Shown: piece by piece, positions 1 to 64,000 of the stretch
Layout of the letters: each line of letters opens with the position of its first letter
Position numbering within the stretch: position 1 is the first letter of the stretch
Virus record (IMG/VR): IMGVR_UViG_3300049793_000366
Location: 372,001 to 436,000 of that record
Direction: 5' to 3' (one strand)
DNA length: 64,000 bases
Notes under the pieces: model-generated
The model's input: only the letters and a program-made list of their open reading frames with translations
What the model was told of the DNA's origin: nothing
The model's database searches: none
Made by a program: the position numbers and the translations under genes

Positions 1-1578
1 CACAATCGGTGTTTCAGCTTTGAATACCATTTTGTGTTCAAATAATTCTGGCCAATATTTATATAAGAAATTAACTAATAGAGCTACGATTGAATAACCA
101 TCATAATCCTGGTCACAATAGAATAAAATTCTACCATACCTTAGCGTACCTGGTATAACCTTCTGTCCTAATTTTAATCCCAACGCACCCATTAAGTTTA
201 CAACTTCATTATTAGCAACAAGCTTAACGTTAGTCATCTCTGTTGCGTTTACGAATTTACCGCGTAAAGAAAAGGCACCTTGGTATTGTGGGTCTCTGTA
301 TTTTCTAAATGCTGATGATGCTGAATCACCCTCGAATAAAGCTAAACTACATTTCCATCTATCTTTAGCTTTAGCATCAATTAACTTATCTACTTTTATT
401 TTAGATAAATTTTTATTAAGTTCTCTTGCCAATTTATTATCATCAGCCGCTTTCTTTTGTTGAATCCAATCTAAAATTAAATCTACAATTTCGGATTTTA
501 AAATATCCTTAATCATTTTATCAGTAACTTCGAATTGATATCCGAAATCTTTTATCTCTGTGATTAATTTCTCTTTAGTCTGTGAAGAGAATGCCGGGTT
601 GACAACCGTAGCATTTAAGAAAATAAATAAATGGTTCTTCAATTCAGATGGCTTAACATCAACTTTATGTTTCTTCTGAAAGTATTCTCTTAGCTTGGTT
701 AATATTTGGTTTAAAACATAATCAGTATGTGTACCACCGTCATATGTATCAGTAGAGTTAACAAAACTTATTTGTCTGAATCCATCATCAGATGGAGCAA
801 CCGCTAAAGACCATGATTTATCTTTTGTTGTTTCAAAGAAATACTTTGGTGTGTAATACTTAACGTAATCCTCAAATGTTTTAATCTGAATTAATTTATC
901 ATTGAAATATACTTTTATACTTGGATTACAACCAGCGATATCAAGTACACGCTTATGCAACAAACGCATATGTGATTCATCTATACCATTCATACCGAAT
1001 TTTTCATAATCAGGTGTGTATGATATTTGTGTGAAATTCTTAGTTGCCTTTTTAACCTTAGGTTGAGTCCTGTCTCTCATATTATTAGAGAACGCCTGAC
1101 TGTACTGGTTCTCACCATCACAGGTATCAATGATGAATTGTTTAGAATAGATATTAGTTAATGTAGAACCTACACCATTTGTACCAGCACCAGTCCTAGA
1201 TTCATCATCATTAAAGTTTGAACCAGCTTTCAGATTTGAAAATATCATTTCTGGAATCCACTCTTTATGTTCTTTATGTTTTACTACTGGTATACCACCA
1301 TTATCCCAAATAACAATAGTACCATTATTTATTGATACTTTAATTGTATTCAATTTTGAACCAGAACGTTTGTGTTCATCGACTGAGTTTGTAATAATTT
1401 CGTCGAATACTTTTAAAAATCCTGGATTATAAGTAATTGTAGTTAGCTCCATTTTACTTTCCTTGTTAGGAAGGTATTTGTTAGCCGTGTGTGGCTTAAT
1501 AGACCCGATATACATTCCTGGTCTCTTCAATACGTGTTCTATATCATCTAACTTCTTAAATTTGCTCTCAATGCTCAT
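1..1578 (-). CDS. DNA topoisomerase II large (ATPase/TOPRIM) subunit, T4 gp39+60/GyrB-like; runs off the window edge, so absent from the ORF track
   Basis: Manual translation of the minus strand from ATG at 1578 gives MSIESKFKKLDDIEHVLKRPGMYIGS (GHKL start) and later LFEGDSASSAFRK...FSLRGKFVNA (TOPRIM). Confidence 0.93.
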   Translation of the reverse strand, partial: MSIESKFKKLDDIEHVLKRPGMYIGSIKPHTANKYLPNKESKMELTTITYNPGFLKVFDEIITNSVDEHKRSGSKLNTIKVSINNGTIVIWDNGGIPVVKHKEHKEWIPEMIFSNLKAGSNFNDDESRTGAGTNGVGSTLTNIYSKQFIIDTCDGENQYSQAFSNNMRDRTQPKVKKATKNFTQISYTPDYEKFGMNGIDESHMRLLHKRVLDIAGCNPSIKVYFNDKLIQIKTFEDYVKYYTPKYFFETTKDKSWSLAVAPSDDGFRQISFVNSTDTYDGGTHTDYVLNQILTKLREYFQKKHKVDVKPSELKNHLFIFLNATVVNPAFSSQTKEKLITEIKDFGYQFEVTDKMIKDILKSEIVDLILDWIQQKKAADDNKLARELNKNLSKIKVDKLIDAKAKDRWKCSLALFEGDSASSAFRKYRDPQYQGAFSLRGKFVNATEMTNVKLVANNEVVNLMGALGLKLGQKVIPGTLRYGRILFYCDQDYDGYSIVALLVNFLYKYWPELFEHKMVFKAETPIV

Positions 1579-1697
1579 ATAATTGGTGAAGTGTCTTTTT
1601 TATTATATATGCCATTACGCATTTTACCTTTCTAAACTTTTGTCGGGAAAGGGAATAAAAGTGTAAAAGTTATATTTTTAAAAAATAAAAAGTTTGA

Positions 1698-3047
1698 ATG
1701 TTAGAATCCAAGAGTATTTCACAGTTTTTAGCGGATGAGTATAAAGAGTTTTCTCTCTACACAATAGAATCGAGAGCTATTCCATCAGTAATTGATGGAT
1801 TTAAACCAACGCAAAGAAAAATCATACACGTATCAAGTGGTATATGGAAAACCGGATCTGAGAAGACCCTTAAAGTGTTTCAATTAGCCGGTAAAGTAGC
1901 CTCAGATGCATTCTATCATCACGGTAATGCTTCACTTGAGAGTTCAATAATAACAATGGCTCAGAAGTTTAAAAACAATATGCCATTATTAGAAGAAGAC
2001 GGACAGTTTGGTTCTCTTCGCGCCCCTGAGCCTGGTGCGCCACGTTATATTGGTACTAAATTAAATAAAAACTTCCGATTACTTTATAAGGATTTCGAAT
2101 TACTTAAATTCAAAGAAGAAGAGGGTGAAGTAATTGAACCAAGATATTTCTTACCAATTATTCCAACCGTTTTATTAAATGGTTCTTCTGGAATTGCGGT
2201 AGGGTTTTCATCAAACGTATTGAATAGAAATCCTAAGGACATCATCGAAGCTTGTCAAAATGTATTGAGAGATAAAAAAGTAGGTAGTATAAAACCATTT
2301 ATACCTGACTTCAAAGGAACATACATACAAGATACTGATAACCCGAAGCGTTGGATTATCAGAGGTATTTACGAAATTGTTAATACATCAACGGTTAAAA
2401 TATCAGAACTTCCACCATCAATGACATATGAAAAGTATGAAGAGATATTGGATGAATTAGTTGAGAAGAAAGCAATTGCTGGTTACGATGATAACAGTAA
2501 AGATAAAGTTGATTACACTATTAAGTTCAACAGAGAATCTTTAGCTAAATATCTTGAAGAAGATAGACTATGGAAATTACTAAGATTAGAAGAAGCAGAA
2601 ACAGAAATCTACACAACATTGGATGAGTTTGGTAAATTAAAAATATTTGACTCACCTGACCAAATAGTAAAATACTTTGTTGACTTTAGATTAATATACT
2701 ATCACAAGAGAAAGAAATTTATGTTGGATAAATTACAACATGAAGTAAATGTTTTATCGAATAGAGGTAAATTTATAAAAGCAATTTTAGATGGTAAGTT
2801 AGAAATAAAGAATAGAAAGAAGGAAGAACTTATTAATGATATTGCTAGTTTAGAATTAGCAAAGATTGATGATTCATTTGATTACCTTTTACGTATGCCA
2901 CTTTGGTCTTTAACTAAAGAGTTATTTGATAAATTAAGAGAAGACTTCAAGATAAAGAAGGAAGAAATTAATGAATTAAAGGCAACGGATCCGAAGGATA
3001 TGTACAACTTAGACCTATCTGAATTGAAGAAGAAAGTCGTAGGATAG
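1698..3047 (+). CDS. DNA topoisomerase II breakage-reunion subunit, T4 gp52/GyrA-like
   Basis: RAIPSVIDGFKPTQRK, YHHGNASL, GQFGSL...PRYI (catalytic Tyr), IPTVLLNGSSGIAVGFSS. Confidence 0.93.
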   Translation: MLESKSISQFLADEYKEFSLYTIESRAIPSVIDGFKPTQRKIIHVSSGIWKTGSEKTLKVFQLAGKVASDAFYHHGNASLESSIITMAQKFKNNMPLLEEDGQFGSLRAPEPGAPRYIGTKLNKNFRLLYKDFELLKFKEEEGEVIEPRYFLPIIPTVLLNGSSGIAVGFSSNVLNRNPKDIIEACQNVLRDKKVGSIKPFIPDFKGTYIQDTDNPKRWIIRGIYEIVNTSTVKISELPPSMTYEKYEEILDELVEKKAIAGYDDNSKDKVDYTIKFNRESLAKYLEEDRLWKLLRLEEAETEIYTTLDEFGKLKIFDSPDQIVKYFVDFRLIYYHKRKKFMLDKLQHEVNVLSNRGKFIKAILDGKLEIKNRKKEELINDIASLELAKIDDSFDYLLRMPLWSLTKELFDKLREDFKIKKEEINELKATDPKDMYNLDLSELKKKVVG

Positions 3048-3065
3048 TAAATATTTTAATATATA

Positions 3066-3097
3066 TTTGGATATTGTCCGGAAATTAATTATATTTG
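3066..3097 (+). promoter_or_regulatory. Bacteroidota-type housekeeping promoter
   Basis: TTTG at 3066-3069 and TATATTTG at 3090-3097, 20 nt apart, just before the RNA ligase ATG. Confidence 0.75.
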
Positions 3098-3102
3098 TAT
3101 AA

Positions 3103-4446
3103 ATGAAGTGGCTTAAAGAAAGAGATAAATTTAGTATGAACGAATCAGTCGTGGTAAAACACAACATACCAACATATGATGAGTGCGTTGAAATGTGCGC
3201 TCAGGAATCACCATGTTTCTATGAGACTAAGCTGGTTTTAGATGGATATAATATATCTGTCTTTAACTATCGTCTTGCTATGTATAGCGATTTCGTTAAA
3301 CCAATCGCAGATAAGCCACAAATCAAAGCATATGAAATGAGAGGATTAACTTTCGTCTTCAATGAAGATGGAACAATCTTTAATCGTTTCCTTTTACTTG
3401 AGAAGTTCTTTAACTTAAATCAAGTTCCAGAGTCTATGTATTCTATTGTTAAGAACTACAAAATAAAGTATGTTAATAACAAAGAAGATGGTTCTATTGC
3501 TTCATTTATCAAATTACCGAATGGTAAAATATACGGTAAGTCAAAGATGTCATTTGATAATGACCAAGCTGATGGTATCAACAGAGTTTACAAAACTAAT
3601 AAGCAAATCAAATCACTTGTTGATTGGTGCTTAGATAACGATATCGCGCCTATTTTTGAATATGTTGCACCACATAATAGAATAGTTCTTAGATACACAA
3701 CTGAGGACTTAATATTATTGCGTCTAAGAGACAATAAGACTGGTAGGCACATTGACTTAAAGGATCATTTAGATAAGATTGGTGAGATTAAAATCGCACC
3801 ATTTGAAGATGATTTCGATGGTCTTGACCACCTAATTGAATTAGTTGCAAAGCAAACTGATAAAGAGGGTTGTATTGTACAAGCTGTTGACGAAAATGGT
3901 CACGACTTCTTATTTAAGCTTAAAACACCATGGTATTGTGAGAGACACGGTTTATTGACTGAGGACTTATACCGTGAGCATATTATTATTGGTTATATCT
4001 TACAAGACAAAATTGATGATATTCTTGGACAAATCCCAGAAGAAGAGAAAGAGGCGCACGAAAGAATCAATAAAATCATCAAGATAGCCAAAAAAGCTAT
4101 TGCTGATAAAGAAGCTGAAATACTTGGTTTCTATCAAGTTTATTTAGATATGAATGATAGAAAAGCATTTGCATTAAAGTATCACAGACACCCGTTATTT
4201 GCTATGACTATGGCTTATGTTAAAGGTGTATATATGAAAACTCTTTCAAAAGAAGAGATTGCTGAAATGTACGAAGGTGACTTTGACCGTTTCGCTATGA
4301 TTCTTAATCAGTGCGAATCATATGAAATAGCTAAAGAATGGCTTAGAGAACAAACTAAGTGGTTGATGATGGCAAGAGATTGGCTTCAAGACAAAGACCC
4401 TACTTTATTTTTCATAGATCCTATCGAAAGTGATGAAGATAACTAA
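3103..4446 (+). CDS. RNA ligase, T4 Rnl1-like
   Basis: Motif I KEDGS, FEYVAPHNRIV, EGCIV, FKLKTPWY. Confidence 0.85.
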   Translation: MKWLKERDKFSMNESVVVKHNIPTYDECVEMCAQESPCFYETKLVLDGYNISVFNYRLAMYSDFVKPIADKPQIKAYEMRGLTFVFNEDGTIFNRFLLLEKFFNLNQVPESMYSIVKNYKIKYVNNKEDGSIASFIKLPNGKIYGKSKMSFDNDQADGINRVYKTNKQIKSLVDWCLDNDIAPIFEYVAPHNRIVLRYTTEDLILLRLRDNKTGRHIDLKDHLDKIGEIKIAPFEDDFDGLDHLIELVAKQTDKEGCIVQAVDENGHDFLFKLKTPWYCERHGLLTEDLYREHIIIGYILQDKIDDILGQIPEEEKEAHERINKIIKIAKKAIADKEAEILGFYQVYLDMNDRKAFALKYHRHPLFAMTMAYVKGVYMKTLSKEEIAEMYEGDFDRFAMILNQCESYEIAKEWLREQTKWLMMARDWLQDKDPTLFFIDPIESDEDN

Positions 4447-4473
4447 CCCTGAACTAAAGTTCAGGGTTTTTTA
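4446..4473 (+). terminator. Intrinsic terminator
   Basis: aaccctgaac-taaa-gttcagggtt followed by a T tract. Confidence 0.8.
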
Positions 4474-4513
4474 TTTTGGCTTTTTAATATATAATAAAAA
4501 GCAAATAATTCAT

Positions 4514-5680
4514 ATGTCATGTTGTGGTGGTAGTAATAGACTTCTTGGTAATAACAATAACGTAATCAAGTATTATGGCTCAGACCTAATAGCGGTTGAG
4601 GGTTCAAACACTGTTGCGAAATTGCCATTGGGATTCATCAGAATACCATATAAACAAGTATTAACAAGTCGTATCATATTAAAACCTGGTCAATCAAACT
4701 ACTTACTTAACTTTTTAGGTATGGGTGACAATGCTAATTTACTATGTCTTACTGCTAAATATGAACTTAAAGCTAAAATAGAAACAGAAAACTACGTTCA
4801 GTACAATTATTTTGATGATTTCTCAAGAATGTATGCTTTCAATACTGTTTTAACTCTTTCTGGTAACTCTACAAACAGAGTTAAACAGATATACTTACAC
4901 AATCCAAATCAAGACTATTCAGTTACGATAGAAGTTATGTGTGCTGTTATTGATGAGACTTATTCATTCTTTAACTCTACGAGTGGTCAGGATATGGCTT
5001 TCTCTGGATTAGCATATACAGACATCGTTACATGGGTTCCGGGTGAATCTATTGCGATTTTAAATAGTACAAACGCAGTTCCACCATTAGGTGGTGTGCC
5101 GATGGCATATATTCAATTACAGAATATTTCTTCTATTGAGAGAGTTGGTAAGATTTTAATTATCGATGATACATCTTTAGGTTATATCTACCTTGATTTT
5201 ACTGACGAATTTAATGCTGAACAAGCACAATCATTAATATCATGGGCTACTGAAGGTACTGATAGAGTTATTCAAGACCTTGACCCAAGAGCCGATTTAT
5301 TGGATCCTATAATTTATTTTACATCGGATATCACATTGGTTGGTGCTACTGTTGCTGGTCCTTATAACTCAGACCAAGGTGACTACTTTGACTCTGCTAC
5401 TATATCACTTGGTACATACAGTGGTGCTATCACTAAGCTTGATATCATCAACTACACAATTGATTATGTATATGATAACAGAGGTGGTCTTACTGGTAGT
5501 ACAGCAGGTGATGGTTTAATCACACTTACAGCATCAAACATTATTGTTACTGGAACTGCAAATACACCACTTACTTATATCACAGTACCAGGAACATATT
5601 CTGTTACGTTTGATATTACCGACATTGCTGCTAACACAGTTGACCTTACTAACTATGTTATATTAAATGTAACGTCTTAA
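4514..5680 (+). CDS. Probable virion structural protein (start moved to ATG 4514)
   Basis: Thr/Ser/Gly/Asp-rich beta-type sequence, preceded by the AATATATA motif, next to other virion-like genes. Confidence 0.5.
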   Translation: MSCCGGSNRLLGNNNNVIKYYGSDLIAVEGSNTVAKLPLGFIRIPYKQVLTSRIILKPGQSNYLLNFLGMGDNANLLCLTAKYELKAKIETENYVQYNYFDDFSRMYAFNTVLTLSGNSTNRVKQIYLHNPNQDYSVTIEVMCAVIDETYSFFNSTSGQDMAFSGLAYTDIVTWVPGESIAILNSTNAVPPLGGVPMAYIQLQNISSIERVGKILIIDDTSLGYIYLDFTDEFNAEQAQSLISWATEGTDRVIQDLDPRADLLDPIIYFTSDITLVGATVAGPYNSDQGDYFDSATISLGTYSGAITKLDIINYTIDYVYDNRGGLTGSTAGDGLITLTASNIIVTGTANTPLTYITVPGTYSVTFDITDIAANTVDLTNYVILNVTS

Positions 5681-5682
5681 CA

Positions 5683-6192
5683 ATGGCTAACTTTATAAGA
5701 ACAAACTTCCTTGTACAACCATCAACTGGTGATACTGCTGTTTTCTTCAAAGATAAAAACGGTAATATTGTTCATGAGATTTTTGTTAAAACTATAACAG
5801 CTATATGGCACGATGGTCCAACTGTTAAGATTAAAAAGGACTCATCATCAAAGCCAACCATATTAGATTTCTCAACGTCACAAGAAGCATCAGTAGCTCT
5901 ACAAATAGCTAATAAAGCTATTGAAGATATTAAAGCTACATTACCATCTGGTGATATAAATCAGGATATTATAGATTATATTGATTTGAGATTTTCACAA
6001 TCATCTTTTCAGTATCATCAATTAACACCAATAACAAATTGGTTGATAACACATAACTTAGATAAGTTTCCAAGCGTAACAGTAACAGATAACTCATTAT
6101 ACGAAATAGAAGGATTAGTTAGATATTTAGATTCTAACACTGTTATGGTTTTATTTAACCAGGCTGTTGAGGGTTGGGTTTATATCAATTAA
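5683..6192 (+). CDS. Probable virion protein
   Basis: C-terminal W.I.HNL..FPSV.V.D...G.V.Y.D.N...V.F pattern, typical of phage tail/virion protein termini. Confidence 0.55.
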   Translation: MANFIRTNFLVQPSTGDTAVFFKDKNGNIVHEIFVKTITAIWHDGPTVKIKKDSSSKPTILDFSTSQEASVALQIANKAIEDIKATLPSGDINQDIIDYIDLRFSQSSFQYHQLTPITNWLITHNLDKFPSVTVTDNSLYEIEGLVRYLDSNTVMVLFNQAVEGWVYIN

Positions 6193-6762
6193 TTATTTAC
6201 CAGCTAAATAAACTCTTAACTTAGCTAATAACAATTCAGTTATTAAATCACTTGGATTCAAATGGTCTCTATATTTAATATCAACCTTAACTGACTTACT
6301 GATACTTTCATTTTTAGTACCATCACCTCTCGCGATTACTTCGTGGTAGTCATTTTCAGTAAGAGGCACTAAACAATAATAAAATTGTGATGTAGTTGTT
6401 TTACAAGCAAACACGGGTCTTTCAAATTCAAATTGATATCCTTCTCTAAGAACAATACCAGCTTCTTCTTCAAGTTCTCTTTTCAAAGCTTGCTCAGGAG
6501 ATTCACCAGTTTCAATTCTACCAGCAACAACAGTTAGGAAATAGTCATTACCTTCTACTTTTTTGAAAGTAGGTATATATTCTTGTCTAACAATAATTTG
6601 ATTCTCTTCAATTAAATATGGTAAACAAGCAACAACATTAGGTTCTTCTACCACTACCCAATCCTCAAAGTTAGTTACTTTTAAAAAGTCATTCTCAAAT
6701 ATAACTGGTTCGTCAGTTGGTGACGCTGGTTTTTTCTTTATAATTTTGCTGAATTTGTCCAT
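6193..6762 (-). CDS. NUDIX hydrolase
   Basis: Nudix box GRIETGESPEQALKRELEEEAG. Confidence 0.9.
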   Translation of the reverse strand: MDKFSKIIKKKPASPTDEPVIFENDFLKVTNFEDWVVVEEPNVVACLPYLIEENQIIVRQEYIPTFKKVEGNDYFLTVVAGRIETGESPEQALKRELEEEAGIVLREGYQFEFERPVFACKTTTSQFYYCLVPLTENDYHEVIARGDGTKNESISKSVKVDIKYRDHLNPSDLITELLLAKLRVYLAGK

Positions 6763-6779
6763 AGTTTATATATTAAAAT

Positions 6780-9041
6780 TTATATGTCGAATGACGGAAG
6801 AATTAAAGTTGAGTTTGCATTATCTCCGAATATCAACGCTGATGAGTCTCTTATGATTGTTTGATTCAATACTTTGTTATGAGTATCTTCTGCTATAACA
6901 TCATTGAATAATCTAATGTTGGTCATATTAGAATCAGAACCTAACACTGACATTTCAACATTTTCCAATGCGAATTCAAACGGTGTGATATCTGCTTCAT
7001 ATGTACTAACTAATAACAACTTAGATGAACCAAGATTACCAGCATCACTTTCTATTGATACATTACGTTTGTATATGTAATGAGTTATTTTACCTTGTCT
7101 TTGGTCAAGATTTAATAGGTAGCAATACCAAACATCTTCGCTTAATTCCGTAGCGGTTGATGCAGTAGAACCAGATAAGTTATATTGCGATACAGTACCA
7201 TTGTAAGTAAAGTTAATGTTATCAGCTTCTAAATCTATTCTATAACCAACCTCATTCACATCATCATAATTATTGATGAAATTATATTTCTCATTGATAA
7301 CATAGTTATTCAATTTAAACCATAACATAAACGCTCTGTTATCACCCTTCTGTAATAAAGAATCAGCAGATGTGTATGTAACAGCAGGAGTATCATAAGT
7401 AACTGAATTCATATCATAGTTTGATTTGCTTAATACAAGAGTTGAGTTCTCAATAAGTTCTTTATTTATCTTAGCTAAAACTTTATGTCTTACAACATCT
7501 CTTGTAAGAGTTCTATATTGGTCTTTGTTAGCAACATCTTTTAAATCATTAGTTGCTTCTAATCCAAATAATTCATCAATAGTTGAATTCTTAGTAAGTT
7601 CTTTAACCTTATTAGAAATTTCAACATCAGTGATTTGAACATTCGCAAGCTGGCTCCATTTCTTAAGCATTACTTTATAGTAAATAGATGCATTATTAAA
7701 CTGTCTGAATGGTTGTGCGTGTTCAACTCTAAACATTCTACTTATTTCCGGAAAATATAAGAAGTCATCTTTGTGTGGTCTACGTTGAACACCGAAGATA
7801 CTCTTAAAGTTTTCTTTAGTAATATGTATTTCAAATGTATCGAATAATGATAAATCAAATTGATTCATTACTATCTGATTATCAGGGAAGTTATTCTGGT
7901 CAACAGAAACTTTAACTACACCATCACAAGCAACATTTAATAATTGATACTCGTGGAACGTGTGGTCAATACCATTTGAATCAGCATCAGTAGCAAAGTA
8001 CACAACATCGAATCCAAGAATACTTGTTGCTTGATTTGCTAATACGTTTAACAAATCAGTTGCTTGATTCAAAGCATATGGTTTAAATAATTGACTCTTC
8101 TGTGCATCATTCAACGGCTTTATTAAATCTGTTAAAGGCCCACAATATTTAGACACGTCTAAAAATCCACCATCAGACGGTGGTAAATCACTATCATTCG
8201 CTGTGTTTGAGAATGATGCAATTATACTCTGAGCATTATCTCTTATTCCAAATAAATTAGATTTTAAATAATCCAATGAAACATTTTGAAAGTCACCGAT
8301 GATATTGAAATCATAAATATAAACATCACTTGTTGTTTTGTTTGTAAATTGATATTCAACCTCAAAGAATCTTATTGGATTAATACGTGCGCTAATAGCA
8401 TTATCTTTATTAAGTGGTTCCCACTTCGTCCAGTTTCTTTTATTATCTTGTGTATATCTCCATTCAGTTTTAATTGAATCGTTATTTGATGATAGTAATT
8501 CTATATCATCTATTCTAAATACTTTATAAACATAAGGTGGTGAGTAAATAACAGACTGTGTTGCTGATAACTTAATAGTAGGTTCAGTTGTCTCAAGTCT
8601 TTCTATATCACCTTCGATACTATATTCTTTTATTGAAATGATTCCAGATAATGAAATACCTTTTCTAACCCATTTTATTTGAATAGCTGATGTAGCAGAA
8701 GGGTCAAGATTAGGAAAATCGCTTATATCAAAGTAATTCTTCTTATATACAATTGAAGTAGTTGCTCCTGTAACAGTTTCTTCACTTTTCTTAGTGGTAA
8801 TTTGATACCATTCAGAATAGTTCACACCGTTATCAACGGATGCTCTCCACCATCTCTCTAAATATCGATTTTCTGTCTCATTGGTGGTCATATCATACAA
8901 TTCACAGAATTTAATCACATCAGTTAGTCCACTACCGGACACTATCTGTTGTTGATTAACGAGTGAAAAATCAAGGGTAGTACTGAACTGATCCTCAATG
9001 ATTACTGTACCATTCTGGGTATTGTAGTTAATTTCTTGCAT
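6780..9041 (-). CDS. Virion protein with a central T4 gp14-like neck domain
   Basis: FDLSLFDTFEIHITKENF...PHKDDFLYFPEISRMFRVEH resembles gp14 (EGDLIYFP..LFEI..VE), with long N- and C-terminal extensions. Confidence 0.55.
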   Translation of the reverse strand: MQEINYNTQNGTVIIEDQFSTTLDFSLVNQQQIVSGSGLTDVIKFCELYDMTTNETENRYLERWWRASVDNGVNYSEWYQITTKKSEETVTGATTSIVYKKNYFDISDFPNLDPSATSAIQIKWVRKGISLSGIISIKEYSIEGDIERLETTEPTIKLSATQSVIYSPPYVYKVFRIDDIELLSSNNDSIKTEWRYTQDNKRNWTKWEPLNKDNAISARINPIRFFEVEYQFTNKTTSDVYIYDFNIIGDFQNVSLDYLKSNLFGIRDNAQSIIASFSNTANDSDLPPSDGGFLDVSKYCGPLTDLIKPLNDAQKSQLFKPYALNQATDLLNVLANQATSILGFDVVYFATDADSNGIDHTFHEYQLLNVACDGVVKVSVDQNNFPDNQIVMNQFDLSLFDTFEIHITKENFKSIFGVQRRPHKDDFLYFPEISRMFRVEHAQPFRQFNNASIYYKVMLKKWSQLANVQITDVEISNKVKELTKNSTIDELFGLEATNDLKDVANKDQYRTLTRDVVRHKVLAKINKELIENSTLVLSKSNYDMNSVTYDTPAVTYTSADSLLQKGDNRAFMLWFKLNNYVINEKYNFINNYDDVNEVGYRIDLEADNINFTYNGTVSQYNLSGSTASTATELSEDVWYCYLLNLDQRQGKITHYIYKRNVSIESDAGNLGSSKLLLVSTYEADITPFEFALENVEMSVLGSDSNMTNIRLFNDVIAEDTHNKVLNQTIIRDSSALIFGDNANSTLILPSFDI

Positions 9042-9100
9042 ATGACTTATATATTAAAATTATAGCGTTGGAATTCAGATTTAACATTTATAGATAAATG

Positions 9101-9132
9101 TTTGGTTATTGTATAGAATGTCCTTATATTTG
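9101..9132 (+). promoter_or_regulatory. Bacteroidota-type promoter
   Basis: TTTG 9101-9104, TATATTTG 9125-9132. Confidence 0.7.
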
Positions 9133-9163
9133 TGTAGGATTTATAAAAATATCCAGTTGAAAG

Positions 9164-10321
9164 ATGAACATTAAACAAACATTCCTTAAACTGACAAGTC
9201 ACACTTACCCACATGGGACTGAGAGTGCGGTGTTGCCACTACTACCTAAGGAATTGAATACGGATGAATTTGGTAATCTTTACATAGAGATTGGAACTAC
9301 AACAACAATGTTCGCTTCTCATTTAGATACAGCCACTAAGGCTGATTGCCCTGTAAAACACGTATTTGATAATAATATTATCAAAACTGATGGTACTTCT
9401 ATTCTTGGTGCTGACGATAAAGCTGGTGTAACCATCATGCTTCATATGATTGAGAAGAAAATACCTGGTTTATACTATTTTTTCTTAGGTGAAGAAGTCG
9501 GTTGTGTCGGCTCTAAAAAATTAGCAGAAAAGCTAAAAACAACAAACATTTACCCACATATCAAAAAATGTATATCATTCGATAGACGCGGTACTAAATC
9601 GGTAATTAGCTTTCAATTCGGCACTCGATGCTGTTCTGATAACTTCGCTAAAGACCTTTCTTCTAAGATAAACTCAGTTAGTACATTAAAGCTTGAACCA
9701 GACCCAACTGGTCTTTATACTGACTCAGCACAATTTATTAAAATATTTCCTGAGTGTACAAATATCTCAGTTGGTTACCAAAATGAGCATACATTCAATG
9801 AGCTTCAAGATATTGTATACCTTGAACAACTTGCTGATGCCGTTATTAAAATTGACTGGGAAAAGCTTGTTGTAGAAAGAGATCCATCTGTTACTGAATA
9901 CGACTATAACGATGATTACTACGGTACTCAGTATGGTCAATACAGGAACAATTATAAGTCTTGGAACTATGGTAATAGAAACTACAACAATAGTGGTTTC
10001 TATGGTAGTGGTAGCAAAACAAAGGAAAAACCAGTAACTAAGAAGCAACACTTCTATGATGAAAAGTGGGAACACGTTACTACCATTGAGTCTGAGCTTG
10101 GTGAGATTACTAAAATAAATCTTCACCCAGAGAGATTGAAAGCAGAGTCTAACCTAATTCAGGATTTGTTTGACATACTTGAGATTAAAGCAGAGACTTA
10201 TACATGGGATGGGCTTGAATTGGTTGTAAATTACAGAAATAATGGTAAGACTGTATTCACTCGAAAGAAGTTAATGGATTTCTTACCTGAGATAGATTAC
10301 ACAGACTTCGTTGCAAAATGA
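9164..10321 (+). CDS. M28/M20-clan metallopeptidase with Tyr/Gly/Asn-rich linker
   Basis: ASHLDT, LGADDKAG, GEEVGCVGS, SFDRRG zinc-binding motifs. Confidence 0.8.
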   Translation: MNIKQTFLKLTSHTYPHGTESAVLPLLPKELNTDEFGNLYIEIGTTTTMFASHLDTATKADCPVKHVFDNNIIKTDGTSILGADDKAGVTIMLHMIEKKIPGLYYFFLGEEVGCVGSKKLAEKLKTTNIYPHIKKCISFDRRGTKSVISFQFGTRCCSDNFAKDLSSKINSVSTLKLEPDPTGLYTDSAQFIKIFPECTNISVGYQNEHTFNELQDIVYLEQLADAVIKIDWEKLVVERDPSVTEYDYNDDYYGTQYGQYRNNYKSWNYGNRNYNNSGFYGSGSKTKEKPVTKKQHFYDEKWEHVTTIESELGEITKINLHPERLKAESNLIQDLFDILEIKAETYTWDGLELVVNYRNNGKTVFTRKKLMDFLPEIDYTDFVAK

Positions 10322-10411
10322 AATTAGTAGACTTTGAATATTACGCGATACTCACCGTAGCAGGCTGTGCCTTTCTATATTGGGTTTTCACTAAACTAAA
10401 GAAACGATAAT

Positions 10412-10906
10412 ATGAAAACAATTGCTATTTACCCAGGTTCATTTAATCCATTTCATATTGGACATTTGAATATACTTGAAAAAGCAGAAAGAATGTTTGA
10501 TGAAGTTATAGTGGCTGTTGGGCAAAACCCAACCAAACCACAAACAGAAACGTATATCTCGCTTAGTGGTGTGGTTACAATCGTGAGCGATAAACCAAGA
10601 CATGAAGTTTTATCTTCTGTTTTAAATCGTAAAGTAGAGAGCTATGTTGGTTATCTAAGTGAATACATTAAGAATAAGATTGATAAAGACACCAGAATCG
10701 TTTTGGTGCGTGGTTTACGCAATGGTGATGATTTGGACTACGAGATTAACCAATTGCGTGTAATCGAGGATTTGATGGGTAAGGATAGGCTTAATGTTGT
10801 ATTCATTGCTTGTGATAAAGAATATGAACACATATCATCTACTGTGTGCCGTCAAATGGAAGTAATTGAGAAAAATTCAAGTTTAATATATTATCCTAAA
10901 ATCTAA
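10412..10906 (+). CDS. coaD: Phosphopantetheine adenylyltransferase-like nucleotidyltransferase
   Basis: YPGSFNPFHIGH, VRGLR..DLDYE, HISST. Confidence 0.8.
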   Translation: MKTIAIYPGSFNPFHIGHLNILEKAERMFDEVIVAVGQNPTKPQTETYISLSGVVTIVSDKPRHEVLSSVLNRKVESYVGYLSEYIKNKIDKDTRIVLVRGLRNGDDLDYEINQLRVIEDLMGKDRLNVVFIACDKEYEHISSTVCRQMEVIEKNSSLIYYPKI

Positions 10907-11367
10907 TGGACTTAAAAGAAGCTAAAAAGAATGTTGCATTTTTGAGAAGGCAACTTATATCATCAATAAAAAATGATGCGTGGTCTATGTCATTCGAAAG
11001 ATATAGTAATTCATCTGACGAGAGTAAAGGTAAGCGTTTTTGGGAGAACGAGAAATTCAAAATTTGCTTTGATACATCGTATAAAGAAAGCGGTGAATAT
11101 GAAATAAAAGCACATATTAAATCTCAGAACAATAACAGACCGAGTCTAAGCACTGTTGACTGGGAGGTATTAGATATATCCAGATTCAGAATGTGGTTCC
11201 TTAGAAGATTCTACCTAATGGTTAAGGGTACAACCTTTGAAGAAGAAAAAAGAAGAAAGAATTTTGAATCACGTATAATATCGGTTGCACATGAAGCACA
11301 AGCATTTATGAATACACATAAAGGTGTTGTTCGTGATGAAAAAATAAACGACCTTTTACAAAAGTGA
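10906..11367 (+). CDS. Hypothetical protein
   Basis: Coupled ORF with C-terminal RDEKINDLL motif. Confidence 0.6.
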   Translation: MDLKEAKKNVAFLRRQLISSIKNDAWSMSFERYSNSSDESKGKRFWENEKFKICFDTSYKESGEYEIKAHIKSQNNNRPSLSTVDWEVLDISRFRMWFLRRFYLMVKGTTFEEEKRRKNFESRIISVAHEAQAFMNTHKGVVRDEKINDLLQK

Positions 11368-11555
11368 GAGTACTCTGTGTAAATCAAGTAGACATCTATA
11401 AGTTAAAACAGTTCAATTGGTATACATCTACCAAAACTGTGAATGATTTATATGATATACAAGGCATTGGTTTAGTACCGTGTAGCAAGTTCATCACAGA
11501 AGAAGAGTATACCGAAAGGAAAAGACAAGAAAAGATAGAATTGGTTCTTAGTTAA
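11364..11555 (+). CDS. Small hypothetical protein
   Basis: Overlapping start/stop; C-terminal RQEKIELVL motif. Confidence 0.5.
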   Translation: MRVLCVNQVDIYKLKQFNWYTSTKTVNDLYDIQGIGLVPCSKFITEEEYTERKRQEKIELVLS

Positions 11556-13407
11556 TTCTATAAATGAAATAATAAGTACCATCGTAGTTTATTTCATTCT
11601 CGGTACCATCATATCCTGACAACATATGCCCTCTACCATCAGTATCTATACAATCTTCGATATAGGCATCTTTGTCAATAAATTCCAATAGTTTCTTACC
11701 ACCATTTTCATCAGCAATTCTACCGTTCTTATCGAATGATATAAGTCCCATTTCTTCTAACTTATCTAAAGGATCATCTTTTATATCCTGATTAAGTTCT
11801 TCTACTTTAGAGTTGATATCATCATCGGAATATTCCCAATAGTAATCATTATCTTCATCTTCAATCTGAGATATGATTTCTTCTAATTCTTCTATCTTCG
11901 CAAGAGTTTCTTTGTATAGCTTAGTACCTTTCTTCAAAGTTTCTAACTTCTCATATAGAGTATCTTTATCTGCGGTAACAGTATCTAATTTTTCCTGGGC
12001 GCCTTCTTTCATTGACTTCTCAATTCCCCAATTATCTGGTTCTTCTGCAATATAATCATAGTCGTAACCATAATAATCAGCAACCTTATCACCATCTATA
12101 TGTTTACCAATTAACCATCTATCACCACCAATCCCAATATCATCTAATAGATTATCCAAATCTTCCTTAGCTGCTTCAGTTGCTTCATCATCATTACCAA
12201 TAGCCCATTCTTTACCATCATCACCAACACTGAATATTCTTAAACCATAGTGTGTGTGGTCTTGCTCTTCTAATACATAAACAGACTCACCCTCTTCTAA
12301 TTCACCCTGTTCGATTAAGAATTCCTTCATAGCATTTGGATATGGATCATCATCCCATTCACCATCTTCTTGACGTTCAGCCGCTCTGTGCGCCCTTATC
12401 TTTGCTTTCTCTGCTTTTAATTTAGCTTCGAATTCTGCCAATTTTCTTTCTCTTTCTGCTTTCTGAACTTCTTTCTCTTTTAATTCTTTCTTATTAAGAG
12501 GTCTGAATACCTTACTTGGTATTTTACAAGTTTTAATAAAATCTTCAAATATTTCTGGTCTGTTTTGTGAGTCTTGGCATTCTCTTACTGTACCATCCTT
12601 TTTGATAGTAACACCCACAATATGTAGAGATTCATGTTTTTCGTAATTTAAGTTCCAAGCGAAGTATTGAGCATTGTTTTCATTCTCAACATAGTTATTC
12701 CATTGTGACATACCAGTTTCGTTACTGATACACCATTTAAAACTACCTAATTTATAAGAGTCAACGTAGTCAGCGATTCTAGCAACAATAACTTTATTCT
12801 TCTCATTTTTATATACCACTTTACTATTATCAGTCTCTTCGATTTTGCTAATAAGCTTTTCAAAAGATTCTTTATCTTTCATCTTATTAACAAATAATTG
12901 CATATCCACCATTAAATCATCAAGGTCTTTAACTCTACTTAATGATGATGTAAATACTTTAACATCAGCTTCAGTGAATTCATTCATAATTCGCGATGCT
13001 AAGTCAATATATGGTTTTTGCTTATCTTTATCCAATTCAAATAATTCACGTCTGATATCACCCTTAATTTCATTTAAAAGCTTCTTGGCTTTTCTTTCAT
13101 ATTCAAGCTCTTCAACATCATCATTTAACTCATTAAAGTCACTATATTCGTGAACAGCTTTAGGTAGTTTATTTAATATATCCTTATTGACTTTTAATAG
13201 GCGTAGAAGTCTTCTAATATCATCAATTGATATATTATCTTCTACTAAGAATTTAGTGAACATACCCAATAGGTTTGGTGTACGACTCATTAAGTTCTTA
13301 AGTTCAATATATTCTGGGCTATTTGCATCATAGTTAGAGTCGATGATAATTTTCTTAGCTAACTGTGCGTTTTCGTTTATGTCTTTAAAACTGATTAAGT
13401 GCTTCAT
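11548..13407 (-). CDS. Hypothetical protein, possibly capsid-internal
   Basis: 619 aa; N-terminal MKHLISFKDINEN; AATATATA upstream; LGSFKWCI segment and acidic C-terminal half. Confidence 0.65.
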   Translation of the reverse strand: MKHLISFKDINENAQLAKKIIIDSNYDANSPEYIELKNLMSRTPNLLGMFTKFLVEDNISIDDIRRLLRLLKVNKDILNKLPKAVHEYSDFNELNDDVEELEYERKAKKLLNEIKGDIRRELFELDKDKQKPYIDLASRIMNEFTEADVKVFTSSLSRVKDLDDLMVDMQLFVNKMKDKESFEKLISKIEETDNSKVVYKNEKNKVIVARIADYVDSYKLGSFKWCISNETGMSQWNNYVENENNAQYFAWNLNYEKHESLHIVGVTIKKDGTVRECQDSQNRPEIFEDFIKTCKIPSKVFRPLNKKELKEKEVQKAERERKLAEFEAKLKAEKAKIRAHRAAERQEDGEWDDDPYPNAMKEFLIEQGELEEGESVYVLEEQDHTHYGLRIFSVGDDGKEWAIGNDDEATEAAKEDLDNLLDDIGIGGDRWLIGKHIDGDKVADYYGYDYDYIAEEPDNWGIEKSMKEGAQEKLDTVTADKDTLYEKLETLKKGTKLYKETLAKIEELEEIISQIEDEDNDYYWEYSDDDINSKVEELNQDIKDDPLDKLEEMGLISFDKNGRIADENGGKKLLEFIDKDAYIEDCIDTDGRGHMLSGYDGTENEINYDGTYYFIYRIN

Positions 13408-13448
13408 ATTCTATATATATTAATAAAACTTGGCTTAAAAACCAGAAA

Positions 13449-13480
13449 TTTGGATTATATGAATTTAATCCGTATATTTG
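13449..13480 (+). promoter_or_regulatory. Bacteroidota-type promoter for the RNase P RNA
   Basis: TTTG 13449-13452, TATATTTG 13473-13480. Confidence 0.75.
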
Positions 13481-13493
13481 TTATGTTAAATTA

Positions 13494-13692
13494 TGATAGA
13501 CCGAAGGACGCATAGCACTACGGTGAGGAAGTTCAACACACCGACCTTCATGTAGGAGACCTAATCAGTCGCTTTGACTACACGGTGAAACTCAAAACAG
13601 GTTAGCGCAAGACAGGTCGCAATGATACCGAGGTGGAGGACAATAGACAAATTATGTGATAAAACAAAAAGTTGACTACACTTGGTTTATCA
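13494..13692 (+). ncRNA. rnpB: Minimal RNase P RNA (about 200 nt)
   Basis: P1 TGATAGACCGAAG/CTTGGTTTATCA; CR-I-like GAGGAAGTTCAAC; CR-V-like ACAAAAAGTTGACTAC. These form P4 AGU[U]CAAC/GUUGACU with the bulged U. CACGGTGAAACTC and GCAAGAC also resemble conserved regions. Confidence 0.8.
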
Positions 13693-13722
13693 GATTTAAC
13701 TTAACATTTAAAACAAAAAAGA

Positions 13723-14136
13723 ATGACATTAAAAGAGAAAATTGCCCAGGACTACATCGTTGCTTTTAAAGCAAGAGAGCCAAAGAAGAATACTTTAGGC
13801 TTCATTAAATCGGCTATCGATACTGCTGAGAAAAATGGTGGTAAATCAACAGATGAAGAAGTACTTGAAATCTTAATTAAGATGGAGAAAAACTTGAAAG
13901 ATGTTTTAGTGAATGAAGCTAAAGCTGGTGTATCATCTGATGCTACAAATGCTGAGATTGAAGTAATTCAATCTTATTTGCCTAAGAAATTATCAGAAGA
14001 TGAAATCAAGGCAGAAATTCAAAATGCTATCAATGGTGGTGCTAATAACATTGGTGCTATTATGGCTTTGTTTAAAGACAAACCAGTAGATAGAAAAGTA
14101 GTTTCAACTATTGCTAATTCAATGCTTGCTAAATAA
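13723..14136 (+). CDS. GatB/YqeY domain protein
   Basis: LKEKIAQDYIVAFKARE...EIEVIQSYLPKKLSEDEI...IGAIM. Confidence 0.85.
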   Translation: MTLKEKIAQDYIVAFKAREPKKNTLGFIKSAIDTAEKNGGKSTDEEVLEILIKMEKNLKDVLVNEAKAGVSSDATNAEIEVIQSYLPKKLSEDEIKAEIQNAINGGANNIGAIMALFKDKPVDRKVVSTIANSMLAK

Positions 14137-14144
14137 ATTATATC

Positions 14145-14519
14145 ATGGAGCTAACAACAGATAATGTTTCAAAGATTCTAAAAGATTCTTTATTCAAAGA
14201 TGGTGTGGACACCACTAACGCAGTAATTGTTGAGGGTGTGAGAGGTAAATTTGGATTTGACCCTACCCAATTAGAGAAAAATAAGCAACACATTGTAGAT
14301 ATGCTTTCCCAGCTACCAAATGAGTTTAAATCAACTGGTGGTGGCGGTTGGAGCTTTCTACAAGCTTGTATGCGAAGTGATGATGTACAGTGGGGAGACC
14401 ACACCAGCATTGATGAATTGATATGTTTAGGACTTGCAGTTGGTGAGGTATCTTTCTTAATGCCTCGTGATATGTGGTCTATGTTTCCTGGTGGAATGCC
14501 CTATTTTGCGATTAAATAA
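14145..14519 (+). CDS. Conserved-looking hypothetical protein
   Basis: GGGWSFLQAC...QWG...WSMFPGGMPY. Confidence 0.6.
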   Translation: MELTTDNVSKILKDSLFKDGVDTTNAVIVEGVRGKFGFDPTQLEKNKQHIVDMLSQLPNEFKSTGGGGWSFLQACMRSDDVQWGDHTSIDELICLGLAVGEVSFLMPRDMWSMFPGGMPYFAIK

Positions 14520-14847
14520 TGCTTTGGACTGATTATTGTTTATCAATATAAAATTGGTCACAGACGATAATCCAGCCCAAAAAGAGAATAAAATCTCAAG
14601 AATTAAGCAATTTTGAATAAAATAAATGTTAAATTAATCAATATGGTAATTATGTAACATTCAGTGGACGCGAGAGATAGAAAGGCTTCCAAGTATTTTT
14701 AGTCCAGTTTTAAACAACTATATGTTGAAAACTTAAAAAAATCCTTGATTATTGTAAAATTAGCCGTATCTTTACATCCAAGAATTTACAAATCGTAAAA
14801 GGAGAAGGTTGATGCCTATAAGTTTAACCAGAATTAAAAAAAAGAAA

Positions 14848-15783
14848 ATGAGTAAAGTAAAAGAGTCGCCAGATAAAAATGGCAACGGAAAACACGGTAA
14901 CGACAACGCTAACGGGCATCATAAAGCCGAAGGCCACTCGACTGCTGAAGCATCATCTTCATCATCAAAAACCGAAAAAGAAAAGTCACCCGCAAAACAA
15001 CATAGGAAAACAGAGGTGACTTCGAAGCTTAAAGAGCGTAAGCCAAGCTCTGATAAGTTAGGCAGTTTTTCCGTTAAGGATTTAGAATCCATGACACCAC
15101 AGCAAAGATGGCATCTTAGAAAACGTCTTGAAGCTCTAACGGGTAGCAAGAAGTCAACAAGCAAAGCCAAGGCTACAACCGGAAACGGTAAAAGAGGTCG
15201 CCCTGCTATCGGTGATGGTATGACACCACAACAAAGATGGCACCTGAAAAAGAAACAGGAAAAGGTAGCACTTCAAAAGAAGACAGGTCAGCCTGCTCCT
15301 AAAAGAGGTCGTCCTGCCGCTCCAATCAAAAGTGCCGCTGACTTAACACGTCAGAAAAGATGGCATCTTAAGCAGAAGCTTGAGAAATTGGAGAAAATGA
15401 AGAAAAAAGGCGCAATCTCTAAAGAAGTCAGAGCCGACATTCGCAACATCCGCGCATTACTTGACGAAAGCTACAAATCAGCTAAGACAGTAAAGGCTAA
15501 CAAAGCTAACAAAAGGATCTCTAATAAAGACCTTGCTTCAATGACACCTCAGAAACGTTGGTATCACAAGCACAAAGCTGACTTAGCTAAGACCAGAAAA
15601 ACAGGTAAGAAAACTACCAAAGTTCACAAGGTAACTGCTAAAGTTGCTTCTGGTAAGCGAATCTCAAACAGTGACTTAAAAACTGTTACTACTAAAAAAG
15701 TTAAAACAACTAAGAAACCAACAGCAAGGCTTTCCAACAAACAGTTGAAAAACATGAGCAAATTGGACAAAGTTTTATCTTAA
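14848..15783 (+). CDS. Highly basic nucleoid-like protein with AT-hook-like motifs and MTPQQRWH repeats (start moved to ATG 14848)
   Basis: Lys-rich; two KRGRPA motifs; four (M/L)T(P/R)Q(Q/K)RW(H/Y) repeats. Confidence 0.65.
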   Translation: MSKVKESPDKNGNGKHGNDNANGHHKAEGHSTAEASSSSSKTEKEKSPAKQHRKTEVTSKLKERKPSSDKLGSFSVKDLESMTPQQRWHLRKRLEALTGSKKSTSKAKATTGNGKRGRPAIGDGMTPQQRWHLKKKQEKVALQKKTGQPAPKRGRPAAPIKSAADLTRQKRWHLKQKLEKLEKMKKKGAISKEVRADIRNIRALLDESYKSAKTVKANKANKRISNKDLASMTPQKRWYHKHKADLAKTRKTGKKTTKVHKVTAKVASGKRISNSDLKTVTTKKVKTTKKPTARLSNKQLKNMSKLDKVLS

Positions 15784-15802
15784 TGGTAGAAACATCCATC
15801 AT

Positions 15803-15838
15803 AAAAAGAGCTATCATAATCATGGTAGCTCTTTTTTA
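15803..15838 (+). terminator. Intrinsic terminator
   Basis: aaaaagagctatca...tggtagctctttttt. Confidence 0.75.
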
Positions 15839-15848
15839 TTAAAACAAA

Positions 15849-15880
15849 TTTGGATATTAACGTATAATGTATTACATTTG
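15849..15880 (+). promoter_or_regulatory. Bacteroidota-type promoter
   Basis: TTTG 15849-15852, TACATTTG 15873-15880. Confidence 0.75.
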
Positions 15881-15911
15881 TATCAAACAATTATAAACAA
15901 ACAAAACAATT

Positions 15912-16103
15912 ATGAAAAACGGAGTAGTAAAATTCTTCAATGAAACTAAAGGTTTCGGCTTTATTAAAGCAGAAGATGGTCAAGAAATTTTTGTTCACGT
16001 AAGTGGATGTAAAGAAGAAATACAAGAAAACGACAATGTAGTTTTCGATGTACAAGAAGGAAAAAAAGGATTAAATGCGGTTAACGTAAAGTTAGCTGAC
16101 TAA
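15912..16103 (+). CDS. cspA: Cold-shock protein
   Basis: GVVKFFNETKGFGFI, IFVHVS, GKKGLNAVNV. Confidence 0.95.
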   Translation: MKNGVVKFFNETKGFGFIKAEDGQEIFVHVSGCKEEIQENDNVVFDVQEGKKGLNAVNVKLAD

Positions 16104-16116
16104 TATATACCTACCT

Positions 16117-16179
16117 ATGACTATTAAAAGAATTAAATTAGCTGATGATTGCCTAACCTGTCTAACTGTGACGGATTAG
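16117..16179 (+). CDS. Asp leader peptide MTIKRIKLADDCLTCLTVTD
   Basis: Short ORF after AATATATA, tandem GAT GAT codons, directly before a terminator and aspS. Confidence 0.75.
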   Translation: MTIKRIKLADDCLTCLTVTD

Positions 16180-16236
16180 TAATCTATTGACTATATAATT
16201 CGAAACCCAGTTAGACACGTTCTAACTGGGTTTTTT
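16159..16236 (+). promoter_or_regulatory. Attenuator (antiterminator/terminator) of aspS
   Basis: Terminator aaacccagttaga/tctaactgggttt + T tract (16203-16236); leader tgtctaactg (16159-16168) is the exact complement of cagttagaca (16208-16217). Confidence 0.8.
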
Positions 16237-16278
16237 ATTTGCACTAAAAATTATAAACTAAAAACAAAAACAATTATT

Positions 16279-17556
16279 ATGAAAAGAACAAACATCAATG
16301 AACTGAATGCCCATGTAGGTGAGACAGTTCTAATTAAAGGTTGGGTATCACAATTTAGAAAATTAAGTAAGATATCCTTTATTATTCTACGCGAGAGAAC
16401 AGGATATTGTCAAGTGATAGTACCAAAAGAAGTATTTTTCGAAACAATACATTCTGAATCAGTAGTAGAAATAGTTGGTACGGTTAAAGCTGAACCACAA
16501 TCTAAGTATAACGGTCTTGAGATTGTAGTAGAGAAGATAACTATTGTATCAAGCGCAGAAGTATTACCATTCCCAATCAGTAGAGAAGAAGGTGTACCAT
16601 TCAATACACTAAACACTTATCGACCATTGACACTGAGAAAAGAACAAGAGCGATGTATATTTAAAATACAGTCTGAAATTATTTGGGCATATAGAGAATA
16701 TCTTCGTTCACAAGGCTTCACTGAAATACAATCTACAAAACTATCTGCCGCTGGTTTAGAAGGTGGTTCAGAAATGTTTGAGATAAACTATTTTGGAGAG
16801 AAGATGTATCTAACACAAAGCCCGCAGTTCTATAAACAGATGATGGTTGGTGTATATGAACGAGTGTTTGAAGTTGGTAAAGTTTACAGAGCAGAAGGTT
16901 CTAATACAAACAAGCACTTAACAGAATTTGTTGGGTTTGAATTTGAAATGGGATTCATTGAATCAGTTGAAGAAGTAATGCAAATGGAAGAGAATGTACT
17001 TGAACACATATTCAATCATTTGAATGTAGTTTGTAAGTCTGAGCTATCACATTTATCAATTGAGTTGAAGTTTAATCCAATACCAAGAGTTACTTATTCA
17101 GAAGCTATTGAAATAATTAAACGTGAACATGGTATCACTTATGAGAAAGTAGGACTGAGTACCGAAGCTGAGAGATTGATTGGTGAATATATTCTGAAGA
17201 CACAAGGTTCAGAGTTTGTATTCATCACTAAATATCCATTATCAGAAAGACCATTCTATGCGATGCCATCACCAGAAGAAGGTATGTCTGAAACATTTGA
17301 ATTGCTTTATAAGGGGATGGAAATTACTTCTGGTGGTCAGCGCATTCATAACTATGAACAATTAGTTAAATCAATAGAAGCTAAGGGATTAAACCCAGAA
17401 GCATTTGAGAGCTACCTAATGGCATTTAAGTATGGTATGCCTACTCACGGAGGTATGGGTATCGGTGTAGAGCGAGTGCTTAAGCAAATGCTAAATTTGA
17501 ATACCGCAGAGGAAGCATCATTGATACCAAGAACTAAAGAGAGATACAGTCATTAA
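16279..17556 (+). CDS. aspS: Aspartyl-tRNA synthetase, short archaeal-type
   Basis: OB-fold N-terminus, QSPQFYKQ, YRAE, EITSGGQRIH, GMPTHGGMGIGVER. QSPQ favours AspRS over AsnRS. Confidence 0.88.
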   Translation: MKRTNINELNAHVGETVLIKGWVSQFRKLSKISFIILRERTGYCQVIVPKEVFFETIHSESVVEIVGTVKAEPQSKYNGLEIVVEKITIVSSAEVLPFPISREEGVPFNTLNTYRPLTLRKEQERCIFKIQSEIIWAYREYLRSQGFTEIQSTKLSAAGLEGGSEMFEINYFGEKMYLTQSPQFYKQMMVGVYERVFEVGKVYRAEGSNTNKHLTEFVGFEFEMGFIESVEEVMQMEENVLEHIFNHLNVVCKSELSHLSIELKFNPIPRVTYSEAIEIIKREHGITYEKVGLSTEAERLIGEYILKTQGSEFVFITKYPLSERPFYAMPSPEEGMSETFELLYKGMEITSGGQRIHNYEQLVKSIEAKGLNPEAFESYLMAFKYGMPTHGGMGIGVERVLKQMLNLNTAEEASLIPRTKERYSH

Positions 17557-17591
17557 TTGCAAATTAGGATTTTATTCCGTATATTTGGACA

Positions 17592-17984
17592 ATGACTGTA
17601 TCTGATTGTAATTTAATTGTACATCCTATTGGTGAGAGTTTCAGAATGTTTAAAAGAAACTCTCACCTTAATATAGATGATGTCGTGTTTTACTTAGATG
17701 GTTCACCAATTGGTGAATATCGAATGGTTGGTCCTTATAGAGTCGTAAAACATCACTCTGACTTAACAGATGCGAAAACTGGATATAAAATAACAAAGTT
17801 TGAATGTTACGATATAGAAAGAGGTGGGTTTGATTATTTAAATGTAGATAAAACATTCACTATGGGTCCAGAGATACCCAAAACTCACATTTATAAAAAA
17901 TATACATTCGCTTACAAACCATCTATTGATTTAGTAAGATGGTATAAGCTACATGAACTAACTGAGAATGGATCTGATTTATAA
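17592..17984 (+). CDS. Hypothetical protein
   Basis: Follows a TATATTTG promoter; first of a coupled gene run. Confidence 0.55.
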   Translation: MTVSDCNLIVHPIGESFRMFKRNSHLNIDDVVFYLDGSPIGEYRMVGPYRVVKHHSDLTDAKTGYKITKFECYDIERGGFDYLNVDKTFTMGPEIPKTHIYKKYTFAYKPSIDLVRWYKLHELTENGSDL

Positions 17985-18357
17985 AATAGAAGATTGGTAT
18001 ATTTATGATAATATGTTTAACCTAAAGTGTAGGTTTGTAGCTTCTATTGTACCAAAAGATTTTAGAATAACAGATTTATATCACATTATAAAATATAACG
18101 AGTCTATTGTTATTGATGATGTTAATACGAATGATTTGATATATGAACTTTTAGAAGGTACACATCAACCAAATTATAATGCTTATTCTATGAAGTGGAA
18201 TGAGACTAAGTTTGGTATTGATTTGACTAAATACAATACATTCTACATACAACCAATAGGTGAAGATGGTAAACTACAAGCTTATACATCATTCAATATT
18301 TGTAAGGTGAGTAGAGCTAAGGCTATGCGTGAGTATCAATTAAATAAATTAGTATGA
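17968..18357 (+). CDS. Hypothetical protein
   Basis: Coupled ORF; C-terminal REYQLNKLV. Confidence 0.55.
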   Translation: MDLIYKIEDWYIYDNMFNLKCRFVASIVPKDFRITDLYHIIKYNESIVIDDVNTNDLIYELLEGTHQPNYNAYSMKWNETKFGIDLTKYNTFYIQPIGEDGKLQAYTSFNICKVSRAKAMREYQLNKLV

Positions 18358-18605
18358 TATCATTGAAGGAAAATATAGATAAGGCAAAGAATCTTATCAA
18401 CGCAATTGATAGTTTGACAAATCCTGATGTGTATTTAAACACACGTACACGATATGCAAATGAGAAACAGCTTAGAAAAACTATGAAGAATTTTAGACGT
18501 TTATCTGTTGTTATTGATAAGCAAGTCAAAGAGGGTTCTCGTAATAAGTTTAAGGAATCTACTAGTCAAACACGCAGTAGAAAATTAAATACAATCTTTA
18601 AATAA
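18354..18605 (+). CDS. Hypothetical protein
   Basis: ATGA overlap with the upstream gene. Confidence 0.5.
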   Translation: MISLKENIDKAKNLINAIDSLTNPDVYLNTRTRYANEKQLRKTMKNFRRLSVVIDKQVKEGSRNKFKESTSQTRSRKLNTIFK

Positions 18606-18904
18606 TGTACGTATATAGTAAACGAACCATAGAGTATGTATTTAACGAGCGCAATGCACCAAAAGATGTTTGGTGTAATCTTAAGGGTACACTGAGACCT
18701 TTTGTAAATTTTAGTGTTCTACATAATGTTAGGTTCTACGGATATTTTGACCTGACAGAATATCAAATTACAGTTGACTACACTGAATATAATGAACGCA
18801 AATCAATTAGTGACTCAAAAGATACCTATGGTATCATTAAGACTATCACACCATGTATAAAACACATGGAGAGAGAAACTAATATAAATAACATCTTGAA
18901 ATGA
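18605..18904 (+). CDS. Hypothetical protein
   Basis: Coupled ORF; C-terminal RETNINNIL. Confidence 0.55.
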   Translation: MYVYSKRTIEYVFNERNAPKDVWCNLKGTLRPFVNFSVLHNVRFYGYFDLTEYQITVDYTEYNERKSISDSKDTYGIIKTITPCIKHMERETNINNILK

Positions 18905-19185
18905 ATATAATAAATCACACAACCACTGTATCTACGGAAGATATGCTTGATATAATATCAGACATCGATAAGAGAATTGGTGTTGAATTTTATGTTAGAA
19001 AAATAACTTCAATTGAATATGTTGAAAAGGCTGATTCGGGTATAACTACCTGGAAAAAACCAGAACATTTATTAGTTTCATATACTTGGTATAGTGATAA
19101 GATTAAAGATGGTAATGGTCACTGTGAAGTATATGAACCATTTACGAGAATAAGAGAAATAAAATTAAAGGCTATTACTCAATGA
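18901..19185 (+). CDS. Hypothetical protein
   Basis: Coupled ORF; C-terminal REIKLKAI. Confidence 0.55.
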   Translation: MNIINHTTTVSTEDMLDIISDIDKRIGVEFYVRKITSIEYVEKADSGITTWKKPEHLLVSYTWYSDKIKDGNGHCEVYEPFTRIREIKLKAITQ

Positions 19186-19517
19186 ACGTTTTATTTGTCT
19201 GTTCTGCTAATAAGCAAAGGTCAAGAACTGCTGAAGACCACTTCACATCTAAGTATAGTGATATAAAATTTCTCAGTGCTGGTACTAATATAAAAATTTG
19301 TAATCAAGAAGGAACTACACCACTCACAGAAGATTTATTAGAATGGGCTGATGTAGTTTACGTGATGGAAAACAAACATCTGAATCAAATAAAACAACAC
19401 ACTGGTTCGAAGTATAATAAGAAGATTAAGGTATTAAATATACCGGATATTTATAAGTACGGTGAAACTAAACTCATTGATATACTGGAAGATAAGATAA
19501 ATTTTGAAAATAATTGA
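19182..19517 (+). CDS. Low-molecular-weight protein tyrosine phosphatase family protein
   Basis: VLFVCSANKQRSRTAE P-loop; LNIPDIY. Confidence 0.88.
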   Translation: MNVLFVCSANKQRSRTAEDHFTSKYSDIKFLSAGTNIKICNQEGTTPLTEDLLEWADVVYVMENKHLNQIKQHTGSKYNKKIKVLNIPDIYKYGETKLIDILEDKINFENN

Positions 19518-19524
19518 AAATAAA

Positions 19525-19607
19525 TTTGCAAATTGAAAACTTTCACCTTACATTTGTATAAAATTAATAAGAAAAATAAAAAGGGAGCGAAAGCTTTATA
19601 ATATATA
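19525..19607 (+). promoter_or_regulatory. Dual promoter cassette (host-type promoter plus AATATATA)
   Basis: TTTG 19525, TACATTTG 19549-19556, AATATATA 19600-19607; near-identical copy at 47332-47414. Confidence 0.75.
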
Positions 19608-19612
19608 ACAAC

Positions 19613-19690
19613 ATGAAAACATTAATAAACATACAAGTTCAACCCGATCCGCAAGTGTCGTCTGCTGGCTGTATGTTTCATATGAGTTGA
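19613..19690 (+). CDS. Gln/Val/Pro/Asp leader peptide MKTLINIQVQPDPQVSSAGCMFHMS
   Basis: Short ORF between promoter and terminator; core QVQPDPQV. Confidence 0.75.
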   Translation: MKTLINIQVQPDPQVSSAGCMFHMS

Positions 19691-19714
19691 AAATAACTAT
19701 TTCAAATAATATCG

Positions 19715-19749
19715 AAAACCCTCAGTTAGCAATGACTGAGGGTTTTTTT
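19715..19749 (+). terminator. Attenuator terminator before the Asp/Pro tRNA-proS operon
   Basis: aaaaccctcagt/actgagggtttt + T tract; leader tgctggctg can pair with cagttagca. Confidence 0.8.
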
Positions 19750-19759
19750 ATGCCTAAAC

Positions 19760-19832
19760 GGAGCCATGGTTGAATGGTTACAATGCCACCCTGTCACGGT
19801 GAGCGATGCCGGTTCGAATCCGGTTGGTTCCG
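19760..19832 (+). tRNA. tRNA-Asp(GUC)
   Basis: Cloverleaf GGAGCCA/TGGTTCC, loop CTGTCAC, G73. Confidence 0.92.
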
Positions 19833-19910
19833 CAAAGTATCATAATCCAATCAAGAGTGTGGAGGATGAAGAGACCAATGCTTCTGTGGTTCTTATGATA
19901 CTAAAAATAC

Positions 19911-19984
19911 GACTCTGTAGCTCAGTTGGTTAGAGTGCCTGTTTGTCAAGCAGGAGGTCGCCGGTTCGAACCCGGTCATTGTCG
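19911..19984 (+). tRNA. tRNA-Asp(GUC), atypical body with two acceptor mismatches
   Basis: GACTCTG/CATTGTC, anticodon arm CCTGT-TTGTCAA-GCAGG. Confidence 0.75.
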
Positions 19985-19989
19985 CAAAA

Positions 19990-20063
19990 GGATCGTTAGT
20001 AGAGTTGGTTACAATGTCGCCCTGTCACGGCGAAGGTCACGGGTTCGAGTCCCGTACGGTCCG
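19990..20063 (+). tRNA. tRNA-Asp(GUC)
   Basis: GGATCGT/ACGGTCC, TCGCC-CTGTCAC-GGCGA. Confidence 0.92.
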
Positions 20064-20068
20064 CAAAT

Positions 20069-20139
20069 GTTTCGGTAGTTTAACTGGCTAGAATGGCCCC
20101 ATTCGGGGGTTGGTAGAGGTTCGAATCCTCTCTGAAACG
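20069..20139 (+). tRNA. tRNA-like RNA with a 5-nt anticodon loop (ATTCG); identity unassigned
   Basis: Intact acceptor GTTTCGG/CTGAAAC and T arm AGAGG-TTCGAAT-CCTCT; anticodon arm GCCCC-ATTCG-GGGGT. Confidence 0.55.
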
Positions 20140-20142
20140 CAA

Positions 20143-20393
20143 GAAAGTAGATGAGGTCATAGTGAGAGTGTACACTACTGTTATCTGGATGATAGCACTT
20201 CTGTATTAAAAAGACTCCGCTCTGAGTGGTTAGGTACCGTGTAGTATCTTCGCGTGTTCTCTGCTCGACAAAAGCAATGCCCAGTTGAAAGACTGTAAAA
20301 AAGCTGAGTCAGTGTATAAAGGGGAACGGGATATTAAAAGGTGTTAAACCTAAACTAAGTGGCTACACCGCACGGCTCAGCTCTCTACACTTC
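20143..20393 (+). ncRNA. Unidentified structured RNA, about 250 nt, between tRNAs
   Basis: Terminal pairing GAAAGTAGATGAG/CTCTCTACACTTC; GCTGAGTC/GGCTCAGC; several local hairpins; no ORF. Confidence 0.55.
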
Positions 20394-20466
20394 GGGATAT
20401 AGCGTAGTCCGGTATCGCGCCTGCTTTGGGAGCAGGAGGTCGTCAGTTCGAATCTGGCTATCCCGA
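20393..20466 (+). tRNA. tRNA-Pro(UGG)
   Basis: CGGGATA/TATCCCG, CCTGC-TTTGGGA-GCAGG. Confidence 0.92.
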
Positions 20467-20516
20467 CTGGAGCTTAGTTGTCAGTAGACTCGCGTTGGAA
20501 AGAGGAATTGTCAAAA

Positions 20517-20590
20517 CGAGATATAGCGTAGCCCGGTATCGCGCTTGCTTTGGGAGCAAGAGGCCGCAGGTTCGAATCCTGCTATCTCGA
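20517..20590 (+). tRNA. tRNA-Pro(UGG)
   Basis: CGAGATA/TATCTCG, CTTGC-TTTGGGA-GCAAG. Confidence 0.92.
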
Positions 20591-20594
20591 CAAA

Positions 20595-20813
20595 ATGAAA
20601 GTAGTTTGTGTAAATAATGGAAAAGAAACTAGAAGCGTCAATAATGACGTTACGGTTAATGATGTGTATGATGTTATATATGAACACACATCAGATTATT
20701 ACTTAACTAATGATAATAAAAAGAGACTCATGTACCCCAAAGATATGTTTATTACTTTGGATGAATTTAAAAAAGAAATTAGAAATAAAAAATTATTAAA
20801 TATAGGGTTATGA
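20595..20813 (+). CDS. Small hypothetical protein (true start ATG 20595; the ORF-track start lies in tRNA-Pro)
   Basis: MKVVCVNN...RNKKLLNIGL. Confidence 0.55.
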   Translation: MKVVCVNNGKETRSVNNDVTVNDVYDVIYEHTSDYYLTNDNKKRLMYPKDMFITLDEFKKEIRNKKLLNIGL

Positions 20814-21916
20814 GATTATCAGAAACAAAAATTTATAATATGTCAAGAGTTGGGAAAGATATTCTCTCAACATCTGAGTTGCTTGAGAAAGCAGGCTACA
20901 TTAAACAAGTTCAATCAGGATTATTTGTTCAGATGAATTTAATGAAACGTGTAGTGAACAACATTGAACGAATTGTAAAAGAAGAACTTGAAAAAATAAG
21001 TTGCTTAGAGATTGGATTAAACCAATTACAGAGCGCAGAAATTTGGAAACAAACAGGAAGATACGAAACATACGGATCTGAAATGTTTAAGTTGAAAGAC
21101 CGTTCAGATAAAGAAATGGTATTCACTGGTACGAATGAAGAGCTTGTAACCTTAGTGGCTAAGAATTATGTGAAGTCATATAGAGATTTATCTTTTACAT
21201 TCTATCAGATAAATAATAAGTTCCGTGATGAGATTAGATGCAACACTGGATTGATTAGATGTAAAGAGTTCTCAATGATGGATGCGTATTCATTTCACGA
21301 ATCAAAAGAACACTTACAAGCTTACTATGATAAGATGAGAGAATGTTACGTTAGAATCTTTGACAGACTTGGTTTGAAATACAGAATAGAATCTACTGAC
21401 TCAGGTGAGATTGGTGGTTCAGTATCAGAAGAGTTTGTAGTAACAACAAGTGATGGTGAAATAGAAGTTGGTCACATCTTCCAATTAGATACAAAGTATT
21501 CATCTAAGATGGAAGCAAGATTTGATGATAGAGAAGGTAAGAGTCAAGACATTGTTATGGGTTGTTACGGAATAGGTATCACTCGATTAGCACAAGTGTT
21601 AGCTGATGTTGGTAGAAGTGGTAACAACTTTAACTTTAGTGATGAAGTATCTGCTTATAAGTATGGTGTTGTAATCGCGAATGTTAATGACGAGAAACAA
21701 AAAGAAATTGGAGAAAAGATATACAAAAATTTGGTAGCTCAAGGATTATCCGTATATTTGGATGACCGAAACATAAGAATAGGTGAAAAGCTAAATGAAA
21801 TAGATGCTCTCGGTATTGCGAATAAAATATTAGTAGGTAAAAACATTGAAGAAAATATTTACGAAAAGAAAAAACTTTCCAGTGAGAATTGGATAAAAGA
21901 AGAAATAACATTATAA
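20810..21916 (+). CDS. proS: Prolyl-tRNA synthetase lacking the INS editing domain
   Basis: FRDEIR..GLIRCKEF.MMDAYSF; GEIGGSVSEEF joins IEVGHIFQL almost directly; MGCYGIGITR; C-terminal anticodon-binding domain. Confidence 0.92.
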   Translation: MRLSETKIYNMSRVGKDILSTSELLEKAGYIKQVQSGLFVQMNLMKRVVNNIERIVKEELEKISCLEIGLNQLQSAEIWKQTGRYETYGSEMFKLKDRSDKEMVFTGTNEELVTLVAKNYVKSYRDLSFTFYQINNKFRDEIRCNTGLIRCKEFSMMDAYSFHESKEHLQAYYDKMRECYVRIFDRLGLKYRIESTDSGEIGGSVSEEFVVTTSDGEIEVGHIFQLDTKYSSKMEARFDDREGKSQDIVMGCYGIGITRLAQVLADVGRSGNNFNFSDEVSAYKYGVVIANVNDEKQKEIGEKIYKNLVAQGLSVYLDDRNIRIGEKLNEIDALGIANKILVGKNIEENIYEKKKLSSENWIKEEITL

Positions 21917-21927
21917 TATATACAGCT

Positions 21928-21999
21928 ATGAACAATTTAGTACAACAAGTCCAGCAACAACAAATCAATCTGATGATTGACTGGACTCGTATTGGCTAA
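21928..21999 (+). CDS. Gln leader peptide MNNLVQQVQQQQINLMIDWTRIG
   Basis: Six Gln codons (5 CAA, 1 CAG) ahead of a terminator, four tRNA-Gln genes and glnS. Confidence 0.88.
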   Translation: MNNLVQQVQQQQINLMIDWTRIG

Positions 22000-22022
22000 A
22001 ATGTAATTAGTTCCAAATTTCG

Positions 22023-22057
22023 AAAACCCGTTAATCTGTGTGATTAACGGGTTTTTT
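22023..22057 (+). terminator. Attenuator terminator of the Gln operon
   Basis: aaaacccgttaatc/gattaacgggtttt + T tract; leader gattgac pairs with gttaatc. Confidence 0.85.
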
Positions 22058-22070
22058 GTTTGCCTAAAAT

Positions 22071-22151
22071 TGTCTGGTGGTGAAATGGCAGCCACATCCG
22101 CCTTTGAAGCGGATGCCGAAAGGCGTGTAGGTTCGACCCCTACCCAGACAG
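22071..22151 (+). tRNA. tRNA-Gln(UUG) with a long variable arm (type II body)
   Basis: TGTCTGG/CCAGACA, G73, TCCGC-CTTTGAA-GCGGA, variable arm GCC-GAAA-GGC. Confidence 0.8.
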
Positions 22152-22157
22152 CAACAT

Positions 22158-22230
22158 TGCGGAATCGTCTAACGGTTAGGATAACACCCTCTGAAGGTGT
22201 CTGGTGTGGGTTCGAATCCTACTTCCGCAA
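22158..22230 (+). tRNA. tRNA-Gln(CUG)
   Basis: TGCGGAA/TTCCGCA, ACACC-CTCTGAA-GGTGT. Confidence 0.88.
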
Positions 22231-22235
22231 CAAAT

Positions 22236-22309
22236 TGTTCTATGGTGTAACTGGTTAACACGTCCGACTTTGACTCGGAAGACTCTAGGTTCGAATCCTA
22301 GTAGAACAG
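22236..22309 (+). tRNA. tRNA-Gln(UUG)
   Basis: TGTTCTA/TAGAACA, TCCGA-CTTTGAC-TCGGA. Confidence 0.9.
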
Positions 22310-22318
22310 CTAAAATAT

Positions 22319-22389
22319 TCCTCTTTGGTCTAATGGTATGACGTTGGGTTTTGGTCCCAAAGGTGGTGGTTCGATTCCATCAAGAGGGA
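22319..22389 (+). tRNA. tRNA-Gln(UUG)
   Basis: TCCTCTT/AAGAGGG, TTGGG-TTTTGGT-CCCAA. Confidence 0.88.
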
Positions 22390-22420
22390 CAACAAATAGT
22401 AATAATTAAATACAAACAAT

Positions 22421-24040
22421 ATGAATTTCATTGAAGACAAAATAACAGAAAGGGGAATAATTGAAAGTTTTAAACTTCGTTTTCCACCAGAAAATAATGG
22501 CTTTTTACATATCGGTCATGCGAAATCTATATGCCTTAACTTTGGTTTAGCTGAAAAATATAACAGACCATGTAATTTAAGATTCGATGATACTAATCCA
22601 TCAAATGAATCAAATGAATTCACAGAGGCTATTAAGAGAGACATAGCATGGTTGGGTTATAGACCAGCTAATATTCATCACACATCAGACTACTTCGCAT
22701 TCCTATATGATTGTGCTAAGACATTAATCAGAAAAGGATTAGCATACGTTGATGATTCAACATCAGAAGAGATTGCGGCACTTAAAGGTACAACAACTTT
22801 AGCTGGTAGACCATCGCCTTATTACTCAAGAACAATCGAAGAGAATCTTGATTTGTTCGAGAGAATGAAGAACGGTGAATTCAATGAAGGTTCTAAAATA
22901 TTAAGAGCTAAGATTGACATGGCTTCTCCTAATATGATTTTGAGAGATCCTGTTTTATATCGTATCATCAACAAGACACACCACCACGTTGGTGATGCTT
23001 GGAAGATTTATCCAATGTATGACTTCGCTCACCCATTGTCTGACTTCATTGAAGGTATCACTGATTCACTTTGCACTTTAGAGTTCGAAGTACACAGACC
23101 ATTATATATGTGGGTACTTGAGAATTGTGATTTGAATGGTACATTACCAGAAGAAACAGAGTTCGCTCGTTTGAACATTGACTACACAGTTATGTCAAAG
23201 AGAAAGCTTAAGAGATTAGTTGAAGAGGGATTTGTTTCTGGTTGGGATGATCCAAGACTTCCAACAATTTCAGGTTTGAGAAGAAGAGGATATACACCAG
23301 CATCTATTAAAGATTTCTGTGATAGAATTGGTGTTACTCGTAAAGAGTCTGTTGTATCACACTTGTTACTTGAAGAGTGTTTAAGAAATGATTTAAACAA
23401 AGTAGCTAATCGTGTGATGGGTATAATGGATCCTGTTAAGTTAGTTATTACCAATTGGGATAACGGTACTGAAATGGTTGAGATTGAAAACAACCCAGAA
23501 GATGAAAGTGCTGGTAAGAGAATGGTTCCATTCAGTGGTGAAATATACATTGAACGTGAAGACTTCAGAGAAGAAGCTGATAACAAGTTTTTCCGATTGA
23601 AGCCAGGTTGTGAAGTAAGATTGAAGGGTGCTTGTGTAATCATGGCTAATGAAATTATCAAAGATTCAAATGGTAACATCATTGAAATCAGATGTACTTA
23701 TGACCCTAACAGTCGGTCAGGTATGACACTTGATAGAAAAGTTAAGGGTACTATTCACTGGGTATCAGTTGAACACGCTATTAAAGGAGAAGTTAAAGAG
23801 TACAGTAACTTATTCAATGTGGCTAATCCTGATGAGTTAGAAGACTTCGTAGAAGGATTGAACAAAGAGTCATTGATAGTTAATACGAATGCTTACTTTG
23901 AACCAGAAGCTTTGAATTGTTCAATCGATAAGCCAGTTCAAATGGTAAGAAAAGGTTACTATGTGATGGATAAAGATTCAACAACTAATTGCTTGATTTT
24001 CAATAAAACAGTTAATTTAAAAGAAGACCGTAATAAATGA
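22421..24040 (+). CDS. glnS: Glutaminyl-tRNA synthetase
   Basis: RFPPENNGFLHIGHAK, RFDDTNP, VMSKRKL, VKGTIHWVS. Confidence 0.95.
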   Translation: MNFIEDKITERGIIESFKLRFPPENNGFLHIGHAKSICLNFGLAEKYNRPCNLRFDDTNPSNESNEFTEAIKRDIAWLGYRPANIHHTSDYFAFLYDCAKTLIRKGLAYVDDSTSEEIAALKGTTTLAGRPSPYYSRTIEENLDLFERMKNGEFNEGSKILRAKIDMASPNMILRDPVLYRIINKTHHHVGDAWKIYPMYDFAHPLSDFIEGITDSLCTLEFEVHRPLYMWVLENCDLNGTLPEETEFARLNIDYTVMSKRKLKRLVEEGFVSGWDDPRLPTISGLRRRGYTPASIKDFCDRIGVTRKESVVSHLLLEECLRNDLNKVANRVMGIMDPVKLVITNWDNGTEMVEIENNPEDESAGKRMVPFSGEIYIEREDFREEADNKFFRLKPGCEVRLKGACVIMANEIIKDSNGNIIEIRCTYDPNSRSGMTLDRKVKGTIHWVSVEHAIKGEVKEYSNLFNVANPDELEDFVEGLNKESLIVNTNAYFEPEALNCSIDKPVQMVRKGYYVMDKDSTTNCLIFNKTVNLKEDRNK

Positions 24041-24543
24041 GTAATATATTAGATAAAATGTTTGATATGAATTTATCAGACTGTTTAGCAGCGTTAGTTA
24101 TCATAATAACATTCCTTACATTTATTATTAAAAAAACAAGGATAGGTTTTTTAAATTTTTGTTTATTTCTTTATAGAAAGGTTAAGTCTGTAATAGTTTT
24201 TATTCGTAGAAGTATAATATTATTTAGACTTCATAGGCTATTATCAAATTTGGATATTAATAGTGAATTTATAATTGATAAGGTTAAAATTAAAAAACAA
24301 ACACTCACAATATATAATGGTAAAAACAACATTGATATACATATTTCTAATAGTGACTTAGAAATGTTTTCTAAATATAAATTAAGTAAGTGGAAAAAAT
24401 CACTTCCACTTAGTATTTCACTATATATAGTAGATGGTATATTATTTAGAAATGAAGATGTATCTAAATTTACCAGAGAACATAGGCTATCTAAATATTT
24501 ACATGATTATATAAATGGAATAAAAACACCAAGTATTAATTAG
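24037..24543 (+). CDS. Hypothetical protein with N-terminal hydrophobic segment
   Basis: ATGA overlap with glnS. Confidence 0.5.
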   Translation: MSNILDKMFDMNLSDCLAALVIIITFLTFIIKKTRIGFLNFCLFLYRKVKSVIVFIRRSIILFRLHRLLSNLDINSEFIIDKVKIKKQTLTIYNGKNNIDIHISNSDLEMFSKYKLSKWKKSLPLSISLYIVDGILFRNEDVSKFTREHRLSKYLHDYINGIKTPSIN

Positions 24544-24544
24544 A

Positions 24545-24601
24545 ATGAAACACATTAACTCAAATAACGTAGTCGTAGTCAACAGGAATCCCGTCTGTTA
24601 G
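24545..24601 (+). CDS. Val leader peptide MKHINSNNVVVVNRNPVC
   Basis: Four consecutive Val codons (GTA GTC GTA GTC) ahead of a terminator and valS. Confidence 0.88.
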   Translation: MKHINSNNVVVVNRNPVC

Positions 24602-24623
24602 GCTACGCTATATCTATTATACT

Positions 24624-24655
24624 AACCCATCAGACAATCTCTGATGGGTTTTTTT
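24624..24655 (+). terminator. Attenuator terminator of valS
   Basis: aacccatcag/ctgatgggtt + T tract; leader gtctg pairs with cagac. Confidence 0.82.
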
Positions 24656-24694
24656 ATACCAAAAAATTACTAAAAAATTAAAACTAAAAATATT

Positions 24695-26224
24695 ATGAAA
24701 ACGAAATACACACCCGAAATTGAAAATGAAATCAACCAAGAATGGTTAGAAAATAAAACATACAAATCAACACCTGATGAGAGAGAAGCATTCACTATCA
24801 TCATGCCACCACCAAACATCACTGGTATACTTCACCTTGGACACATCTTGAATAACACAATACAAGATATTTTCATTAGAAGAAAGAAACAACTTGGTTA
24901 CAACACTTGTTGGATTCCTGGTATCGACCATGCTTCAATCGCAACAGAAGCTAAAATCATTCACTGGTTGAAAGAACAGAACATCGAGAAGAATGATCTG
25001 ACTAAAGAACAATTTCTTGAGTATGCTTGGCAATGGAAAGATAAATATGGTAACATAATCATCGACCAACTTAAACGATGTGGCTTTGCTTGTGATTGGG
25101 ATAGACTTACATTCACAATGGATAAACATCACTCTGATAGAATCTATGAAATGTATGACAGACTTAAAGCTGGCAACATCATATATCGCGGTACTAAAAC
25201 AATGGCTTATGACCCATTAGCTAAAACATACTTATCAGACTCGGAAACGTTTGAGAAGAATGGTAAACTATTCTCTGAGAGAACAGGCGCTAAGATTGAA
25301 ATGAAAGACACTGAGCAGATATTTATCGATATGAATAAGATTGCTCAACCCGCACTTGATAGTATCGGAGAACGCATTAAAATGATTCCTGATACAGCAT
25401 TCCCATCTTATAAGAATTGGTTTGATAACTTACAAGATTGGTGTATCTCAAGACAGTTAACATGGGGTCACTCTATACCAGATGATGAAGGAACTTTTGA
25501 TACTTGGTTCTCTTCTTGGTTATGTGCTATCACAGCATTTAAATCACAAGAAGAAATAGATTACTATATGCCATCAGACTTCATCATTACTGGTCAAGAC
25601 ATCGCTTTCTTTTGGATTGCTAAGATGATAATGGCGAATGATTACTGGGATAAATCTATACCGTTTCATAACATCTACTTCACTGGTATTATGAGAGATA
25701 AAGACGGTAAGAAGTTTGCGAAGCAGTTTAATAATTCACCAGACATTATGAATTTGATGGAAGAGCATGGCGCTGACTCATTGCGATTCTCAACTATCAT
25801 TAACCATCACGCTGGTATGGATTCTAAATGGACTATGGATCAATTGTTACAGGGTAAAAGATTCTGTAATAAGATTTGGAATATCAACAAGCTAATGTCT
25901 TCGTGGCAACCATCTGATATAGAAATGTCAGACAAACAAAGAGAATCATTGAATACTTGGAAGATGCAGTTTGCTTCTGCTAAGAATAGCTACAAGCAAC
26001 TATTTGATGATGAGCTTAGATTCTCAGAAGCTTTGATATTAACCTACAATCTTATTTGGGAAGACTTTTCATCTGGGTTACTTGAAGCCATAAAGCCTGA
26101 ACAGGGCATTTGGCCAAATTTAAACCGTGAGCTGTATGATTGTTTAATGAGTGATTTCAGAGAATTGATGCTAATGTTGGAGCCATTTATGCCATTCATA
26201 AGCAATTATATGTTGAATAAGTAA
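24695..26224 (+). CDS. valS: Valyl-tRNA synthetase, 509 aa, CP1 editing domain deleted
   Basis: PPPNITGILHLGH, PGIDHASIAT, DWCISRQLTWGH, FDTWFSS; KMSKS equivalent is KFAKQ. Confidence 0.9.
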   Translation: MKTKYTPEIENEINQEWLENKTYKSTPDEREAFTIIMPPPNITGILHLGHILNNTIQDIFIRRKKQLGYNTCWIPGIDHASIATEAKIIHWLKEQNIEKNDLTKEQFLEYAWQWKDKYGNIIIDQLKRCGFACDWDRLTFTMDKHHSDRIYEMYDRLKAGNIIYRGTKTMAYDPLAKTYLSDSETFEKNGKLFSERTGAKIEMKDTEQIFIDMNKIAQPALDSIGERIKMIPDTAFPSYKNWFDNLQDWCISRQLTWGHSIPDDEGTFDTWFSSWLCAITAFKSQEEIDYYMPSDFIITGQDIAFFWIAKMIMANDYWDKSIPFHNIYFTGIMRDKDGKKFAKQFNNSPDIMNLMEEHGADSLRFSTIINHHAGMDSKWTMDQLLQGKRFCNKIWNINKLMSSWQPSDIEMSDKQRESLNTWKMQFASAKNSYKQLFDDELRFSEALILTYNLIWEDFSSGLLEAIKPEQGIWPNLNRELYDCLMSDFRELMLMLEPFMPFISNYMLNK

Positions 26225-26234
26225 TATATAGAGT

Positions 26235-26615
26235 ATGAAACATCTTAAGAAGTTTAACGAGAATATATTCTCTGATAGAGGCGAATACATAAGAGCTACA
26301 TTAACTGAGCTTGTAGATGATATTGATGCTGAATTAACTTACTCTGATAAGGGTAGTGATGAGTATTATAAGGTTACTTATAAGATACCAACTGATGGGA
26401 TAAACTTCACAGGTAGTATGCTTGTTCCAGATATAAACAAGATTATTGAGTTTAATAATCTAAACAATAGAATAGCTATTGCTTTTAAGAAAGCATTATT
26501 GAAATTAAATGCTGATAATATTTTAGGGTTATTTGATATTACTCATCATCATACACATTATGAATATGATTTATGTGCTTATGTTAAAGTAAAAGAAGAA
26601 AATGAAGTATCTTAG
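26235..26615 (+). CDS. Hypothetical protein, MKHLKKFNE N-terminus
   Basis: AATATATA upstream. Confidence 0.6.
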   Translation: MKHLKKFNENIFSDRGEYIRATLTELVDDIDAELTYSDKGSDEYYKVTYKIPTDGINFTGSMLVPDINKIIEFNNLNNRIAIAFKKALLKLNADNILGLFDITHHHTHYEYDLCAYVKVKEENEVS

Positions 26616-27471
26616 ATTATACGAAGCATCACATAGAGACGCTAAATTACAAGAGCTTATAAGTGCTTTTGAGTATAACCGTAATTGGGAACCAGTAAGT
26701 GGTGCCGAATATCCAGATACCGTAAAAGCATTCGTTCATAAGTTAAATAGTAATTTCATAGTAAAGGTTTTATTCAGAAAGAGTAGTCAGGATTTAACAA
26801 CGGTGAATTGTTATTTATATGATGTGAAGGATGATTCTATGTCGTACTTGGATAATGTTGAAGACCCACATATCACAGCAAATAGATATCTAAGAGGTAT
26901 TGGTAATTCATATGGTAGAGAATCTTATAATCCTCTTGAAATACCAGATTGGTGCGTCAAGATAGCTGAGAAGCAAATGGAATACTATAAAGTATTAAAT
27001 AAGTTTCCATCAGAAGAAGAGATGAATAGCTTCATTGAAGAGCTTATTGATTTTAGATTTGCTAAACCATTAAATGAGTTTGATTTGATTGACTTGAAGT
27101 TTGGTTATATTGATTATAGTTTTCCTAAAGATATATGGGATGATAATGTTTATTATCACAAAGACAATAAATCAACAAGAGAGCCGCTTTATGTCGCTTA
27201 TTTGGAATCAAGTACAGCCGCGTATGATATCTATGTGAAATACAGAGATGAGTTTAAATCTGGTAAAGACTATTGTGATAAAGTGAAGCAGTGCTTAACT
27301 GAATGCTTTGAAATTGCTAAGAAGAAAATATCTGCTATTTATGGGTTTGAAGCCAATATATTTACATCAACTGATTTTGATGAGCATAATCTTGAACAGC
27401 TACAAAGATTAATGGATAGTGGTGAGTATGGTAGAAATTACAGAATAATTATTACATTCAAATTAAAATAA
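26602..27471 (+). CDS. Hypothetical protein, MKYLRLYEA N-terminus
   Basis: 289 aa coupled ORF. Confidence 0.6.
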   Translation: MKYLRLYEASHRDAKLQELISAFEYNRNWEPVSGAEYPDTVKAFVHKLNSNFIVKVLFRKSSQDLTTVNCYLYDVKDDSMSYLDNVEDPHITANRYLRGIGNSYGRESYNPLEIPDWCVKIAEKQMEYYKVLNKFPSEEEMNSFIEELIDFRFAKPLNEFDLIDLKFGYIDYSFPKDIWDDNVYYHKDNKSTREPLYVAYLESSTAAYDIYVKYRDEFKSGKDYCDKVKQCLTECFEIAKKKISAIYGFEANIFTSTDFDEHNLEQLQRLMDSGEYGRNYRIIITFKLK

Positions 27472-27499
27472 AAAGAGCGAGATAATTCTCGCTCTTTTA
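27471..27499. terminator. Bidirectional intrinsic terminator
   Basis: aaaaagagcgaga-taat-tctcgctctttt between convergent genes. Confidence 0.8.
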
Positions 27500-27877
27500 C
27501 TATCTTGGAAAACCAATTCCTCTATTACCAGTTGATATTTTAAAATTACCTGGTTTGAATAGTTCTAAGATATACTTCTGACACAATTCGGTATCAAAAG
27601 GTTTACAGGAGAACACGTCAATGAAAGTCCAACCCTTATCTTCAAATGAATGTACAGAAATATGGCTCTCTGCGATGATAACTATACCAGTTATCCCTTT
27701 GTCTTCTGGAACTAACCCAGCATACGGAAACACATAAGGTTGTGTGATTGGTGTCATACCAATCATCTCAGGCATCTCTTTTAGAAATTTAAAGTGCAAA
27801 TCATAGTTTGCTAAGACTTCCTTAGGGCAATCCCATAGGTCAATCATAATGTGAGGTCCAAATACTTCTTCGTTCAT
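27500..27877 (-). CDS. speD: S-adenosylmethionine decarboxylase proenzyme
   Basis: GPHIMIDLWDC; IIAESHISVH (E-S autocleavage site); IDVFSCKPFD. Confidence 0.9.
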   Translation of the reverse strand: MNEEVFGPHIMIDLWDCPKEVLANYDLHFKFLKEMPEMIGMTPITQPYVFPYAGLVPEDKGITGIVIIAESHISVHSFEDKGWTFIDVFSCKPFDTELCQKYILELFKPGNFKISTGNRGIGFPR

Positions 27878-27947
27878 TATTTTGATTATTTTTGAGATTA
27901 TATATAAAATAAGGTACTCGGTATTGAAAATTAATATATACTTTTAT

Positions 27948-28367
27948 ATGAAGTATTTAATTCTATTCGAAGCATATGTCAGTACGACAGTAAATCCGGT
28001 TACTAAGCTATTAAGAAGCTATAATAACTGGACTGTTAAATGGAATCATAATACAACATATAACCACGATATCTTAGCCAGGATTCAAAAGAGAACTGGT
28101 CTCAGCATTGATGAGATAAATGAGAAGCTTAAGAAAGTAATCGACAGGATTGAAGTATTGGTATATTCCGGACATATTAAGGAAGATGGTGATTATGCGT
28201 TCAAAATGAAGAATTCTGACTTTACCTTCCTAATTAACATCGATACTTATGATACAGCTAACTCACTGTATATCAGAACTATACTGGATAAAGGGATGAA
28301 GATTTACTCGACAGAGGGTGAATTTACCCTGTTTGAAGGAAAAAAGTACGAAAATATCGAATTTTAA
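27948..28367 (+). CDS. Hypothetical protein, MKYLILFEA N-terminus (start moved to 27948)
   Basis: AATATATA just upstream of ATG 27948. Confidence 0.6.
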   Translation: MKYLILFEAYVSTTVNPVTKLLRSYNNWTVKWNHNTTYNHDILARIQKRTGLSIDEINEKLKKVIDRIEVLVYSGHIKEDGDYAFKMKNSDFTFLINIDTYDTANSLYIRTILDKGMKIYSTEGEFTLFEGKKYENIEF

Positions 28368-28428
28368 CATAATTTTCGGACGAAATTATTTGCAAATCCG
28401 GATCATTTGCCTTATATTTGTATTATAA

Positions 28429-28671
28429 ATGACAGATATGACAAACACAACTAACATAAAGAAAAAGTTCACTCAAGTATTATTTCAAAATGATGCTAAC
28501 GTTTGGATGATAGATCCAGTTATGTTAGAGAAAATCACTAATAGATTTCCTGAGTTAAATTCTGCTGAAAATCAGAAGTTTCTTAATGAGTTTGTTGATT
28601 TCTTAAACTTAAGTCAAATCAATGAAGATTTCGAAAAGACTTTCGAAATTTTTGAAACTATCTACGGTTAG
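28429..28671 (+). CDS. Hypothetical protein
   Basis: Preceded by TTTG/TATATTTG promoter. Confidence 0.5.
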   Translation: MTDMTNTTNIKKKFTQVLFQNDANVWMIDPVMLEKITNRFPELNSAENQKFLNEFVDFLNLSQINEDFEKTFEIFETIYG

Positions 28672-29501
28672 TCTTCAAGAACTACCTTCGTATCAAAGTC
28701 AACTATAATTTCAAATCCCGGAACTTTGTGGGAGTATTCACCCTCTGGTTTCACGATAGCATAACCAAAGTGGTTTAGTTTCTTACAAAGCTTTTCAATT
28801 AGTTGATTTACTTCCTCAGCCATTGGTCTATCACTTACAACAGATATAACATCACGTAGACTAAGTTTACCATCTTGAATTGCTTTCTTTACTTCTCTTT
28901 TATCATCAATGGTGAACATTTTTCTAACAACTAATTCATCTTTGTCGTGTGACTTACCAGCCATAACAATTAGATGGTCAAAGTGACGTTCAGCGTGTAT
29001 TATCTTACGAGATAAGCTGATATGAACATCATGTTCCATTAGTTCATTTAATAGATAATTGTACTCATCAATTGTAATTGGATATTGAAGTGCTATCTTA
29101 GAATTAAGAGCATCCACACCAAGAAAAGATTCGTGTAATTTACTTGCGTCATAGATAATGAAATTGTCTTCGTTTCTATGTGCTTTATATTTATGACCAT
29201 CAATGCCTAATCCAAGTAAGAACTCAGATGCTTTGCTATCACCACCTAATTTAGTAGATAGTAATCTATATGTAGTCGAAAACTTATTTGAATGTAATTC
29301 TGGTTCAATCTTAGACAATAAAGAATTTGATGGTTTCTCATCCCAATCTTCAAGCTTTAAATGTGATAACAATGTTGAATCGTGTACCCATTTATTTAAA
29401 CCAGATGTATAGTACTTAGCCAACTCAGTATTTGATTTAAGATGTAAACCCCAACCATAAGTATTATGTGTAAATTCTTCGAATAGTCTTAAGTGTTTCA
29501 T
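28668..29501 (-). CDS. Putative ADP-ribosyltransferase-like (ART-PolyVal-type) protein, MKHLRLFEE N-terminus
   Basis: YGWGLHL...AKYY and ASEFLLGLGIDGHKY...NFIIYD resemble ART-PolyVal-type motifs (recalled, not searched). Confidence 0.5.
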   Translation of the reverse strand: MKHLRLFEEFTHNTYGWGLHLKSNTELAKYYTSGLNKWVHDSTLLSHLKLEDWDEKPSNSLLSKIEPELHSNKFSTTYRLLSTKLGGDSKASEFLLGLGIDGHKYKAHRNEDNFIIYDASKLHESFLGVDALNSKIALQYPITIDEYNYLLNELMEHDVHISLSRKIIHAERHFDHLIVMAGKSHDKDELVVRKMFTIDDKREVKKAIQDGKLSLRDVISVVSDRPMAEEVNQLIEKLCKKLNHFGYAIVKPEGEYSHKVPGFEIIVDFDTKVVLED

Positions 29502-30052
29502 TCCCAAATAAAATATGTTTTCTTATCATCTTGTTCTTCAATATAACCATCTGGTTTAAATTGTTCATCAGGCATATTGTATGTATATAACGCAGTTGAA
29601 TATGTAGCTTTCAATCCAGGATAAGACATAGACATCTTAGTTTTCTCATGTGTCTTCTCGAATATTAATTTTGATGTGTCTACCACATCTAATCCCAATT
29701 CTTCTTCTAAACATCTAATTGCTGATTGTTCTGATGTTTCACCAGCAATACATTTCTCACCACATCTTTTAGTACCTCTTCTTCTAACTCTACCATCATT
29801 AAATTCTTGTCTATCTTCAACCAATCGCTTACCGTTATTCTCAACGGCTACTGCTACAACACTAACAAATCTAATTAATTCACCATCTATTTCTTTAAGT
29901 ACGGTTTCTTTATCATCAATTTCTTTTTGTAGATGTTTAATATTTTTAGCGGATCCTTTACCCCACTCAGATAATGGAATACCAAAACTTAAAAGCTTTT
30001 CTTCAAGCGATTGTTCTTGGTTGAAATTCTCATAAATCTTTAAATATCTCAT
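29498..30052 (-). CDS. NUDIX-like protein, MRYLKIYEN N-terminus
   Basis: Degenerate Nudix box GEKCIAGETSEQSAIRCLEEELG. Confidence 0.7.
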   Translation of the reverse strand: MRYLKIYENFNQEQSLEEKLLSFGIPLSEWGKGSAKNIKHLQKEIDDKETVLKEIDGELIRFVSVVAVAVENNGKRLVEDRQEFNDGRVRRRGTKRCGEKCIAGETSEQSAIRCLEEELGLDVVDTSKLIFEKTHEKTKMSMSYPGLKATYSTALYTYNMPDEQFKPDGYIEEQDDKKTYFIWE

Positions 30053-30630
30053 CTGTGTACTTTATATTTTTCGGTATCAGTGTTTAAAACTTTATCAAGT
30101 GTTAAAGCACCATTGCTTTGATAAGTATCAAACATGAGTTTTATTACATCAAGTGGTACACCGTGTGTATTTCTTTGAGCTAGTTCTTCTGGACTTAATC
30201 CTGATGTACCAACATCTTCGAAATGTATATTTTCATCAGCATAACCTATTGATAAGGCATAGAGAATATATTCTCTAGGGTCAGAGACTCTTATATTTGT
30301 GTTATCAATAATTACTGGTGAAATACCAGCATTCATCGATTCTTTAGCATTTTCTAAATTCTTCTTGTGAAAATTTGATAATTGACTGAAATCATTCTCA
30401 GCTTTCATTTTATCAAAAAAATCTCTATAATTACCAGTTTCATCAATTAATGAATCGGTAGAGTGAATAACACCATTCTCAATAAGTGATTTAGCTCTGG
30501 TTGATTTACCAGAACCAGGTAACCCACGCATGATTATTAATACATCATTTGGTCTTGTTACGGGTACACCCAAAGCATTATTCGGTACTTCAATGTTTTC
30601 GAAATTTTCATAAAGCTTTATATACTTCAT
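30049..30630 (-). CDS. P-loop kinase of the polynucleotide kinase/AAA_33 type, MKYIKLYEN N-terminus
   Basis: LIIMRGLPGSGKST, VIIDNTN, RNTHGVP. Confidence 0.85.
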   Translation of the reverse strand: MKYIKLYENFENIEVPNNALGVPVTRPNDVLIIMRGLPGSGKSTRAKSLIENGVIHSTDSLIDETGNYRDFFDKMKAENDFSQLSNFHKKNLENAKESMNAGISPVIIDNTNIRVSDPREYILYALSIGYADENIHFEDVGTSGLSPEELAQRNTHGVPLDVIKLMFDTYQSNGALTLDKVLNTDTEKYKVHR

Positions 30631-30631
30631 A

Positions 30632-31108
30632 TTAGATATAGAATGTTCTTGATGAAAGTTTTAATTGAGCAGGCGTTAAATTCATCTCACCTAACATACC
30701 AACGAAATTTGGTTGATAGCTACCCAATATTCTAAGAATTGTAAGGAAATTGTTTACTGATTTTCTATCAGCAAATTTATTATAATCTCTCCAAGAAATA
30801 GTACCATCTTGTGCTATTGTTGCACAAACTCTATGAGCATTATTAGGCTCAGAGTGGAAATTACAAACAATTGAATATGCTGTCTTTTCTCTTAATATAT
30901 CCAATGATTTAAATGTAGCATCGCTGAATGTTCTAACTTCACCAACAAGTATATTAAATTTATACTCATCTATCTTTTTGCGTTCCATTTCAGCACCGTG
31001 TTCACGTACTTTTTTGGCTCTCTCCTTCTGCCCTAAATCTTGAAATTTATTAGCTGCTGATGTGTAAGTATCATAGTCCAATTCTTCAAATTTTTTAAGA
31101 TGTTTCAT
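30632..31108 (-). CDS. Hypothetical protein, MKHLKKFEE N-terminus
   Basis: First gene of a three-to-four gene minus-strand run after AATATATA. Confidence 0.6.
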   Translation of the reverse strand: MKHLKKFEELDYDTYTSAANKFQDLGQKERAKKVREHGAEMERKKIDEYKFNILVGEVRTFSDATFKSLDILREKTAYSIVCNFHSEPNNAHRVCATIAQDGTISWRDYNKFADRKSVNNFLTILRILGSYQPNFVGMLGEMNLTPAQLKLSSRTFYI

Positions 31109-31158
31109 TTAATCAAGTGGTATTTTTTAATATATATTAAAAACACAATCTCAATATA

Positions 31159-31617
31159 ATGAAGCGTATCTGGAGATTTGACTTTAAGGTAAACACAGAA
31201 AAGCTCAATCGTGCATATGAGCAGATTACAAACGACGATAAGGATTATTTAGCAACAGCTAGTATCTATGGTTCGTTTGATATTGAGTTGAAGAATAAAT
31301 GCCAATCCTTCCTAATTGCCGCGATAAGTGACATCGAAATCTACAAAGAGATGTTCAATAAATACAAAATAAAGTGTAAAATCGCTGATATTACACCAGA
31401 TTGTATAGATGGTAAGTTAGACATAGAAATGGATATCATTGATTTTATGGGTGTCAGAAACGATTTGAGTGACTATTTCATAGAGCAAGTTGAGATAATT
31501 GTCTATGAGAACTTAACTATGGATAGGGTATTGGATAAGATATCTATGTCCGGAATAAAGTCTCTTGGTAGAATTGAGCGTAAATTTATGGACGACCTGA
31601 GCCATACTATCGAATAA
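31159..31617 (+). CDS. Hypothetical protein with C-terminal DUF6576-like helix pair
   Basis: LTMDRVLDKISMSGIKSLGRIERKFMDDLS. Confidence 0.55.
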   Translation: MKRIWRFDFKVNTEKLNRAYEQITNDDKDYLATASIYGSFDIELKNKCQSFLIAAISDIEIYKEMFNKYKIKCKIADITPDCIDGKLDIEMDIIDFMGVRNDLSDYFIEQVEIIVYENLTMDRVLDKISMSGIKSLGRIERKFMDDLSHTIE

Positions 31618-31665
31618 GTTCAAACTTTACTTGTTTTTTACGAATAATATCCTTACTTTTGTACT

Positions 31666-32091
31666 ATGTGGTTATATTTAGACGATAAGCGTAAGGATCC
31701 TACCGTTTCTCATAATGATGAGAGAGGTCTTGGTTTACCAATTGGTAAGTCCAGAGAGTGGATTATTGCCCGAAATTATCAAGAATTCGTTGATTTACTA
31801 ACCGCTAACTTCGAAATAATCGAGTTTATAAGCTTTGACCACGATATTTCATCTTATGATATTGATGAAAATGAATTGACTGGTAAGGATGCCGCAGACT
31901 TTCTAATCAATATGTGCTTGGATAACAACAGAACATTACCAGATTGGTTTGTTCATTCTGATAACACTGGTGGTAACAAAAATATTAGACAGCTACTTGC
32001 TAATTATATGTTCAGAGTTGAGGGAAGAGTTGATAGAATGATACTAGATGCTTACGGATTTTACAAAGATAAATTTTATTATAGACCATGA
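31666..32091 (+). CDS. Receiver-fold protein of the predicted cyclic-phosphate-processing type
   Basis: LYLDDKR, ISFDHDI, TGKDAADFL, VHSDN. Confidence 0.7.
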   Translation: MWLYLDDKRKDPTVSHNDERGLGLPIGKSREWIIARNYQEFVDLLTANFEIIEFISFDHDISSYDIDENELTGKDAADFLINMCLDNNRTLPDWFVHSDNTGGNKNIRQLLANYMFRVEGRVDRMILDAYGFYKDKFYYRP

Positions 32092-32759
32092 ACTATCACG
32101 CATTAACAGTACAAAGAGGTAAAGGATTCGGTAAGTCTGTATTGGGATTCCCAACAGCTAATGCTACTGCTTATATTGGAAACAATGTATCAAATGATTT
32201 AGTTGGTGCATGGGTGGTTATTGTTTCTGTTCATGGTCTTAACGGTGAATTTAAAGGATTCGCTGGTGTTTCTAAAACAGGTTCTAGTAAAAGTACCAAT
32301 CTGGTATTTGAGACGCATATATTAGACTTCTCTGCTGATTTATATGATAAGAAAATAAATATCACACTTATTAAAAAAATAAGGGATGCTATCACTTTTA
32401 AATCACTTGAAGAGTCGAAAGAACAAATTAAAAAAGACTTTGAGGTTGCTTCTAATTGGGATTTAAAAAGAACTTGTGATAACTGTAAATTCTTCGTTAA
32501 AAAAGACTATGGGTACTCAAACTATACTGTTGAGGGTACTGATGGTTATTGCTCAGTAAAGAAGCATCCAATTGATTCATTTGAGGTTAGTAGTGGTCAT
32601 ATGCAAGAGTATGAACAAGCTAAAGAATGCTCATACTTTTATGAAGGTGAATGTTGGAGTTGTGATGTTGATGGTGATGAACCTTATCCAACAGACGAGT
32701 GGATTAAATCAGAATTACGAGATTTTACGATTAAATATATTACCGATGATAAAATATAG
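32088..32759 (+). CDS. Riboflavin kinase domain with a Cys-rich C-terminal extension
   Basis: RGKGFGKSVLGFPTAN, FETHILDFSADLYDKKI, F.SLEE.KEQI..D. Confidence 0.8.
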   Translation: MNYHALTVQRGKGFGKSVLGFPTANATAYIGNNVSNDLVGAWVVIVSVHGLNGEFKGFAGVSKTGSSKSTNLVFETHILDFSADLYDKKINITLIKKIRDAITFKSLEESKEQIKKDFEVASNWDLKRTCDNCKFFVKKDYGYSNYTVEGTDGYCSVKKHPIDSFEVSSGHMQEYEQAKECSYFYEGECWSCDVDGDEPYPTDEWIKSELRDFTIKYITDDKI

Positions 32760-33078
32760 ATTATCCGAATATGGAAAACATACCGACTTCACCGAACTAA
32801 GCGAAGCTGTTAAACACTGTGAGAGTAAAAACATTACTGATGGTGAGCATGGTCGTCTTTGGTTAATGGTTAAGAATAGAGGCGCTGGCTATGAGTGGTT
32901 AAAAGCAAACAGAGAATTATACATAGATAAATATATGATTCTTTCATATACACGTAGAGGAAATATCTATATCTGGGATGAAGATTCTAATAACTGGTAC
33001 GAGTCTGAAATGTACTGGGAACTGTGTAGAAGAATGGGTGAGATATTGACTGAAGTAGCAAACAATATAGAAATATGA
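32746..33078 (+). CDS. Hypothetical protein (start moved to 32746)
   Basis: In-frame ATG overlapping the upstream stop. Confidence 0.5.
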   Translation: MIKYRLSEYGKHTDFTELSEAVKHCESKNITDGEHGRLWLMVKNRGAGYEWLKANRELYIDKYMILSYTRRGNIYIWDEDSNNWYESEMYWELCRRMGEILTEVANNIEI

Positions 33079-33644
33079 ATCCATATTTAATATTAGATAA
33101 TTTTCTTTCTAAAGAAAAATGTGACGAGTTAGTTAACCTATCTGAGTCTATCGGATATAGTGAAGCTGATTTATCATTACCGGGTGGTCCAAAGATGATT
33201 AAGAATTATAGAAACAATTCTCGCGTCTTATATCGTAGTGAAGAATTACGAAAAGAATTAGAATATATGATTCTACCATTCGCACCAAAAACACTCACCT
33301 TCATAAAAGAAGGTGGTATATTAGAATATAAAGAATTTCTCAAATTATCTGGCAATTTCAGATTTTATAAATATCAACCAGGTGAAGAATTCAAAATGCA
33401 CAGAGACGGCAATAACCTTGAAGAAGGTGGTGTTTCGTTAGTGACAATACTTCTGTATTTAAATGATGCTGAGTTGGGTGGTGAGACAAATCTGTGTGAT
33501 AATTTTCTATTGGAAGAACCAATATTAGTCAAGCCCGAAACTGGTAAGCTACTTATGTTTGAGCATACCGTTATGCACTCAGGTCTGAAATTAGAAGCTG
33601 GTGTTAAATACATTCTTAGAACAGATTTAATATACAATGCTTGA
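33075..33644 (+). CDS. 2OG-Fe(II) oxygenase, prolyl-4-hydroxylase-like
   Basis: FRFYKY, HRD, LYLND..GGET, HSG, KYILR. Confidence 0.88.
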   Translation: MNPYLILDNFLSKEKCDELVNLSESIGYSEADLSLPGGPKMIKNYRNNSRVLYRSEELRKELEYMILPFAPKTLTFIKEGGILEYKEFLKLSGNFRFYKYQPGEEFKMHRDGNNLEEGGVSLVTILLYLNDAELGGETNLCDNFLLEEPILVKPETGKLLMFEHTVMHSGLKLEAGVKYILRTDLIYNA

Positions 33645-34116
33645 TAAGATACACAACATAATTATCTACGCTCATTTCGCGTGTAATCATTTTAGAAATA
33701 AAAGTTTAGGGTTTGTAACGAAAGATATTGACTTCAATAAACTATTAGAACACGAACACGAGTATCTACAAGAGAAGGTAGATAAATATCTCAGTAAAGA
33801 AATTTCGGTAACTGAGTTAAATCACAATGAAATTGTTATAATGTGGTTTAACAAACCAAGTGTTAATTCATTGGGTGCATTGATTGAATATTTTATGCCA
33901 CTCATTGATAAAATAAAAACAACAACTAATTTACTACCCAAAACCGAACTGATAGATAGTAGTGGTAGCCTAACGGGTATCACCGACCAATTTTTCACAG
34001 TACATGGTGCCGACTACTCAGTTATACGCGAAATAGAATCTTATATGCACTCTTATAGCGAAGAAGTTTGGGAAGAAGTCATAAGAGATTCTAAAATTCA
34101 AAACATTATACAGTAA
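33637..34116 (+). CDS. Hypothetical protein
   Basis: C-terminal RDSKIQNII. Confidence 0.55.
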   Translation: MLDKIHNIIIYAHFACNHFRNKSLGFVTKDIDFNKLLEHEHEYLQEKVDKYLSKEISVTELNHNEIVIMWFNKPSVNSLGALIEYFMPLIDKIKTTTNLLPKTELIDSSGSLTGITDQFFTVHGADYSVIREIESYMHSYSEEVWEEVIRDSKIQNIIQ

Positions 34117-34132
34117 TACGCATACAATAGGT

Positions 34133-34603
34133 ATGAAATCTGATTTATTGAAAACAATAGATGAAACATACCTGTTAACATATTTTGGTAGCAGAGTTTT
34201 AGTCGCTACATTCTGTGGTCTTGTAATAGGCTGGGAGCGTGAGTTAAAGAGTAAAATAGCAGGCATTAGAACAAATGTACTTGTTTGTGTTGGTGCTTGT
34301 TTAATGACCAGTATGTCCTTTCTGGTAGCTGATTACTACACAGACTTAGATCCAATGAGAGTAGTTGGTCAAATCGTCACTGGTGTTGGTTTTCTTGGCG
34401 CTGGTGTAATCTTCAAATCAAATGATAACAAAGTCACTGGTGTAACGACTGCCGCCTTTATATGGGTAATGTGTGCGCTTGGGATATTATCTGGTTGTGG
34501 GTTTGTTTTACTACCAATAATATTAACAGTGGGTTTATTAGTGATATCGTTTATCTTCAAGCATCTTGAAGACAGAATTGATAAGTATAAGAAAGAAAAC
34601 TAA
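34133..34603 (+). CDS. MgtC/SapB family membrane protein
   Basis: GLVIGWERE...AGIRTN.LV, QIVTGVGFLGAGVI, G.TTAA.IW. Confidence 0.9.
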   Translation: MKSDLLKTIDETYLLTYFGSRVLVATFCGLVIGWERELKSKIAGIRTNVLVCVGACLMTSMSFLVADYYTDLDPMRVVGQIVTGVGFLGAGVIFKSNDNKVTGVTTAAFIWVMCALGILSGCGFVLLPIILTVGLLVISFIFKHLEDRIDKYKKEN

Positions 34604-34624
34604 TATATAACTAAAATTAGTAAC

Positions 34625-34825
34625 ATGAATATGAAATGTGAAAGATGTTTTGTCCCAGGTAATGTATCAAAGATGTCAATCTTCAATACACAAATGATTT
34701 GCCCTGAGTGTCAAAAGAAAGAAGAAGCTCATCCAGAATATAACACAGCGAAGGAAGCTGAGTTAAATGCTGTTCAAAATGGTGACTATAATTTCCCAGG
34801 CATAGGTTTACCAAGTGATTTATAA
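34625..34825 (+). CDS. Small Cys-pair (zinc-finger-like) protein
   Basis: CERC...ICPEC. Confidence 0.6.
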   Translation: MNMKCERCFVPGNVSKMSIFNTQMICPECQKKEEAHPEYNTAKEAELNAVQNGDYNFPGIGLPSDL

Positions 34826-34836
34826 AAAACTATATT

Positions 34837-35094
34837 ATGAAATTTACAACTGTTACATTCGATGGTGATGAAGAAAGTGTTATGGCTCTCTATATAGATG
34901 GTGAACTACACGATTACGGTGATTGGTACCATGATAAGATAAATGTGAAGATATCCTCATTTATAGATGGTGTACGGTTCTCAATGGTTGATGTCGATGA
35001 AGAAAAGATTGAGTGTAAGAATAAAGAACTAATAACACAAACTACTGAGTTAGGTTATAGTCCACCAATGAAATTAAGCGATATTACCGATTAG
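34837..35094 (+). CDS. Hypothetical protein
   Basis: 85 aa acidic ORF. Confidence 0.5.
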   Translation: MKFTTVTFDGDEESVMALYIDGELHDYGDWYHDKINVKISSFIDGVRFSMVDVDEEKIECKNKELITQTTELGYSPPMKLSDITD

Positions 35095-35169
35095 TGAGGA
35101 TTTAATTTAAACTTTAATAGTCTGATATAGAGTAAATTAAGAGAAAATTTGAAAATAATTGAAAATAAA

Positions 35170-35252
35170 TTTGGAAATTGAAAACTTTTAACCTTATCTT
35201 TGTATAAATAATAATCAAATACTCAAAAGAGAGAAAACAATTTTAATATATA
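35170..35252 (+). promoter_or_regulatory. Dual promoter cassette
   Basis: TTTG 35170, TATCTTTG 35195-35202, AATATATA 35245-35252. Confidence 0.75.
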
Positions 35253-35256
35253 AGTC

Positions 35257-35361
35257 ATGTTAGTTATCAGTTCACATAAACATTTTAGTAAATCTAATAA
35301 GTGGTTTAGCCACTCTGGTTCGTGCTATGGCGTTTGTGTAAACTCTACTACAATGATGTAA
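35257..35361 (+). CDS. His/Lys/Phe/Trp/Ser leader peptide MLVISSHKHFSKSNKWFSHSGSCYGVCVNSTTMM
   Basis: Core HKHFSKSNKWFSHS ahead of a terminator and the His/Lys/Trp/Phe/Ser tRNA array. Confidence 0.8.
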   Translation: MLVISSHKHFSKSNKWFSHSGSCYGVCVNSTTMM

Positions 35362-35383
35362 AGAATTTAAATCACAATACTCG

Positions 35384-35416
35384 AAGCTCGAACCGTAAAA
35401 AGTTCGAGCTTTTTTT
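35384..35416 (+). terminator. Attenuator terminator
   Basis: aagctcgaac/gttcgagctt + T tract; leader tggttcgtgct pairs with agctcgaaccg. Confidence 0.82.
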
Positions 35417-35441
35417 GTGCCTAAATTTTAAAAATTTATAT

Positions 35442-35514
35442 GGTGATTATCGTCCAATGGTTAGGACATACGTTTGTGAAGCGTAGGATATGGGTTCGAG
35501 TCCCATTAGTCACA
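35442..35514 (+). tRNA. tRNA-His(GUG)
   Basis: G-1, GTGATTA/TAGTCAC, TACGT-TTGTGAA-GCGTA; A73 rather than C73. Confidence 0.85.
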
Positions 35515-35527
35515 CAAGAAATAAAAT

Positions 35528-35615
35528 GCATCTGTATCCGTAGTTGGCCGAACGGTCCTGACTCTTAATCAGATGAACGAAAGTTCCACCACAGGTTCGA
35601 ATCCTGTCAGATGCA
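35528..35615 (+). tRNA. tRNA-Lys(CUU) with a long variable arm (type II body)
   Basis: GCATCTG/CAGATGC, CTGA-CTCTTAA-TCAG, variable arm GAAC-GAAA-GTTC. Confidence 0.78.
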
Positions 35616-35619
35616 CAAA

Positions 35620-35690
35620 GGGGGTTTAGCTCAATGGGAGCAGACGTATTATTAATATACGTAAGGAGAAGTTCGAATCTTAAGCCTCCG
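35620..35690 (+). pseudogene. Degenerate tRNA-like element
   Basis: Acceptor GGGGGTT/AGCCTCC and D arm present; T stem only 3 bp; extended anticodon arm with loop TATTAAT. Confidence 0.45.
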
Positions 35691-35697
35691 CAATATT

Positions 35698-35771
35698 TGA
35701 GGGGTAGCTCAGTGGTAAGAGCGCCGGGACGGAAAACCCGGAGGTCGTTGGTTCGAATCTAACCCCCTCTA
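35698..35771 (+). tRNA. Initiator-like tRNA body with an 8-nt anticodon loop ACGGAAAA
   Basis: U1-U72 mismatch, GAGGGG/CCCCTC, CCGGG/CCCGG stem, AGGTC variable loop. Confidence 0.6.
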
Positions 35772-35779
35772 CAAAGAAT

Positions 35780-35851
35780 ACATCTGTGGTGTAACTGGCA
35801 ACATGACGGTCTCCAAAACCGTTGTTATAGGTTCGAATCCTATCAGATGTG
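35780..35851 (+). tRNA. tRNA-Trp(CCA)
   Basis: ACATCTG/CAGATGT, ACGGT-CTCCAAA-ACCGT. Confidence 0.92.
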
Positions 35852-35856
35852 CAAAT

Positions 35857-35929
<73 letters not shown>

Positions 35930-35934
35930 CAAAT

Positions 35935-36007
35935 GGTGATTGTAGCTCAGTGGTAGAGCGTTGGTTTGTGGAACCAAATGTCGCGGGTTCGATACCCGTC
36001 TTTCACC
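35935..36007 (+). tRNA. tRNA-His(GUG)
   Basis: G-1:C73, TTGGT-TTGTGGA-ACCAA; two U-U mismatches in the acceptor. Confidence 0.82.
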
Positions 36008-36014
36008 CAAATAT

Positions 36015-36087
36015 GGAGCCTAAGCTAACTAGGTAGAAGCGCAAGACTGAAAATCTTGAGGATCCGGTTCGATACCGGAAGGCTCCA
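36015..36087 (+). tRNA. tRNA-Phe(GAA)
   Basis: GGAGCCT/AGGCTCC, CAAGA-CTGAAAA-TCTTG. Confidence 0.9.
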
Positions 36088-36131
36088 CAATATTTCGAAT
36101 CTTTTTTAGATGTTTCGAACTTAATATATAA

Positions 36132-36698
36132 ATGAAACGCATTTTATATATGAAAGAGGAAATATTAAAACTAAGGAGCGAAGGCAAAACATTCAATGAG
36201 ATTAAAACAATATTGAACTGTTCAAAATCTACAATATCATATTATTGTAGTGATGGACAAAAAGAAAAAACTATAAAAAGAACAAAAAAAAGAAGAGAAA
36301 ATTTAATACTTAGTAAACTTGAAAAATTCAAAAGCAGAAAAATAAAAAATACTAAAGAATCTGTTAGAAAATTTCAAAAAAGAGATAATGATATAAAGAA
36401 GAGAGGTAAAGTAAATAACAATTTAAATACTACATTTAGCTGGACTGACGTTATTGAAAAATTTGGTGAAAATACTAATTGTTATTTATCTGGTGAGAAA
36501 ATAAATTTATATGAAAAAGGTTATAGCTTTGACCATATAATACCAGTAAGCTTGGGTGGAGATAATAGCTTAGATAACCTTGGTGTATCAAACGAAAAGG
36601 TTAATAGAATGAAAACTGATATGATACCAGATGAATTTATAAACTGGTGTAGAAAAATATTAGAATTCAATGGATATAAAGTTGAAAAATTCAATTAA
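36132..36698 (+). mobile_element. Free-standing HNH homing endonuclease with N-terminal HTH
   Basis: CYLSGE...SFDHIIPVSLGGDNSLDNL...N.MK; inserted in a tRNA array. Confidence 0.82.
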
Positions 36699-36699
36699 A

Positions 36700-36738
36700 A
36701 TGAAAACAATGAAAACTGAAATAAAACGAAAACGATAG
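36700..36738 (+). CDS. Lys-rich mini-ORF MKTMKTEIKRKR
   Basis: ATG..TAG directly abutting a hairpin before tRNA-Lys. Confidence 0.5.
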   Translation: MKTMKTEIKRKR

Positions 36739-36767
36739 TTCCGTAGTTGAATGCTACGGACGAATAT

Positions 36768-36840
36768 AATTCCGTAGCTCAATTGGTGGAGCGTCTGACT
36801 TTTAATCAGAAGGTTGTGGGTTCAAGTCCCATCGGGATTA
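36768..36840 (+). tRNA. tRNA-Lys(UUU)
   Basis: AATTCCG/CGGGATT, TCTGA-CTTTTAA-TCAGA. Confidence 0.9.
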
Positions 36841-36870
36841 CAAAAAAATAAAATATTAAAAATAAAAACG

Positions 36871-36903
36871 ATGAAAACTATAAAACGAAAATATAAACGG
36901 TAA
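36871..36903 (+). CDS. Lys-rich mini-ORF MKTIKRKYKR
   Basis: ATG..TAA directly abutting a hairpin before tRNA-Lys. Confidence 0.5.
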   Translation: MKTIKRKYKR

Positions 36904-36937
36904 GACGTGGTTCGCCTTGAGCTACGTCACCGAAAAT

Positions 36938-37012
36938 GACTCTGTAGCTTAATGGCGAAGCACTCGGCTTTTAACCGAGGGATTGTGGGTTCGAGTCCCA
37001 CCAGGGTCACCA
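36938..37012 (+). tRNA. tRNA-Lys(UUU), CCA encoded
   Basis: GACTCTG/CAGGGTC, CTCGG-CTTTTAA-CCGAG. Confidence 0.92.
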
Positions 37013-37014
37013 AA

Positions 37015-37098
37015 GCGTCTGTCGCTCAGTGGCCGAGAGCATCAGTCTTTTAAACTGAAGGAGCAATCCCATCGTTGGTTCGAATCCAACCAGACGCA
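37015..37098 (+). tRNA. tRNA-Lys(UUU) with a long variable arm (type II body)
   Basis: GCGTCTG/CAGACGC, TCAGT-CTTTTAA-ACTGA, variable arm GGA-GCAA-TCC. Confidence 0.8.
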
Positions 37099-37121
37099 CT
37101 AAACTAAAAAAGAAAGTGCAA

Positions 37122-38324
37122 ATGGAAACAGTAAATTGTAGAATACTAAACAGAAGACTTCACGGAAAGTCTGCGTTCTTAGATGTGTTAGCGAATGGTC
37201 AACATTTACAAACATATCTTAACATAAATGAAGTTGAGAACTTCACTGAGTTGACAGAATTACCAATAGGTTCTTTCATTAGAATTAACGGGGAATACTT
37301 CACAACCAGAACTGGTCACTACACGTTGAGAATAGATAATGCTCATGTATTATTTATACCTAACAGAATACTACCAGTAGTTCAAGACGATGGTGAGAAT
37401 AGATTCAATGAAGTAACAAACGTTGAATCTATTAGAAGAAGAAGATACCTTCAAACGATATTGAATGCTGAGGAAAGGCAAACATTCGTTACAAGGTCAA
37501 GAGTTATAAATACAATAAGGAATTTCTTTATACAAAGAGATTACTTAGAAGTAGAAACTCCAATCTTACAACCAGTTTACGGTGGTGCTGAAGCTACACC
37601 ATTCGTAACAAGATTCGAATCACTTGATTCAGACTTCTATCTAAGGATAGCACCTGAATTATATTTGAGAAGAATGATAATTGGTGGGTATGATAGGGTG
37701 TTTGAGATTGGTAGAAACTTTAGAAATGAAGGACTATCTAACAGACATAACCCGGAGTTTACTTTCATTGAGGTGTATACCGCATTTGAAAATTATAACT
37801 TTAGTATGGATGTAGTAACTGAATTGTTTACAGAAATATTCAATCAGTTCGGTGAAGTTGAGTATCAGGGTAACAGAATTAATTTCTCTAACATAGAGAG
37901 AAGAAGTTACACTGAGTTAGTAGCTCAACACTGTAATGTTGATACCACAACATTAACAGATAATGAATTGGTAGCGTTGTTTGAAAATGAAGTTGAAGGT
38001 AATTTAATTAACCCAACTATTGTATATGATTACCCAGCTAGTGTAAGTCCTTTAGCGCAAGTTAGAGAAGATAACCCAAGCATAGCTGAACGTTTTGAAA
38101 TATATGTTGGTGGAATGGAAATTGGAAATGCATACTCTGAGTTGAACGATGTGAATAGACACATCGAGAACATTGGAACAGAAGATGCAGACTTCGTAGA
38201 GGCACTCGAATATGGAATGCCACCTACAACAGGAATAGGACTCGGTATAGATAGAATTGTAATGATTCTTACAAACCGAGCAATAAGAGACGTTATATTC
38301 TTCCCAGCGATGAGAAGAGCATAA
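37122..38324 (+). CDS. lysS: Lysyl-tRNA synthetase class II, shortened
   Basis: YGGAEATPF, YLRIAPELYL, FRNEG..RHNPEF, RFEIYVGGMEIGNAYSELND, YGMPPTTGIGLGIDR. Confidence 0.93.
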   Translation: METVNCRILNRRLHGKSAFLDVLANGQHLQTYLNINEVENFTELTELPIGSFIRINGEYFTTRTGHYTLRIDNAHVLFIPNRILPVVQDDGENRFNEVTNVESIRRRRYLQTILNAEERQTFVTRSRVINTIRNFFIQRDYLEVETPILQPVYGGAEATPFVTRFESLDSDFYLRIAPELYLRRMIIGGYDRVFEIGRNFRNEGLSNRHNPEFTFIEVYTAFENYNFSMDVVTELFTEIFNQFGEVEYQGNRINFSNIERRSYTELVAQHCNVDTTTLTDNELVALFENEVEGNLINPTIVYDYPASVSPLAQVREDNPSIAERFEIYVGGMEIGNAYSELNDVNRHIENIGTEDADFVEALEYGMPPTTGIGLGIDRIVMILTNRAIRDVIFFPAMRRA

Positions 38325-38331
38325 CAAAGAT

Positions 38332-38413
38332 ACATTCGCTCATTGGCGTGACCAGCCGGCTCCAACCCGGTAATGCGTAAGCGTGGTTGAGGGTTCGAAT
38401 CCCTACGAGTGTA
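38332..38413 (+). tRNA. tRNA-Trp(CCA)-like with long variable arm and reduced D arm
   Basis: ACATTCG/CGAGTGT, GCCGG-CTCCAAC-CCGGT, variable arm ATGC-GTAA-GCGT. Confidence 0.6.
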
Positions 38414-38493
38414 CAAAACCCGGAAACACAGGTTCGAATCCTGGGGCTTCATTGAAAGATGCGGCATAGTATAGTGGTAGTGCGCCGGGACTT
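38414..38493 (+). other. tRNA 3' half followed by a tRNA 5' half (permuted-tRNA-like)
   Basis: AAAACCCGG-AAAC-ACAGG-TTCGAAT-CCTG first, then TA-GTAT-AGTGGTA-GTGC-G-CCGGG-ACTT. Confidence 0.4.
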
Positions 38494-38578
38494 GGAAGAT
38501 TGGCAGAGTGGTTTATCGTCTTTGTTTGCTAAACAAATGGGTGTAACAGCCCCACAGGTTCGAATCCTGTATCTTCCG
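38494..38578 (+). tRNA. tRNA-Ser(GCU)
   Basis: GGAAGAT/ATCTTCC, G73, TTTGT-TTGCTAA-ACAAA, long variable arm. Confidence 0.9.
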
Positions 38579-38642
38579 CAAGCAATCAGTGTGGTAACGT
38601 ACTGATATAATTTTTATATATACTATAAAATGTATTATAAAA

Positions 38643-39383
38643 ATGGAATGTAATGTGTGTAGTAAATCTTTTAAAACCGAAAGTGGTTTTAAGAGCCATA
38701 CTAAGAAGTCATGTGATAAACATATAAATAAATGTAGAAATAAAAATTGCCCAAAGTGTGGTTTTAAGATAGCAAATAAAATAGAAAGTCACATAAACAT
38801 ATGTGATGGGTCTGGACCAAGAAGATTAAAAAAAAGAAGAGAAGGTGGGCATCAGTGGGCGAAGGGTAAAACATATGAAGAGCTTTTTGGAAAAGAGAAA
38901 GCACAAGAACGTATAGAAGAGCTTAAATTAAATTATAAAGAAAACCCAATCATTATAGATGATGATGTGGAACAAGAGAGAAGGAATAAGATAAGAATAA
39001 AGATAATTGAACGCTATGCTAATGGTTGGGAATCTACTGCTGGTCGATGTAAGAAGATTTCATATTTTAGTAATGTAGCAGGTAACATTAAAGTAGATGG
39101 TACTTGGGAATTATCAGTAGCAAAATACTTAGATAGCTTAGGTGTAAATTGGATTAGAAATAAAAAACGATTTAAATATTTCAACTCTATTAAAAATAGA
39201 ACATCAACTTATTGTCCTGATTTTTATGTAGAAGAATGGGGTTGTTTTATAGAAGTGAAGGGATATAAAACAGAACTCGATGATATAAAATGGGCAAACT
39301 TTAAAGACAAATTGGAAATTTGGGATAAAGATAAGTTAACGAGTTTAGGAATAGATATAAGATATAAAAAGAAAAGAGTATGA
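38643..39383 (+). mobile_element. Putative homing endonuclease, PD-(D/E)xK type with zinc-finger N-terminus
   Basis: YCPDFYV..WGCFIEVKGY; KGKTYEELFG repeat-like segment. Confidence 0.72.
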
Positions 39384-40102
39384 AAAAGTATTTAATAGGA
39401 ATTCAACCAACAGGAAAGATACATATTGGTAATTATCTTGGTTGCTTGAAGAAAGGGCTTGAGTTACAAGAGAAAGGTAACGATGTAACTTTTCTTATAG
39501 CTAACTATCATTCACTAACGACTGATAGCTATACTGATGAAACTGAGAAGGAATTGGTAAGACTTGGTTGTAAAAATGTGAAAAGACAAACACCTGAGTA
39601 CACTGAATTGTTTTTCAAACTATGTTGTAATATGAACTTAGGTACTCTTACTAAGATGCCTCAGTACAAAGACAAGAAAGAAACAGCTAAGTATGACATG
39701 GGTATATTACTATATCCAGTTCTTATGACGGCAGATATTATGATGAATGATCCTGACGTTGTAATTGTTGGTAAAGACCAAGTACCACATTTAGAATTGT
39801 GTAATGATATTTCTAAAAGAGTAGGTGGTAGAGAATATGCTTATGAGTTTGGTGATGTAGATAAGATTATGTCACTATCAGATCCAACTAAGAAGATGTC
39901 AAAATCTTTGGGTGATAATCATGTGATGTATGTATTCGATGATGATTACGAAAAGAAAATGAAGAAAGCCAATGCTAATGAAGATGGCTTAAATAATCTT
40001 AGAAAAATAGCTACGTGCCTTGATTTACCAGTAGATTCATACATAATGAACATTGATTTGAAAATGGCAATTGCTGATAAAATGAAAAAATTATTTAATT
40101 AA
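39380..40102 (+). CDS. trpS: Tryptophanyl-tRNA synthetase, 240 aa
   Basis: GIQPTGKIHIGNYLG, YPVLMTADI, VGKDQVPHLE, KMSKS. Confidence 0.92.
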   Translation: MKKYLIGIQPTGKIHIGNYLGCLKKGLELQEKGNDVTFLIANYHSLTTDSYTDETEKELVRLGCKNVKRQTPEYTELFFKLCCNMNLGTLTKMPQYKDKKETAKYDMGILLYPVLMTADIMMNDPDVVIVGKDQVPHLELCNDISKRVGGREYAYEFGDVDKIMSLSDPTKKMSKSLGDNHVMYVFDDDYEKKMKKANANEDGLNNLRKIATCLDLPVDSYIMNIDLKMAIADKMKKLFN

Positions 40103-40145
40103 TTTGCATAATAGACAAAACATAACTATATTTGCTTAATATATA
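40103..40145 (+). promoter_or_regulatory. Dual promoter
   Basis: TTTG 40103, TATATTTG 40127-40134, AATATATA 40138-40145. Confidence 0.75.
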
Positions 40146-40150
40146 ACAAT

Positions 40151-40219
40151 ATGAAAACAACAATGACAATAACAATTTCTCGCTCGCGTTCATCGCGTTC
40201 ACTACCTCTGGTGGTCTGA
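40151..40219 (+). CDS. Ser/Arg leader peptide MKTTMTITISRSRSSRSLPLVV
   Basis: SRSRSSRS core; all Ser codons TCN, all Arg codons CGY. Confidence 0.85.
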   Translation: MKTTMTITISRSRSSRSLPLVV

Positions 40220-40246
40220 GATTGTATTGTCTAATAAATAATACTT

Positions 40247-40278
40247 AACCCTTGGACTTCACTGTTCAAGGGTTTTTT
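40247..40278 (+). terminator. Attenuator terminator
   Basis: aacccttgga/ttcaagggtt + T tract; leader-end ggtctgag pairs with cttggact. Confidence 0.8.
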
Positions 40279-40292
40279 GTTATGTGTAAATT

Positions 40293-40379
40293 GGAAGAGT
40301 AAAGCGTAATTGGTATCGCCCCAGTCTTGAAAACTGGTATCGGGAAACTGGTGTGCAGGTTCGAGTCCTGTCTCTTCCG
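40293..40379 (+). tRNA. tRNA-Ser(UGA)
   Basis: GGAAGAG/CTCTTCC, CCAGT-CTTGAAA-ACTGG, long variable arm. Confidence 0.92.
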
Positions 40380-40384
40380 CAAAT

Positions 40385-40456
40385 GGTCGCATCGTCCAAC
40401 GGATAGGATAACATCTTGCGAAGGTGTTGATGAAGGTTCGAATCCTTCTGCGACTA
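40385..40456 (+). tRNA. tRNA-Arg(GCG)
   Basis: GGTCGCA/TGCGACT, ACATC-TTGCGAA-GGTGT. Confidence 0.85.
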
Positions 40457-40462
40457 CAATAA

Positions 40463-40552
40463 GAGTGGGTGACTGAGATAGGTTTAAGGTGACCGGGCAT
40501 GAAACCCCGGTGTCCCGTGAAGGGACCGTAGGTTCGAATCCTACTCCACTTT
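40463..40552 (+). tRNA. Ser-like type II tRNA with an 8-nt anticodon loop CATGAAAC
   Basis: GAGTGGG/TCCACTT, ACCGGG/CCCGGT stem, variable arm GTCCC-GTGAA-GGGAC. Confidence 0.6.
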
Positions 40553-40561
40553 TATTAATTA

Positions 40562-40646
40562 GGAAGTTTGGTAGAGTGGCCGATTGCGGTAGTCTTGAAA
40601 ACTACTGAGGGTAATACCTCCGAGAGTTCGAATCTCTCAGCTTCCT
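40562..40646 (+). tRNA. tRNA-Ser(UGA)
   Basis: GGAAGTT/AGCTTCC, GTAGT-CTTGAAA-ACTAC; U73. Confidence 0.88.
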
Positions 40647-40651
40647 CAAAT

Positions 40652-40725
40652 GCACACGTAGCTCAACTGGATAGAGTATCTGACTACGAATCAGAAGGTT
40701 GTAGGTTCGAATCCTACCGAGTGTA
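40652..40725 (+). tRNA. tRNA-Arg(ACG)
   Basis: TCTGA-CTACGAA-TCAGA. Confidence 0.9.
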
Positions 40726-40730
40726 CTAAT

Positions 40731-40807
40731 GCCTTAGTAATGGCCACCGCTTCGAACGGTGAGACGCATAACGGATGAAAATGCAGGTTCGAATCCTGTC
40801 TAAGGCT
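40731..40807 (+). tRNA. D-armless tRNA-Arg(UCG)-like RNA with long variable region
   Basis: Perfect GCCTTAG/CTAAGGC, only TA-ATGGC before CACCG-CTTCGAA-CGGTG, canonical T arm. Confidence 0.6.
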
Positions 40808-40812
40808 CAACT

Positions 40813-40898
40813 GGAAAGGTACCCAAGTGGACTAAGGGGACTGCTTGGAAAGCAGTTAGGATGTAACAGTCGCAAGAGTTCGAATCTCTTTCTTTCCG
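40813..40898 (+). tRNA. tRNA-Ser(GGA)
   Basis: GGAAAGG/TCTTTCC, ACTGC-TTGGAAA-GCAGT, long variable arm. Confidence 0.9.
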
Positions 40899-41010
40899 CA
40901 CTGGGCGCAAGCGGGTTCAAACACCGCCTTTGGAGATAGCTACCAATGAAGCATTTGTGGTGATGCGGCTCAATTTATTTATTATTTAAAATTTATCCGT
41001 ATATTTAACT

Positions 41011-42282
41011 ATGCTACAACTAAACTACATTCGAGAAAATAAAGACGAAGTTATTAAACGTCTTGCTATTAAAAATTTAATAGATGCTGATGTCACAATC
41101 AATACACTTATTGATAAAGACAATGAGCGAAAAAGAATTAAGAAGGAAGGTGATGATACCAGAGGTGAACTTAATGCAATCACTGATACTATTCGTGATT
41201 TAGTAAAAGCTGGTAGGAAAGATGAAATAGCAAATGAGAAAGAGAAGACCACTAAGCTTAAACTAAAATTAGAAATGCTTGATGAAGCATTTAAGTTAAT
41301 AGATAGTGATATCTATGAAACACTAATTCGCCTACCAAACATTGCACACGAAAGTGTACCGAAAGGAAAAACACCAGAGGATAATGATATTATTTATGAG
41401 TATGGTGAAAAGCCAACTCTATACGATGGTGCTAAACCACATTGGGATTTAACTACAAAGTATAATCTGATTGACTTCGAATTAGGTGTTAAGATAGCTG
41501 GTGCTGGATTCCCTGTTTATAAAGACAAAGGAGCAAAATTACAAAGAGCTTTGATAAATTATTTTCTTGATAAAGCAACAGAGAATGGTTACATCGAAGT
41601 ACAACCACCAATTGTAGTAAATGAACAAAGTGGTTTTGGTACTGGTCAACTACCAGACAAAGAAGGTCAGATGTATCACATTGGTGAAGATAAGTTATAT
41701 TTAATACCAACTGCTGAAGTTCCTATTACAAATATCTATCGCGATGTTATATTAAACGAAGATGAATTACCAATTAAGAATTGTGGTTATACACCATGTT
41801 TCAGAAGAGAAGCGGGTAGTTATGGTAAAGATGTAAGAGGGTTAAATCGTTTACATCAATTTGATAAAGTAGAAATTGTACAAGTAGTTAAGCCAGAAAA
41901 TAGCTATCTTGCACTAGAAGAAATGCGCGAGTATGTAGCTCAGTTATTGAGAGAATTAGAACTACCATTTAGAACATTGAAATTATGTGGTGGTGACATG
42001 AGCTTCGCGAGTGCATTGACATATGATATGGAAGTATGGAGTGCGGCACAAGAAAAATGGTTAGAAGTAAGTAGTGTGAGTAACTTTGAAACATTTCAAA
42101 CAAATAGATTGAAGTGTAGATATAGAACAACAGATGGTAATAAATTACCACATACGTTAAATGGTAGTGCGTTAGCCTTACCAAGAATCGTAGCCGCTAT
42201 ACTTGAGAATAACCAAACAGAAGCGGGTATAAAAGTACCCAAAGTGCTAATACCATATACCAGATTTGAACTTATAAACTAA
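41011..42282 (+). CDS. serS: Seryl-tRNA synthetase, Bacteroidota-like
   Basis: GTGQLPDKEGQMY, LIPTAEVP, CFRREAGS, HQFDKVE, EVSSVSN, HTLNGSALALPR. Confidence 0.96.
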   Translation: MLQLNYIRENKDEVIKRLAIKNLIDADVTINTLIDKDNERKRIKKEGDDTRGELNAITDTIRDLVKAGRKDEIANEKEKTTKLKLKLEMLDEAFKLIDSDIYETLIRLPNIAHESVPKGKTPEDNDIIYEYGEKPTLYDGAKPHWDLTTKYNLIDFELGVKIAGAGFPVYKDKGAKLQRALINYFLDKATENGYIEVQPPIVVNEQSGFGTGQLPDKEGQMYHIGEDKLYLIPTAEVPITNIYRDVILNEDELPIKNCGYTPCFRREAGSYGKDVRGLNRLHQFDKVEIVQVVKPENSYLALEEMREYVAQLLRELELPFRTLKLCGGDMSFASALTYDMEVWSAAQEKWLEVSSVSNFETFQTNRLKCRYRTTDGNKLPHTLNGSALALPRIVAAILENNQTEAGIKVPKVLIPYTRFELIN

Positions 42283-42308
42283 GGTATAAACTTTGTATTA
42301 TTTTTAAA

Positions 42309-42770
42309 ATGGATATAGTAACTGATAATCTTTTACTGGTTGATGATAGTGAATCAGACCAAGAGCTAATAAGAAGGGCTTTTGAAACGCTGGAAATTTC
42401 AAATGAACTTATCATAATAGGTAATGCTCCTGATGCGCTAAAATATCTAAGAAGAACAAGTGTTCAACCAATGTTAATAATATGTGACATGGATATGCCA
42501 GGTATGTCTGGTTTAGACTTAAAGAGAGAAATACACAATGACTTAGAATTAAGAAAGAAGTGTATACCATTTATATTTATAACTGGTGGTGAGTCAGAAG
42601 AAACTATTAATAATGCCTTCTTTGAGTACTGTGTTCAGGGATATTTTCCAAAGTGTAATAATTTCGAAGACACTGTTAAAATGTTAGAGCTTATTATAAA
42701 TTATTGGTCAGCCTGTAGATTCCCACATAATACTTTCAATTTGATTAAGAGGGGAAAACAACATAGGTAG
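42309..42770 (+). CDS. Stand-alone response regulator receiver
   Basis: LLVDDSE, IICDMDMPGMSG (phospho-Asp), FIT, conserved Lys in YFPK. Confidence 0.88.
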   Translation: MDIVTDNLLLVDDSESDQELIRRAFETLEISNELIIIGNAPDALKYLRRTSVQPMLIICDMDMPGMSGLDLKREIHNDLELRKKCIPFIFITGGESEETINNAFFEYCVQGYFPKCNNFEDTVKMLELIINYWSACRFPHNTFNLIKRGKQHR

Positions 42771-42787
42771 TTTTATATATAACCTAT

Positions 42788-43015
42788 ATGAAAACATTTA
42801 CAGATAAGCTAAACGAATCTATATCACTACCAGAGAAAAATGGTTGGTATTGGGTATTAATAAATGGGTATGAACAACCAACACCTTGTTGGTATTCACA
42901 TGATGAAGATGGTGGTTACTTTCTTCCTGGTGGAATGGGTGACTCAAGTAGTATGGGCTTATTTGTTGATGATATAGCTAAAGTTGGTCCAGAGATAATC
43001 GTACCTGAATTTTAA
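42788..43015 (+). CDS. Small hypothetical protein, MKTFTDKLNES N-terminus
   Basis: TATATA upstream. Confidence 0.55.
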   Translation: MKTFTDKLNESISLPEKNGWYWVLINGYEQPTPCWYSHDEDGGYFLPGGMGDSSSMGLFVDDIAKVGPEIIVPEF

Positions 43016-43019
43016 ACTA

Positions 43020-43051
43020 TTTGCAAATTAGAAATATAATCCGTATCATTG
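43020..43051 (+). promoter_or_regulatory. Bacteroidota-type promoter
   Basis: TTTG 43020-43023, TATCATTG 43044-43051. Confidence 0.6.
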
Positions 43052-43055
43052 CACT

Positions 43056-43124
43056 ATGAAAACATTAAACATCAATACTCATTTTCACTTTCACTTCGAA
43101 AACCTCGAACTGGGAGTCCATTGA
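43056..43124 (+). CDS. His/Phe leader peptide MKTLNINTHFHFHFENLELGVH
   Basis: HFHFHF directly before a terminator, hisS and pheS. Confidence 0.9.
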   Translation: MKTLNINTHFHFHFENLELGVH

Positions 43125-43151
43125 TATTGATATAACTATATAATCATTATG

Positions 43152-43179
43152 AAGCCCAGACGAGAATCTGGGCTTTTTT
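43152..43179 (+). terminator. Attenuator terminator of hisS-pheS
   Basis: aagcccaga/tctgggctt + T tract; leader ctcgaactggg pairs with cccagacgag. Confidence 0.85.
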
Positions 43180-43216
43180 ATTTGCAAAAATTTAAACAAA
43201 ATAAAACAAAGAAATC

Positions 43217-43852
43217 ATGGAAATTAAATTAGAATCAACTTACAAAGGAACAAGAATACTATTCGCTGAAACTGCGAAAACAAAAAGAACAATCATTAAC
43301 AAGATGATTGAAATACTTGAATCATATGGCTATCAAGAAATGATGATACCAATTATTCAAAAGCAAGATACTTTTAAATCTAAAGTAGGTGCTGAAAACC
43401 AAAAGATGATGTACACCTTCAAAGATATGGGTGACAGAGATTTGTGTTTAGCACCAGAGTATACCGCGGTTATTCAACAACTTGCTAAAGAAAAGTTTAA
43501 ATTCAACAAAGATGTTAAGCTATTTTATGTAGCTGAGTGTTTCAGAGGTGAGAACACACAAGCTGGTCGATTTAGACAGTTCACTCAATTTGGTGTTGAG
43601 GTGATAAACCCAAGAGAAGACTACTCTGATGAAATGTTAGAGATAGCAAAAAAGTTAATTGAAATATGTACTGATAACTATGAAGTGAATACTGACGCGA
43701 CCAGAGGCTTAGACTACTATAAAGGTGGTAAGGGCTTCGAGATTGGTTGCCCAGAGTTGGGATCCTCTAAGCAAGTATGTGGTGGTGGTTCTTATGAAGG
43801 TGGTATCGGATTCGCTATCGGTGTTGACCGAATACTAATACTTAAAAAATAA
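43217..43852 (+). CDS. hisS: Histidyl-tRNA synthetase, catalytic domain only (211 aa)
   Basis: LCLAPEYT, FRGENTQAGRFRQFTQFGVE, RGLDYY, GGGSY, GFAIGVDR, then stop. Confidence 0.88.
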   Translation: MEIKLESTYKGTRILFAETAKTKRTIINKMIEILESYGYQEMMIPIIQKQDTFKSKVGAENQKMMYTFKDMGDRDLCLAPEYTAVIQQLAKEKFKFNKDVKLFYVAECFRGENTQAGRFRQFTQFGVEVINPREDYSDEMLEIAKKLIEICTDNYEVNTDATRGLDYYKGGKGFEIGCPELGSSKQVCGGGSYEGGIGFAIGVDRILILKK

Positions 43853-43860
43853 AACAGTTT

Positions 43861-44961
43861 ATGAAATATTTAAATAAAGAAGAAATAGAAAAAACTCTTT
43901 CTCTTAAAGACTTAACAGAAGATACACATCACGCCATCGGTATGATGGTAAGTGAAATAAAAAATGCTTTAGAATCCAAATATGGATTAGAAGCTAATGA
44001 AATAAGAACATCACCTATTGTTGATGTTAAAGATAACTATGATAGATTGTATTATCCACAAGACACGATTACCAAATCAAGTAGGTATACTCGTTGGATT
44101 GATGATAATACAATTCTACGTACACAAATGACTGCTTGTATACCAAATGCTTTGAGTAAGTTAAATACAAATGATTCTCTCATGTTGTGTCCTGGTATGG
44201 TATATCGTCGTGATGTTGTAGATAAAACTCACGTTGGTGAACCGCATCAAATGGATGTATGGCGAGTAACAAAAGACAAAGTGTATAACAGGCAGGATCT
44301 ACTTGAATTGGTAGAAACTATTATAAATGTTGTATTACCTGGTGTTCAGTGGCGCTATAATGAAACTTCGCACTACTACACCAAAGATGGTATTGAAGTA
44401 GAAGTTTATGTAAATGATAACTGGTTAGAGATTCTTGAGTGTGGTTTAGCTCTACCTGAGCTTTTAAGCGACTCTGGGTTAAATCCTGATACTTGGTCAG
44501 GCTTAGCGTTAGGAATTGGCTTAGATAGAGCTGTAATGCTTAGAAAGGGTATAGCTGATATTCGGATATTAAGAAGTGATAATCCGAAAATATCTAAGCA
44601 AATGTCCACATTATTAAATTATATTTCCGTATCTTCACAACCACAAATAAAAAGAGACTTATCGATTGCGGTTGATAGTGATGTTAATAATGAAGATTTG
44701 GGTGATATTATACGAAATTTGATGGGTGATGAAGTAAAAATCATCGAACAAGTGGTTATTATATCTGAAACCAAATATGAAGATTTATTAGAACACGTAA
44801 GAGAAAGACTTGGTATGACTGACAATATGAAAAATATACTACTTAGAGTTATAATATGCCCTCTCGATAAAGCTATGACTAAGACTGAAGCTAATGAGAT
44901 TTATACTCATTTATATAGTAAATTACATCAGGGAAATATTGGGTACACAATTAATATATAG
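43861..44961 (+). CDS. pheS: Monomeric phenylalanyl-tRNA synthetase (alpha catalytic domain fused to anticodon-binding FDX-ACB domain)
   Basis: LRTQMT, YRRDVVDKTH...HQMD, WLEILECG, ALGIGLDRAVML..GIADIR; C-terminal RDLSIAV. Confidence 0.88.
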   Translation: MKYLNKEEIEKTLSLKDLTEDTHHAIGMMVSEIKNALESKYGLEANEIRTSPIVDVKDNYDRLYYPQDTITKSSRYTRWIDDNTILRTQMTACIPNALSKLNTNDSLMLCPGMVYRRDVVDKTHVGEPHQMDVWRVTKDKVYNRQDLLELVETIINVVLPGVQWRYNETSHYYTKDGIEVEVYVNDNWLEILECGLALPELLSDSGLNPDTWSGLALGIGLDRAVMLRKGIADIRILRSDNPKISKQMSTLLNYISVSSQPQIKRDLSIAVDSDVNNEDLGDIIRNLMGDEVKIIEQVVIISETKYEDLLEHVRERLGMTDNMKNILLRVIICPLDKAMTKTEANEIYTHLYSKLHQGNIGYTINI

Positions 44962-44964
44962 TAA

Positions 44965-45828
44965 ATGAAACATCTTAAGAAATTTGAAGCACATCAGAGA
45001 AAGTATGATACAATACAAGGTAAAGACATCGCTGAATGTTTTTATGAATTTATAGAAGATTTCGGTGGTTCAATAGACACAAGAAGGAGTGATCCTTTCG
45101 GTGATACTGGTTACTTCGATAACGCATCTATATATGGTGCTAAAAATTGTCAAATAGATATTAATAAAACATGGTTTGCTAACACCTACTGCTATCATTT
45201 TTCATATAGAAATTCTGGTAGTAGTTATAGAGGTGATTTACCTAATGGCTATTATAAAAATTTTGATGGTGTTAATGGTGAATATAAAACAGCTCTTGAG
45301 AAAGGTACAAAAAGAGCAATGTCACTACTTGATATCGATGCATCAAGAGTACATATCGGTTCATTCTCAGCACATGGTGGACAGTTAGATATAATGTTCT
45401 TCCCAAATGAAAGCAATCCATCATTCAAAGAATACAAAGATGTTGAATTATACGGATGTAATGCTATTGTTGAGTTAGATAAGCTGGGATATTATTTACA
45501 GTGTAATCTTATTAGACACAATAATATGTTCCAGGTTTATAATTTAAATCATCAGATACAATCTATGCCATGTATCATTGGTTATATTGATTGTTATTAT
45601 GCTTACTTCAATTCACTGTTTGCTTTTGATGATGAAGAGAAATTAGCAAGTAAGAAACCATTTGAGAAATGGATGATGAAATTATGGGAAGATGTTTGTA
45701 AGAAGGTTGGTATTACTAAGAATTTTCAAAGGATATTTAAACACTACAAAATAACAACGCCACAATTTATGCGTTATATAGCAGACCATCAAGATACATT
45801 TGATGCTAAACAATTTTCAGGCAAATAA
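44965..45828 (+). CDS. Hypothetical protein, MKHLKKFEA N-terminus
   Basis: AATATATA upstream. Confidence 0.6.
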   Translation: MKHLKKFEAHQRKYDTIQGKDIAECFYEFIEDFGGSIDTRRSDPFGDTGYFDNASIYGAKNCQIDINKTWFANTYCYHFSYRNSGSSYRGDLPNGYYKNFDGVNGEYKTALEKGTKRAMSLLDIDASRVHIGSFSAHGGQLDIMFFPNESNPSFKEYKDVELYGCNAIVELDKLGYYLQCNLIRHNNMFQVYNLNHQIQSMPCIIGYIDCYYAYFNSLFAFDDEEKLASKKPFEKWMMKLWEDVCKKVGITKNFQRIFKHYKITTPQFMRYIADHQDTFDAKQFSGK

Positions 45829-46201
45829 ACTTAATAGTTACTTTACTGTTTTGAATTGTTGTTTTGAAATATTTTAGTAATTCAGTTAGCGAAACACCTA
45901 TTTCGGATGGCTTACCAGATAAATCTGGGTAATGTATATAAACTGTATCAGATGAATCCTTTTCAAAGGCTAATGCATTACCATTCCACTTAACCACATT
46001 TAGTCCATGTCCACACGCTAATACTTTTTTAATAGATGATTCAATTTCAGCTATAACATCAGAATCAATTGTTAGTTCACCTTCATAGAATAATCTACCT
46101 TCTTCTTCCCAGAATGAAAATCCGATATCAACTAGATTCTGAATCGATGATTCGATATCAGTATTACTTTCAAACTTTTCAAACTTCTTTAAATATTTCA
46201 T
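45806..46201 (-). CDS. Hypothetical protein, MKYLKKFEK N-terminus
   Basis: 131 aa. Confidence 0.6.
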   Translation of the reverse strand: MKYLKKFEKFESNTDIESSIQNLVDIGFSFWEEEGRLFYEGELTIDSDVIAEIESSIKKVLACGHGLNVVKWNGNALAFEKDSSDTVYIHYPDLSGKPSEIGVSLTELLKYFKTTIQNSKVTIKFICLKIV

Positions 46202-46207
46202 TAAATA

Positions 46208-47221
46208 TTATGTGTAAAATTCTATTTCAACTACAGTATCTACTAATAATGAATCTTGTGTATTTCCTGTCATTGCTGAACCAGTGTAAATCTCAGCAAC
46301 ACCATCATTTCTAAAATTCAAATGAAAGGATTGGTCCGGATGATTTGAATTTGGTGTAATTCTATAAACTATTTTAGTATATGGAAACCCCAACGATGAA
46401 AAATCACATTTATAATATCCTTGTGAATCTCTAGACCAGTTAAAATTACCAGCATTATTTGAAACATCAGTTTTGCTAGGATTACCAGTACCAGATTGGC
46501 TTATTAATACTCTATACCATTTTGTTGGTAGACCAAAGTCTGATGCTGTTGGTATAACAGGTGGAGTTGGTGCAGTACTCATCGTAGAACCATCAGGGAA
46601 ATGTATTAAACCATCACCAGTAAATATTATAGGAGTTCTATAATAAGAAAATGAACCACCACTACCACTTTGCCAAGAAGTGAATGCTATTTTATAATAT
46701 TTATCGTTAGTTGTATCGTGCATTATAAGAACCTCACCAGGTAGTGATAAGAAATCACCAATTTCATTCAATACTGTGTTTCTTAATGTATCATATGTTC
46801 TACTTTTAGCAGTAGAGAAATCATCACCTTCACTACTATATGCCCATTCAGTATTTGTTGGATATGGGTCAGTGCCACTAGCACTACTTTCGAATAATGG
46901 ATTATATAAAAACCCACTATTATTTCTTGTAATTTGAACATCGGTATCAATTATATCAACTATCGTATTACCTGAACCTGCGGTGTGATTAAATGAAATC
47001 GTAGAACCCATAGAGAAAAACGATAGATTTAGTGAGCTGAATGTTGGACTAGTTGGTAGTTCAGGTATTTCCGGTGACACAATAGTTAATACACCTAAGT
47101 AATCCATTTTTTTAAAAAGCCCATCTGCGATATCAATTCCTATTATATAAGATCCTGATTCTGGATATTGTTCAGATGTTATTGTAGAAAAATTTAATGG
47201 TCCTGTTATGATTTTTGACAT
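46208..47221 (-). CDS. Probable virion/fibre-associated protein
   Basis: Ser/Thr/Gly/Pro-rich; AATATATA upstream. Confidence 0.5.
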   Translation of the reverse strand: MSKIITGPLNFSTITSEQYPESGSYIIGIDIADGLFKKMDYLGVLTIVSPEIPELPTSPTFSSLNLSFFSMGSTISFNHTAGSGNTIVDIIDTDVQITRNNSGFLYNPLFESSASGTDPYPTNTEWAYSSEGDDFSTAKSRTYDTLRNTVLNEIGDFLSLPGEVLIMHDTTNDKYYKIAFTSWQSGSGGSFSYYRTPIIFTGDGLIHFPDGSTMSTAPTPPVIPTASDFGLPTKWYRVLISQSGTGNPSKTDVSNNAGNFNWSRDSQGYYKCDFSSLGFPYTKIVYRITPNSNHPDQSFHLNFRNDGVAEIYTGSAMTGNTQDSLLVDTVVEIEFYT

Positions 47222-47331
47222 ACGTTTTTAGTTTTTTATTATTATTCTATATATTAAAATGATAAATAATAATTTTAATAGTCTGAAAGGTAGGTAGTTA
47301 CTGCGTTTTTGAAAAATATTTTAATATTATA

Positions 47332-47414
47332 CTTGCAAATCGAAAACTTTCACCTTACATTTGTATAAAATTAATCAGAAATAGAAAAAGGGAGCATTAG
47401 CTTCTTAATATATA
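47332..47414 (+). promoter_or_regulatory. Dual promoter cassette
   Basis: TACATTTG 47356-47363, AATATATA 47407-47414; near copy of 19525-19607. Confidence 0.75.
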
Positions 47415-47436
47415 AAAAAGATAAAAAACTAAAACA

Positions 47437-47532
47437 ATGAACACTTTAATCTACATAGGGTATATAGCGGAAGGCGGTTATGAAGCGGGGAGCTTCGTGA
47501 ATGGCTTGGTTTTACCTATGCGTAAAGTGTGA
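47437..47532 (+). CDS. Tyr/Ile/Gly/Ala/Glu leader peptide MNTLIYIGYIAEGGYEAGSFVNGLVLPMRKV
   Basis: Core YIGYIAEGGYEAG with two ATA codons. Confidence 0.85.
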   Translation: MNTLIYIGYIAEGGYEAGSFVNGLVLPMRKV

Positions 47533-47558
47533 TGATATAAACATACTTAACAAATTCG

Positions 47559-47590
47559 AAACCCAGTCATTCAAATGACTGGGTTTTTTT
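47559..47590 (+). terminator. Attenuator terminator
   Basis: aaacccagtcatt/aatgactgggttt + T tract; leader tgaatggcttggttt (47498-47512) pairs with aaacccagtcattca. Confidence 0.85.
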
Positions 47591-47600
47591 ATGCCTTAAT

Positions 47601-47673
47601 GGTCCTATCGGCAAGTTGGTTAAGCCGCCACCCTTTCAAGGTGGAGTCACGGGTTCAAGTCCCGTTGGGACTA
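47601..47673 (+). tRNA. tRNA-Glu(UUC)
   Basis: CCACC-CTTTCAA-GGTGG. Confidence 0.92.
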
Positions 47674-47688
47674 CAAAAGATAATAGAT

Positions 47689-47762
47689 GGTCCGTTCGTC
47701 TATGCGGTCTAGGACATCGCCCTTTCACGGCGAGAACACGGGTTCGAATCCCGTACGGATCA
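47689..47762 (+). tRNA. tRNA-Glu(UUC)
   Basis: TCGCC-CTTTCAC-GGCGA. Confidence 0.92.
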
Positions 47763-47830
47763 CGAAGCAATTAAGCGCGGGAGGTTGCGCCTCCGATGAT
47801 AGAGATATCAGGGTTTTCTACCGCGTATAT

Positions 47831-47902
47831 GTTCTTATCGACTAAGGGTTAGGTCACCATCCTCTCAAGATGGAGATACGGGTTCGAATCCCGTTGAGAA
47901 TA
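47831..47902 (+). tRNA. tRNA-Glu(CUC)
   Basis: CCATC-CTCTCAA-GATGG. Confidence 0.88.
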
Positions 47903-47907
47903 CAAAT

Positions 47908-47989
47908 GGGTCAGTCGTCTAGCGGCAATGGCTGGAGACTGTAAATCTCCTCTCTTCGGAGTTCGTAGGTTCGAGTCCTACCTGGCCCA
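47908..47989 (+). tRNA. tRNA-Tyr(GUA)
   Basis: GGAGA-CTGTAAA-TCTCC, variable arm. Confidence 0.92.
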
Positions 47990-48001
47990 CACGAATAAAA
48001 T

Positions 48002-48083
48002 GGATCGTTAGCAAAGCGGCAAAGTCGGGAGACTGTAAATCTCCTCCCTTCGGGGTTCGTAGGTTCGAGTCCTACACGGTCCA
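48002..48083 (+). tRNA. tRNA-Tyr(GUA)
   Basis: GGAGA-CTGTAAA-TCTCC, variable arm. Confidence 0.9.
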
Positions 48084-48088
48084 CAAAA

Positions 48089-48170
48089 GCGAGTATAGTA
48101 TAATGGATGCTATGCTGGATTATACCGCACTTCCAATGCGGTGATGAGAGTTCGATTCTCTCTACTCGCT
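48089..48170 (+). tRNA. tRNA-Gly(UCC) with a 12-nt D-loop insertion
   Basis: GCGAGTA/TACTCGC, U73, CCGCA-CTTCCAA-TGCGG; extra TGCTATGCTGGA. Confidence 0.75.
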
Positions 48171-48403
48171 CTAAAAAATAAAATTAAAATGAACAATTGA
48201 ATTAATTGAATAGGTTAGCTGATATACAAAGTGTTAATTGTATTCTCAGTAATGTATGCCTTACAAAACAAAAACATGAAATGTCGTATCTACGAAGATG
48301 ATTATGAAACATCGGTATATGACTTCAACAACAACATACGAAGAAGAAGTATGTTGACAAACATAACAAACTATTACTCAAACGTAGATGAGTAATAGTA
48401 GAT

Positions 48404-48476
48404 GCGAAAGTAGCTCAGTTGGTAGAGCGTAACCTTGCCAAGGTTAAGGTCGCGGGTTCGAGACCCGTCTTTCGCT
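48404..48476 (+). tRNA. tRNA-Gly(GCC)
   Basis: GCGAAAG/CTTTCGC, TAACC-TTGCCAA-GGTTA. Confidence 0.93.
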
Positions 48477-48572
48477 CAAATGCCGAGTTGAAAGGGAACG
48501 CACAGTCGGCGGACTGCCCCTCGGCTCCAACTTGATGGAAAACAATAAACCCGTCCAACCAGACGTAAAATC

Positions 48573-48645
48573 GCGAAAGTAGCTCAACTGGTAGAGCGAT
48601 AGCCTTCCAAGCTATAGGTTGCGGGTTCGAAACCCGTCTTTCGCT
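48573..48645 (+). tRNA. tRNA-Gly(UCC)
   Basis: GCGAAAG/CTTTCGC, ATAGC-CTTCCAA-GCTAT. Confidence 0.93.
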
Positions 48646-48766
48646 CACTGAAAGGTATAAAGGTTGCAAACTTTATATTGAGTAGTAGCGTTGCTGACCG
48701 CTTAATAAAGAATGGCAATTGTTTCAATAACGTTTATGAAATAATTGTTTAGTTCAGCGAACATTT

Positions 48767-48859
48767 GCGAAGATAACAGCACTGGCACGTTCAGCCAGCC
48801 CACGTAAAAATATGCTGTATTGGATAGTGGTGAGTATGGTTCGAATCCTACTCTTCGCA
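48767..48859 (+). ncRNA. tRNA-like RNA with intact acceptor and T arm but remodelled core
   Basis: GCGAAGA/TCTTCGC, T arm GTA[T]GG-TTCGAAT-CCTAC; ACAGC/GCTGT encloses CTGGC-ACGTTCA-GCCAG. Confidence 0.5.
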
Positions 48860-48870
48860 CAAAATAAAAT

Positions 48871-48943
48871 GCTGGTGTAGCTCAATGGTCAGAGCAGGAC
48901 GCTTATATCGTCAAGGTTGTGGGTTCGAGTCCCGCCATCAGTA
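48871..48943 (+). tRNA. tRNA-Ile(UAU)
   Basis: GCTGGTG/CATCAGT, GACG-CTTATAT-CGTC. Confidence 0.85.
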
Positions 48944-48964
48944 CAAAAAATAAAAAAGAATTAA

Positions 48965-49153
48965 ATGAGTTCTAATACATTAACATCACACCACGGTGAA
49001 AGTAATGCTTCACGAGCGGATAAAATGTCTGGTTGGATTTCTCGCTATAAAAAAGAAACTAAAGCAAGAGGTAAAATGAGCATAGCGAAGAAATTGGCGG
49101 CCAGAAAAAGAAGAATGTTTTTAAAGAATCCTAAATTTTGGGATAAGATATAA
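48965..49153 (+). CDS. Small basic hypothetical protein inside the tRNA array
   Basis: 62 aa, Lys/Arg-rich, A-rich translation initiation region. Confidence 0.5.
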   Translation: MSSNTLTSHHGESNASRADKMSGWISRYKKETKARGKMSIAKKLAARKRRMFLKNPKFWDKI

Positions 49154-49161
49154 AACGACAA

Positions 49162-49235
49162 GGGGAATTAGCTCAGTTGGCTAGAGCGTCTGTCTTGCAC
49201 ACAGAAGGCCATCGGTTCGAATCCGATATTCTCCA
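49162..49235 (+). tRNA. tRNA-Ala(UGC)
   Basis: G3-U70, TCTGT-CTTGCAC-ACAGA. Confidence 0.93.
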
Positions 49236-49239
49236 CAAT

Positions 49240-49313
49240 GGGCGATTGGTGAAACTGGCTATCACACCTGATTTGCACTCAGGAATTACGGACTCGGATT
49301 CCGTATCTGTCCA
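49240..49313 (+). tRNA. tRNA-Ala(UGC), degenerate
   Basis: CCTGA-TTTGCAC-TCAGG; bulged acceptor; atypical T loop CTCGGAT. Confidence 0.55.
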
Positions 49314-49367
49314 CAGTTCAATATGTAAACACTCCACTTTTATATATACTATAAAAGGTAATATAAA

Positions 49368-50144
49368 ATGGATTGCAAAAACATAGAATGTGAAAATAAA
49401 GTAATTGATAATAGAAAATACTGCTCATTAAAATGTAGGAATGTTTATGTCAATAAGTATTTAAGAAATTATAATAAACTAGCAACTACTTTAAAGGTAA
49501 AAGGTAATAAGAGAAAAGAAGAATATAATCATAATCCTAAAAAATGTAAAAACTGTGATTCTATTATTACTTTTGAAAAAAGAAGAAATGAATATTGTGG
49601 GCATTCATGTCATGCAACAAAGAGTAATAGTGAGAGAGAATTTAATTGGGGTGATAAAATAAGTAGTGGTATAAGAGAGTACTTAGTTAGCAATGGTAAA
49701 CCATATAAAGCTGAATATACATTAAGCTGTAAGTATTGTAGTAATGTTTTTATAAACAAGCGAAAGGAAATTAAATATTGCTCAATTGAATGTAGAAAAA
49801 GTAAAAGAAGAGAAAATATGAATGAGCTTCAAAAGTATAAACAAAATGCATCGTTTAAGTTTAATTTAAAAACCTACTCTGATGAATTTGATTTTACTTT
49901 GATAGAAAAATACGGATGGTACTCACCATCAAATAAATCTAATAATTTGGATGGCGTGAGTAGAGACCACATGATTTCAATTGTAGAAGGATTCGAAATG
50001 GGAGTTGATCCAAGTATAATTGCTCATCCAGCCAATTGTAGGCTTATGAGACACAGTGAGAATATCGGTAAAAATAAAACCTCATCTATTACATTAGATG
50101 AATTGCTTGAAAGAATTAAAATGTTTAACGAAAAATACAATTAA
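49368..50144 (+). mobile_element. Putative homing endonuclease with zinc-finger repeats and an HNH-like C-terminus
   Basis: Three C..C...(K/E)YC...C repeats; SRDHMISI..G...HPANC. Confidence 0.7.
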
Positions 50145-50145
50145 A

Positions 50146-50898
50146 ATGGAAAATAGTTTATATAGTATAAATAGTTTGGTATTCTGGACTGAAAAGGAAT
50201 TACGAATACGTAGATTTATAGAGCAAACTTTCTGTGAAGAAATTAAAACAATTCTTCTTAAAGAAAATCAAGCTTGGAAATTTACACAAATCGAAGCACC
50301 GTGTCTAATACCACACGAGTTAGTTAATCAGAATTATACAAAAGAAGATATCTTCTTTATTGAGAAGACATCAGCGGATGAACCACAGATGGTTTTGAAG
50401 CCAGAGACAACACCGAGTTCATATGTGTATGCTCAGTATCTTTTGAATAATCATATGGTACAACCACCATTTGTTATCTGGCAAACCTCAAAGTCATTCA
50501 GACGAGAGCAAGACCAAGTAATAAAGAATATGAGGTTGAAAGAGTTTTATCAACAAGAGTTTCAATGTATCTATACAAAAGAAACACTTAATGATTATCA
50601 AGAAAAAGTATTGGAACCAATAAGGAAAATGTTTCAAGACTTGATAGCTCTACCAACAAGAATAGTAGAAAGTGATAGACTTCCTTCATATAGTATGAGA
50701 ACTATGGACATAGAAGTTTATAATGAAGATAAATGGATGGAAGTTTGTTCAATATCAAAGAGAACAGATTTTCCTGACAAAGCAAAATTCACTGTTAAGA
50801 ATAACGTAGTAGAAAAAGAACTTATCGTACTTGAAATAGCAATCGGTGTTGATAGATGTCTTTACAACTATGTTAAGAGAACAGAATTAGAAAAATAA
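50146..50898 (+). CDS. glyS: Glycyl-tRNA synthetase, dimeric (eukaryote/archaeal) type, catalytic core only (start moved to 50146)
   Basis: LKPETT, WQTSKSFRRE...RLKEFYQQEFQ, WMEVCSIS.RTDF, EIAIGVDR, then stop. Confidence 0.8.
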   Translation: MENSLYSINSLVFWTEKELRIRRFIEQTFCEEIKTILLKENQAWKFTQIEAPCLIPHELVNQNYTKEDIFFIEKTSADEPQMVLKPETTPSSYVYAQYLLNNHMVQPPFVIWQTSKSFRREQDQVIKNMRLKEFYQQEFQCIYTKETLNDYQEKVLEPIRKMFQDLIALPTRIVESDRLPSYSMRTMDIEVYNEDKWMEVCSISKRTDFPDKAKFTVKNNVVEKELIVLEIAIGVDRCLYNYVKRTELEK

Positions 50899-50937
50899 AA
50901 ATACAGAAAAAAGGAGGACCCAGGCTGTGGACGCAAT

Positions 50938-51768
50938 TTAATAATAAACGAATACGAATCTTTTTGTAAGAGTAGAGGAATACACTTTCAATTAGACGAT
51001 AAAGTTAACCCTTATGACGAAACAACTTTATTTTGTCCTGCTGGAATGCAGCAGTTCAAATCTAAGTTTAAGGGTGATGAGATTGGAACATTAAGTAATG
51101 TACAATCTTGTATTAGACTTAATGATATTGATGAGATTGGTGATGGAACTCACCTCTTATATTTTAATATGATTGGTCTATTTTCGTTTAGAGAGCTTAC
51201 AGTTAAACAATCAATTGATTTTTGGCTTGAGTTTTTAAACAGACTGGGACTTAAACCAGATTACATCACGATTCATCCCGATAAAATGGATGAATGGTCA
51301 ATCTTCTATAAAGAGTATGATGTAGAGATTAAACCTGATACTGAATGTATTTGGAGTGATGGTGAGATTGGTGGTTACTGTACTGAATTCTACATAGACG
51401 GTGTTGAGATTGGTAACATAGTTAATCCTCTCGGTACTTGTATAGATGTTGGATTTGGATTAGAACGATTACAGATGTTCACTGAACAAAGAACACACGA
51501 CAACAAGGATAGTATTTTAATAGAAACAATTAACAAAATAATTCAAAGTGGATATGAACCATCAAATATTAAACAAGGGTATGTATTACGTAAGTTATTG
51601 AGGCAGTTATATAAGAACGGTGGCTCAATGGAGCATACCTTCTATGAACAAGAGGTCAAGAGACAACAAAAGATTCTTGAACGATACAATAAACTTAAAG
51701 ATAAACATAAAGATAAACCCAAAGACTGGTGGTGGGAAACAATGGGCATTGACTTAGATTTACTTTAG
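50938..51768 (+). CDS. alaS: Alanyl-tRNA synthetase, aminoacylation domain only; no in-frame ATG at the expected N-terminus
   Basis: Upstream of track ATG 51046 the frame continues LIINEYESFCKSRGIH...PYDETTLFCPAG, matching the AlaRS start. Also QSCIR, IDVGFGLER, GYVLRKLLR. Confidence 0.85.
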   Translation, partial: LIINEYESFCKSRGIHFQLDDKVNPYDETTLFCPAGMQQFKSKFKGDEIGTLSNVQSCIRLNDIDEIGDGTHLLYFNMIGLFSFRELTVKQSIDFWLEFLNRLGLKPDYITIHPDKMDEWSIFYKEYDVEIKPDTECIWSDGEIGGYCTEFYIDGVEIGNIVNPLGTCIDVGFGLERLQMFTEQRTHDNKDSILIETINKIIQSGYEPSNIKQGYVLRKLLRQLYKNGGSMEHTFYEQEVKRQQKILERYNKLKDKHKDKPKDWWWETMGIDLDLL

Positions 51769-51805
51769 GTGGTAAATCACACATGGAGATTCTAATATAT
51801 AGGAT

Positions 51806-52426
51806 ATGTGTAAAGTTAAAATAGACCTTAATTCTAAAAGTTTTTGTTATTATTTAGGATTTTTGTGGGCAGATGGGTATATCTCAAAAGATAAGCACTA
51901 TAAAATTTATCTAACTCTTAAAGAGGAAGATGGTAGAGCTATTGAGAAGTATATAAAATCAGTTGGTGATATTAAAATGAAGTATAAAAAGTCAACTGGT
52001 CAAATATCGCATTATATAGGTGATAAGGAATTACACTCATTTTTGAAAAGCAATGGATATTATACTAAATCAACTGATAGTCCATCAACTTTACTAAATA
52101 TTATACCAGATAATATGAAGCCATATTTCTTCTTAGGGTTAATAGATGGTGATGGTGGATTCTACTTCTACAAAAAGGGATATTTAAGAAATTTTACAGT
52201 AACATCATCAGAACACCAAGATTGGTCTCATATGATTAAGCTGTCTGAATATTTGGATATTAATAAGTATGATATTATCAAGAGAAATACTGGAAAGGGA
52301 ATGAACTCTGTTTATAGAATAAACAACAAAAAGGACATAGAAAAAATACACAACTATATTTATAGTGATATTAATTTTATACCTTTGACTAGAAAATATT
52401 TAATTAGTACTGAAATCATTAAATGA
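51806..52426 (+). mobile_element. LAGLIDADG homing endonuclease
   Basis: YYLGFLWADG and FFLGLIDGDG. Confidence 0.85.
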
Positions 52427-52432
52427 TAAATT

Positions 52433-53512
52433 ATGAAATTTGAAAAATTCCCACATACATTTACACTAACCAACGATAGAAAGTTACGTGTGAAATTCGG
52501 TATAGATCCTACATCAGATAAACTGCACTTAGGACATTTAATTCCTTTACAGCTCGTGAAAGAGTTCAAAGATGATGGTCACCAAATAGATATCATCTTA
52601 GGAACTTTCACGGCTCAAATGGGAGACCCGTCTGGTAAAGATACCATGCGACCTATACTAACACCAGAACAAACAAAAGCCAATGCTGAGTCAATCATTT
52701 CACAGTTGAGTAGAATATTAGGCGAAGGATTTAACATACACTTTAATCACACATGGTTTGAGTCTATGTCAATGCCACAAATGATGTCTATCATTTCTAA
52801 ATTCTCTGTTGGTAATTTACTAAGTCGAGATTCATTTCAGAATAGAATGGAAAATAATAACCCAATTGGTATGCACGAACTAATCGTACCTATCTTACAG
52901 GGATTTGATTCAGTTCAATTAAATTCTGATGTAGAGATTGGTGGCTCTGACCAACTATTCAATTTCAAAGTGAGTAGACAAATGCAAGAAGTATCTGGTC
53001 AAGCACCTGAGAATTGTTTTCTTATGCCAATTATAAATGGTACTGATGGTCGTAAGATGTCTAAGTCATTCAATAATTGTATATTCATAAACGATTCACC
53101 AGAAGATGTTTTTGGTAAAGCTATGTCTATATCAGATTCAACTATGTTTGAATGGTTGCCATTATTCTTTGAGACTATTGAGAAGCAACATCCGTTGAAG
53201 TTAAAAAAGATGTTAGCATTTAAGATAACAGAACTTATTTGGGGTAGTGAATCAGCAGAGAAGGGTAGAGAACACTTCGAATCTGTTATACAAGGTGATT
53301 CAATTCCGGATGATATTACAGAGATAAACAATAAGTTAATACTAGAAGTAGTACAAACTATGCGTAAGTCTTCTCGTTCTGAGGCACGTAGATTACTATT
53401 AGCAAATGCGGTTAAGGTAAATGGTCAAGTTGTTAATAGTGAAGAAACACAATTGAACACTGGTGATATTGTTAAAGTTGGTAAGAGAGATTTTGCTAAG
53501 ATTGCTTCGTAA
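52433..53512 (+). CDS. tyrS: Tyrosyl-tRNA synthetase
   Basis: GIDPTSDKLHLGH, LQGFDS, EIGGSDQLFN, KMSKS, C-terminal S4-like domain. Confidence 0.94.
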   Translation: MKFEKFPHTFTLTNDRKLRVKFGIDPTSDKLHLGHLIPLQLVKEFKDDGHQIDIILGTFTAQMGDPSGKDTMRPILTPEQTKANAESIISQLSRILGEGFNIHFNHTWFESMSMPQMMSIISKFSVGNLLSRDSFQNRMENNNPIGMHELIVPILQGFDSVQLNSDVEIGGSDQLFNFKVSRQMQEVSGQAPENCFLMPIINGTDGRKMSKSFNNCIFINDSPEDVFGKAMSISDSTMFEWLPLFFETIEKQHPLKLKKMLAFKITELIWGSESAEKGREHFESVIQGDSIPDDITEINNKLILEVVQTMRKSSRSEARRLLLANAVKVNGQVVNSEETQLNTGDIVKVGKRDFAKIAS

Positions 53513-53897
53513 AGTTTGACACTTGTTGTTTATATCTCTCCTTAAGTTTGTTTAATCTTGGTAGAAATATAGACTTACCTTCATCTGTAAGATACTTATC
53601 GAGTCTTGGTTCTATGTATATTAAACTCTCACGAATATAGTTTAGTAATTTACTTATTACTTCCGGATTTCTTACTTGTGATAGGTTATTACTAATATAA
53701 TCCGAATATTTCTGACCAAATATCTTAGGGCTTCTGAATTCTTTTAGAATATTACTAAGTTCTGTGCTTGAATCTGATGAGTTACCATATGATGCTAACT
53801 TACTTATATTCAATGTTATAAAGAACCCAAAGTCTGATAGGAAGTCTTCCCAATCACTTATTTTATTGTTTTCATTGAAGCTCTTAATAAATCTCAT
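53496..53897 (-). CDS. Hypothetical protein, MRFIKSFNEN N-terminus
   Basis: AATATATA upstream on the minus strand. Confidence 0.6.
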   Translation of the reverse strand: MRFIKSFNENNKISDWEDFLSDFGFFITLNISKLASYGNSSDSSTELSNILKEFRSPKIFGQKYSDYISNNLSQVRNPEVISKLLNYIRESLIYIEPRLDKYLTDEGKSIFLPRLNKLKERYKQQVSNFTKQS

Positions 53898-53963
53898 TAG
53901 TTATATATTAAAATATTTGGATAGAAGCAGAAAAATCCATATATTTGGACGAAATTAACCCGG

Positions 53964-54392
53964 ATGTATCAGATAACTAAAAGTAGTAATTCAGGCTCAA
54001 CAAAGGTGGTAGATAGAATCTATTTTGAGATATCTTCATCAAAGACGCTGGCATCGTACATTCGGTTAAAAGAAGACCTGAGGATGCAGGATGAAGACTT
54101 TCTACTGGTGTACGGTGAATCATTGAAGCGCATACAGTTTAGTAGAGATTATTTAACCAAGAGGAAAGAAGAATGTGGGTCACTAACGTGTACATATTGT
54201 CAGGCTGAGAATTTAGTGATAGAGTACGAGGGAATGAGAGTGTCTAATAAAATTAAAGCTACGATAGACCATGTTTTAGCTTTATCGAAGGGTGGTGATA
54301 TGTATGATTTGAAGAATATAGTTGTTGCTTGTGGTAAGTGCAATAGTAAGAAATCAGATAAATCAGTGGAGGAATTTTTATGTATTGGATAA
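53964..54392 (+). CDS. HNH endonuclease
   Basis: CTYC...TIDHVLALSKGG...ACGKCNSKK. Confidence 0.85.
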   Translation: MYQITKSSNSGSTKVVDRIYFEISSSKTLASYIRLKEDLRMQDEDFLLVYGESLKRIQFSRDYLTKRKEECGSLTCTYCQAENLVIEYEGMRVSNKIKATIDHVLALSKGGDMYDLKNIVVACGKCNSKKSDKSVEEFLCIG

Positions 54393-54700
54393 ATTCAAAT
54401 AACGGAGATTATGTAAGTCTTGATAGAGTACCACAAGGTACACCACAGACATATACGCTTCATTTGATTGATAGAACGTGTGATGGTGTCAGGTTACTTT
54501 ATGAGAAGCATACATTGAATGAAAAGGAGTTTAAACTATTGAAAGGATTCTTACCAATTAAAGCTAAGAAGTTTCACAATAGAGATACCACTAAGTATAA
54601 AACCTTTGGTAAAGGTGGTGTTATAACTGACTCTAAAAGAACAGATGTACCGAATATGCGTGATATAAGAAATGAAATTTTAGATGGACTATTGAAATAA
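54380..54700 (+). CDS. Hypothetical protein
   Basis: C-terminal RNEILDGLL. Confidence 0.55.
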   Translation: MYWINSNNGDYVSLDRVPQGTPQTYTLHLIDRTCDGVRLLYEKHTLNEKEFKLLKGFLPIKAKKFHNRDTTKYKTFGKGGVITDSKRTDVPNMRDIRNEILDGLLK

Positions 54701-55353
54701 TGTTTAGAAAGTATTATCATATAAAAATCAATCTTCAACTTGACAAGCTGAAAGAAATTGGTATTGAATACACTAAGCAAGAGCTTGATGGAAATTTAGC
54801 ACCTGATAAATTATTTGAATTGTATATTACTTTCTTTCCACGCGGTGACGATAGAATATTAGCCAATGAGGAATTACGCGATAAAGGAGTGTTTAAGATA
54901 GAGAAAACATTCTCGACATCAAACTCAGCTTTGAGAAGTGTTGGAAATGTTTACACACCATATTGTATGCTTGAGGATATAATGCTTAAGACATTAGAGC
55001 GTTTAAAGTTTTTAATTGATGCTGGTATGTTAAGCTATACAACGAGTGATGAACCATTGTATCTATGTTCTATTTCATTATCGAATAAGATAACTGGTTC
55101 TAAATTAGAATTAGTTAAATTCATTAAAGATGCTACTGGTCTTGGTTTAAAAGAATCAAAAGATATAGTTGATGCCGCAATAGATATAGAAACAAAAACG
55201 AATAAGAGTGTGATTAATTTTAATTTAACTGAGAGTGAGATTGTAAACTTCAATCAAGTAGTTATTGATAGGAATGTTTCACCACTTAATTTTCATTTTG
55301 ATGGTCACTTAGTTTTAAGAAATAACAAATTAGAAAAATTATTAAATGATTAA
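54700..55353 (+). CDS. Protein containing a ribosomal protein bL12 C-terminal-like domain
   Basis: KLELVKFIKDATGLGLKESKDIVD. Confidence 0.7.
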   Translation: MFRKYYHIKINLQLDKLKEIGIEYTKQELDGNLAPDKLFELYITFFPRGDDRILANEELRDKGVFKIEKTFSTSNSALRSVGNVYTPYCMLEDIMLKTLERLKFLIDAGMLSYTTSDEPLYLCSISLSNKITGSKLELVKFIKDATGLGLKESKDIVDAAIDIETKTNKSVINFNLTESEIVNFNQVVIDRNVSPLNFHFDGHLVLRNNKLEKLLND

Positions 55354-55726
55354 TTCCTGCGAAGAAATAAAACTTGAAGTAGTTAACACTAACCGCTATC
55401 GTGATGGTGGAACTGTCGGTATTGACGTGATGATGGTTGATAGAGAAGTATCTGGTGATTTAATGATATCACCAGATTACCGAGTGCTATTCATTTCAGA
55501 ACGAATTGAGTTCAGATTACCTTACTCATTTAGTAAAGGTAGAGAAGAAGGTGTTTATATAAACTATCAAGGAAGACAACAACCTGGTAGGTTTTATAAT
55601 GTAACCATACTTAGACTATTGTTACAAGCAGTTACCGAAATGTCTGATGTTCATATCAGAGACTTATTTATGAACGAGATTAAAAAGGAATTAAGAGAGC
55701 AAGGAATAAACGAATTAACAAAGTGA
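55346..55726 (+). CDS. Hypothetical protein
   Basis: C-terminal REQGINEL. Confidence 0.55.
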   Translation: MINSCEEIKLEVVNTNRYRDGGTVGIDVMMVDREVSGDLMISPDYRVLFISERIEFRLPYSFSKGREEGVYINYQGRQQPGRFYNVTILRLLLQAVTEMSDVHIRDLFMNEIKKELREQGINELTK

Positions 55727-56328
55727 TAGACTACAACGACATATTAAAAAGAGCTGGGTTATCAGACAATGATGTGATAAGTGCATATCAGTATGGATCT
55801 CGTGTATATGGAAATTTCACAAACGCATCTGATTGGGATTTTATATTCATTGTTAAGAATAAAGTGAATGAACAATTTTCTGATAACAAGATTAATATAA
55901 ACTTTTTTGATGAAGTTGGTCACAAGACACGTATTCTAAACCATGAGATATCAGCATTAGAAACATTATACCTTGATGATGAATTCATATTGAAGGAATC
56001 GTATAAAGTACCGTTTAAACTTGATTTAAGTATGCTTAGACACTCTTTATCAAGTAAGTCTTCTAACTCATGGGTTAAAGCAAAGAAGAAGCTTACAATC
56101 AAAGAGGACTATGATTTAGATGTTGGACGTAAATCATTGTGGCACTCTATAAGAATTATAGACTTTGGTATTCAGATAGCAACAACTGGTAAGATTTATA
56201 ACTACGGTTCTTGTAACTCAATGTACAGAGATATAATTCAATCTTATGATTGGACTACTCTATTCGAAAGATATAAAGATGATTACAATAAGATATTAAC
56301 TGAATTTAGAAAGGTAGCACCGAAATGA
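55723..56328 (+). CDS. Pol-beta superfamily nucleotidyltransferase
   Basis: YGSRVYG...SDWDF. Confidence 0.8.
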   Translation: MIDYNDILKRAGLSDNDVISAYQYGSRVYGNFTNASDWDFIFIVKNKVNEQFSDNKININFFDEVGHKTRILNHEISALETLYLDDEFILKESYKVPFKLDLSMLRHSLSSKSSNSWVKAKKKLTIKEDYDLDVGRKSLWHSIRIIDFGIQIATTGKIYNYGSCNSMYRDIIQSYDWTTLFERYKDDYNKILTEFRKVAPK

Positions 56329-56705
56329 TGGACTTACGATTGTTTCAAAATATAATCTATTCAGTATTCAGAGGTAAAGAGTTGAGTATCTATCCTATAA
56401 ATCCAAATACGAATAAGGGAGCCGCTGCTATTGATAGACACAGCCTTAAGGGTGAGACACCAATACCATTTCAACTTGCTAGGTTATTAATAGATAGAAA
56501 TATAATGATTGAAGAGTCTGGTAACTTTGAAACACGCGAGAGACATTTTGTTTTAGATATGGATGTATTCAAAGAGAAGTCTATTGAATTACATAGCTTC
56601 ATGTCAACATTTGGTGATTGGTCGCATTTTGAACCATTAGTTACAATATATCGTGATAATAAAATTAATAAAATATTAGATGGAGGAAAAAAAACTAACA
56701 TATAA
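56325..56705 (+). CDS. Hypothetical protein
   Basis: C-terminal RDNKINKIL. Confidence 0.55.
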   Translation: MMDLRLFQNIIYSVFRGKELSIYPINPNTNKGAAAIDRHSLKGETPIPFQLARLLIDRNIMIEESGNFETRERHFVLDMDVFKEKSIELHSFMSTFGDWSHFEPLVTIYRDNKINKILDGGKKTNI

Positions 56706-56958
56706 AGATTTTGACATAGGACAATATGTTGTGTGTGTTTCTATTTTCGAAAAAGAGAAACCACATATGGATTTTTGGGAACAACACCTGACTGTTGGTA
56801 AGTCATATAGGATTGAAGACCTTGAGTGGCGATTTGGTGATAAGATTTGTGTGAAGTCTGACAATGGTAAGACATCTATGTTCGTACCAATTGAGTTGTT
56901 TGATGATAAACAAGTATTGCGAGATTTGAAAATCGACAAAATAATAAATGAAGAATAA
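56680..56958 (+). CDS. Hypothetical protein
   Basis: C-terminal RDLKIDKII. Confidence 0.55.
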   Translation: MEEKKLTYKDFDIGQYVVCVSIFEKEKPHMDFWEQHLTVGKSYRIEDLEWRFGDKICVKSDNGKTSMFVPIELFDDKQVLRDLKIDKIINEE

Positions 56959-57280
56959 AAGAGACATACGCAAGAATTTTAAAATATCCGTTCTTAAGAG
57001 AGACAGGTATACTTGTCGCGTATGTGATACTGTGTACAAAGTAGGTGAAGCAGATGATATGCTTGATGCACATCATATCACAGATAGGAATGAAATGCCT
57101 AATGGTGGTTATGTAGTTGAGAATGGTATATCAGTATGTAAGAAAGACTGTCATTTTAAAGTAGAGAAGTTTCACATCTTTGAAGGTAAAGATTGGGAAC
57201 CAGGTTTACATCCTACTGACTTATATAAAATGATTGGTTCATCAAAAGAGAAAGCAATATTAGCCAGTGAGAAGTTATGA
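56948..57280 (+). CDS. HNH endonuclease
   Basis: VLKRDRYTCRVC...LDAHHI...N.ISVC..CH. Confidence 0.8.
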   Translation: MKNKRDIRKNFKISVLKRDRYTCRVCDTVYKVGEADDMLDAHHITDRNEMPNGGYVVENGISVCKKDCHFKVEKFHIFEGKDWEPGLHPTDLYKMIGSSKEKAILASEKL

Positions 57281-57624
57281 GTTATATAGATCCAAATAGT
57301 AAAAGTAGTGAGATACAACCCACATCGATGGTTTATGTGAGTATTAACCCAATGAGTGGTGGTAAGCACATGAAATATGAATCAACAATCGTGATGAAGC
57401 TTGGTGGTATTGATAATGCTACCAACCTAAGTGAAATGGTTGATGAATACATATCAGTTTGTGAAATACAAAATGGGTTCTATGAAGACTATCATCGCAA
57501 TAGTTTAAGTGAACTACATAAAGCTTATGTTGCTAATAGCACAAGCAGAGCAATCGCACTAGAGAAGATGCGAGTTTTTTTAAAGGAACAAATAAGAAGA
57601 GAACAACTAAGAAAAATATTATGA
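57277..57624 (+). CDS. Hypothetical protein
   Basis: C-terminal RREQLRKIL. Confidence 0.55.
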   Translation: MSYIDPNSKSSEIQPTSMVYVSINPMSGGKHMKYESTIVMKLGGIDNATNLSEMVDEYISVCEIQNGFYEDYHRNSLSELHKAYVANSTSRAIALEKMRVFLKEQIRREQLRKIL

Positions 57625-58328
57625 AAACATTAAATAACTGGAGAGTAGCTCCTGATTATCCAAGAATACCACATCTATCTAAAGACATTTCAAATATGTC
57701 GAATGATGATATTGTGTTAGATACTGCTACATTTCCATTCACAGCAGACTATCAAGAAAAAGTAGATGGTGCCAACTTAGGTATCTCTTGGAACAATGAT
57801 GGTCCCGTTGTACGAAATAGAAACTTCGTATTGAATAAAGGCTATACTAAAACCAAAACACCATCTAAAAGACAATTCGTTAATACATGGCAGTGGATTC
57901 ACAAACACGAAGATGATATCAAAGAAGTCATTGATAGATGGATGGCACCACTGACAATCTATGGTGAGTGGATGTGGGCTAAACATTCGATAGAATATAA
58001 TAAGCTACCAGACTTATTCTTAGCTTATGATATTTGGTCTCCATTAGATAATAAATTCGTATCTGTTAGTAAGATGGAAGAATTGCTTGATGGTACAAAC
58101 ATTAGGTATATCCCATCAATCAGAAAAGAGTTTAAAACTATTAGCGATGTTAAGCAAACATCAGAGTTGAAGTCTAAATATACGGATGATTATGCAGAGG
58201 GTATAGTAATCAAAATTTGCTCAGAAAGATGGGTTGAGAAAACATACAAGGTTGTCAATCAGTTCTACAACAGAAGAGACGATTTCAATGATGTAGATAT
58301 TATCCGGAATAAGGTGCTTGATATTTAA
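57621..58328 (+). CDS. Second ATP-dependent RNA ligase (Rnl2/Rnl3-like nucleotidyltransferase domain)
   Basis: YPRIPHL, QEKVDGANLGI, YGEW, AYDI, EGIVIK, YKVV. Confidence 0.82.
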   Translation: MKTLNNWRVAPDYPRIPHLSKDISNMSNDDIVLDTATFPFTADYQEKVDGANLGISWNNDGPVVRNRNFVLNKGYTKTKTPSKRQFVNTWQWIHKHEDDIKEVIDRWMAPLTIYGEWMWAKHSIEYNKLPDLFLAYDIWSPLDNKFVSVSKMEELLDGTNIRYIPSIRKEFKTISDVKQTSELKSKYTDDYAEGIVIKICSERWVEKTYKVVNQFYNRRDDFNDVDIIRNKVLDI

Positions 58329-58384
58329 TACAACTATTTGCTTTTTTGATATAAAATTAAAAAATAGTATTATATCAAATCAGC

Positions 58385-58909
58385 ATGAGAAAGCAGAAAC
58401 AGCAACTACATAGACTCAACAATCAAATCACACACGAAACAGTGAGAGTGATATCTGATGAGAATGGACAGAGGTTATCAACTGTAATGTCAATAAATGA
58501 GGCACTGCAATTAGCAGATAGTCTTGCTGTTGATTTAGTAGAGGTAACACCTAATGCTAACCCACCTATTTGTAGAGTTGTGGAGTATGGTAAATTCCTT
58601 TATGAGTTAAAGAAAAAGGAAAAAGAAAACTCTAAGAAATCTCAACAACAAGAAGTTAAAGAGTTAAGACTAACCCCTCACACTGATGAACATGACTTCG
58701 AGTTTAAGCTAAAACACGCAGAGGCTTGGCTTAAGAAAGGAGATAAAGTAAAAGCTACTGTCTTCTTCAAAGGAAGAGAAATAGTTTACCAGGATCAAGG
58801 TAGAGTACTTTTGCTTAAATTAGCTGATACATTAAAGGATATTTCAAAGGCTGAGAGTTTACCTATTCTGATGGGTAAACGAATGTCGATAACGATATCA
58901 CCTAAATAA
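58385..58909 (+). CDS. infC: Translation initiation factor IF-3
   Basis: DLVEVTPNANPPICRVVEYGKFLYE, KELRL, GDKVK, GRE. Confidence 0.95.
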   Translation: MRKQKQQLHRLNNQITHETVRVISDENGQRLSTVMSINEALQLADSLAVDLVEVTPNANPPICRVVEYGKFLYELKKKEKENSKKSQQQEVKELRLTPHTDEHDFEFKLKHAEAWLKKGDKVKATVFFKGREIVYQDQGRVLLLKLADTLKDISKAESLPILMGKRMSITISPK

Positions 58910-58978
58910 ATATTATTATGAACACATTATATACACCGCGCCCAGTAGTCTTTTAAGTTAAAAATAACTTAAACTACT

Positions 58979-59272
58979 ATGAATAATAAGATTTACAACT
59001 TCACTCCAAAACAGCGGAAGAAAGATTTACGTTTCTATAAATTAAGTCTCTATGATGAATCACCACTTCAATTTCTATTAGAAGATGAAGAATGGTGTCA
59101 TATATCCAAGTGGTATAGCTGGACTAGTCATGCTCCTGCTTGGTACAGAAGACAAAAGAATAAAAAACTAAAAGCTAAAGCTAAACAGGCTTTGTATAAA
59201 CAATTAACGTATGGTATAGATGATATTAACTATCCGTTATTCACTAAAAATGCTGGCTATGATTGGTGGTAA
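58979..59272 (+). CDS. Hypothetical basic protein
   Basis: 97 aa. Confidence 0.5.
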   Translation: MNNKIYNFTPKQRKKDLRFYKLSLYDESPLQFLLEDEEWCHISKWYSWTSHAPAWYRRQKNKKLKAKAKQALYKQLTYGIDDINYPLFTKNAGYDWW

Positions 59273-59301
59273 AAAATATTTTAAAAAAAATTAAAAATAA
59301 A

Positions 59302-59332
59302 TTTGCAATATCAAAAAATGTCCATATTTTTG
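59302..59332 (+). promoter_or_regulatory. Bacteroidota-type promoter of the HU/ncRNA operon
   Basis: TTTG 59302-59305, TATTTTTG 59325-59332. Confidence 0.65.
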
Positions 59333-59414
59333 TGACATAAATAAGAAGAATAAATTTTAACAAAAAATATTTAGTTAGAATGTAAACTTTTTAAAACATC
59401 AACATTATAACATC

Positions 59415-59441
59415 TCACTTCGGTGAAAACGTTCTTTAAAA
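59415..59441 (+). promoter_or_regulatory. Putative boxB-boxA antitermination element
   Basis: Hairpin TCAC-TTCG-GTGA followed by GTTCTTTAAAA. Confidence 0.5.
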
Positions 59442-59476
59442 TATTTCATTTTTGTTTTTTAAATACTGAGCTAAAT

Positions 59477-59549
59477 GGCGCTGTCGTCTACTGGAAGGAC
59501 GCTACTTTGTTCAAAGTGGAAACATACGGTTCGAATCCTATCGGCGCTA
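59477..59549 (+). tRNA. Glu-like tRNA-like RNA with extended anticodon arm and bulged T stem
   Basis: GGCGCTG/CGGCGCT; CTACTTT-GTTC-AAAGTGG; ATA[C]GG/CCTAT. Confidence 0.55.
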
Positions 59550-59665
59550 CAAATGTTAAAAGTTAGAAAAATATTTAAACTTCTCTAAACTTTTAAAAAC
59601 TCAAAGATTATAACATATAACTTTGTACAACATAACAAGCAAAGTAAATAAAAAACAAAAGAAAA

Positions 59666-59938
59666 ATGAATAAAGCTGAATTAATTGATGTTATTGCGAA
59701 AGAAGCAAACTTAACAAAAACATCCGCTACACAAGCGTTAGACGCAACTCTTGCTGCTATCACTAGCTCTTTGAGCAATGGCGACAAGGTAACACTTGTA
59801 GGTTTTGGTACATTTTCAGTTTCTAAGAGAGCAGCCCGCAAAGGTCGCAATCCAAAAACTGGTGAAGTAATCCAAATCTCTGCAAAGAATGTTGCAAAGT
59901 TCAAAGCTGGTTCTGAGTTATCTTCTTCAGTGAAGTAA
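59666..59938 (+). CDS. hup: HU family DNA-binding protein
   Basis: [34 protein letters not shown]. Confidence 0.96.
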
Positions 59939-59986
59939 TTTAAAATCACGCGAGAGTTGATTCCAAAAGAGTAAACTCTCGTACAT

Positions 59987-60060
59987 GGCGCAATCGTCTA
60001 CCGGAAGGACGCTACCCCATTTCAGGGTAGAAACGTATGGTTCGAATCCTGCTTGCGCTA
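59987..60060 (+). tRNA. Glu-like tRNA-like RNA with 6-bp anticodon stem and bulged T stem
   Basis: GGCGCAA/TTGCGCT; CTACCC-CATTTCA-GGGTAG; GTA[T]GG/CCTGC. Confidence 0.6.
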
Positions 60061-60069
60061 CAATGTGCC

Positions 60070-60460
60070 AATCTCGGTTGGCTTCTCAGTGAGGTGAACA
60101 CTGTGCTATATATGAGAAGTTGTTGTCAACTTTTATAACTAAAAAACACATTGCGTTCATTTTAATACGGCAAATTTTCACTGGTTAAAAACCGAGCGTA
60201 AATGTCTTGTAACGTAAGAGCTTAATAAATTGGGTGGAAGATACGCCGCCAAGTATTGAGTTAAACACATTAAGTTGTGTGAGTCGATGCGAACAAAAAG
60301 GTCCAGTAGTTAGACTGCCTTTAAGGTTTATGATTCATAATAGAATTATATTCTTTACTGAAAATGAATACACAACTAGGCCTGTGGTTGAGGAAGTTGA
60401 ACATCGATTAGATGTGAGAGTCTCCGAAATGTATTCAACAGTTCAAAAAGCTCTTACTTA
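60070..60460 (+). ncRNA. Unidentified structured RNA, about 400 nt
   Basis: Long-range pairs CTCGGTT/AACCGAG, GTAAGAGCTT/AAGCTCTTAC, GAATAC/GTATTC, GCTTCTCA/TGAGAAGT, plus many hairpins. Confidence 0.55.
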
Positions 60461-60490
60461 GCTTGTTTATAAGTAAAATTATTATAAGTT

Positions 60491-60500
60491 CGTTCTTTGA
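60491..60500 (+). promoter_or_regulatory. Putative boxA
   Basis: CGTTCTTTGA just before the large ncRNA. Confidence 0.45.
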
Positions 60501-60518
60501 TTTAAAAATTTAAAAATA

Positions 60519-61272
60519 TTGGGCAGTATAGTGTCCTACACAAATCTTCGGGTTTGTGTGAAAATAAAGCTGGTAACAGTCTATAAAGCAAACGTAGAGT
60601 TTGCGACTTCTTCACGGGAGTTTAACTATAAAATACTTAGTATGTCTTTGATGGACGAATGTTCAATGAGATATCATCATCCAACTATGGTGATTGCGTC
60701 AGAAATGATTACAAGAAAGGTAGGGTATTATGTGCGAAATGTCCAAACATTAGTGCGTGTGCTATCTGATTAAGTTATACAACGTATAGTTTATATTCGC
60801 AAGGGTATTTATTATACATGGGCGACTGAAGCAGACGTGAGCTGGAAACTCACAGAAGGGCGTTTAGTATTTTGTTCTCAAAAGGAACGAAGCTATACCA
60901 CACAGGCGTCCTTCATACAAATAGTTGTTATCTAACATGATTTTGAAATATCAAAAAAGCAAAATCTGTGTGGCGCTGGAGTCGAAAGGTCTCTAATTCC
61001 ATCCGTTGCGAAACGAAGATGGAGTCTAATATCCCGCAAGGATATGGATTTAGCTAAGAAAAATCTAGTGGGCGCAACCCTTAGTCAGTTCGCAAGACTG
61101 AATAGACAGAGTAGCAGTTGAGTAGACAAACTGGTCAAACAGTTCTAGCGATACGAGTGATTACCGTAAGGAATCGAGACTGACAGAATACTTATCGCAA
61201 GGTGAGTGGATAATGAGAGAACCAATAATGCTCAGAAAGATTTGTCGACCAAAGCTATAATCTCAAGCTTTT
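60519..61272 (+). ncRNA. Large ornate ncRNA, GOLLD-like (about 750 nt)
   Basis: Five CGCAA-loop hairpins, UUCG/GCGA/GAAA loops, long-range helices (GAAGGGCG/CGTCCTTC, CACACAG/CTGTGTG); tRNA-flanked phage context; family call is from memory. Confidence 0.6.
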
Positions 61273-61276
61273 TTAC

Positions 61277-61350
61277 GGCGTGTTCGTCTATCGGAAGGAC
61301 GCTACCCCATTTCAGGGTAGAAACGTATGGTTCGAATCCTGCACACGCTA
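61277..61350 (+). tRNA. Glu-like tRNA-like RNA, near copy of 59987-60060
   Basis: Identical from GGAAGGAC through the T arm; acceptor GGCGTGT/ACACGCT co-varies. Confidence 0.6.
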
Positions 61351-61368
61351 CTGAGTAAAATAAAATAT

Positions 61369-61481
61369 GGCGAGTTCTTCTAGCGGACTAAGCTGAACAA
61401 CGCACTTCTACTGTGTTATTCGCTTAAAGGATGCCGTTCTTTTCAGAATGGAGACAGCAGGTTCGAATCCTCTACTCGCTA
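61369..61481 (+). tRNA. tRNA-like RNA of the same family with a hairpin inserted in the D loop
   Basis: GGCGAGT/ACTCGCT; CCGTTCT-TTTC-AGAATGG; AG[C]AGG/CCTCT; about 35-nt D-loop insert. Confidence 0.5.
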
Positions 61482-61530
61482 CAAACAGTAATGCCAAGTT
61501 TTCCAGACTCTTTTATTGTTTACCATGAAG

Positions 61531-61562
61531 AAGCCGATGTGATTTATCATATCGGTTTTTTT
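61531..61562 (+). terminator. Intrinsic terminator ending the ncRNA operon
   Basis: aagccgatgtga-tt-tatcatatcggtt + T tract. Confidence 0.75.
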
Positions 61563-61563
61563 A

Positions 61564-61595
61564 TTTGGTCATGTCCGGAATTATGATTATATTTG
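61564..61595 (+). promoter_or_regulatory. Bacteroidota-type promoter
   Basis: TTTG 61564-61567, TATATTTG 61588-61595. Confidence 0.72.
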
Positions 61596-61635
61596 TAACT
61601 GAATAATTTTTTTCACTTAAAACCAAAAAACAAAC

Positions 61636-63402
61636 ATGAAAGTATTTGCAATTATCTTATCACTAATCCTTGGTTGGTTATGTTATTATTTCGGAATGCC
61701 AACATTATCATTCGGCTTCATTGGATGGCCATCAACATTAATGGTAATGTCTATTCCACTTATTCTACTTGATGTAGAAGAACGAGAAGGTATGTTTAAA
61801 ACAGGAGTGGGTATAGCAGTCTTTGGTTTGTTTTTCTTAACCATTGTACCGATGCTTACAAGTTGGTCACTATTTCGCTCTGACGCATATAAATCATTAC
61901 TTGGTACAGTAAACGAAAAGAGTATAAACTCCACAATTGAACCTATCAATCCTGAGAATATTGTAATAATTGATGAACAAACAGCACATCGATTAGCTGA
62001 TAAATGCTTAAATGAATATCCGGATGCTCGTGCTATTGGTTCAGAAGTTGAACTTGGTTCACTTACACTACAAAAAGTTGGTGATAAGATGTACTATGTT
62101 GCTCCGCTATTACACCGCTCATTCTTTAAGTGGTCTTCTAACTCACAGGGTACACCAGGTTATGTTATGATTAACACAACGAATGACAAAGATGTTAAGT
62201 TTGTACAAGAAGTAAATGGTAAAAAACTACGCATTAAATATCAAGAGGGTGCCTGCTTTGGTGATAATATAGAACGACACATTTATACATCTGGTTATAA
62301 AACAAAAGGAGTATCAGATTATTCTTTTGAAGTTGATGATAATGGTACACCTTATTACATCGCCACTATATATGAGAAACAAGTTGGATATGCTGGTGAA
62401 GATGCTACTGGTGTTATAACGGTTGATGTTGCCTCTGGTGAGATTACAGAATACTCAGTAAAAGAAACACCTACATGGATTGATAGAATTTACCCAGTTG
62501 ACTTTATTAAGACACAGGTTGATGATTGGGGTTATTTCTCACATGGTTGGTTAAATCCATCTGACAAAGATAGGTTAGAGTCAACTGATGGTATATCGTT
62601 AGTATATGGTAATGATGGTCAGTGCTACTTCTATTGTGGTTTAACATCTGTTGGTAAGGATCAATCATCTATTGGATTTTTAATGATAAACTCTCGAACT
62701 AAGGAAGTTAATTACTATCATCAAGGTGGTGCTACCGAACAAGCCGCTATGGCATCTGCTGAGGGTAAAGTACAAGAGAAAGGTTATGCCGCAAGTCACC
62801 CAAGACCATATAACATTGATGGTATATGGACATATGTTATGGCTCTGAAAGATAAAGAGGGATTAATCAAAATGGTTGCTCTGGTATCAGTTAAGAATTA
62901 TGATATCGTTGGTGTTGGTCAAGACATAAAAGACGCTATACGTCAATACAAATCAGCTTTAAACTCAAGTGGTAACGTCACTACATTTGAAGGTAAGAAG
63001 TCAGACTTTGAAGTAACTGGTAAGATAACCCGATTCTCTGTTGATAATCGAAGTGGTAACTCTTATTACTATTTTATGATTGATACTATTAAAACTAAAA
63101 TATTCGTAGCAACATCCAATATATCTGATGAAGTAGTTTTAACACAGCTTAATGATATAGCAACTGTAACGTTTGCTGATGCTAATTCATATCTTATTGA
63201 TGTAAGAACCTTTGATAATAAGGGACTGAGCTTATCTAAGAGCGAAAGTCAGAATAAAGTTGAAAAATATTTTAAAACAGTTAACGATTCAATTAGTATA
63301 AAGCAAGACGCAAATGATGCAAATGCTTTATGGGACACATTGAGTGAATCTAAAAAAGCTGAAATTTTGAAATCATATCAAAAGACAAACACTAAAAAGT
63401 AA
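61636..63402 (+). CDS. Membrane-anchored hypothetical protein
   Basis: N-terminal hydrophobic helices followed by a large soluble domain. Confidence 0.7.
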   Translation: MKVFAIILSLILGWLCYYFGMPTLSFGFIGWPSTLMVMSIPLILLDVEEREGMFKTGVGIAVFGLFFLTIVPMLTSWSLFRSDAYKSLLGTVNEKSINSTIEPINPENIVIIDEQTAHRLADKCLNEYPDARAIGSEVELGSLTLQKVGDKMYYVAPLLHRSFFKWSSNSQGTPGYVMINTTNDKDVKFVQEVNGKKLRIKYQEGACFGDNIERHIYTSGYKTKGVSDYSFEVDDNGTPYYIATIYEKQVGYAGEDATGVITVDVASGEITEYSVKETPTWIDRIYPVDFIKTQVDDWGYFSHGWLNPSDKDRLESTDGISLVYGNDGQCYFYCGLTSVGKDQSSIGFLMINSRTKEVNYYHQGGATEQAAMASAEGKVQEKGYAASHPRPYNIDGIWTYVMALKDKEGLIKMVALVSVKNYDIVGVGQDIKDAIRQYKSALNSSGNVTTFEGKKSDFEVTGKITRFSVDNRSGNSYYYFMIDTIKTKIFVATSNISDEVVLTQLNDIATVTFADANSYLIDVRTFDNKGLSLSKSESQNKVEKYFKTVNDSISIKQDANDANALWDTLSESKKAEILKSYQKTNTKK

Positions 63403-63408
63403 TATATA

Positions 63409-63915
63409 ATGGGTGATATGCCACAACATCTTGAAATTGAACGTAAGTTTTTGGTTAAAGACTTACCGAATAGAAAACCGTCATGTATAGTACAAATTGA
63501 CCAATACTATTGGAAAAATCCAAAGGGTGTCTGGGAGCGTGTGAGAACATGGCACACTAACACTGGTGAGAGACGATGGATTCACACCGTTAAAAAATAT
63601 CTCAGCAAGGGAGTCAACATCGAAGACGAGAAAGACATCACCGAATCAGAATATAAAAGCTTTATTAAGAAGTGTTCAAGTGTTGGTCAGAGTGGTAAAT
63701 TTATCTCAAAGACAAGACATATATACATTGATGCGAACAAGATGAAGTGGGAGATAGATGTGTTCAATACTGGTGCTAAGATTATTATGGCAGAGGTTGA
63801 ATTACCTAAGAAAAGCTTTAGACTTAAGATACCAAAGTTTGTAAAGGAGATAGTATTATTAGAAGTGACTGAACTAAAGAAGTTCAGCAATCGCAACTTA
63901 GCAAACGAAATATAA
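63409..63915 (+). CDS. CYTH (triphosphate tunnel) domain protein
   Basis: EIERKFLV, ERVR, KTRH, WEIDVF, AEVEL. Confidence 0.88.
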   Translation: MGDMPQHLEIERKFLVKDLPNRKPSCIVQIDQYYWKNPKGVWERVRTWHTNTGERRWIHTVKKYLSKGVNIEDEKDITESEYKSFIKKCSSVGQSGKFISKTRHIYIDANKMKWEIDVFNTGAKIIMAEVELPKKSFRLKIPKFVKEIVLLEVTELKKFSNRNLANEI

Positions 63916-64000
63916 ATGCGCTTTAAAATTATATGCAATGACAAGGAGTTCGAACACGAAGTCTCTGTTAAAAATATTACTTACTTTGGTAAACCAGGTA

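What the first reader, a model, noticed from the sequence alone, without database searches (positions are those of the whole stretch)
60519..61272. GOLLD-like giant ornate RNA
About 750 nt with no credible ORF, dense with GNRA/UUCG hairpins and long-range helices, located between tRNA-like genes. This matches the size and context of GOLLD RNA, whose function is unknown. The family assignment is from memory.
Basis: partly seen in the sequence, partly recalled or inferred. Interest (0 to 1): 0.62.

Follow-up and report, generated by a model that had tools for sequence, protein, structure and literature searches.

The report
GOLLD RNA gene in giant phage

Summary
Window 60520-61271 (+) is a complete GOLLD RNA gene. 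Rfam's GOLLD model (RF02032) matches 60855-61269 end to end at 232 bits (threshold 150, E 1e-64). The 335 nt before it (60520-60854) are a shortened, diverged copy of the usual GOLLD 5' domain.

I found three further lineages of the same RNA, 72-87% identical, in syntenic metagenome contigs. Across them, 49 of 200 base pairs change on both sides and stay paired, against 2-7 in slid controls. The only sizeable ORF (84 aa) is broken by stops in every relative.

A tRNA-like element starts 5 nt after the last GOLLD hairpin, and another lies 458 nt upstream.

The host record is a 507,910-bp virus cut from a 711,805-bp soil contig. The gene sits at the end of a translation island with 39 tRNAs, aminoacyl-tRNA synthetases, IF3 and RNA ligases.

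Three local features go beyond the known family:
- Flanking tRNA-like elements that lack an anticodon loop.
- A separate, unclassified structured RNA of about 400 nt at 60062-60460.
- A hairpin inserted into the 3' domain.

Verdict: a new member of a known kind, of modest interest.

The parts
60490..60500 (+). Conserved 11-mer TCGTTCTTTGA, 20 nt before the first GOLLD hairpin. Candidate promoter or 5' leader element.
   Evidence: It is identical in all four GOLLD-bearing lineages, inside an otherwise unconserved A/T-rich spacer. It occurs once in the 507,910-bp record. Its function is inferred.
60520..60854 (+). GOLLD 5' domain. It is 335 nt, against about 416 nt in the commonest class, and folds as a chain of about 15 local hairpins that includes an invariant GAAA loop at 60702-60705.
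   Evidence: All relatives share its start. A profile of this domain hits the 5' domain of L119, a member of the common class, at E 9.8e-6. The class-A profile aligns weakly at 60511-60624. The window's own predicted pairs are kept in relatives at 86%, with 19 pairs changed on both sides.
60855..61271 (+). GOLLD 3' domain, the conserved ring-forming part of the RNA.
   Evidence: Rfam RF02032 matches 60855-61269 at 232.2 bits over model 1-416/416. Of 112 pairs, 91.8% are canonical and 25 changed on both sides in relatives.
60915..60965 (+). A/U-rich variable linker inside the 3' domain. It holds no tRNA here.
   Evidence: It aligns to the unstructured model positions of about 64-127 at low posterior probability. 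Sequence varies among relatives. ARAGORN finds nothing in it.
60898..60905 (+). 5' strand of an 8-bp pairing (CCACACAG) that closes the linker. It lies in the internal loop of the first 3'-domain hairpin.
   Evidence: It pairs with 60966-60973. Cells are 100% canonical, and 3 of 8 pairs changed on both sides across lineages. The Rfam consensus letters at the same places are also complementary (read by eye).
60966..60973 (+). 3' strand (CUGUGUGG) of the linker-closing pairing.
61130..61143 (+). Lineage-specific hairpin inserted into the 3' strand of the long-range helix (60974-83 with 61125-27 and 61144-50).
   Evidence: cmscan shows a 14-nt insertion here relative to the family model. The stem covaries: ACUG/CAGU in the window, CCAC/GUGG in L125, CCC/GGG in L133. 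The resumed helix has 3 of 7 pairs changed on both sides.
61277..61350 (+). tRNA-like element T3, 5 nt after the last GOLLD hairpin. Proposed RNase P site that makes the GOLLD 3' end.
   Evidence: Rfam tRNA scores 39.9 bits. The cloverleaf is kept, but the anticodon arm is abnormal. L122 has the same arrangement. Cleavage is inferred.
59987..60060 (+). tRNA-like element T2, a paralogue of T3 (91% identical).
59477..59549 (+). tRNA-like element T1. T1 and T2 bracket the HU gene (59666-59938).
   Evidence: It has a 7-bp stem with a GUUC tetraloop in place of an anticodon arm.
61369..61481 (+). tRNA-like element T4, with an insertion of about 40 nt in the D region.
60062..60460 (+). UP element, a separate conserved structured RNA-like module between T2 and the GOLLD leader. 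It is not part of GOLLD.
   Evidence: Fold z = -3.4. It is conserved in the window, L122 and L133, with 22 of 81 predicted pairs changed on both sides against 2-6 in slid controls. It is absent from the L125 lineage, which keeps GOLLD, and partly present in L128, which lacks GOLLD. It has no Rfam match.

Best explanation
Window 60520-61271 (+) is a functional gene for a GOLLD RNA of about 752 nt, carried by a very large soil phage.

Shown here: it matches the family model over its whole length. It has the family's two-domain layout: a 5' domain at 60520-60854, a 3' domain at 60855-61271, and a floppy A/U-rich linker at 60915-60965. Its helices are kept by compensatory changes in three other lineages.

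Inferred, with my odds:
(a) The RNA starts a few bases after a conserved 11-mer at 60490-60500, either from its own promoter or as a processed leader (about 0.5).
(b) Its 3' end is made when RNase P cuts at the 5' end of the abutting tRNA-like element at 61276/61277 (about 0.5).
(c) Like the solved GOLLD env-38, it assembles with copies of itself into a closed RNA-only cage (about 0.7).
(d) During lytic growth the cage serves the phage's take-over of translation, for example by holding or scaffolding tRNAs or ribosome-related factors, given that the gene closes a 42-kb island of tRNAs, synthetases, IF3 and RNA ligases (about 0.25; the biological role of GOLLD is unknown in the literature).
For: Identity: RF02032 scores 232.2 bits against a threshold of 150, over model 1-416/416, E 1.4e-64, and it is the only copy in the record. 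Relatives score 203-231 bits.

Structure under selection: six sequences from four lineages are 72-87% identical. Of 200 pairs, 93.7% are canonical and 49 changed on both sides, against about 38% and 2-7 when the partner is slid by 1-3 columns. A non-circular check of the 5' domain gives 86% and 19 pairs. RNAalifold found 38 compensatory pairs.

5' domain homology: the profile hit to L119 has E 9.8e-6, and L119 belongs to the main 5' class at E about 1e-47.

Not coding.

3' processing: T3 starts 5 nt after the terminal hairpin. L122 keeps a tRNA-like element 3 nt after the aligned end. In 19 of 48 other GOLLD loci, about 7 sequence groups, ARAGORN calls a tRNA 14-50 nt downstream.

Cage: PMC12286853 reports a D7 14-mer for GOLLD env-38, with the 5' domain as cap and the 3' domain as ring.

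Context: 39 tRNAs in the window; TyrRS and a second synthetase-like gene, IF3 and two RNA ligases.
Against: No RNA data exist. None of the sequencing runs that hold this DNA is on record as RNA, so expression, both ends and processing are untested.

The 5' domain is about 80 nt shorter than the common class and is barely recognisable by sequence. A cage of the same stoichiometry is therefore not assured.

The conserved 11-mer does not fit the Bacteroidota -7 motif TAnnTTTG (recalled from my own knowledge), because the TA is missing, and the sigma-70 scan found no promoter there.

In two of the four lineages (L125, L133) the next tRNA or tRNA-like element lies 260-400 nt downstream rather than abutting. 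RNase P trimming at the very end is therefore not universal.

The syntenic relative L128 lacks GOLLD altogether, so the RNA is dispensable for this phage type.
Confidence: 0.85

Rival explanations
1. The functional RNA is larger than GOLLD proper. On this view the conserved structured module upstream (60062-60460) and GOLLD form one composite RNA of about 1.2 kb, released between the tRNA-like elements T2 and T3.
For: Both lie on the same strand and are contiguous, with no terminator-like site between them. The G>C skew runs without a break from about 60150 to 61300. UP folds better than shuffles (z -3.4) and covaries. It begins exactly at the 3' end of T2, and GOLLD ends at T3.
Against: The L125/L129-132 lineage has GOLLD and the conserved 11-mer but no UP, with only 98 nt between T2 and GOLLD. 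L128 keeps the first 130 nt or so of UP without GOLLD. L133 carries an extra 345 nt before UP. A poorly conserved A/T-rich spacer and the conserved 11-mer separate the two modules. No helix joining UP to GOLLD was seen.
Confidence: 0.12
2. It is a decaying GOLLD remnant with no present function, kept only because it was acquired recently.
For: The 5' domain is shortened. One syntenic relative (L128) has lost or never had the RNA.
Against: Four lineages that diverged to 72% identity keep 94% of pairs canonical, with 49 pairs changed on both sides. All model helices are present and the match is full length. Loop motifs (UUCG, GAAA, GCAA) and junction blocks are invariant.
Confidence: 0.02
3. The region encodes a small protein (the 84-aa ORF at 60519-60773, or the 75-aa ORF at 60234-60461), and the RNA structure is incidental.
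For: Both ORFs exist under table 11.
Against: Neither ORF has a Pfam or PHROG match, and by eye neither has a ribosome-binding site. The 84-aa frame has stops in L122, L125 and L133. The 75-aa ORF region has indels of 10, 21 and 22 nt in L122.
Confidence: 0.01
4. The GOLLD 3' end is set by termination at the terminal hairpin and its U run (61251-61274), not by RNase P. The tRNA-like element would then be transcribed separately.
For: The terminal hairpin is followed by UUUUUU in the window.
Against: The stem is weak (6 pairs, 2 of them G-C, with a 9-nt loop), and half of the U run is itself paired. The terminator scan found no such site on the + strand in 59500-61800. The U run is not conserved: L125 reads UUUA.
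Confidence: 0.15

Closest known systems
GOLLD RNA (Rfam RF02032; Weinberg et al. 2009; cryo-EM of env-38 in Kretsch et al. 2025, PMC12286853)
   Same: The match to the conserved 3' domain is full length. The RNA has two domains and an internal variable linker. GNRA and UUCG loops are abundant. It is phage-borne, sits next to tRNA genes, and lies on the same strand as the tRNA array. A GC dinucleotide sits in the loop that I map to L21a, and a conserved GAAA loop sits in the 5' domain.
   Different: The 5' domain is 335 nt against about 416-420. Profiles of the two common 5' classes do not find it, and it is linked to them only through L119. A hairpin is inserted into the long-range helix of the 3' domain. 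The flanking elements are tRNA-like but lack anticodon loops. The carrier is a soil virus record of 0.5 Mb from a 0.71-Mb contig; my paper searches surfaced no report of GOLLD in huge phages, though only 15 of 200 hits were listed.
ROOL RNA (phage and prophage, forms an 8-mer RNA cage)
   Same: It is a large ornate phage RNA near tRNA islands that forms a cage (PMC12286853).
   Different: No Rfam match to ROOL at E<=1 in 59900-61600. According to that paper its sequence and fold are unrelated to GOLLD.
tRNA-like processing signals: mascRNA at the MALAT1 3' end, and t-elements of plant mitochondria (PMC1920247)
   Same: A cloverleaf that cannot decode sits directly at the end of a long non-coding RNA, or brackets an mRNA. 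Here T3 follows GOLLD, and T1 and T2 bracket HU. RNase P or RNase Z could use such elements to cut.
   Different: Those systems are eukaryotic or organellar and have been tested experimentally. Here the role is inferred from position, shape and conservation alone.

Membership tests
GOLLD RNA (RF02032) | Covariance-model score above the curated gathering score, over the whole model | tested here: met
   232.2 bits against 150; model 1-416/416; E 1.4e-64.
GOLLD RNA (RF02032) | The helices of the 3' domain are maintained by compensatory substitutions | tested here: met
   112 pairs, mostly mapped from the Rfam consensus: 91.8% canonical, 25 pairs changed on both sides, against 35-43% and 0-2 in slid controls.
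GOLLD RNA (RF02032) | A separate, less conserved 5' domain of several hundred nt, homologous to that of other GOLLD RNAs | tested here: met
   The profile of the window-type domain hits the L119 5' domain at E 9.8e-6 over 209 positions, and L119 is in the main class. The direct class-A alignment is weak (E 0.002 in a one-sequence database). The domain covaries.
GOLLD RNA (RF02032) | A variable, unstructured linker after the first hairpin of the 3' domain | tested here: met
   60915-60965 is A/U-rich, aligns poorly and varies among relatives. Two other loci (L091, L102) carry a tRNA at this place, as the literature describes.
GOLLD RNA (RF02032) | Phage or prophage location near tRNA genes | tested here: met
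   The source is a virus record. The window holds 39 tRNAs and phage-type genes.
GOLLD RNA (RF02032) | Loops that bridge chains in the cage: a self-complementary GC/CG in L21a and a conserved L21b | tested here: inconclusive
   The loop at 61073-61077 (CGCAA) holds GC. The next loop, at 61091-61095, is also CGCAA rather than the consensus around CCGG. I matched loop names to model positions by counting, and did not check the match against the env-38 sequence.
GOLLD RNA (RF02032) | Self-assembly into a homo-14-mer cage | not testable with these tools
   This needs in vitro transcription followed by mass photometry or cryo-EM.
GOLLD RNA (RF02032) | Expression that rises during lytic growth | not testable with these tools
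   None of the sequencing runs that hold this DNA is on record as RNA, and all four runs laid were assembled contigs.
ROOL RNA | Match to the family covariance model | tested here: not met
   No match at E<=1 in 59900-61600, or at gathering score in the whole window.
tRNA (for the flanking elements T1-T4) | Cloverleaf with acceptor, D and T arms | tested here: met
   T2 and T3 score 39.6 and 39.9 bits against a threshold of 29. The consensus fold of 11 copies is a cloverleaf whose acceptor stems covary.
tRNA (for the flanking elements T1-T4) | A 7-nt anticodon loop with U33 and a purine at position 37 | tested here: not met
   Most copies have a 7-bp stem capped by a 4-nt loop (GUUC, UUUC or AUUC). 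T2 and T3 of the window have the loop CAUUUCA, with A33 and C37. They should not be filed as decoding tRNAs.

The most novel reading that the evidence does not exclude
In this clade of giant soil phages, GOLLD may be one cassette in a transcript punctuated by tRNA-like elements. Cloverleafs without anticodon loops (T1-T4) would serve as RNase P/Z cutting signals. They would release three products: the HU mRNA, an unclassified structured RNA of about 400 nt (UP), and GOLLD. The shortened 5' cap domain and the inserted hairpin might also give a cage whose stoichiometry differs from the 14-mer solved so far.
Probability: 0.25. Interest if true: 0.6.

Novelty: new member of a known kind. Interest (0 to 1): 0.33.

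Why it matters
GOLLD is among the largest bacterial or phage non-coding RNAs. It is now known to build an RNA-only cage, yet its function is still unknown.

This member adds four things:
- A carrier of a different kind: a soil virus of at least 0.5 Mb, probably infecting Bacteroidota, whose GOLLD closes a large island of translation genes.
- A naturally compact 5' domain and an inserted hairpin, which make it a useful natural variant for testing which parts cage assembly needs.
- A natural presence/absence pair, since the syntenic relative L128 lacks the RNA.
- A concrete, testable route for making the 3' end, through an abutting tRNA-like element.

None of this changes what GOLLD is, so the finding is useful rather than surprising.

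Tried and rejected
- blastn of 60062-61276 against 50,697 phage records found no match.
- The search for related loci with the downstream 588-aa protein found no relative in IMG/VR.
- Three window-specific DNA patterns found nothing in IMG/VR. The single metagenome scan returned only copies of the L133/L134 lineage.
- Single-sequence nhmmer of the 5' region found nothing among 119 viral loci, and blastn clustering left it a singleton. Class B and class C 5'-domain profiles gave no credible alignment.
- No RNA-seq run holds the locus, and the runs laid were contigs, so they could not show RNA ends.
- The L20_leader match at 61449-61570 (23 bits against a threshold of 58.7, E 0.1) is chance.
- RNAalifold on the full alignment proposed three long-range helices joining the 5' and 3' domains (columns 19-23/743-747, 203-211/731-739 and 411-418/704-711). 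I rejected them because they conflict with the family's own helices and show little or no compensatory change: one pair in the first helix, none in the other two.
- The sigma-70 scan gave no more sites than shuffles, and the terminator scan found no site on the + strand.
- The T-family profile finds no convincing copies near GOLLD in other viral loci, nor elsewhere in this record.
- I did not use the count of structure pairs, to avoid typing a 778-character structure string. The same counts were computed by script.

Full report
**What is there.** Rfam's GOLLD model (RF02032) matches window 60855-61269 on the + strand at 232.2 bits. The gathering score is 150, E is 1.4e-64, and the match covers model positions 1-416 of 416. 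It is the only copy in the source record. That model covers only the conserved 3' half of GOLLD. [quoted passage not shown] The open question was therefore what lies between the upstream tRNA-like element, which ends at 60060, and 60855.

**Where the RNA starts.** A pattern scan of IMG/VR returned 119 loci, and iterated nhmmer found 48 GOLLD 3' domains among them. Their upstream regions fall into two main 5'-domain classes, A with 26 loci and B with 16, plus a pair. The window's upstream region matched none of these at normal thresholds. The class-A profile did align weakly at 60511-60624, starting with the hairpin GGGCA-GUAUAG-UGUCC, which mirrors the first class-A hairpin.

Closer relatives settled the point. 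Homologues of the neighbouring HU protein led to syntenic metagenome contigs, which fall into three further lineages:
- L121-124, whose GOLLD is 87% identical to the window's.
- L125/126 and L129-132, at 72%.
- L133/134 and L137-139, at 72%.

All of them score 203-231 bits on RF02032. In every one, similarity to the window's 5' domain begins at the position equivalent to 60520. A profile built from these 5' domains hits the 5' domain of L119 at E 9.8e-6 over 209 positions. L119 is the window's nearest 3'-domain relative in IMG/VR and a member of class A.

So 60520-60854 is a diverged and shortened canonical 5' domain, 335 nt against about 416. The whole RNA is 60520-61271, about 752 nt.

**Is the structure real?** The 754-nt stretch folds 4.1 standard deviations better than dinucleotide shuffles. 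The alignment of six sequences from four lineages has 85% mean column identity.

I mapped most of the 3'-domain helices from the Rfam consensus, which is independent of these sequences. I took the 5'-domain helices from RNAalifold run on the 5' columns only.
- Of the 200 pairs, 93.7% of cells are canonical and 49 pairs changed on both sides while staying paired.
- With the 3' partner slid by 1-3 columns, the figures are 37-41% and 2-7.
- The 5'-domain structure came from the same alignment, so I repeated the count with the window's single-sequence MFE pairs, judged only in the relatives. That gave 86% canonical and 19 compensatory pairs, against 35-39% and 1-10.

The only sizeable ORF (84 aa, TTG start, 60519-60773) has no family match and is interrupted by stops in all three other lineages.

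**Local anatomy.** Four features stand out.
- An 8-bp pairing joins the internal loop of the first 3'-domain hairpin (60898-60905) to the segment just after the linker (60966-60973). It covaries in 3 of 8 pairs and closes the A/U-rich linker 60915-60965 into a loop. The Rfam consensus letters at those places are also complementary. I could not verify whether this is the pseudoknot described in the literature.
- In this lineage the long-range helix of the 3' domain is interrupted by an inserted hairpin at 61130-61143. The hairpin itself covaries, and cmscan shows it as a 14-nt insertion.
- The 5' domain keeps an invariant GAAA loop at 60702-60705. It aligns with a GAAA loop of L119.
- The loop that I map to L21a (61073-61077) contains GC, the self-complementary dinucleotide reported to bridge chains in the cage. 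I mapped loop names by counting model positions, so this remains unverified.

**Ends and neighbours.** Four paralogous tRNA-like elements lie around the RNA and nowhere else in the record:
- T1 at 59477-59549.
- T2 at 59987-60060.
- T3 at 61277-61350.
- T4 at 61369-61481.

Across lineages they fold as cloverleafs with covarying acceptor stems. Where the anticodon arm should be, most have a 7-bp stem with a 4-nt loop. T2 and T3 of the window have the loop CAUUUCA, with A33 and C37. They cannot decode.

T3 begins 5 nt after the last GOLLD hairpin, and L122 keeps the same arrangement. In 19 of 48 other GOLLD loci, about seven sequence groups, a normal tRNA follows within 14-50 nt. From this I infer that RNase P cleavage at the tRNA or tRNA-like 5' end commonly makes the GOLLD 3' end. 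This is not shown, and in the L125 and L133 lineages the next tRNA lies 260-400 nt away.

Upstream, an 11-mer (TCGTTCTTTGA, 60490-60500) is identical in all four lineages within an otherwise unconserved spacer. It is unique in the genome. It is a candidate promoter or leader element.

**The module at 60062-60460 is separate.** It is structured (z -3.4) and conserved with compensatory changes in three lineages. It is missing from the L125 lineage, which keeps GOLLD, and it is partly present in L128, which has the same gene order but no GOLLD. It has no Rfam family.

**Carrier.** The window is bases 372001-436000 of a 507,910-bp IMG/VR record labelled provirus, 97% complete, with an even 33% G+C. 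The record carries 60 ARAGORN tRNA calls (one of them T2), a tmRNA and a CUA-anticodon suppressor tRNA. It corresponds to the last 507,910 bp of a 711,805-bp soil-metagenome contig. A relative's HU gene lies on a 709,085-bp contig.

The window itself carries T4-type topoisomerase II, two RNA ligases, TyrRS, a second synthetase-like gene, IF3 and 39 tRNAs. GOLLD closes this translation island. The closest named HU homologues are from Bacteroidota, mostly Chitinophagaceae, which hints at the host.

**How it most likely works.** Identity and selection on the fold are shown. By homology with env-38, whose 5' domains form the cap and whose 3' domains form the ring of a D7 14-mer (PMC12286853), I expect self-assembly into an RNA cage. 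The shorter 5' domain leaves the stoichiometry open.

The biological role is unknown in the literature. The authors of that paper suggest encapsulation of tRNAs, ribosomes or other molecules. The position of this copy, at the end of a tRNA, synthetase and IF3 island, fits a role in translation take-over but does not prove one.

**Verdict.** This is a new member of a known family, with some lineage-specific features and interesting neighbours.

Noticed in passing
window 59477-59549, 59987-60060, 61277-61350, 61369-61481: A clade-specific family of four tRNA-like cloverleafs with a G1.U72 acceptor stem, normal D and T arms and a conserved ACAA tail. The anticodon arm is replaced by a 7-bp stem with an NUUC tetraloop, or by a CAUUUCA loop in T2 and T3. 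They bracket the HU gene and GOLLD in all related lineages. They may act as RNase P/Z punctuation signals.
   Followed up: partly
window 60062-60460: An unclassified structured RNA-like module (UP) that starts directly after T2. A helix joining 60214-60232 to 60439-60457 closes a multi-hairpin domain. It is conserved with compensatory changes in three lineages, absent in one GOLLD-bearing lineage, and has no Rfam match. It may be a new non-coding RNA.
   Followed up: partly
L128:3821-6221: A syntenic relative with the order RNA ligase, IF3, T, HU, T, then the 588-aa protein has no GOLLD. Two called genes occupy the place instead. GOLLD is therefore an accessory cassette in this phage group, and this gives a natural presence/absence pair.
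   Followed up: partly
whole record G000 (window = G000:C1:372001-436000): The 507,910-bp 'provirus' record is the terminal part of a 711,805-bp soil contig. G+C is an even 33% throughout the record. A relative's HU gene lies on a 709,085-bp contig. The true genome may be about 0.71 Mb, which by my recollection is near the largest phage genomes reported. The 204 kb left out were not examined.
   Followed up: partly
G000:C1:121630-121702 and 59956-60348; window 35698-35772: The record holds a suppressor-type tRNA with anticodon CUA, a tmRNA, and tRNAs that ARAGORN reads with irregular anticodon loops (a 4-base GGAA in the window, and a 2-base loop at G000 321617). ORFs in the window look intact under table 11, so I assumed no recoding.
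   Followed up: no
window 19760-58909: A translation island: 38 tRNA genes in seven clusters, TyrRS (52433-53512), a second synthetase-like gene (41011-42282), IF3 (58385-58909) and RNA ligases (3103-4446, which lies before the island, and 57621-58328). GOLLD lies at its downstream end.
   Followed up: partly
L113:4989-5396, L085:861-1249, L002:5276-5693, L119:11344-11427, L091 and L102: In other viral contigs, GOLLD lies within about 130 nt to 1.2 kb of a tmRNA gene (three class-A loci) or about 470 nt from a small SRP RNA (L119). Two loci carry a tRNA inside the GOLLD linker.
   Followed up: no
class-A GOLLD loci, about 100-400 nt upstream of the RNA (for example L049, L075, L095): An element of about 70 nt is repeated 2-3 times upstream of GOLLD. 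It contains TTG, a spacer, then TATCTTTG, which resembles the Bacteroidota -33/-7 promoter (motif from my own knowledge). It may mark stacked promoters.
   Followed up: no
L133:3318-3663: About 345 nt of extra G+C-richer sequence lie between the T2 element and the UP module in the L133 lineage only. I did not analyse it.
   Followed up: no
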